From a candidate division WOR-3 bacterium (lineage in GTDB: Bacteria; Hydrothermota; Tepidihabitantia; Tepidihabitantales; Tepidihabitantaceae): a stretch of DNA of 30,177 nt. The translations under genes were made by a program, and so were the position numbers. Location: positions 21,504 through 51,680 of the forward strand of contig JBDRUH010000005.1 in NCBI GenBank assembly GCA_039801225.1. The letters are read 5' to 3'. This document shows, in pieces, positions 1 through 30,177 of the stretch (the first letter of the stretch is position 1; each line of letters begins with the position of its first letter). The notes below the pieces were generated by a model. That model worked only from the letters and a program-made list of their open reading frames with translations. It did not search any database and was not told the DNA's origin.

Positions 1-1
1 A

Positions 2-1684
2 AAAACCTCGGCAAAGGAGTTCCATGTTCCCATAATCTGGGTGAAAGACAAGGGCTATTTACTAAAACAGGCAGCACCATTGATTGAAAGGTTTGTCAAA
101 GACGGATTTGAGCCAGAGGTTGCCATAAAGCACCTTCAAAAGAAAGGTCTGGTATTTCCGCCCCACGAAAAGATAGTGGAACACTTCTACACTGAGATTC
201 TGGAACTGGAAAGGGAGCGGAAAAATGGCATCTGGGCAAGGTTTCTGAAAAACACTTTTGCGCCGATGGTTGCGGGTAAATTTGACTATGTTGTCGGCAA
301 TCCACCCTGGGTAAGATGGGATTATCTTTCTCAAGAATACCGCAACGCCACACTGCAGCTTTGGAAAAACTACGGTCTATTTTCACTAAAGGGTTTTCAG
401 ACACGTCTTGGTGGTGGGAAAAAGGATTTTTCAATGCTTTTTCTTTATGCTTCAGTAGATTATTATCTCAAAGAAGGCAGTAAACTTGGCTTTCTGATAA
501 CACAGGAGGTTTTCAAGTCCAAAGGTGCGGGTGAGGGTTTCCGGCGGTTTCAGATTAACGACAAAGAGTATTTAAAGGTCCTGAAGGCACACGATTTGGT
601 TTCGGTTAAACCATTTGAAGGGGCGGCGAATAAAACAGCAGTAATAATTTTAAAGAAGGGTGAAAGGACAAAATATCCCCTGCCTTATTATGTATGGACA
701 AGAAAAAGAGGCGTGGGCAAAATTGCTACTGATAAATCATATAATGATGCTATAACACTTCTTCAGAAAAGGAAATATTTTGCCAAACCGATTGGCTCAT
801 CTGTTGGTGCATGGCAGACCCAGCCGCTTGCATTGACTAAGTTATCAAAAATTGAGGGGAAAAATAATTATGTGGCCCATTCAGGAGCATATATTTCTCC
901 TTACGGGGTATTCTGGTTAAAAATCAAACAAGTGCTTTTAAGAGGGAATTTGCTAATCGAAAATCTTCCTGAGAGAGGGAAGACAAAAATTTTAAAAGTT
1001 GAAGAAATAATAGAACAAGATCTAGTCTACCCTGGTTTGCGAGGTTCTGATATTAAAAGATGGGGGGTAAATATTGAGATATATGTTTTGCTAACGCAAG
1101 ATCCAACTAAACGGCAACCGTATCCTGATAATCAAATGAAAGAAAAATGGCCCCGAACTTACAGTTATTTAACGAAATTTAAAGGAGTTTTACAAACAAG
1201 AGCGTCAAAAGCACTACGGGATTTAGCAGAAAAGACATCCTTTTACGCTGTTTTTGGTGTAGCAAACTATACATTGGGTCATTATAAAGTAGTGTGGAAA
1301 CGAATGGCTTCCGATTTAATCGCTGCAGTTGTCTCACATATTAAAACCCCGTTTGGGTATAAAACTATTATCCCTTTTGAAACTACGGCATTCTTTGCCA
1401 CCAATAGTAAGTCTGAAGCCCATTATCTGTGCGCAATCATTAACTCAAACCCGGTGCGGGAGTTTATCAAGTCTTTCTCTTCTGCTGGTAGGGGGTTTGG
1501 CACACCTTCAGTGATGGAGCATATCGGTATCCCGAAGTTTGACCCGAATAACCGACTTCATCAGCAACTTTCCGAAATCTCCAAGAAATGTCACCAATTA
1601 AAATTGGCAGGCAAAGAAAAGGAAATTGAGAAACTTGAAGAGAAAAATGACCTCTTAGTAAAAAGGCTTTTTAAGATAAAATAA
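2..1684 (+). CDS. N6-adenine DNA methyltransferase / type IIG-like restriction-modification protein, C-terminal part (5' end outside window)
   Basis: FDYVVGNPPW catalytic motif IV, then D(F)SMLF..LGFLI and a TRD-like region ending HYLCAIINS...IPKFD. The frame is open from base 2 (KTSAKEFHVPIIWVKDK...), so the GTG at 41 is probably internal. Confidence 0.85.
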   Translation, partial: KTSAKEFHVPIIWVKDKGYLLKQAAPLIERFVKDGFEPEVAIKHLQKKGLVFPPHEKIVEHFYTEILELERERKNGIWARFLKNTFAPMVAGKFDYVVGNPPWVRWDYLSQEYRNATLQLWKNYGLFSLKGFQTRLGGGKKDFSMLFLYASVDYYLKEGSKLGFLITQEVFKSKGAGEGFRRFQINDKEYLKVLKAHDLVSVKPFEGAANKTAVIILKKGERTKYPLPYYVWTRKRGVGKIATDKSYNDAITLLQKRKYFAKPIGSSVGAWQTQPLALTKLSKIEGKNNYVAHSGAYISPYGVFWLKIKQVLLRGNLLIENLPERGKTKILKVEEIIEQDLVYPGLRGSDIKRWGVNIEIYVLLTQDPTKRQPYPDNQMKEKWPRTYSYLTKFKGVLQTRASKALRDLAEKTSFYAVFGVANYTLGHYKVVWKRMASDLIAAVVSHIKTPFGYKTIIPFETTAFFATNSKSEAHYLCAIINSNPVREFIKSFSSAGRGFGTPSVMEHIGIPKFDPNNRLHQQLSEISKKCHQLKLAGKEKEIEKLEEKNDLLVKRLFKIK

Positions 1685-2185
1685 ATGGCTAGCGATAAAG
1701 TTTACGATGAGAAAATAGTCTCCAGGTGGACTTTGGTGCTTGCCGGCTTTTTTACGTTCAGTTTCCTTTTTGCCTTTCTTTATCAGAATCTTGGCGGAGC
1801 GATTTGCGGACGCCCGGCACCAAACTGGTTTTTACTACTGCTCTTTTTTCTTTTCCTTGCCTTGACGATTAACTTCAGCACCCTGGGCATTGTTATTACG
1901 CCAGCAGAAGTTGTTGTTTCCTATGGGATTTTTAAGAAAAGGATTCCCCTGCACAATATCCAGGAGTGGCAGATTGACGATGCTTCAATGTTTGCCTATG
2001 GCGGCTGGGGAATTCGCATTGCCAGGGTCGGTGGGAACTGGCGTCTGGTTTACAATGTCATAGACAGCCCGCGGCTTGTCCTTTCATTGTCCAGAGGCGG
2101 ATTCAAAGAGTTTGTCTTTTCAACAAAAAATCCGGAAAAGGTGATGGAGATAATCAGGCAGGAGATACCTCGCCAGGATAAATGA
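1685..2185 (+). CDS. Hypothetical membrane protein: two N-terminal TM segments plus a PH-like soluble domain
   Basis: Two hydrophobic stretches, YGGWGIR and VFSTKNPEK motifs. The ATG directly follows the methyltransferase stop (TAAATG). Confidence 0.7.
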   Translation: MASDKVYDEKIVSRWTLVLAGFFTFSFLFAFLYQNLGGAICGRPAPNWFLLLLFFLFLALTINFSTLGIVITPAEVVVSYGIFKKRIPLHNIQEWQIDDASMFAYGGWGIRIARVGGNWRLVYNVIDSPRLVLSLSRGGFKEFVFSTKNPEKVMEIIRQEIPRQDK

Positions 2186-2348
2186 TGATTTCACCAGCCA
2201 TTTTCTCCGACTCCTATTTTAAAATTGGGTGACTTTTATCTGACAGAAAAAGATAAACATTACATCTTTTATGATATGAGCATATTCGATATTAAACCCT
2301 AGGAAAATATCATACCCAAAAAATTCAAAAACATTTTAGGAGGGAAGA

Positions 2349-3323
2349 ATGAAAAGGATGATATTTCTAAATATTGGCTGGATGAGAGCCTACAGGGGGC
2401 TTAAAGATGACAGTATTGAGAACGGAGGAACCTATGTAGATGAAAACAAAACTGGAGACGAAATTTACAATTTCTTGCCCTTGGGACGTTACTGCTACGG
2501 AGATGTATCACGTTCAATAAAACTTGAAAGACTGGGAGGGTCTCCTAAAGACACCCACGTTGATAATGTTTTAGTTGTATGGGTTGCCAAGAGACCAAAT
2601 TTCGGCACTGTTATTGTTGGCTGGTATAGAAATGCCACGGTCTACAAAGAAACGCAGAAACTTTCCAAAATACCAAGTCGGAAATGGAAGGGAAAATATT
2701 ATACTGGGTATCTTGTCAAAGCACCAAAAAAAGATTGTATCCTCATTTTACCAAAAGAGGCAAGAGATTTTAAAGTTCCTCATGGCAAGGGCTGGATGGG
2801 ACAAAGCAATGTCTGGTATGCAGATAAACCAAGGCATGTAAAGTTCAAAAAGAGAGTACTAAATTATATCAAAAAAGCACAATATAGAATTAAACATGAC
2901 TGGGCAAGACCACCTAAACCACCAAAGCAACTTGACCCATACAGACGGCGCGAAATTGAAGAAAGGGCAATAAATATGAGTTGGAGCTATTATAAAAAAT
3001 TGGGTTACGAAGTAGCATCAGTTGAAAAGGAAAAGTGTGGGTGGGATTTGGAAGCCACAAAAAATGGAGAAACACTAAGGCTTGAAGTCAAGGGTCTTTC
3101 CCAGGAGGAAATCTGCTTTGAATTAACCCGAAATGAATATACCGTGATGATTGACCACAATGATACTTATAGAATATGTGTTGTTACTAATGCATTGAGT
3201 AAACACCCATTGTTACGAATTTTCTCGTACTATCCTAATCACAAATCGTGGATAGCTGATGATGGGAAGAGGTTGCACATTAAGAAAGTAAATAGACCTG
3301 TTTATAACTGCATATGTAATTAG
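2349..3323 (+). CDS. DUF3883 (NO VEIN C-terminal, PD-(D/E)XK-like) nuclease-domain protein with an uncharacterised N-terminal domain
   Basis: C-terminal EERAI...YY..LGY.V..VEKEKCGWDLEA...LEVKG...LTRNEY...YRICVV pattern. SD AGGAGG upstream. Confidence 0.75.
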   Translation: MKRMIFLNIGWMRAYRGLKDDSIENGGTYVDENKTGDEIYNFLPLGRYCYGDVSRSIKLERLGGSPKDTHVDNVLVVWVAKRPNFGTVIVGWYRNATVYKETQKLSKIPSRKWKGKYYTGYLVKAPKKDCILILPKEARDFKVPHGKGWMGQSNVWYADKPRHVKFKKRVLNYIKKAQYRIKHDWARPPKPPKQLDPYRRREIEERAINMSWSYYKKLGYEVASVEKEKCGWDLEATKNGETLRLEVKGLSQEEICFELTRNEYTVMIDHNDTYRICVVTNALSKHPLLRIFSYYPNHKSWIADDGKRLHIKKVNRPVYNCICN

Positions 3324-3569
3324 GTACTTGCTTGCGGATATTTCAACCAGTTTGACCATATCAGCAGTTTAATCACAGAAAAGGATATAGGACTAAATTT
3401 ATTATTATTTACTCACCGTTCATTTAGAGCCAGAAATAGAGAAAAATTAACGCACAAATATGTGGATTTTAAGGGGCGATTTGCCAAGGTGGTCGCTTTG
3501 CGCCCTGCCAAGGCAGAGTGCTATATAGAGATTAGGAGACGACTCCCTAATTCGTTACCGTGAAGTGGG

Positions 3570-3630
3570 AACAGATGACGGACGACCGTGAACCGTGACC
3601 GTGACGGAGGACGGGGGACGGAGGACGGAG
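3570..3630. repeat. Degenerate heptamer tandem array (GACGGAG/GACGGGG/GACCGTG) in the 3' UTR of selD
   Basis: aacagat gacggac gaccgtg aaccgt gaccgt gacggag gacgggg gacggag gacggag. Confidence 0.85.
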
Positions 3631-3637
3631 GGGATTG

Positions 3638-4675
3638 TTAACCAGAGACCTCAACCGTGCCGGGAGGACCTTCTATTACTTCACCGATTATCGGTGCGAT
3701 GAGCCCGGCATCACTTGCCCGCTTTTGATACTCTTTTGCTCTTTCCGGGTTTAATGCAATCAATAGCCCGCCCGAGCTCTCCGACTCAAAGAGCAGGTTC
3801 TTTAATTCTGGCGAAACCGACCTCCGCCATTCCACCCATTTGCCAAATGAGTCTTCATTCATCAATACCCCGGGGTCAACAAGGGTCTTTGCCAGTTCGC
3901 GCACTTTGGGTAAAAGGGGTATTTTCTCAGCATACAATCGGATTCGGACACCAGAGGCTTGTGCCATTTCTTGAGTGTGCCCCAAAAGTCCAAAACCGGT
4001 AATGTCAGTAGCCGACGAGGCGAAACAGGCAAGCATTATCTCTGCTGCGAGGCGATTTAACTGCATCATTGAGGTCTCGGCAGTCTTTTTTAGTTCTTCG
4101 TCAACCTCGTCAAAGGTCATCATCGCCTGAGCAAAGACGCCGGTGCCCAGCGGTTTGGTGAGAATCAAATGGTCGCCAATCTTTGCTTTGGCGTTGGTAA
4201 TAATCCTTTTCGGGTCAATTTTGCCGGTAACCGCCAGTCCATACTTTATTTCTTTCTCGTTGAAGGTATGACCGCCCACCACCACCGCCTGCGCCTCTTT
4301 TACCGTATCCTGACCGCCGCGTAAAATTTCTTTGAGAATCGCTTTATCCAAAGGCGCAGGAAAACCTATTACATTTAATACGGTTAATGGTTCACCACCC
4401 ATCGCATAAACATCGGAAAGGGAGTTCGCCGCGGCAATCCGTCCAAAGGTGTAAGGGTCCTCAACCATTGGTGTCAGCAGGTCAACGGTCTGGACCAGTG
4501 CCAGCCCCTCGTTTAAAAGAAATACCCCGGCATCGTCAGCGGTGTTAATCCCGACTAAAAGCCTCGGGTCGGTTGTCTGCTCCAACCCGGCTAATGCCTG
4601 CGCCAACTGCGCCTTGCTGAGTTTTGATGCTCAGCCGGCACAGGTTACCGTTGCCAGTATGCCGCGTTTCGCCAT
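3638..4675 (-). CDS. selD: Selenide, water dikinase SelD, selenocysteine-containing (UGA at codon 15), 345 aa
   Basis: DDAGV, QTVD, AAANSLSDVYAMGG, VGGHT, TDITGFGLLGH and SGGLL motifs. The frame extends upstream through TGA (4633-4631) to ATG 4675: MAKRGILATVTCAG-U-ASKLSKAQL, with SD AGGAG 5 nt upstream. Confidence 0.95.
4580..4621 (-). promoter_or_regulatory. Putative bacterial SECIS element of selD
   Basis: Apical hairpin GCGC-AGUUG-GCGC (4612-4600), loop starting 22 nt after the UGA with G at loop position 2. Possible lower stem CUCAGC/GUUGGAG. Folded by eye only. Confidence 0.55.
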
Positions 4676-4683
4676 TTTTACTC

Positions 4684-6579
4684 CTAATTTTTCTCTTTAC
4701 TTCTTAGAATTCGCACTTCACCCTTGCGCTGGGTTAGACCGATCGTATCAAAGTAGTTAAGGAGCGGAATGATGAATTTTCTGGTGGTATTCAGCGCCTG
4801 CCTGATTTCTGAGGTGGATAACTCAGATTTGCTTTCAAACATTTTTTTAATAATTTCCTCGGCGGTCTTTATCGCACTAAAGTGCATCCAAACCTCATCG
4901 CCCAGGTCAATTGCCACCCCTGATTCCAAGAGGGCGGTTTTTATCCGTTCTCTTAAGTTCGGTTTGACAGTGGCAAGGAGTTCACTTGGCGAAGGAGGAC
5001 TCCACTTTGCCTGTTCCAGTGTTGAGGCTAACCGGTCAAAAGCCTCCTTCTCTATCGGCGTGAGATTCAATTGATGGCTTGCCAACCGGACCTTTTCCCC
5101 CTCGCAAACCACCTTACCTTCGTCAATAAGTGTCTTTATTATTACCTCAAACAGGGGTGCGGTGAGACCGAGTTTTGCCCGCAATTCGGCGCGCTTTATC
5201 CCGAGGCGCCAGGGGTTTTTCTGGTGAAATTCGGATAGGGTTTTCAATGTCTCTTCTTTTGCCCGGGTAAAGTTTTTTTGGTGAATTAGATACTCCTTGC
5301 CTTCCCATTCAAACTGGTGCACCTTTCCCTCTCTTAAGAGAAGGTTTACCATCATCTGGGCAGACTCCTCAGTAATCGTCAACTCCCGGGCGATACCTGG
5401 TAGCGTCCGGGTCTCAAAGCCGATTTTCAAGAGATGCTGTTCTAATACCGCACCTTTTTCGCCCGAGGCAATTTCTTTTAATCGGGCGATGGTAACGGGA
5501 TTGAACCGCCTTTCTTTAACAGCGTTAGCCTCTAAAACCACGCCGCCACCAATGGTTTGCGGTGGTGAGTAATGCCGGATAACATAACGGTCGTTCCAGT
5601 CACAGACAATCGGTTTTTCGGTGCGAATCTGAACTAACGCCTCCTCCCCCGGGGCGAGTTCTTTTTTATCAAGTAGACACACCTGGCACATAACTTCGGC
5701 GGTGCCGATATGGAGGTGGACCCGGGTCATATGCCGGAGGGAGGTGAAGGCATCCTTCAAAAGATAACAGGTGGCGTTAAAGATTTGAGTTGGACGGTAA
5801 TAGTTGGGGGTAACCAAAACGCTGCCCCTTTCCACCATTTCCGGCTCTACACCCTGGAGGTTGAAGGCTGCCCGGTCGCCAATCCCTGCCTGTTCAACCG
5901 GCTGGTTGTGCTTCTGAATGCCCCGCACCCGCACCTCAATACCTTGAGGAAGTAGTTCCAACCGGTCACCGATTCGGCAGACACCAGACAAAACCGTTCC
6001 TGCCACTATCGTGCCAAAACCTTTGATGCGAAAGGAGCGGTCAACCGGTAAACGGAAAATGCCCCGGTCCGGCTTCGGTTCTAATCGCTGGACCATTTCC
6101 TGGATAGCATTTTTTAACTCCGGGATACCCTGACCGGTGAGCGCCGAAACCATCACTATCGGCGCATTTTCTAAGAATGAACCAGCCACCAAATTCTGGA
6201 CATCCAGCCGCACCAGTTCTAACCACTCCTCATCCACCAGGTCAATTTTGTTAATCGCTATCAGCCCTTTTTTAATTCCCAGGAGCCGGCAAATCTCAAA
6301 ATGTTCCTTTGTCTGGGGCATTACCCCATCATCGGCCGCGACAACTAAGAGAACCAGATCAATGGTGCTGGCGCCGGCAAGCATATGGCGAATAAATTTC
6401 TCATGCCCCGGGACATCAATAATGGTAATGTCATCACCGAGGAAGGCGAAGCCGAGGTCGGTCGTCATTCCCCGCTCTTTTTCCTCTTTCAGTCGGTCCG
6501 GGTCGGTGCCGGTTAGCGCCTTTACTATCGCGCTTTTACCGTGGTCAATATGACCGGCGGTGCCAAGGACATAATGCAT
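4684..6579 (-). CDS. selB: Selenocysteine-specific translation elongation factor SelB
   Basis: [41 protein letters not shown]-terminal winged-helix motif [22 protein letters not shown]. Confidence 0.97.
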
Positions 6580-8000
6580 TAGAGCCTCTTTCTCCCTTCC
6601 GCGCCGGGTATGCCCAGTTCTGAGCGGTATTTGGTGACGGTCCGGCGGGAGATGTTAATCCCTTCCTCTTTCAGTTTTAAACAAATCTCCTCGTCCTTGA
6701 GCGGTTTTTGTTTGTCCTCATTTTCAATCAAGAGCCGGATTTTTTCCTTAATGCTCTCGCGGGATTTGTCACCGGTTCCCCCTTTGAAGAAATACTTCAG
6801 GGAGAATATGCCGTAATTGGTCTCAAGATATTTGCCACTGATCGCCCGTGAGACCGTTGCCGGATGGACTTTTAAGAAATCGGCCGCATCCTGGAGGGTG
6901 GTCGGCTTGAGGTGCTCTGGTCCATAAGAGAAAAAGTCCTTTTGCCTTTGCAGAATAAAGTCTACCAGCCGGCGTAACAGGTTGCGCCGGGACTCTATCG
7001 CTTTAAGGAACATCATTGCCCGACGGACCTTTTCCCGGGCAAATTCTACCTGTTCCTTAGAGAAATTTTTCGGCTGTGCCAGTATCTCTAAGAAACGCCG
7101 TGAGACCCTCAACCGCGGAATGGTCTCATCCTGGACAACCACCACCAGTTTGTCTTCCCGCCATTCCACCGAGAAGTCCGGGGTAATATAGTTAACTGCG
7201 CTGGTTGTGAACTGGCGTCCTGGTCTTGGCTCAAGGTTGAGGATTCTTTTAACCGCCTCTCTGACCTCCTCCTCACTGGCATTGCATACCTTCACCAATT
7301 TGTCCAGTTGTTTATTTTTCAGTAATTCCCAGCCCTCACGGAGCAAACGACACTCCAGCGCCTCCGGCGGGTAACCCTTCAATTCCAGTTGCGCCAAAAG
7401 CGCCTCTTTTACCCCGGAACAGCCAAAGCCCCCGGGCGGAATCTGGGAAAGGGCGGAAAGGACTCGCTTTACCCGCTCAATTTCCACCCCCAATGTTTCT
7501 GCCAGTTCCTCCGGACGAACCGTGAGGAAGCCATCTTCATTCAGCCACTCCACCACCTGTTCAGCAATTCCGGCGTCTTCAGGCAACACCTCTGCCTGGA
7601 GTCGGGGTAAAAGCGCCTCCCGAAGTGTGGCCACCGGATTCGGCGCATACTCCTCGCCCGGTAATGCTTCGTTGCTACTTAGCAGGTATTCGCCGCTGGG
7701 CACTTCCCAGGCATCTGAAGGGATAAGTTCGTTAAGGGAAAACTCTTCAGCGGTGTCAATGAGTAAACCTTCTTCGCCCTTCAATACCGGTTCCTCTTCA
7801 TTCGCGAGCGGTGATTCTACCGGTTCAGTATGGGGCGCTTCAACATTTATTTCCTCAGCCGGCTCTAACGCCGGGTTCTGTTCCAGTTCTGCTTCAATTA
7901 GTTGCTCCAGTTCTATTGTCGGTAACTGAAGGAGTTTCAGGTTTAGAATCAATTGCGGGGTGAGAATTTGTTCCTGGCGGAGGAGATGCCTCAGTTCCAT
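6579..8000 (-). CDS. rpoN: RNA polymerase sigma-54 factor
   Basis: Q/L-rich region I (LTPQLILNLKLLQLP...ELEQNPALE), HTH (VHPATVSRA), RpoN box SRRTVTKYR. Confidence 0.97.
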   Translation of the reverse strand: MELRHLLRQEQILTPQLILNLKLLQLPTIELEQLIEAELEQNPALEPAEEINVEAPHTEPVESPLANEEEPVLKGEEGLLIDTAEEFSLNELIPSDAWEVPSGEYLLSSNEALPGEEYAPNPVATLREALLPRLQAEVLPEDAGIAEQVVEWLNEDGFLTVRPEELAETLGVEIERVKRVLSALSQIPPGGFGCSGVKEALLAQLELKGYPPEALECRLLREGWELLKNKQLDKLVKVCNASEEEVREAVKRILNLEPRPGRQFTTSAVNYITPDFSVEWREDKLVVVVQDETIPRLRVSRRFLEILAQPKNFSKEQVEFAREKVRRAMMFLKAIESRRNLLRRLVDFILQRQKDFFSYGPEHLKPTTLQDAADFLKVHPATVSRAISGKYLETNYGIFSLKYFFKGGTGDKSRESIKEKIRLLIENEDKQKPLKDEEICLKLKEEGINISRRTVTKYRSELGIPGAEGRKRL

Positions 8001-8022
8001 CGTTCCTCTCCTTGGTGATAGT

Positions 8023-8742
8023 TCATATCCGGAACCTCTCGCCTAAATAAACCTTCCTCGCCTGTTCGTCCTTAACCAGGTCTTCGGAGGTGCCGGAAAG
8101 AAGAATTCGGGCGTCAAACATCACATAAGCCCGGTCAGTAATCTCTAAGGTCTCCCGAACATTGTGGTCGGTAATCAGGATGCCTAAACCTTCATCTTTC
8201 AGGCGGCGAATGATGTCCTGAATTTCCGCCCGGACAATTGGGTCAACACCGGTAAAGGGTTCATCCAGGAGTAGAAAGGCGGGACGGGAGGCAAGCGCCC
8301 GAGCGATCTCCACCCGGCGCCGTTCACCCCCGGAAAGGGTTCTGGCCTTTTGATTTCTGAGGTGCTCAATATTCAGTTTTCTTAAAAGTTCTTCAACCCG
8401 CTGGGTTTGCTCCGCGCGGGAAATTCCCAACATCTCCAAGATTGCCCGGATGTTTTCCTCCACAGTAAGGCTACGAAAAACCGATGGTTCCTGAGAAAGA
8501 TAACCAATGCCGAGCCGTGCCCTTTTATAAACCGGCATTCGGGTTATGTCCATTCCGTTAAAGAGGACTTTCCCCGACTCCGGTGTAATAAAACCGGTAA
8601 TAATGTGGAAGGTGGTTGTTTTGCCCGCACCATTTGGACCTAAAAGTCCCACCACCTCTTGACGGGAGAGTTCTAAGGTAACCTCATTTACCACCCGGCG
8701 TCCCTTGTAAGATTTTACCAATCGTTCGGCAATTAACTTCAT
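8023..8742 (-). CDS. lptB: LPS export ABC transporter ATP-binding protein
   Basis: GLLGPNGAGKTT, LSGGERRRVEIARAL, LLDEPF.GVDP, ILITDHNVRETL, YLGERF. Canonical position before rpoN. Confidence 0.97.
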   Translation of the reverse strand: MKLIAERLVKSYKGRRVVNEVTLELSRQEVVGLLGPNGAGKTTTFHIITGFITPESGKVLFNGMDITRMPVYKRARLGIGYLSQEPSVFRSLTVEENIRAILEMLGISRAEQTQRVEELLRKLNIEHLRNQKARTLSGGERRRVEIARALASRPAFLLLDEPFTGVDPIVRAEIQDIIRRLKDEGLGILITDHNVRETLEITDRAYVMFDARILLSGTSEDLVKDEQARKVYLGERFRI

Positions 8743-9771
8743 CTACGGTTTTCCTGCTCTGGTCATGGCAAGTTTCAAAGAAGTAATCCCAACATCAAAC
8801 TCTGAACTCATTTGTCCGCTGGCAGGGGATGCGCGGACAAGTTTTCCTAAAATAAGGTCTCTTACTTCAATCCGTTCAATTGCACCCTCGGTGAGAATAA
8901 GCGCGATACTTTTCCCCTGAACTTCTACCGTTTCGCCCGTTTCGGTGCGATAACTTCCCTCGGCTTTGCCACAGAGGGTAACTTTTTTGACCGCGCCATT
9001 GGTGAGATGGAAAAATAGGCTGTCACCCTTGGCTTTTGAATTGGTATCTTTGACCACCGGTGCGCCCCAAGCAACCCCTGAATCGGCACCCGGGAAAAAT
9101 ATCACTGTATCGGCGCATAGGTCACTTTCCCCGGAGTGAAGGCAAACCTGCCCTTCGGCTCGTGCCATTGGCTGTTTCTGGAAATAGGAAAATCGTTGGG
9201 CAGTAACCAGAACCGAGTCTCTCTCGGTTTTACGGATAATTAACACCGGCTCGGAATCAACAACCCCAATTTGGGAATTTAAGTCGTAATAGCCCCGGCT
9301 ACCGGTAATTTCATAGTTGCCGGAGACATTTTTTATCTTTAACCCTAATGGTGCGCTGACCATTCTCGTTGAAGGGAAGAATTCAATTTCCCGGGCGTAA
9401 ATCTCTAATGACTCCTGTTTTACCACCACCTCTTTTAATGGGCGGGCGAGGAGAAGGGCTTTTTTGGCGGCAAAGTCGTAAACAACCGAGTCGGCGCTGA
9501 TCATCGCCTCAGGTGTGAAAATAAGCACCGAGTCAGTAAGTAGGGCAATGTTTTCTTTCTCGTTAAGGAGCGCCTGGCGACTGAAGAGTTCGGTGGTGGA
9601 GTCTTTTATTACTACACTGTCTTTAAACACCGTTGCCTGTCCTGAGGCGTTACGAAGAATCGCCATCTTCCGAGCATAGATTTCAGCAGCGAAACTTAAT
9701 AAAGGAGTCAAGACCAAGTAAACGACCAAAGCCCGGGGAGTGAAGAGACAGGGCTTATGGTTGGAATTCAT
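8743..9771 (-). CDS. LptA/OstA-like periplasmic beta-jellyroll protein (multi-repeat)
   Basis: Signal peptide after ATG 9771 (MNSNHKPC...PLLSFA), repeated ADS-type beta motifs, located between lptC and lptB. The start may instead be GTG 9795. Confidence 0.75.
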   Translation of the reverse strand: MNSNHKPCLFTPRALVVYLVLTPLLSFAAEIYARKMAILRNASGQATVFKDSVVIKDSTTELFSRQALLNEKENIALLTDSVLIFTPEAMISADSVVYDFAAKKALLLARPLKEVVVKQESLEIYAREIEFFPSTRMVSAPLGLKIKNVSGNYEITGSRGYYDLNSQIGVVDSEPVLIIRKTERDSVLVTAQRFSYFQKQPMARAEGQVCLHSGESDLCADTVIFFPGADSGVAWGAPVVKDTNSKAKGDSLFFHLTNGAVKKVTLCGKAEGSYRTETGETVEVQGKSIALILTEGAIERIEVRDLILGKLVRASPASGQMSSEFDVGITSLKLAMTRAGKP

Positions 9772-11166
9772 AGTCGGAGTTGCCGCGGATTTCACTTAAA
9801 ATCTCAATTTTCTTAAGTCCGGCATCGGCAATAAGCCCTTGCCCGGAAACCTTTCCTTTGACAGAGATAATTGTCACCGGCGCGTCGGTATATACCTGTT
9901 GCCGGGCGTTGTTCCACATCAGAGAGTCGGTAAGTAGAACAGTAGAATCGGCGGTCTCCACCCTGACATTGTCCCGGGCAATTAAATTTTGGGTTTTTGT
10001 CCACATAACTCCGGTAGCGGCGGTAAGGACGGCGGTAGTTGCCCCGTTTTCTTCATAGAAGACAACTCGGGGGTTTTGAACATCTATTCTACCCTCGGAC
10101 TCAAACACCGACGCCTCGGATGCCATCAGAGTATAGAGCGGTCTTCCGGTCATAGATTCATGTAGGGTGAAGTCTTTCACTACCTGGTCGGGCAGGTTTT
10201 GAAGTGATTTTTCCGGTATAGCCTCTTTGCAGGCGCTAAGGAAAAGGGACAAACAGAGGAAAAGGGCAAGACCGAGTTTTGTCTTCCGTCTGCGGTTCCT
10301 CAGTAATATCAAGAGGGACCGAAGACCGAAGACCGGGGACCGGGGACCGCCTTCCGCCTTCCGCCTTCCGCCTTCCCTCCCACCGCGGCTGTTTAATGCA
10401 CCCGCCTTTCCCCAGAATACCCATTCCTCGGGATGTTGGCGGACCAAATGGATTAGCGCTTTTAGGGCATCTGCCCCATCACCCGGAGGAAAAATCTTGA
10501 CCTTGGGTCGTCCGTTTTCTAAGTAAGAAAAGACCGGGATTGTGCTCCCTATTTGAAAGGGAAGAGATGGCAGTCGCATCGCTATTCCTTCCGCCTCTAA
10601 CCACATTTGCTTTCCTTGACTGGTGTTATCCAGAACAAAGCCGATAAGGGATGAAGGGTAACGAGAGTATGCGGCATATAGACTCCTCACATTTGTGACA
10701 ATTTTAATCCCCGGGGTTGAGGTTCGAATCGTGGAAAGGAACTTTTCTATAAGTGGACTTCGTTGCCGGGAAACAACCAATATAACCAGAGCATTTTTTG
10801 GGGCAAATATATGGGGTAAAAACTCCCAGAGTCCAAAGTGATATGAAACCATAATACGGTGTTGCGCATCGGACATTAAACACTGATTATTTTCGGCATA
10901 AATAACTGCCCTGTCAATAAGTTCAAAAACCTTTTTTGTGCCGATTCTTGCCATCAGCGTAAAATTTCTACCCAGACGCCAGGCGTTTTTTAGCCAGAAC
11001 CATTTCCGGGAGTTGCCAAAAATTAACCGGTAGTTGGCAAGAATTTCTTCCCGGTAGTCCTTTCGGATTACAAGGTAAAGAATAAGGATGGCGCGGGAGA
11101 GAAGAAGGGCGATATCAAAAGGTAGCGCCCGGAGGAGAAAAAGGGGAAAACCGAGAAGAAAATCCA

Positions 11167-11167
<1 letters not shown>
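9755..11167 (-). CDS. Fusion of an LpxL/HtrB-family acyltransferase and LptC (LPS export periplasmic protein)
   Basis: N-terminal ~255 aa with HFGLWE and RQHPEEWVFW motifs. Then a repeat-derived linker, RNRRRKTK plus hydrophobic segment plus LSAC lipobox (Cys313), then an LptC-like domain (LLTDSLMWNN...VYTDAPVTI...GQGLIAD). No in-frame stop between the two parts. Confidence 0.8.
10317..10379. repeat. Nine-unit heptamer array inside the lpxL-lptC fusion
   Basis: gaccgaa x2, gaccggg x2, gaccgcc, ttccgcc x3, ttccctc. 63 bp = 21 codons. Confidence 0.95.
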
Positions 11168-12945
<1,778 letters not shown>

Positions 12946-12946
<1 letters not shown>

Positions 12947-13062
12947 TATCCCTGACGCTGGTTGTGTTTGGGCTCCCGCTTGCAGATAATCCGCACCACC
13001 CCTTTCCGTTTCACAACCACGCAGTGAACACACCGCTTTTTTACACTGGAGCGCACCTTCAT
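12946..13062 (-). CDS. rpmJ: 50S ribosomal protein L36, zinc-ribbon (C+) form; not in ORF track
   Basis: [47 protein letters not shown], follows infA. Confidence 0.98.
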
Positions 13063-13107
13063 ATATACTCCTTTCATTCTCTCGGCTGTTGACCGTCAGC
13101 CGTTTTT

Positions 13108-13326
13108 TTACTTGAACCGGTAGACAATTCTCCCCCGGGAAAGGTCATAGGGCGAAAGTTCTACCGTCACCCGGTCACCGGGTAGAATCCTGATCCAGTG
13201 CATTCGCATCTTGCCGGAGATGTGGGCGAGGACAATCTGCCCACTGTCCAGCTGCACCCGAAAAGTGGCATTGGGCAGCGCCTCGGTTACCACACCTTCA
13301 ACCTGAATTACATCCTTCTTTGCCAT
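13108..13326 (-). CDS. infA: Translation initiation factor IF-1
   Basis: [11 protein letters not shown]...LPNATFRV...HISGKMR...[21 protein letters not shown]. Confidence 0.98.
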
Positions 13327-13327
13327 A

Positions 13328-13471
13328 TCAGTCAGACTTCCGCATTACGGATTCTACATTACTTCCGCATTCCGCATTCCGCATTCTCAATACGAAACTG
13401 GTGATAGGAGTGTTTGCAAACCTAAAGGTTTGCCCTACTATACCGGGGAACTGTTTTTCCGCATTCCGCAT
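13328..13471 (-). CDS. Putative 47-aa bridging mini-ORF between map and infA
   Basis: ATG 15 nt after the map stop, in the map frame. [50 protein letters not shown] ends 1 nt before the infA ATG. Translation is unproven. Confidence 0.3.
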
Positions 13472-13485
13472 TCCGCATTCCCCAT
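13338..13485. repeat. Two TTCCGCA heptamer arrays flanking a REP-like hairpin
   Basis: ttccgca x3 at 13363-13383 and at 13457-13477, plus degenerate units. Confidence 0.9.
13416..13438 (-). repeat. GTAG-type REP-like palindrome
   Basis: Minus strand GTAG-G-GCAAACCT-TT-AGGTTTGC: perfect 8-bp inverted repeat preceded by GTAG. Confidence 0.65.
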
Positions 13486-13486
13486 T

Positions 13487-14233
13487 TTAGATAGTAAGTA
13501 TCTCCGGTTTTCCGTCGGTAATCAAGACCGTATTCTCATAATGGGCAGAGGGTTTGCCGTCAACTGTAACCACGGTCCAACCGTTTTTTAATGTCTTTAC
13601 CTCATAAGAGCCCATATTCACCATTGGCTCAATCGCCAGCGTCATCCCTTTGACCAACTTCGCGCCCTTTCCAGGAGTGCCGAAGTTCGGAACTGATGGC
13701 TCTTCATGGAGTTCAATCCCGACACCGTGCCCGTGTAACTCCCGAACTACTGAAAACCCTTCACTCTCAACAAATTTTTGAATCGCATTACTGATGTCAC
13801 CAACCCGATAGCCCACCCGGGCAAACTCCAGCGCCTTTTCAAAGGCGTGTTTGGTCACTTTTATTAAATGAAGAACCTCGGGTCTAACTCTACCAACCGT
13901 AAAAGTCCGGGCGGCATCAGCAATATACCCATCCCTGGTCACCCCAATATCAATTTTCACGATATCACCTTCCTCAAGAACCCGGGAGTCGGGAATGCCG
14001 TGCACCACCTCTTCATTCACGCTGATGCACACTGCGGCAGGAAACCCCCGGTAACCGAGAAAGGTTGGTTTGCCACCCTGGCGCCGAATCTCCTGAACAC
14101 AGACATCCTCCAGTTCCTTAAGGCTCACCCCGGATGCCACCCTTTCTTCTATCAGCCGTAAAACCTGAGCCACAATTCTACCCGCCTCTCTTATTCCTGC
14201 CACTTCGTTTAAAGTTTTGATATAAAGCGCCAT
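13487..14233 (-). CDS. map: Methionine aminopeptidase type I
   Basis: CISVNEEVVHGIP, DIVKIDIG..DGYIADAART, GHGVG..LHEEP, LAIEPM, SAHYENT. Confidence 0.97.
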   Translation of the reverse strand: MALYIKTLNEVAGIREAGRIVAQVLRLIEERVASGVSLKELEDVCVQEIRRQGGKPTFLGYRGFPAAVCISVNEEVVHGIPDSRVLEEGDIVKIDIGVTRDGYIADAARTFTVGRVRPEVLHLIKVTKHAFEKALEFARVGYRVGDISNAIQKFVESEGFSVVRELHGHGVGIELHEEPSVPNFGTPGKGAKLVKGMTLAIEPMVNMGSYEVKTLKNGWTVVTVDGKPSAHYENTVLITDGKPEILTI

Positions 14234-14271
14234 TCTTCATTCCGCTTTTTCTCCGGAGTCATACCTTTTTC

Positions 14272-14943
14272 TTACCTTTTCGGCAAGGTATTAAATAACT
14301 GGTTTAAAAGTTCAAAGACCCGGTCTCTACCCAAAGCACCATCTATTTTGTGCAGCTTACCTTGCCGTTCATAATATTCAATAAGCGGGGCGGTCTGTTT
14401 TTTGTAAACATCCAGTCGCTGGCGAATTGTCTCCTCCCGGTCATCATCCCGTTGATAAAGTTCTCCCTCACAATTGTCACAGACCCCTTCTTTTTTCGGC
14501 GGGCTGAAGAGAAGGTTATAAATCTTACCGCACCGGGCGCACTGTCTTCTACTGGAAAGCCGACGCACCACCTCCTCATCACTTAAATCAATCAACACCG
14601 CCAGCGTCAGTTCTAATCCTTGGTGTGAGAGTAGTTTGTCCAGACCCTCTGCCTGCGGAACCGTCCGGGGAAAGCCATCAAAAACGATTGACCGGTTTAT
14701 TTTTTCTTTTACAAAACCTGCGACCACCTCCAGGACCACCTCATCGGGCACCAGTCCGCCACTAACCACAAACTCTCTAACCTTCTTTCCCAGGGGCGTG
14801 CCCTTCTTTATCTCGTTCCGGAAAACCTCGCCGGTAGAAAAGTGGCTAAACCCTATCTTCTGGGCAAGCAGTTCCGCCTGCGTTCCCTTGCCTGAGCCGG
14901 GTGGTCCAAGAAGAACCAAAAGAATGCCATTTTTTTCATTCAT
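14272..14943 (-). CDS. adk: Adenylate kinase with a zinc-binding LID
   Basis: GPPGSGKGTQA, DGFPRT, CARCG...CDNC, QRDDD. Confidence 0.97.
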   Translation of the reverse strand: MNEKNGILLVLLGPPGSGKGTQAELLAQKIGFSHFSTGEVFRNEIKKGTPLGKKVREFVVSGGLVPDEVVLEVVAGFVKEKINRSIVFDGFPRTVPQAEGLDKLLSHQGLELTLAVLIDLSDEEVVRRLSSRRQCARCGKIYNLLFSPPKKEGVCDNCEGELYQRDDDREETIRQRLDVYKKQTAPLIEYYERQGKLHKIDGALGRDRVFELLNQLFNTLPKR

Positions 14944-14955
14944 AATTTAAGGTGA

Positions 14956-14983
14956 AGTATATCTCCTCTTCGCCAGAAGTCAA
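14956..14983 (-). promoter_or_regulatory. Sigma70-type promoter of the adk operon
   Basis: TTGACT-N16-TATACT, ending 12 nt before the adk ATG. Confidence 0.65.
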
Positions 14984-15032
14984 AAGAGGCTATGATGCGT
15001 ATACCGTCCCCCCTCATCCGTCTTCGCCGTGA

Positions 15033-15061
15033 TTGACTTCTTAAAAAAATAGGTGTATATT
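15033..15061 (+). promoter_or_regulatory. Sigma70-type promoter of the DOMON gene (probably leaderless)
   Basis: TTGACT-N17-TATATT, 6 nt before ATG 15068. Confidence 0.7.
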
Positions 15062-15067
15062 CAACTG

Positions 15068-15760
15068 ATGAGAAGAATAATCGCCTTGATTTTATCGGTG
15101 TTTTTTATCCCTGTGATGAGAGTAAATGCCCAGTCGGCAAATCTAAGGGAGGAGAAAAATCCTTTGCTGGTTGTACCGTATGACTCCTTGATGGAGGACC
15201 GGGTGAGTATTGATGGGTATGTTGACATAGAAGAGGAGGAGTATCCGGGAAGGTTTTCTGACCCAGCCACCGGCATTGTTGTCAACTGGGGCTATGACGA
15301 CAGCCTCATCTATGTCGCCTTAGAGGCAAAGGGCAAAGGCTGGCTGGCAATTGGCTTCGGCTCACCGTTAATGGACGGCGCAAATATGTTTCTCGGCTAC
15401 TACACCGATGATTCGGCAGTGGTGGCTAATTATGTTGGTGTCAAACACACCCACGCACCGGCAAAGGGCAACGAGAACTTGCTTGATGATTGGGAGGTTG
15501 ATTACGACGACGAGACCAACATCACCACAGTTGAGTTTGCCTATCCATTGCGCTGGGAGGGGCTGAAAGGGGTAAAGATTTCTGGACTGGTTCCCGGAGA
15601 GGTTTATGACCTAATTCTCGGCCGTAACCCAAAGAGTTCCTCTTTTTCCACTAAGCACAGCCAGAGGTCCCATTACCGGTTTACCCTGGCCGTCAAACCC
15701 GAACCCCAGCCTATCCCGGAAGAAAAACCGAAAGAGAAATCGTCCAATATGGACAATTGA
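15068..15760 (+). CDS. Secreted DOMON-domain protein
   Basis: Signal peptide MRRIIALILSVFFIPVMRVNA, GWLAIGFG..LMDGANMFLGY DOMON signature, C-terminal KH. ATG 15068 is preferred over GTG 15053, which overlaps the promoter. Confidence 0.8.
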   Translation: MRRIIALILSVFFIPVMRVNAQSANLREEKNPLLVVPYDSLMEDRVSIDGYVDIEEEEYPGRFSDPATGIVVNWGYDDSLIYVALEAKGKGWLAIGFGSPLMDGANMFLGYYTDDSAVVANYVGVKHTHAPAKGNENLLDDWEVDYDDETNITTVEFAYPLRWEGLKGVKISGLVPGEVYDLILGRNPKSSSFSTKHSQRSHYRFTLAVKPEPQPIPEEKPKEKSSNMDN

Positions 15761-16485
15761 ACGGTCTCTTTTCCGCGCCGCTGATTCTTGCGGTCTGCAC
15801 TCATTCCTCATTTGCCGATTTAGTGAAAAGAACCTCCGCGGCAGAGGTGGTGATAGTGGTTAACAGCGGTGGCTGGGGCAATATTCCGATTGAGCGTTGC
15901 CCTGAGGTTCTACCGATTGTCAAGGGTATTGCGGATTATCTTGACAGTTGTGGCTGGCGAGTGGTGGTGGTCCCTTTCTCCCGGGCACCGGTGGACTCTC
16001 CCGCTACCACCCCTTCGCCAATTACCCAACTGATAACAGTTGCTGAGATGTTGAGTATTCACCACTCCCGGGCTCGGGCTCTTGTTCGGGAGATTGAGTC
16101 GCTTGTCCAGAGAAATCCCGACCTTCGGTTTGTACTTCTCGGGATTTCTAATGGCGCCGTATTTGTTGACCAGGCAACAGGACTGCTTTCGCCACTCGCT
16201 GACAGCCGGGTGGTGGCGATTGAGATTGGTCCTCCCTCCTGGCATGGGAGATATAAAGCAGAAAATATCCTCCAGTTGGACAACGAAGGGCAAGACCCAT
16301 TAACTCAAGGAAAATTTGAGGAGGTTTTTGCCAGCCTCTTAGGAGGGTTTATGAAGTTTGCCTTTAATTTATTTACCGGCAACCCAACCCGTTTTGAAGA
16401 GATATGGCATATTCCCGGGCATGATTACCCCTGGGAGGCGATTCGCCACAAAGTTTGCCTTTTTCTTTCCCAATCTTTCAACTAA
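15757..16485 (+). CDS. Hypothetical alpha/beta-hydrolase-like protein
   Basis: GISNG nucleophile-elbow-like motif, later DPL and GHDY (Ser-Asp-His order). TTG start overlaps the upstream stop. Confidence 0.55.
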   Translation: MNGLFSAPLILAVCTHSSFADLVKRTSAAEVVIVVNSGGWGNIPIERCPEVLPIVKGIADYLDSCGWRVVVVPFSRAPVDSPATTPSPITQLITVAEMLSIHHSRARALVREIESLVQRNPDLRFVLLGISNGAVFVDQATGLLSPLADSRVVAIEIGPPSWHGRYKAENILQLDNEGQDPLTQGKFEEVFASLLGGFMKFAFNLFTGNPTRFEEIWHIPGHDYPWEAIRHKVCLFLSQSFN

Positions 16486-16489
16486 AAAA

Positions 16490-16585
16490 TTGTCGGGCAA
16501 GCCCCTCGGCTCCGTCACGCCGACCGAGCCCCCTCACCCCACAACAGTGCGAAGCAATCCTGCGGGTCGGGCTTGGGACAGGGGT
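16490..16585. repeat. Structured REP/MITE-like element, copy 1
   Basis: Ends can pair (tgtc..caagccc / gggcttg..gaca). Shares ccctcg..ccgtca..ccga, gcgaagcaatc, gggtcggg and gggacagg with 29534-29695. Confidence 0.55.
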
Positions 16586-16612
16586 TAAAATGTAGCTGAC
16601 TTATACATTGCC

Positions 16613-16641
16613 TTGACTGATGACAAAAAGATTCTTATAAT
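16613..16641 (+). promoter_or_regulatory. Sigma70-type promoter of the rpmH operon
   Basis: TTGACT-N17-TATAAT, enclosed in a perfect 10-bp inverted repeat (16611-16620 / 16642-16651). Confidence 0.85.
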
Positions 16642-16659
16642 TCAGTCAAGGATAAAAAT

Positions 16660-16797
16660 ATGCCCAAAAGAACTTATCAACCATCAAAGATACATCGGAA
16701 GCGGGTTCACGGTTTCCGTGCCCGAATGAAGAGCCCGGGCGGAAGAAAGGTGATCGCCAACCGCCGTAGGAAAGGGCGCTACCGCCTAACCGTATGA
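16660..16797 (+). CDS. rpmH: 50S ribosomal protein L34; not in ORF track
   Basis: [45 protein letters not shown]. Confidence 0.98.
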
Positions 16798-16817
16798 ATT
16801 AACCGGTACCCAACCGG

Positions 16818-17225
16818 ATGCAAAAAATAACCGAACAAAAGGTGAAAGGCGGCGAGACTCTGAAACGGTGGGAAATTGTCCGGCGTCGCCGGGACCTGAG
16901 GGTGATTATGCTTTGCGGAGAAAAAGTTACCGGCGGCACGCTTTCGCTATACTACTATAATCAAGAAAATCTTCGGCTTTCCCATTCTGGTGTCCCGCCT
17001 CGCCCTACCCGCCGGGTGGCGTTTCTTTTGAATCACCGAATTAAAGGTGCCGTTATTCGCAACCGGCTCAAGCGTCGGCTAAGGGAGATATTCCGGAGAA
17101 ATAAGGAATGGTTTCCTTCGGGATTTGATTATGTTATTAAGGTAGGAGCAAATGCCGCGGAACTGAACTTTCACCGTCTTGCCGAAGAGTTGCACTCCCT
17201 TGCGGAAAGGATAAAGGCGTGTTGA
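16818..17225 (+). CDS. rnpA: Ribonuclease P protein component
   Basis: [21 protein letters not shown] motif; synteny after rpmH. Confidence 0.93.
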
Positions 17226-17488
17226 ACTATATTTTCCGAACATTCATCCGGGGGTATCAATACACCATCGGGACAGTTTTGCCTAACTCCTGTCGTTTTA
17301 CCCCTAGCTGTTCTGAATACACCTACCAGGCGCTCAGCCAGTATGGATTAAAAGAAGGCTCGCTCCTGGCACTCAGACGCATCCTCCGCTGTCATCCTTT
17401 TTCTCAGGGTGGTTATGACCCGGTGCCGGAAAAAAGTGAGGTCAGGGCAAAGGCTAAACTGCCGAAACCCAACAGCCGAAAGGGGTAG
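17219..17488 (+). CDS. yidD: Membrane protein insertion efficiency factor YidD
   Basis: [25 protein letters not shown]. Confidence 0.95.
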
Positions 17489-17490
17489 AT

Positions 17491-19098
17491 TTGAGCCCGG
17501 ATAATCTGAGAATGCTCATCGGGTTTGCCCTGATATTGGTGATTTTAATACTCTGGCAGATGTTTCTACCTGGACACCGACAGACCGGCAGTAAAATGGC
17601 ACCAGCACCGGAGTCAATACCTTCACCTTCCCCTACCGAAACCGCGGTTGTCTGGCAGGAAGCGTCTCAAATTAAATCAGCCATTCCGTTAGCCGAGACC
17701 ACCATAACCTTGGAAAACGAGTTTTTAAGAGTGCAATTTACCAGTCAGGGCGGCGGACTGAAATCCTGCTCTCTAAAGAAGTATCAGGTGCAACTGGTGC
17801 CGGAAAATGGGGTTCTTCTTAAAACGGTGGAGCTGAATGGTGTATCTTACCAGAATTTACAGGTTAGTGACACCTCGGTCGCATTTAGCTATCAACTGCC
17901 CGAAGGAACTGTAGTCAAAACCTGGACAATTGAGAAAGATTACACCCTAAGGCTTAATCTTCTCTTAACAGACAGTAGAGAAGGGAGAACGGAAGGGGTA
18001 AAGGAACCTTCTTTTACCTTTGATGTTCAGGATGGCATCGCTATCACTGAAGAAAACAGAAAAGAAGATCTGGCAAACTTTCATTTCTATGCCCGTAAAG
18101 AGCGAAGTGTCCACCAGGTGGCGGTTGGTAACCTGAGGAAAAAACCGCTTGTTATCCCGGCACCAGACTGGGCAGGAGTGAAATCAAAATACTTTTTTCT
18201 TGCCCTGGTCAGTGAGGAGGGGGAGTTTGACTCTACCCAGGCTTTTGCTCTCAGTGACGGTCGGGTAGGATTTATCGCCCGAGGACACTTTCAGTCCGAG
18301 ACGCTAACGCCAAGAAGATTTCTTGTCTATCTTGGACCAATTGAATACAACCGGCTGCGTGCCTTTGGATTGGGTTTTGAGAATGTGGTCAGCCTCGGCT
18401 GGCTCAAGCCCATTGCCTTAGGGATTTTATATCTTCTGCGTCTTTTCTATCAACTGGTGCGGAACTGGGGCTGGGCGATTGTCCTGTTCTCCGGGGTGAT
18501 GAAAGGGGTATTCTATCCCTTAACCCGCACTCAGACCCGACAGATGAGGCAACTGCAACTCCTCCAGCCGAAAATTGAGGAGTTGAAGCAGAAATACAAA
18601 GACGACCCCAAAATGCTCAATCAGGAGACGATGCGCCTTTATCAATTATATAAGGTGAACCCTTTTTCTGGCTGTCTGCCGCTTATTGTCCAGATGCCGG
18701 TCTTTTTTGCCCTTTATGCGGTTCTGCGCAACTTTATTGAACTGCGCGGGGCAGGGTTTATCCTCTGGCTTAAGGACCTCTCCCAGCCCGATACCCTCTT
18801 CGGTCATATCCCTCAAGGGGTACCACTGATCGGCGGTTTTGCCATCGGTCTTTTGCCGGTTCTGATGGGGGTATCTTTTATCGGTCAGAACCTGCTCACT
18901 TCTACGGACAGGCGTAACCGGGCGATGACCTTTTTCTTTCCGATCTTTATTACAGCAATCTTTCTCAACCTTTCCAGCGGATTGCAGTTGTATTGGTTTA
19001 TATATAATATTCTCTCAATTGGCGAGAGTTTAATCGCAACTAAAGGAGGTAAATTATGGCTGAAACTGAAAAAGTCCCCGATGCGCGGGGTGAGGTAA
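17491..19098 (+). CDS. yidC: Membrane protein insertase YidC
   Basis: NWGWAIV, LQPKIEELKQKYKDD, VNPFSGCLPLIVQMPVFFALY, WLKDLSQPD, SGLQLYW. Confidence 0.97.
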   Translation: MSPDNLRMLIGFALILVILILWQMFLPGHRQTGSKMAPAPESIPSPSPTETAVVWQEASQIKSAIPLAETTITLENEFLRVQFTSQGGGLKSCSLKKYQVQLVPENGVLLKTVELNGVSYQNLQVSDTSVAFSYQLPEGTVVKTWTIEKDYTLRLNLLLTDSREGRTEGVKEPSFTFDVQDGIAITEENRKEDLANFHFYARKERSVHQVAVGNLRKKPLVIPAPDWAGVKSKYFFLALVSEEGEFDSTQAFALSDGRVGFIARGHFQSETLTPRRFLVYLGPIEYNRLRAFGLGFENVVSLGWLKPIALGILYLLRLFYQLVRNWGWAIVLFSGVMKGVFYPLTRTQTRQMRQLQLLQPKIEELKQKYKDDPKMLNQETMRLYQLYKVNPFSGCLPLIVQMPVFFALYAVLRNFIELRGAGFILWLKDLSQPDTLFGHIPQGVPLIGGFAIGLLPVLMGVSFIGQNLLTSTDRRNRAMTFFFPIFITAIFLNLSSGLQLYWFIYNILSIGESLIATKGGKLWLKLKKSPMRGVR

Positions 19099-19580
19099 AC
19101 CAACCCGAACCTGGGGTAACAACAACACCGAAGGAAATTGGTTACATTACCGATGTGGTGCAGAAATTAATCGGTTACATGGGCATCCGCGCCAAAGTGG
19201 AGGTGACAAAAGAGGGTGAAGGGTATGTTGCCAATATTAAAACCAGACACTCCGGGGCGATTCTCATTGGTAGACGGGGCGCCACTCTGAAGGCGCTCCA
19301 GCATCTGGTTCGCACAATAGTCCGGCGCGAATATCCTGAAGTGGGTGCCCTGGAGGTTGATGTCGCTGGTTATCTCAAACGACGGGACAATTTTTTAAGG
19401 AAAAAGGCGCTCGCCGTTGCCAAGATTGTTACCGAGACGCAACGGGAGATGGCGCTGGACTCATTAACCGAGAAGGAGATGGCACTGGTTCAGGAGGCGT
19501 TGAAATCTGAGGGTCTGCCGGTTCGGGTCTATGCGGTTGGGACCGGCTCCCGGCGTCAGGTGGTAATCGCGCCACAATGA
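19056..19580 (+). CDS. jag: Jag/KhpB (EloR)-like KH-domain RNA-binding protein, short form
   Basis: LIGRRGATLKALQHL KH motif, DVAGY, C-terminal G...RQVVI; synteny between yidC and mnmE. Confidence 0.8.
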   Translation: MAETEKVPDARGEVNQPEPGVTTTPKEIGYITDVVQKLIGYMGIRAKVEVTKEGEGYVANIKTRHSGAILIGRRGATLKALQHLVRTIVRREYPEVGALEVDVAGYLKRRDNFLRKKALAVAKIVTETQREMALDSLTEKEMALVQEALKSEGLPVRVYAVGTGSRRQVVIAPQ

Positions 19581-20986
19581 GGCGTAATAAAGACGAAAGT
19601 GGTGACACGATTGTCGCATTAGCAACACCGCCCGGAGTGAGTGGTCTGGCGGTAATTCGCTTGTCTGGTCCCGACACCTTCTCAGTTCTCACTCAACTAA
19701 TGCCCAAGGTCCAATTGGAGCGCCAGCCTTCCCATACTCTGCGACTTACCTGGCTCAGAGATGAGAGGAAAAGACCGATTGACCAGGTGATGGTAGCACT
19801 CTTTCGGAAACCACATTCCTATACCGGCGAGGATATGGCGGAAATCACCTGCCATGGTGCTCCGATAATCGTGGACAAAATTATTGAATTGTGTCGGAAA
19901 CAGAACTGCCGGCTTGCCGAGCCCGGTGAGTTCACCCGGCGGGCGGTCCTGGCAGGAAAACTCACCCTTTCCCAGGCAGAGGCGGTCTTGGCGCTCGTCA
20001 ATGCTCAAAGTTTTGGCGCGCATCAGGGCGCAATCAGTGCCTATCAGGGCGGCGTATCCCGTTTGATTGCGCCCATCACCAATCGTCTGCGTGAGCTATA
20101 TGCCGAAGCGGAGTTTCTCCTCGGGTTTGACGAAGATGGACCTATGACCGCGGACCAGAGACCGAACACCCGGTCCCTTGAAGAGAAAACAAAGGCGCTA
20201 CTCACCCAACTCAATCGGTTAATAGACCGGGCGGAGCGGAGCCGATTTCTCTTTGAACCCGCCCGTCTGGCGATCATCGGTCGCCCCAATGTTGGTAAAT
20301 CCAGCCTCTTCAACCGACTCCTGCAACAAGAACGGGCGATAATTAGCGGCATTTCCGGCACGACCCGTGACCGAATTGATGCACCCCTTTACCTCGGCAA
20401 CCTTACCGTCCAACTCACCGACACCTGTGGCTTTCACCCCCGGGCAAAAAACCCGCTCACCCGTTTGGGCAATGAAGAGACCCGGCGGGCGATTGCTGAG
20501 GCGGATATCCTCCTCGTAGTCTTTGATGGCTCGGAGCCGTTCCAGGAAGCGGACAGAGTGCTTCTTCTCCAGGTTCTAAAAAAGCCTAAGATTTATATCA
20601 TCAATAAGAGCGACCTACCCCAGCGTTTGCGCCCGAAAGATATTATTATTAATTCTAAAGTTATCGCGGGCAAAAATGGTGCCGGTTCACCGGTGAAGCC
20701 TCTCTCAGTTTCCTGTAAGACCGGCACCAACATCCTCCGGCTACGCCAGAAAATAAAAAAAGTCCTCTCGCCGAATGTCTTCCGTTTACCGGCTATCACC
20801 CGCCGTCAAATTGAGCACCTGCAGGAGTGCCGGGAGGCGCTTCGGACAAGTCTGAAAACCCCCGACCTTGATGCGAAGGTTACCGAAATTAAATTTGCGA
20901 TAGAGGCGCTGGCAAAGATTGACGGCGGGATAACTAACCAGGAGCTCTTGGACCGGATTTTTTCTCAATTCTGCGTCGGAAAATGA
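19577..20986 (+). CDS. mnmE: tRNA modification GTPase MnmE (TrmE)
   Basis: DTIVALATPPG, PHSYTGED, AEPGEFTRRA, GRPNVGKSS, GTTRD, NKSD, C-terminal FCVGK. Confidence 0.97.
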   Translation: MRRNKDESGDTIVALATPPGVSGLAVIRLSGPDTFSVLTQLMPKVQLERQPSHTLRLTWLRDERKRPIDQVMVALFRKPHSYTGEDMAEITCHGAPIIVDKIIELCRKQNCRLAEPGEFTRRAVLAGKLTLSQAEAVLALVNAQSFGAHQGAISAYQGGVSRLIAPITNRLRELYAEAEFLLGFDEDGPMTADQRPNTRSLEEKTKALLTQLNRLIDRAERSRFLFEPARLAIIGRPNVGKSSLFNRLLQQERAIISGISGTTRDRIDAPLYLGNLTVQLTDTCGFHPRAKNPLTRLGNEETRRAIAEADILLVVFDGSEPFQEADRVLLLQVLKKPKIYIINKSDLPQRLRPKDIIINSKVIAGKNGAGSPVKPLSVSCKTGTNILRLRQKIKKVLSPNVFRLPAITRRQIEHLQECREALRTSLKTPDLDAKVTEIKFAIEALAKIDGGITNQELLDRIFSQFCVGK

Positions 20987-21384
20987 TTAAACAGATACTG
21001 GTGTGGGTTGATGACCGCGAAGCGACGCGTGCTCAAGTTAAATGGGCAATTGAACTCGCCCGTGTCCTCACCGCCCAACTTTATGCGGTATATATCTTAC
21101 CATTAGAGCCAGAGACTCACCGAAAGAGAAAACCGATACCACGAGAAGAAAAAGCCTGGGAGGTCCTCTATGAGGTAGAGGATGAGGCGTTTGAGCAACA
21201 GGTGCGGATTTCACTTTTAATTGAAACCGGTGACCCGATAGAAAAACTCTGTGAACTTTTAAGGAGCTATAAAATTGACCTGTTGGTGGTCAGTGCCAGT
21301 TGCTCCATTCCGGCGATTGAAATCATCCGGCACTCACCCCAGCCGGTAGTATTCATCAAACAAAACAATAATAAGGAGGTATAA
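20983..21384 (+). CDS. Universal stress protein (UspA family)
   Basis: MIKQILVWVD...AIELA..L.A.LYAVYI, ETGDP, IDLLVV, IIRHSPQPVVFI. Confidence 0.85.
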   Translation: MIKQILVWVDDREATRAQVKWAIELARVLTAQLYAVYILPLEPETHRKRKPIPREEKAWEVLYEVEDEAFEQQVRISLLIETGDPIEKLCELLRSYKIDLLVVSASCSIPAIEIIRHSPQPVVFIKQNNNKEV

Positions 21385-21848
21385 TGTTAAAAAAATTATC
21401 CGAACTGCTTCCTCCGGCCGCAGTTATAATGGAGTTGAAGTCAACGGAAAAAAATGGGGTAATTAACGAACTGTCCGCGCCACTGGTCAAGAGTGGCTTA
21501 ATAGTTGATGAAGCCGAGTTTGTCTCGGCAATCCTCCGCCGAGAAAATTTGGAAAGCACCGGTATCGGTGCTGGTGTTGCCATTCCCCACGCCCGCACCG
21601 ATGCGGTAAAAACACTGGTTTTGGCATTTGGGCGTTCTGAGGTGGGGGTTGACTTTAGTAGCCTGGACGGTAAACCATCTCATCTGATATTTCTCATCAG
21701 TGCCCCTGAGGCAATGAAACGGGAGTATATCTGGACGCTGGCAAAACTCTCCAGCCTTTTACGCCGGCAAGAAGTGAGAGAAGGACTTGTAAATGCCAAG
21801 ACGGTTGACGAGGTCTACTCGGTAATTGAGCAATATGAACGGCTCTGA
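21384..21848 (+). CDS. PTS IIA (fructose/nitrogen-type, PtsN-like) protein
   Basis: RENLESTGIGAGVAIPHAR, VDFSSLDGKP. Confidence 0.92.
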   Translation: MLKKLSELLPPAAVIMELKSTEKNGVINELSAPLVKSGLIVDEAEFVSAILRRENLESTGIGAGVAIPHARTDAVKTLVLAFGRSEVGVDFSSLDGKPSHLIFLISAPEAMKREYIWTLAKLSSLLRRQEVREGLVNAKTVDEVYSVIEQYERL

Positions 21849-23592
21849 CCACTATTTTATTCTCCGCTGCCAATCCTATATAATCAAAGAGTTTCAGAAG
21901 TCAGGGATGGATGTCCAACCGGCGGAAATTCGCGCTGGTGGTGTGCCGGAGGCGGACATCGCCGTACCGGTGTTCCGGCGGGCAAAGGTTTTAAAAAAGG
22001 ATGCGGCGGCGCTTGCCGAGTCAATCGTCAAACACTTGGAACTTACCGCTTCCCCTTTCGCCTCAGCCCGGGCGTTAAAAGGTTATGTCAATCTGAAGTT
22101 TAACCCAGAAGCACTTGCCGAAGGGGTCTTTGCCGACTACCAGAGAGACCCGGAAAGATACGGCGCTTGGACGCTCGGGCAAGGAAAAACGGTGGTAATT
22201 GATTACTCCTCGCCCAACATCGCCAAACCATTTTCGGTTGGGCATCTGCGCTCCACCATTATCGGTCAGGCGCTTTATAACATATTCTCCTTTCTCGGCT
22301 ACAAGGTTGTCGGTGACAACCATCTCGGCGACTGGGGCACCCAGTTCGGCAAACTCCTTTGTGCCTTTGAGCTCTGGGGAGATGAGAAAAAACTCGCCCA
22401 GAACCCGACCGGTTATCTATTAGAACTTTATGTTCAGTTTCACGAAAAGGCAAAGATGGACAAAACGCTTGAGGCAAAGGCGCGGGAGTGGTTCCGGCGC
22501 CTGGAAACTGGCGACCCTAAAACCCGTACCCGCTGGCAAGAGTTTGTTCAATTGAGTAGAAAGGAGTTTGACCGGATTTATCAGCTCCTTGGTGTGTCAT
22601 TTGACCTTACTTTGGGTGAGAGTTTCTATGCCGACCGGCTGCCGGAGGTGATTGAACGGGCGCTAAAAAAAAATGTTGCTCGTGCCGAGAGACCACCGGA
22701 AACGGTCCAGAGCGGTGAAGAGGATGTATCCCAAAATGAAAAGGTCGTCCTCATCCCCCTTGACTCAATGGGGTTAAAAGTTCCCCTCCTGCTCCAGAAG
22801 TCGGATGGCACCAGCCTTTATGCCGCCCGGGAACTGGCCACCTACGAATACCGGGTTCAGACCTATCAGCCGGAAAAGATCCTCTATGTGGTTGGAAACG
22901 AGCAGGAGTTCTATTTCAAACAGTTCAATGCCGCACTTAAACTCCTCGGGTATGATGTCCCCTGTATCCATGTGAACTTTGGACTAATCCGTCTGCCCGA
23001 AGGGCGCCTCTCCACCCGGGAGGGGCGGGTGATCTTCCTTCTTGATGTGATTAATGAGGCGATTGACCGGGCTAAGGCGGTGCTGGTCAGCCGCGACCTT
23101 TCTCAAGAGGAAAAGGAAACAATCGCCCGCAAGGTGGGCATCGGCGCAATAAAATACGCCGACCTCTCCCAGAATCGGGTGAAAGATGTGGTATTTGACT
23201 GGGACCGAATGCTCTCCCTTGACGGCGACTCCGCTCCTTATCTTTTATACGCCTATACCCGCACCCGTTCCATTTTTCGCAAGGCACCGACCTCCCTTCC
23301 GCCACCGCAGCCAAAACTACTCACCACACCCGAGGAGTTAACACTTCTCAAACACATCGCCTGGTTTCCTCTTGTGGTTCGCGCCGCAGCGGAAACCTAC
23401 CAGCCCCATCGGGTCGCCAACCACCTTTACCGCTTGGCTCAGGACTTCTCCACCTTTTACGACCGGATTCCGGTGCTTAAAGCGGACAAAAACGAACTTG
23501 TTTCCACCCGGCTGGCTCTGGTTGAGATGGCCGGCACTGTCCTCAAAACCGGACTGAAATTGCTCGGTATAGAAGTAACCGAGCGGATGTAA
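21835..23592 (+). CDS. argS: Arginine--tRNA ligase
   Basis: DYSSPNIAKPFSVGHLRSTIIG, NHLGDWGTQFG, GESFY, KSDGTSLY, LSTREG, C-terminal ERM. ATG 21835 preferred. Confidence 0.97.
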   Translation: MNGSDHYFILRCQSYIIKEFQKSGMDVQPAEIRAGGVPEADIAVPVFRRAKVLKKDAAALAESIVKHLELTASPFASARALKGYVNLKFNPEALAEGVFADYQRDPERYGAWTLGQGKTVVIDYSSPNIAKPFSVGHLRSTIIGQALYNIFSFLGYKVVGDNHLGDWGTQFGKLLCAFELWGDEKKLAQNPTGYLLELYVQFHEKAKMDKTLEAKAREWFRRLETGDPKTRTRWQEFVQLSRKEFDRIYQLLGVSFDLTLGESFYADRLPEVIERALKKNVARAERPPETVQSGEEDVSQNEKVVLIPLDSMGLKVPLLLQKSDGTSLYAARELATYEYRVQTYQPEKILYVVGNEQEFYFKQFNAALKLLGYDVPCIHVNFGLIRLPEGRLSTREGRVIFLLDVINEAIDRAKAVLVSRDLSQEEKETIARKVGIGAIKYADLSQNRVKDVVFDWDRMLSLDGDSAPYLLYAYTRTRSIFRKAPTSLPPPQPKLLTTPEELTLLKHIAWFPLVVRAAAETYQPHRVANHLYRLAQDFSTFYDRIPVLKADKNELVSTRLALVEMAGTVLKTGLKLLGIEVTERM

Positions 23593-23638
23593 TCACAAGA
23601 GAGACCCCCGAATCGGGCGTTTAGTTACCTGAAGGAAA

Positions 23639-24256
23639 TTAATCTTTGGTTAAAATCGCCGGCAGGTCAGTAAGAACCAGCCCACCGGAGACGACAAACT
23701 TCAGCCCCTCCTCAATATTAAGCGATGTCTGAGTAATGTCTTCGTCCGGAACTATCGCCAGCCAGCCTGAGGTGGGGTTGGGCGCGGTGGGGAAAAATAC
23801 CGGATAGCCGCGCCGGGCGTCAGGCAGTTGCACCGGGGTTTCACTGGTGAGAAAACCCACCGCAAAGAGCCCTTTGCGCGGATATTCAACAATCACTGTT
23901 CGGCGCAGTGAACTGCGTTTGACAAATACCGCATCGGTGAGCTGCCGGGCTGAGGTGTAAACCGAACGGGCAAGGGGAAGGCGCTGAAAGAACTGGTCAA
24001 CACCGCTGAGAATCCGCCTGCCGATGAATCCGGAGGTAATAGCGCCAATTAGGGTGATTATCACCAAAAGCAAAAGGAAACTTAAGACGGTTACCACCAC
24101 CGGCGGAAGTTTTTCCAACACGGGGGTATAAAGGATTAAGGGACGAAGAATTCTTCCTAAACTGGCTACTATGAACCAGAGGAAAAAGAGCGTCAATCCT
24201 AACGGCAGGATTGTCGCCAGCCCGGTGAGGAAGTAGCGCCGGATACGGGAGAGCAA
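23639..24256 (-). CDS. DUF502 domain membrane protein
   Basis: FLTGL..ILPL, VEYPRKG, VFFPTAPNPTSGW, EEGLKFVVSGG. Confidence 0.92.
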   Translation of the reverse strand: MLSRIRRYFLTGLATILPLGLTLFFLWFIVASLGRILRPLILYTPVLEKLPPVVVTVLSFLLLLVIITLIGAITSGFIGRRILSGVDQFFQRLPLARSVYTSARQLTDAVFVKRSSLRRTVIVEYPRKGLFAVGFLTSETPVQLPDARRGYPVFFPTAPNPTSGWLAIVPDEDITQTSLNIEEGLKFVVSGGLVLTDLPAILTKD

Positions 24257-24258
24257 AT

Positions 24259-25383
24259 CTACTCCTTGGGTGGATAGGAAGAACGGAGAATCTCCAAAAC
24301 CTCCTCAAGCCGGGCTAAGAAACGGCGGTTTTCTGTCTCTTTGCCGACAGTAACGCGCAGGGCATTGGGAAAACCATACTCCTTCACCGTGCGGGTAATT
24401 ATCCCCTTCCGCTGTAACGCCTCAAAAACCAGTTGGGAGTCAAACGGAAAGTTAACAAACACGAAGTTAGCAAAACTCTCCAGATAGAACAGTTTCAGCC
24501 GTTTAAACTCCTGATAAAAGAGCGCCTTGCCGGCTTCGTTCACCTGCCGGCTGCGCTGGATGTGCCGGTTGTCCGACAGTGCCGCAATCGCCGCCGCTTG
24601 AACGAGGCGGTTGACATTGAAAGGCAGGCGCACCTTCATCAGATTGGCGATTATATCAGGTTTGGCAAATCCATAGCCGACCCGCAATCCGGCAAGCCCA
24701 TGCGCCTTGGAGAGGGTGCGCAGCACCAGGATGTTGTGGTTCTGGTTGTAGTAATCCAGACCGCGCGGATAATCACGGCTGGTGATGTATTCTGCGTAGG
24801 CTTCATCTAAGACCACCAGCACCCGGTCGGGCACCCGAGCCATAAAATCGTTCAACTCCTTTTTGGTAACGATTGTCCCCAAGGGGTTGATGGGATTGTC
24901 AATATAGATGATTTTCGTTCGGGGAGTAATCGCCTCCAGCATACGCGACAGGTCGTGGCGGTAGTTGTTGGGTGGAATCTCAACCACCCGGGCGTTCATA
25001 ATGGTTGCGCCAATCTTGGGAATGATGAATGCGCCCCGGGTCATAATCAACTCATCAGCCGGGTCCAAATAGGCGGTGCAAACCATATAAATCAGGTCCA
25101 CCGAGCCGTTGCCAACTATCGTTGATTCGTAGTCAACCTTAAACAGTTCGGTAAGTCTTTGCCGGAGATAGTAACAGGTGTCTTCCGGGTAGTAGTAGGA
25201 CTCAGAAAGTGCCTTACGGAGAACCGCCAGCGCCTTGGGCGAAGGACCAAGCGGGTTTTCATTTGACGCCAGTTTGATAACCGGACCTTTTAGTTTTAAC
25301 TCCCGAACAACCTCTTCAATCGGTTTACCCGGTTTATAAGGAGAAACCCTCTCTATGTTCGGTCTTGCCGGTGGTAAAAACAT
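24259..25383 (-). CDS. hisC: Histidinol-phosphate aminotransferase family (class I/II PLP)
   Basis: YKPGKP, KLASNENPLGPSP, GNGS, DNPINPLG, DEAY.EY, RTLSKAHGLAGLRVGY. Confidence 0.9.
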   Translation of the reverse strand: MFLPPARPNIERVSPYKPGKPIEEVVRELKLKGPVIKLASNENPLGPSPKALAVLRKALSESYYYPEDTCYYLRQRLTELFKVDYESTIVGNGSVDLIYMVCTAYLDPADELIMTRGAFIIPKIGATIMNARVVEIPPNNYRHDLSRMLEAITPRTKIIYIDNPINPLGTIVTKKELNDFMARVPDRVLVVLDEAYAEYITSRDYPRGLDYYNQNHNILVLRTLSKAHGLAGLRVGYGFAKPDIIANLMKVRLPFNVNRLVQAAAIAALSDNRHIQRSRQVNEAGKALFYQEFKRLKLFYLESFANFVFVNFPFDSQLVFEALQRKGIITRTVKEYGFPNALRVTVGKETENRRFLARLEEVLEILRSSYPPKE

Positions 25384-26468
25384 TAATCCTCCTTTTTTTG
25401 TTTTTCTCGCCCCCCTGAGACACTATAGGTTAAGCATTCTGGTTCGCTTACCGGTTGTTCTTTTCCGGCACGGCGCATAAACGCAAAGAAAAGCCCACCC
25501 AGGAGGGCAAATGCTAAGTCTAAGGCCAAGAAAAGCAGGCTCGTAGCCAGCGCCTGCTCTTTACCGAGGTGCCCGGGTAGCCAGTTTGGTGTAAAGAAGA
25601 GCACAAAAGCCGCCTCCCGGACACCAAGCCCGCCAATTGTTGGTATGTTAACCACAATATTTAACAGCGGGATAAAGATAAAATAATAGCCGAGCGGCAC
25701 CTTTGCCATAACCGCCCGGGCAGAGAAAAACCAGGCTAAAGAAAGCGCCGCCTGGACACCAATACCAGAGAGAAAACTTAAAAATAGGGCAAGGGGACGA
25801 TGCCTGTATTGTTGCACCGCCTGATAGGCCCGGGTGAGGAGTTCAGTCAGCCGGTGCAAGGGGGGGATTCTTCTATCAAGTTTGGTAAGAAGTGAACTGA
25901 GAAACCGGAATGACGCCTCATTGAGCAAAACCATGGTGAAAAGAAAAAGCAGTAAGAAGATGGCAAAAAGAAAGAGGACGACACCAAAACCGGTTAACCG
26001 ATTTCCCCCTAAACTCAAGGCATCAGCCCGTTGCATTGCCACAAAGAGCGCAGTAACCACCGCCAGAAATGAAAGACTTTCAAAACCGATAAGCCGGTCA
26101 AGAAATGTGGCGGAGAAGGCTTCGGCTCCTTTGGTCGGTTTGGTCGTATAGGCGATTCTCATCACATCACCACCAATTGATGTGGGTAAGAGTTTGCAGA
26201 AAAATAGTCCGAGGACAAAAACCCGGGCGAGATACCAGGAGGGAAAATAAAGCCCTTGGGCGGTGAGAAGAACCTGCCAGCGCCAGGCAGAAATCCAGAT
26301 AAAAAGGATATAGGCCAGTAGGGCCAGAAGAAGGAAGTGAACCTCGGCATTGCGCACCGTGGTAAAGCAGGCACCAAGTTGTTTCCGGAAAACAATACCA
26401 AGGAGTGTTAGAAGCCCGAACGATATAACCAACCTGAGTATTGAAAGCCGTCTTTCGTCTCCTGTCAT
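25383..26468 (-). CDS. Lysylphosphatidylglycerol synthase TM-domain / flippase-like membrane protein (UPF0104)
   Basis: AWRWQVLL, LPTSIGGDVMR, DRLIG, PTIGGLGVRE; polytopic. Confidence 0.88.
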   Translation of the reverse strand: MTGDERRLSILRLVISFGLLTLLGIVFRKQLGACFTTVRNAEVHFLLLALLAYILFIWISAWRWQVLLTAQGLYFPSWYLARVFVLGLFFCKLLPTSIGGDVMRIAYTTKPTKGAEAFSATFLDRLIGFESLSFLAVVTALFVAMQRADALSLGGNRLTGFGVVLFLFAIFLLLFLFTMVLLNEASFRFLSSLLTKLDRRIPPLHRLTELLTRAYQAVQQYRHRPLALFLSFLSGIGVQAALSLAWFFSARAVMAKVPLGYYFIFIPLLNIVVNIPTIGGLGVREAAFVLFFTPNWLPGHLGKEQALATSLLFLALDLAFALLGGLFFAFMRRAGKEQPVSEPECLTYSVSGGREKQKKED

Positions 26469-26496
26469 CCGTCATCCGTCTTCCGTTTTCTGTTTG
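26448..26496. repeat. Seven-unit heptamer array spanning the GT2/flippase junction
   Basis: ccgtctt tcgtctc ctgtcat ccgtcat ccgtctt ccgtttt ctgtttg. Confidence 0.9.
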
Positions 26497-27406
26497 CCCG
26501 GATAACCCGGTCCAGTTCCTCCAATCTTTCATTTAATGAGGCAAGGGTTTCGCCTAAGAACCCGGCGGCAAAGAACAGTATTCCCGTTAGGACAAACAGA
26601 ATGACGAGATAGAGTAAGGGACGAAAGCCATGACCGAAAAGCCTGAGGATGATTGCGACCAAACCGGTTATAAATCCACAAACAAGATTGAGCAGCGCCA
26701 GTGTGCCAAAGTAAAGCATCGGCTTGCGCATAAATGAAATCTGAAATCCGACCGCCAACAGGTCTAAAAAACCTATCACAATCCGTTTGGGACTGGAGTA
26801 TTTTGATTTGCCCGCATACCTGGGGCGCAACTCAACCGGCACCTCAGCAATAGAAAACCCCTTTTTTGCGGCAAGGGGAACGATGTAACGGTGCCAGTCT
26901 TTTCTCAATCTGAGTCCCTCCAAGACCTCCCGGCGAAAGGTCTTTAAGGCATTGATGTCGTGAACATTTAGCGAGAACAGTTTACGGGCAAGGAAGTTGT
27001 AGATTGTGGACACGGTCCTTTTTTCATATCTGCCGATTTTTCTACCCGTTATAAGGTCAAATCCTCTATCCAGCATCTCAACCTGCACCTTTATATCCTC
27101 GGCGGAAAACTGCAGGTCGGCATCAAAAATGGTAATGTATTCCCCTTCAGCCTGAGCAAAACCGGCAAGAATCGCCGCGGTTTTTCCCTGATTAACTGGC
27201 AGGCGTAAGACCTTAAGCGAAGGATACTTATCCCGGGCGGAGTTAGCCTTATTAAATGTCCCATCGGTTGAACCGTCATCCACTATGATAACCTCATAGG
27301 AGTCATCCAATTTCCCGTACAGTTCCATTAGTAGCGTTTCAATGTTCTCAATCTCATTGAACGCTGGGACAATAACCGATGTTTTAGGGCGTTTTGTAAA
27401 CCCCAT
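26465..27406 (-). CDS. Family 2 glycosyltransferase (polyprenol-phosphate glycosyltransferase, ArnC/GtrB-like) with two C-terminal TM helices
   Basis: SVIVPAFNE, VDDGSTDGT, DADLQ, HRYI, RYAGKSKY. Start at ATG 27406 or 27412; TTG 27430 lies inside the promoter. Confidence 0.9.
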   Translation of the reverse strand: MGFTKRPKTSVIVPAFNEIENIETLLMELYGKLDDSYEVIIVDDGSTDGTFNKANSARDKYPSLKVLRLPVNQGKTAAILAGFAQAEGEYITIFDADLQFSAEDIKVQVEMLDRGFDLITGRKIGRYEKRTVSTIYNFLARKLFSLNVHDINALKTFRREVLEGLRLRKDWHRYIVPLAAKKGFSIAEVPVELRPRYAGKSKYSSPKRIVIGFLDLLAVGFQISFMRKPMLYFGTLALLNLVCGFITGLVAIILRLFGHGFRPLLYLVILFVLTGILFFAAGFLGETLASLNERLEELDRVIRANRKRKTDDG

Positions 27407-27415
27407 TACCATAAA

Positions 27416-27443
27416 AATATACCAAACCAAAAGAGACTGTCAA
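27416..27443 (-). promoter_or_regulatory. Sigma70-type promoter of the GT2 operon
   Basis: TTGACA-N16-TATATT with TG extended -10. Confidence 0.7.
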
Positions 27444-27514
27444 GCGTTGCCCGACAAACGTAAAAGCGAAATAATCCAATAATACCGATACCACCTCCGT
27501 AGAAATATTAAATA

Positions 27515-27539
27515 TAAGTAATTGAATATCAATGGCTTA
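27515..27539. promoter_or_regulatory. Quasi-palindrome containing an IHF-consensus site
   Basis: TAAG-TA-ATTGA-ATA-TCAAT-GG-CTTA; TATCAATGGCTTA matches WATCAANNNNTTR. Confidence 0.4.
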
Positions 27540-27615
27540 ATCGTTAAATGACTTAGGGCATTGGCTAAAACCTCTTCTCAATTCGGCAGTCTCCCTTTTT
27601 TAAAGGGGCTAAATT

Positions 27616-28824
27616 TCAGGGGGTGGCTTCCGGGGGTAAGGTGGATTTACGGATAATTGAAAGCAGGCGGATGAAGATACCAAAACCAATTAGGAGTGCA
27701 ATTAACCAGAAGAGCCAGCCGATAACCGGAATTTGACACAGGCAGTAGACAATGATGACCCCAATTGGTCCTGAAAGCCATAATGAAACACCTGACGCCC
27801 CAGAAACTCGGAAAAGGGTTCTCCCTAAAAACATCCCGGTCAGGGTTTTGGCAAGGTAGAAAATAATCAGGTAGCAAATTTTGGCGATGATGACCACCGG
27901 AATGGTGATAAGGAAAATGGCGGCGATAAGGAGTGCTAAGGGTGGGGCAAAGAGACCGATGGCGCCCAACCCGATGGTGGCGCCAAAATGCTGCCGGGTT
28001 GTCTCTATAACCCTTTCCAAAGGAACACGACCAATGGCAATTAGGATGAAGGTGATAACCAGGGCAGCAAGTAGTGAATAGATGAAGAAACCAAACGCTA
28101 TTCCGGAGAAAATGTGTCTACGGGTTTTGGGCAGAGTGCAGAGCGTGAAGTTAATTTTGCCCTTAACCGCATCCCTGTTGCCAATGTCAATTTCTTGGTA
28201 TGCCTTGTAATTTAGATTACCTAAGATTTGGGCATCATCGCTCAATACCAGTTCACCCCCATCTGCGGCAAGTGTCAGATTGACATCGCCTTCAACCCTG
28301 CCGCCAATAATCACCTTCTGAGCAATTGCTCGGATATTGCCAGTAACCGTGCCATTAATATCCAGCGACTGACACCAGGCAAATACATCTCCGTTCACCT
28401 CCCCTGTTGAGTCAATTCTCAGTTCCTGGCAAACCGCAAGTAAGTCGGCACCAATTGTGCCCTTGACCTGAACCGTTCGTGCCGCTGCCCGCAAACCACC
28501 GCCGACAAGCCCATTGATGTTTAACTCTGAAGCACACCCAAGAATGTCGCCCGAGACTGAGCCGGTAAGCGACATCTTTTCACCGGCAAGAAACAGGTTG
28601 CGCCCGATTGAGCCAGAAATCCTCCCTTCTTTACAGCCGGCGTGAACAGTGCCGTTAACCTTGCCGGAGATATCAAGAACTTGACCGCCGAAATACATAT
28701 CGGAGTTAAGTGTTTCATCCGGCTGGAGAACAAACTTCTCACCACTTATTAATTTTGCTGCTGAAAGAGGGATGGCAAGAGCACAAATTATTAGTACCAA
28801 ACCGAAAAATCGGAAAATCTTCAT
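27616..28824 (-). CDS. Bactofilin/polymer-forming-like beta-helix repeat protein with a signal peptide and a C-terminal multi-TM domain
   Basis: Repeated (I/L)xGx(V/I)xG(D/N)(L/I/V) units, then several TM segments ending IPVIGWLFW. SD GGAGG. Confidence 0.8.
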   Translation of the reverse strand: MKIFRFFGLVLIICALAIPLSAAKLISGEKFVLQPDETLNSDMYFGGQVLDISGKVNGTVHAGCKEGRISGSIGRNLFLAGEKMSLTGSVSGDILGCASELNINGLVGGGLRAAARTVQVKGTIGADLLAVCQELRIDSTGEVNGDVFAWCQSLDINGTVTGNIRAIAQKVIIGGRVEGDVNLTLAADGGELVLSDDAQILGNLNYKAYQEIDIGNRDAVKGKINFTLCTLPKTRRHIFSGIAFGFFIYSLLAALVITFILIAIGRVPLERVIETTRQHFGATIGLGAIGLFAPPLALLIAAIFLITIPVVIIAKICYLIIFYLAKTLTGMFLGRTLFRVSGASGVSLWLSGPIGVIIVYCLCQIPVIGWLFWLIALLIGFGIFIRLLSIIRKSTLPPEATP

Positions 28825-28852
28825 TTAGACCTCCATTCTTATTATATGTTAT

Positions 28853-28880
28853 AAAATACCCGGGTTAAACCAAAAGTCAA
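28853..28880 (-). promoter_or_regulatory. Possible sigma70-type promoter of the bactofilin-like gene
   Basis: TTGACT-N16-TATTTT. Confidence 0.4.
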
Positions 28881-28937
28881 GCCCAGCCTATTTTCACAAA
28901 ACCGACTTACCCCTATATCGTACCTTCCGAAGGCGAA

Positions 28938-28990
28938 TGTCTCATATCAAGAAACGCATTTTATAGCAGTATGTCTCAATTCGTGATACA
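28938..28990 (+). promoter_or_regulatory. Tandem putative enhancer-binding-protein sites (UAS)
   Basis: TGTCTCA-N5-AGAAACG (28938) and TGTCTCA-N5-TGATACA (28972), 34 bp apart, about 100-150 bp upstream of the predicted sigma54 start. Confidence 0.6.
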
Positions 28991-29061
28991 AAATCTTTAT
29001 TTGTTCCATTGTTATTTTTGTAAGTGTTTAAAGATGAACATCTTGTGAGATAGAAAGGTTA

Positions 29062-29077
29062 TGGCATATTTCTTGCT
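29062..29077 (+). promoter_or_regulatory. Sigma54 (-24/-12) promoter
   Basis: TGGCAT-ATTTC-TTGCT versus consensus TGGCAC-N5-TTGCW; correct GG-N10-GC spacing. Confidence 0.8.
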
Positions 29078-29127
29078 ATCTATATTGGCAGAATGGTTAA
29101 GCAAATAAACAAACAAAAGGAGGCAAA

Positions 29128-29319
29128 ATGAAAGGCATAGGTTCTTTAATGATGGTTTTTATAGTTGTTATCTTGGTGGCGGGTGGTTTTATGGCTACCA
29201 GGTTGAGAAGGGTTGAGCGTGGTGCTTTGGCACCGAAGGTTGACCTGAAGGAGTCGGTTGATACCTATCAGGAGCGGATGCGTGCCACTGAGCGGTTACT
29301 TATTCAGGGTCGGCTGTAA
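29128..29319 (+). CDS. 63-aa small protein with an N-terminal hydrophobic helix
   Basis: Strong SD AAGGAGG. MKG followed by ~20 hydrophobic residues, then a charged, probably helical tail. Confidence 0.75.
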   Translation: MKGIGSLMMVFIVVILVAGGFMATRLRRVERGALAPKVDLKESVDTYQERMRATERLLIQGRL

Positions 29320-29337
29320 ATATCAAAGAGTGTAGCG

Positions 29338-29499
29338 ATGGTGTATACGGAATTAAAGCGTGTTCTAATAACGGTGATGGCTTTGGGGCTATCTGTCCTA
29401 ATAATTGCGGCTTTGCTTGCTACTTATTACTATTCCCATTACTCGGAAAATCATCTTCTGTCTAACCTTACCACCTTAATCCTTCCTTTTGAATTGTAG
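29338..29499 (+). CDS. 53-aa small single-TM protein; not in ORF track
   Basis: MVYTELKRVLITVMALGLSVLIIAALLATYYYSHYSENHLLSNLTTLILPFEL*, 18 nt after the preceding stop; weak SD. Confidence 0.55.
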   Translation: MVYTELKRVLITVMALGLSVLIIAALLATYYYSHYSENHLLSNLTTLILPFEL

Positions 29500-29533
29500 G
29501 GCACTATCTTCAGGTTTCCATCTGGAAAATGAG

Positions 29534-29695
29534 TGTCATAGCGAACCCTCGCCCCCGTCATTCCGAGCTTGCCGAGGAATCCCTTATGGTATTTGTTGGT
29601 TTTTAGTTTTAAGTTCTTAATTGAGAACCCAAAACTATGAACCCCAAATTACGAACTAATTCTGGGTCGGGACAGGCTGAAGCGAAGCAATCTCC
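29534..29695. repeat. Nested REP/MITE-like element, copy 2, containing a heptamer-built inverted repeat
   Basis: tgtcatagcgaaccc...gggacaggctgaagcgaagcaatct enclosing gtcattccgagcttgccgaggaatc and an imperfect AT-rich inverted repeat at 29588-29658. Confidence 0.6.
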
Positions 29696-29713
29696 TTCCC
29701 TCAACCACCTCCC

Positions 29714-29746
29714 TTTCGCCTTCCGCCTTCTCCCTTCCGCCTTCCG
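29714..29746. repeat. TTCCGCC heptamer array just downstream of the LVIVD gene stop
   Basis: tttcgcc ttccgcc ttctccc ttccgcc ttccg. Confidence 0.9.
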
Positions 29747-30177
29747 TTATTTTGTAATCACCACCTTTCTCTCTATTGAAGAACCATCCTTTATAAAATA
29801 AACACCCGGGGCAAGATGGCGGATATCATTATCACCGGGCTTAAGTTCAAGCACCTTTCTACCGGTAACATCAACCAGAAACGCCTGAGCCCGGTCTTCG
29901 GTCTTCGGTCCCCGGTCTTCGGTCTTGTTCCATCTCAGCACCTTGCGGACAATGGTGGCTGTTAACCGTGAGCGGTTAGCCGTTGGCTGTAAGCCTTCCT
30001 CAATCCCTTGCCCATAAAACTCAATTATGCGCAGACCAGCATCATAGTCAGCGACATAGGCATAGTTCCCGGAAACAGCAACACCACAGGCATAGCCTGG
30101 CGTATCATAATATCCGACCTCGTTCGGATGGGCAGGGTCAGCAATTGATATCACCCGCAGACCAGCCCAATCGTCAG
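29747..30177 (-). CDS. LVIVD-repeat protein with a T9SS-type-A-like C-terminal sorting domain; 3' part only
   Basis: [39 protein letters not shown] repeat; tail DVTGRKV...LAPGVYFI...KVVITK. The frame is open to the window end. Confidence 0.85.

Follow-up and report, generated by a model that had tools for sequence, protein, structure and literature searches.

The window, by which we mean the whole 30,177-nt stretch of DNA analysed, comes from a candidate division WOR-3 bacterium (GCA_039801225.1, contig JBDRUH010000005.1), a hot-spring strain with a 1.5-Mb genome. On its minus strand, positions 9755..11167 form a single open frame of 470 codons, which starts with GTG and has no internal stop. 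An acyltransferase of the LpxL/LpxM/PatA type comes first, followed by a heptamer array of 63 bp, a run of basic residues, a hydrophobic helix bearing the lipobox LSAC (Cys313), and LptC. The features of the frame and of its surroundings are as follows.

11167..12849, minus strand: pyrG (CTP synthase), the conserved upstream neighbour
10394..11167, minus strand: acyltransferase domain of the LpxL/LpxM/PatA family (PF03279-like), codons 1-258
10313..10375, minus strand: heptamer array, 63 bp, nine units, encoding the linker E265-L285
10309..10312, minus strand: TTGA, with an in-frame TTG (codon 286) and a TGA in the +1 frame
10229..10312, minus strand: signal sequence of lipoprotein type, lying within the fused frame (n-region RNRRRKTK, hydrophobic core, LSAC with Cys313)
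9755..10228, minus strand: mature LptC domain (PF06835, TIGR04409) and stop codon, codons 314-470
8743..9795, minus strand: LptA/OstA-like gene, the downstream neighbour (LptD_N, 5.3e-05; OstA_2, 2.9e-04)
8023..8742, minus strand: lptB-like ABC ATPase gene
6579..8000: rpoN, after the lptB-like gene

The gene order pyrG, lpxL-like acyltransferase, lptC, lptA-like, lptB is kept in the WOR-3 lineage, with pyrG upstream of the acyltransferase in 20 of 20 loci (L001-L020, of which L001 is the window's own), and both the acyltransferase and lptC are retained in all 41 genomes searched (G000 included). The GTG start of the acyltransferase at 11167 shares one base with the TAG of pyrG. A promoter and terminator scan of positions 9600-13000 found no terminator between the two halves of the frame, and promoter-like matches there were not clearly above those in shuffled sequence. 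A look-up of RNA data sets for this stretch listed none.

An earlier, sequence-only reading of this stretch had described an acyltransferase running without a stop through an array of nine heptamers into LptC, and this architecture is borne out: the frame is open from end to end, the array and its peptide are as given, and LSAC, at residues 310-313, follows RNRRRKTK and a hydrophobic helix. The topology proposed with it, a cytoplasmic enzyme, a positive-inside transmembrane helix and a periplasmic LptC, is correctly argued, the fused protein having two hydrophobic segments (residues ~3-35 and 298-318) and a strongly basic linker (12 K+R vs 2 D+E).

Assignment of the acyltransferase half rests on several comparisons. 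The window's own sequence scores below the cut-offs of PF03279 (15.1 bits vs 22.3) and NF006270 (24 bits vs 248), and most of its homologues bear PF03279 in precomputed Pfam annotation. A profile of 25 sequences matches LpxM of A. baumannii (5KN7, E 9e-4), with the HFGxWE motif aligned. The catalytic HX4D/E motif is HFGLWE in the window, where it aligns with HFGTWE of 5KN7, and its H110 and E115 are invariant in the 25 sequences. An AlphaFold2 model (pLDDT 82.5) has LpxM and PatA as its top Foldseek matches (probability 1.00, TM 0.61-0.66, E 5e-08 to 2e-06). The half thus resembles the LpxL/LpxM secondary lipid A acyltransferases and mycobacterial PatA (PF03279; PDB 5KN7/5KNK and 5F2T/5F34) in its fold, its HX4E motif and its N-terminal hydrophobic anchor (~residues 3-35). 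The encoding of LpxC in the genome and the position of the gene in the lpt operon provide context for a putative role in lipid A synthesis. It differs from these enzymes in being only 14-16% identical to the solved structures, in falling under the Pfam and NCBIfam cut-offs, and in lacking a stop of its own, so that it runs into LptC.

The LptC half is recognized by PF06835 over residues 303-463 (E 1.5e-21, 77.2 bits vs a cut-off of 21) and by TIGR04409 (92 bits vs 38). Its LSAC satisfies the lipobox pattern [LVI][ASTVI][GAS]C, and the N-termini of the relatives' LptC proteins displayed likewise have a Cys where the hydrophobic core ends. The genome encodes both Lgt (PF01790, 193.7 bits) and LspA (PF01252, 107.1 bits). 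In the fused frame the signal sequence begins at residue 286 and would be N-terminal only if translation started at the TTG at 10312. As the earlier reading held, this TTG has no Shine–Dalgarno sequence, since GGAG, GAGG and AGGA are all missing from the preceding ~20 bases; the genome does employ such motifs, with GGAG or GAGG ahead of 321 of 1044 first starts vs 126 of 1044 internal controls. Codon 286 is likely to be the ancestral lptC start.

Like LptC of E. coli, which is bitopic with an N-terminal transmembrane helix, and like its engineered derivative Lipo-LptC, the window protein has the periplasmic LptC domain defined by PF06835 and TIGR04409, and its gene, like that of E. coli, immediately precedes lptA-like and lptB genes. 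It differs in that the window LptC and the relatives shown have a lipobox Cys where E. coli LptC has a plain anchor helix. Lipoprotein predictions are rare among LptC homologues, according to passages in Wilson and Ruiz 2022 (PMC9544173), which also report that Lipo-LptC engineered in E. coli was only partly processed, with evidence that the modified form is non-functional. A further difference is that the signal sequence of this strain lies inside a 470-aa frame.

The junction array consists of three sub-arrays that differ in a 4-nt core. Read on the plus strand in the phase CGxxxxC, its units are, in order, one GAGGGAC, two CGAAGAC, two CGGGGAC and four CGCCTTC. Tandem Repeats Finder (TRF) reports two arrays here, one at 10315-10349 (5.0 copies, 85% matches) and the other at 10347-10376 (4.3 copies, 100% matches), the longest perfect periodic run being 30 bp. 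The array is open in all three frames; past it, the +1 frame ends at the TGA of TTGA, and the +2 frame ends 24 codons later. The earlier statement that a change of one unit uncouples LptC is arithmetically correct, and one unit fewer or two units more would restore the usual stop/start overlap at TTGA. The RNA fold of the array (-41.4 kcal/mol, z-score -0.33 against shuffles) gives no sign of a special hairpin.

Arrays of this kind are found throughout the genome. Repeats of period 7 are in strong excess, with 320 TRF rows against 51 of period 6 and 48 of period 8, and merging gave 331 heptamer arrays in 1.5 Mb, with 66 canonical units in use among the 224 arrays of at least three copies. A CpG-containing motif common to all units was considered and rejected: CpG is enriched (111 of 224 units vs 34% of random genomic 7-mers), yet it is no rule. 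Fifty-one arrays of at least 28 bp sit deep within 45 long ORFs. Among the 44 of these ORFs besides the fused frame, 40 were scanned and 39 have a Pfam match; they are mostly single ordinary genes, such as those for NadB, MutS2, DnaG, MurB, HypF, PheS, NAD kinase, IspG and HypD. Within the window, the final ~30 codons of pyrG pass through a separate heptamer array (11194-11259), and another (26448-26486) lies across the ATGA overlap of a gene pair that stays split. The CCGCCTT unit of the junction (canonical AAGGCGG) is present at 11 loci genome-wide. The junction array is thus a generic member of a genome-wide heptamer class.

The orthologue comparison, named in advance by the sequence-only reading as a point on which it could be refuted, gave a uniform result against conservation of the fusion. 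In all 19 loci from family relatives a stop codon separates the adjacent acyltransferase and lptC genes. The acyltransferase of these relatives usually stops a few codons past the motif WGKAGA[IL], and in many of them stop and start overlap as ATGA, GTGA or TTGA, the last of these in L017. Given these overlaps, the TTGA that follows the window's array looks like a relic of an NTGA stop/start overlap. The acyltransferase–lptC junction of three relatives (L003, L007 and L012) also bears heptamer arrays, with other units. Fusions suggested by open-frame length in two genomes (G024 and G049) were discarded, as the DNA shows a stop between the genes in both. A JGI metagenome scan with LptC yielded six loci, all from relatives only 44-48% identical; three had no acyltransferase match in the DNA at hand, and the three with both genes were all split. 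The closest database relative is split too, with two proteins that each come from a 2513-nt contig: an acyltransferase of 271 aa (P0002, 83% identical, C-terminus NSRQRTEVG) and an LptC of 183 aa (P0043, 89% identical, N-terminus MTDNGRRR).

Nearer still are contigs from four sequencing runs. Four contig pieces of one run, from another study (X5), show 5 differences in 743 bases (~99% identical). One of these pieces departs from the window at 10297 and, in reverse complement, continues as an ATGA overlap followed by MTDN. This reads as a split allele of the same species with a canonical stop/start overlap, a reading that depends on one 186-nt contig of depth 3.4 and on our interpretation of its 30-letter loose end. 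A 766-nt contig of run X3, by contrast, covers 10115-10880, including the whole array, with zero differences. Contigs of two further runs (X1 and X2) end inside the array. No insertion or deletion was listed among the contigs of the four runs; contigs drop rare length variants, and minor alleles or low-level errors may exist. The 470-aa form is also present in the databases, as the representative (P0001, one residue different) of a cluster of three member sequences.

The earlier suggestion that such a fusion had not been described holds for the literature searched, in which we found no description of an LpxL–LptC fusion, and does not hold for sequence databases, where four proteins (P0121, P0157, P0161 and P0245) combine PF03279 with PF06835. 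P0161, which NCBI names simply LptC, and P0121, identical to the ORF of locus L071, come from Gemmatimonadota metagenome-assembled genomes. All four resemble the window protein in domain order, and in both cases tested the fused protein stands alone among relatives that are split. In the fused Gemmatimonadota genome and its relatives, eight loci have the pair, and all except the genome's own locus are split; both domains occur in 2 of the 120 relatives of P0161 listed. Across GTDB genomes, 13 acyltransferase–lptC pairs were found among 80 loci, one of them fused. The database fusions differ from the window protein, and among themselves, in being 22-33% identical with unrelated linkers, and the junction DNA of L071 appears, in our reading, to have no heptamer array. 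The lipobox Cys after the internal hydrophobic segment is invariant in the four fused proteins aligned (the window's and three others). Fusion of the same domains in at least four lineages, with the Cys kept in those aligned, could reflect a recurrent selective advantage.

We propose that the fused frame is probably a recent, strain-level accident of repeat turnover and not a selected bifunctional protein. Comparison with the relatives points to an ancestral state in which acyltransferase and lptC were separate, with overlapping stop and start. One of the hundreds of generic heptamer arrays would then have replaced a short junction segment and, at its present length, would bring the acyltransferase and lptC into one frame; the TTGA immediately behind it would mark the old overlap. 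Because no frame of the array contains a stop and its current length keeps lptC in frame, the ribosome would read through into LptC. Behind the basic linker, the second hydrophobic helix would be inserted N-in/C-out and so offer Cys313 to Lgt and LspA. Mature lipoprotein LptC could then be released by cleavage, with a possible further contribution from translation starting at the internal TTG. For the acyltransferase, the consequence would simply be a basic tail and an additional membrane helix. The fusion may be tolerated, then, because LptC could still be released by Lgt and LspA or made from the internal TTG, and whether cleavage is the main route to free LptC is roughly an even matter. Counting against this account are the missing Shine–Dalgarno sequence at the TTG, the behaviour of Lipo-LptC in E. 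coli and the occurrence of the fusion in at least four lineages. A further reading takes the whole 470-aa frame as a natural polyprotein, in which Lgt would lipidate Cys313 of an internal signal-anchor, LspA would cut there, and lipoprotein LptC would be released from a membrane-bound acyltransferase, the sporadic fusions of other phyla being tolerated by the same route; we regard this as possible though rather doubtful. The phrase "internal lipobox" was not found in the literature searched.

Other explanations are less easily reconciled with these comparisons. It had been suggested that lipid acylation is physically tethered to the Lpt exporter, that is, that a selected, covalent LpxL–LptC fusion holds late lipid A acylation to the LptB2FGC extractor. 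The coherent topology, the adjacency of the acyltransferase–lptC pair in several phyla and the presence of fused PF03279+PF06835 proteins in at least three other clusters, plus P0245, all agree with such a tether. However, the fusion is conserved in no clade tested (0/19 loci in the WOR-3 family, 0/7 among relatives of the fused Gemmatimonadota genome), the ~99% identical X5 contig reads as split, and the linker is a generic repeat without sequence conservation. Since the fusion is not conserved, a selected acylation–export tether is not supported, and we consider it very unlikely. Another explanation is an artefact of assembly or consensus, whereby the real genome would have a stop or another unit count and cells would contain no fused frame. 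Depth is low (~3-10x), the X1 and X2 Logan contigs break off in the array, and the 11 loci with the CCGCCTT unit invite mis-joins. Nonetheless, the array is short (63 bp, with no perfect run beyond 30 bp), the X3 contig passes through it and both flanks without a difference, and a second database sequence of 470 aa differs by a single residue. These observations speak for a sound assembly; such an artefact is hardly probable.

A slippage switch had also been suggested, in which heptamer copy number would toggle the locus and so tune LptC or acyltransferase output. A 7-nt unit shifts the frame, the array contains a stop in none of the three frames, and copy number has distinct outcomes: nine units give the fusion, eight or 11 a coupled pair with a stop at TTGA, and 10 or seven an overlapping pair with a stop 24 codons into lptC. 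Junction alleles also differ between samples, and heptanucleotide repeats are described as slippage-prone in a passage of PMC4679880. Against this, the array belongs to a generic class with 331 members, many of which lie in frame within housekeeping genes, where switching would do harm; the sub-arrays are short, the longest having ~4 perfect copies and the other two two copies each; and the contigs of the four runs, which cannot show rare variants, contain no length variant. LptC is part of the Lpt machinery, which is called essential in a passage of PMC8727689, and an off-state would therefore be costly. A switch is thus mechanically possible and, in our judgement, improbable.

Cyanobacterial STRR repeats are heptanucleotide repeats comparable to those found here, and TAACTGA arrays of Beggiatoaceae and cyanobacteria are also known. 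Bacterial long simple-sequence repeats built of heptanucleotide units were treated by Mrazek et al. 2007, as summarized in PMC4679880, and heptameric repeats are also noted in a passage of PMC4692102. The window's arrays are like these bacterial repeats in that period-7 tandem arrays are abundant genome-wide, often lie beside start codons and at gene boundaries, and break assemblies. They differ in their many unit sequences, in the many arrays that are read in frame within genes, and in that one array joins two genes. With the phase variation of simple-sequence contingency loci, as outlined for Haemophilus influenzae among others in part of PMC12721329, the junction array shares a unit length that is not a multiple of three and a placement where copy number alters the frame. 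In contrast to such loci, the target here is a core envelope gene pair and not a surface antigen, no length variants appear in the contigs, and repeats of this class also occur across housekeeping genes.

The comparisons carry a warning for annotation: database entries with an LpxL–LptC fusion, among them the one that is called just LptC, proved to be singletons in the two cases tested and should not be taken for a conserved architecture. The locus also offers natural experiments, namely, whether LspA and Lgt can process a lipobox 285 residues into a membrane protein, and whether a lipid anchor in place of the E. coli helix is tolerated, or even required, by LptC. More generally, 7-base repeats can remodel gene boundaries, giving longer protein tails, linkers in housekeeping enzymes and, as at this junction, operon neighbours welded together.

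The window's minus strand carries a single open frame in which an acyltransferase runs into LptC. Its anatomy, as given in the sequence-only reading, is accurate in the light of the ORF, TRF and profile evidence: 3′ of nine heptamers come, in order, TTG 10312, RNRRRKTK, a hydrophobic core and the lipobox LSAC with Cys313, within an LptC half. TRF splits the 63-bp array into two adjoining arrays.

Features of the fused frame (window positions)
11167 to stop at 9755, minus strand: fused frame, GTG start, 470 codons
10313-10375, minus strand: heptamer array, nine units, 63 bp, encoding E265-L285
10309-10312, minus strand: TTGA, with TTG 10312 in frame and the TGA in the +1 frame

The C-terminal 157-168 residues are LptC (PF06835, E 1.5e-21, residues 303-463; TIGR04409, 92 bits, cut-off 38). 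The N-terminal 260 residues fall under the curated cut-off of the PF03279 lipid A acyltransferase family (15.1 vs 22.3 bits) and also under that of NF006270. PF03279 is present in most homologues of this half, H110 and E115 of its HFGLWE motif are invariant across 25 sequences, and the profile of those 25 matches Acinetobacter LpxM 5KN7 (E 9e-4) with the motif aligned. An AlphaFold2 model of the half (pLDDT 82.5) gives a Foldseek probability of 1.00 to LpxM and to mycobacterial PatA. Judged by sequence and model, the N-terminal half is a member of the lipid A acyltransferase family, despite its sub-cut-off profile scores.

Both halves are present in all 40 related genomes searched. At the 19 family-relative loci read, acyltransferase and lptC are adjacent, in the same order, and always separated by a stop codon (at L019 as seen in the ORF listing), the acyltransferase ending 1-20 codons past a conserved WGKAGA[IL]. 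lptC lies in the +2 frame at 17 of the 18 loci with two separate tblastn hits, stop and start overlap as ATGA, GTGA or TTGA at many loci, and pyrG lies 5′ of the pair throughout L001-L020 (20 loci, one of them the window's own). The pair is also split at three JGI metagenome loci carrying both genes. When 5.8 billion proteins were searched with the whole 470 aa, one of the 42 matches spanned the whole query, and this was P0001, the window's own cluster (470 aa, one residue different from the window protein); the remaining 41, of 259-294 aa, are acyltransferases that stand alone. The nearest relatives of the two halves each come from a 2513-nt contig: the acyltransferase P0002 (83% identical, 271 aa, C-terminal end NSRQRTEVG) and the LptC P0043 (89% identical, 183 aa, N-terminus MTDNGRRRTELGLALF). 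Thus, the proposal of a dedicated LpxL-LptC fusion, perhaps a tether, is not borne out, since the genes are split at every family-relative locus read and the nearest relatives are two proteins.

At L002-L020, the LptC Cys ends the hydrophobic core in nearly all loci for which the N-terminus is displayed. The sequences suggest that a lipoprotein LptC is the norm in the window's lineage. A published survey reports that few LptC homologues are predicted lipoproteins (PMC9544173).

The junction array is a generic member of a genome-wide heptamer class. In the genome carrying the window (1.5 Mb, 72 contigs), TRF returned 320 rows of period 7, with 51 of period 6 and 48 of period 8, and the period-7 repeats merge into 331 arrays. 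Arrays of 28 bp or more number 172, and their placement was counted relative to ORFs of at least 150 aa with mechanical starts: 55 lie outside such ORFs, 45 no more than 45 codons from the mechanical start, 21 in the last 45 codons and 51 deeper within, these last being spread over 45 ORFs. Forty of the 44 array-bearing ORFs besides the fused frame were scanned (leaving out C72:148-1023 and three on contig C9), and 39 had Pfam matches. Most are commonplace single genes that carry the array in frame, mainly between or beside domains; genes with in-frame arrays include NadB, MutS2, DnaG, MurB, HypF, PheS, the CCA-adding enzyme, NAD kinase, Rpe, IspG, Cmk and HypD, with two arrays each in MurB and HypF. 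Among the long ORFs, L028, L029, L030, L036 and L052 might be further array-linked fusions.

The perfect sub-array unit at the fused junction (canonical AAGGCGG) is found at 11 loci in this genome, and AAGACCG at 6. The commonest recurring units, in rows, are ACAGCCG (29), AAAAGCC (25), AAATCCT (14) and AAGGCGG (11), and arrays are often composites of two or three adjoining sub-arrays. Local slippage acting on random sequence would not by itself readily account for a limited set of units that recurs at many loci and for composite arrays. Among the long simple-sequence repeats of bacteria, those with heptanucleotide units are described as the most frequent and are linked to slippage (PMC4679880). 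Array RNA is no more folded than its shuffles. The acyltransferase-lptC junctions of relatives L003, L007 and L012 also contain independent heptamer arrays, with other units; these sit just 3′ of the overlapped start, a site at which their translation would yield the n-region of the LptC signal peptide.

The array is open in all three frames. Past it, the +1 frame ends at the TGA of TTGA, and the +2 frame ends 24 codons into lptC. By frame arithmetic, one unit fewer or two more brings the acyltransferase stop onto the lptC start, as in the relatives, and one unit more or two fewer gives a 24-codon overlap. The current count is the only fusing state of three, and the suggestion that a change of one unit either way uncouples LptC holds. 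In our reading, TTGA is probably left over from the ancestral overlap, and lptC formerly started at TTG 10312, two codons 5′ of the aligned start of P0043.

Over 9700-11400, we compared the window with Logan contigs from four hot-spring runs; such contigs are blind to minor length variants. In run X3, one 766-nt contig covers 10115-10880 with zero differences, in favour of the junction as assembled. Contigs of X1 and X2 break off within the array and share 10347-10369. Run X5, from a different study, gives four matching pieces with 5 differences in 743 bases, and one piece diverges from the window at 10297. The reverse complement of its loose end, read by eye, has TGA overlapping ATG, the codons M-T-D and, after them, AAC CGC as in the window, which is the N-terminus seen in P0043. 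From this loose end, in one low-depth contig, it seems that the canonical split junction is present in a nearly identical strain.

When 1.84 billion representatives were searched exhaustively with HMMER, three of the best 150 matches had both domains, as confirmed with Pfam: P0157 (588 aa), P0161 (515 aa) and P0121 (492 aa). Pairwise identity among these three and with the window protein is 22-33%, and each retains a hydrophobic segment with an invariant Cys after it. P0121 is identical to L071:2168-3646, an ORF of a Gemmatimonadota MAG. lptC lies directly 3′ of the acyltransferase at 13 of 80 GTDB loci, 12 split and one (L071) fused; the pair is present at 8 of 30 loci from L071's genome and relatives, fused at its own locus and split at the seven loci from relatives. 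Of the relatives of P0161, 120 were listed, and both domains occur only in P0161 itself and in P0245. In both cases with examinable kin, the fusion is a singleton among split relatives. Split loci are already in one frame with a single intervening stop in 6 of the 12 and 4 of the 7, respectively, so that a single mutation would suffice for fusion. Given such loci and the fused proteins of other lineages, fusion at this junction is recurrent; the domain-architecture check that the sequence-only reading had proposed does find PF03279 with LptC, in P0121, P0157, P0161 and P0245. P0178 joins a KdsC-like HAD hydrolase to LptC, and NCBI names one acyltransferase-LptC fusion protein simply "LptC". 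In the literature, open-access for the most part, we found no account of this fusion architecture, nor the term "internal lipobox".

How might the fused product work? Lgt, LspA and LpxC are encoded in the genome, and the linker has 12 K+R vs 2 D+E. The precursor would insert via its N-terminal anchor, with the second helix N-in/C-out behind the basic linker, and Lgt and LspA would then process Cys313, freeing LptC. An E. coli Lipo-LptC construct was processed only in part, and according to its authors there is evidence that the modified form does not function (PMC9544173). Alternatively, or in addition, ribosomes may initiate at TTG 10312, which on re-reading, too, is without a Shine-Dalgarno; such motifs occur at a minority of mechanically called starts (321/1044 vs 126/1044 controls). 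No terminator or convincing promoter was found between the two halves.

Further arrays lie at other gene boundaries of the window.

Other junction arrays (window positions)
11194-11259, minus strand: pyrG tail array, composite heptamers, C-terminal tail of ~30 residues
26448-26486: GT2 / LPG_synthase_TM junction array, unit ACGGATG then A

The pyrG TAG and the acyltransferase GTG share one base (11165-11169), and pyrG tails in relatives have 15-25 residues, without this array. The unit at 26448-26486 itself contains the ATGA stop/start overlap, and the GT2 and LPG-synthase-like genes remain split; the same unit recurs at the acyltransferase-lptC junction of the X5 strain. Elsewhere, rpoN is followed at 3638-6579 by genes for an elongation factor of SelB type and for a SelD-like, AIR-synthase-related protein, a pair that hints at selenocysteine use.

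On balance, we think it fairly probable that the fusion is a strain-level event, made by the repeat, between two conserved neighbours in an operon; a dedicated acyltransferase-LptC fusion is not supported. Its interest is modest: it offers a natural test case for the processing of an internal lipobox and an example of the effect of heptamer arrays on gene boundaries.
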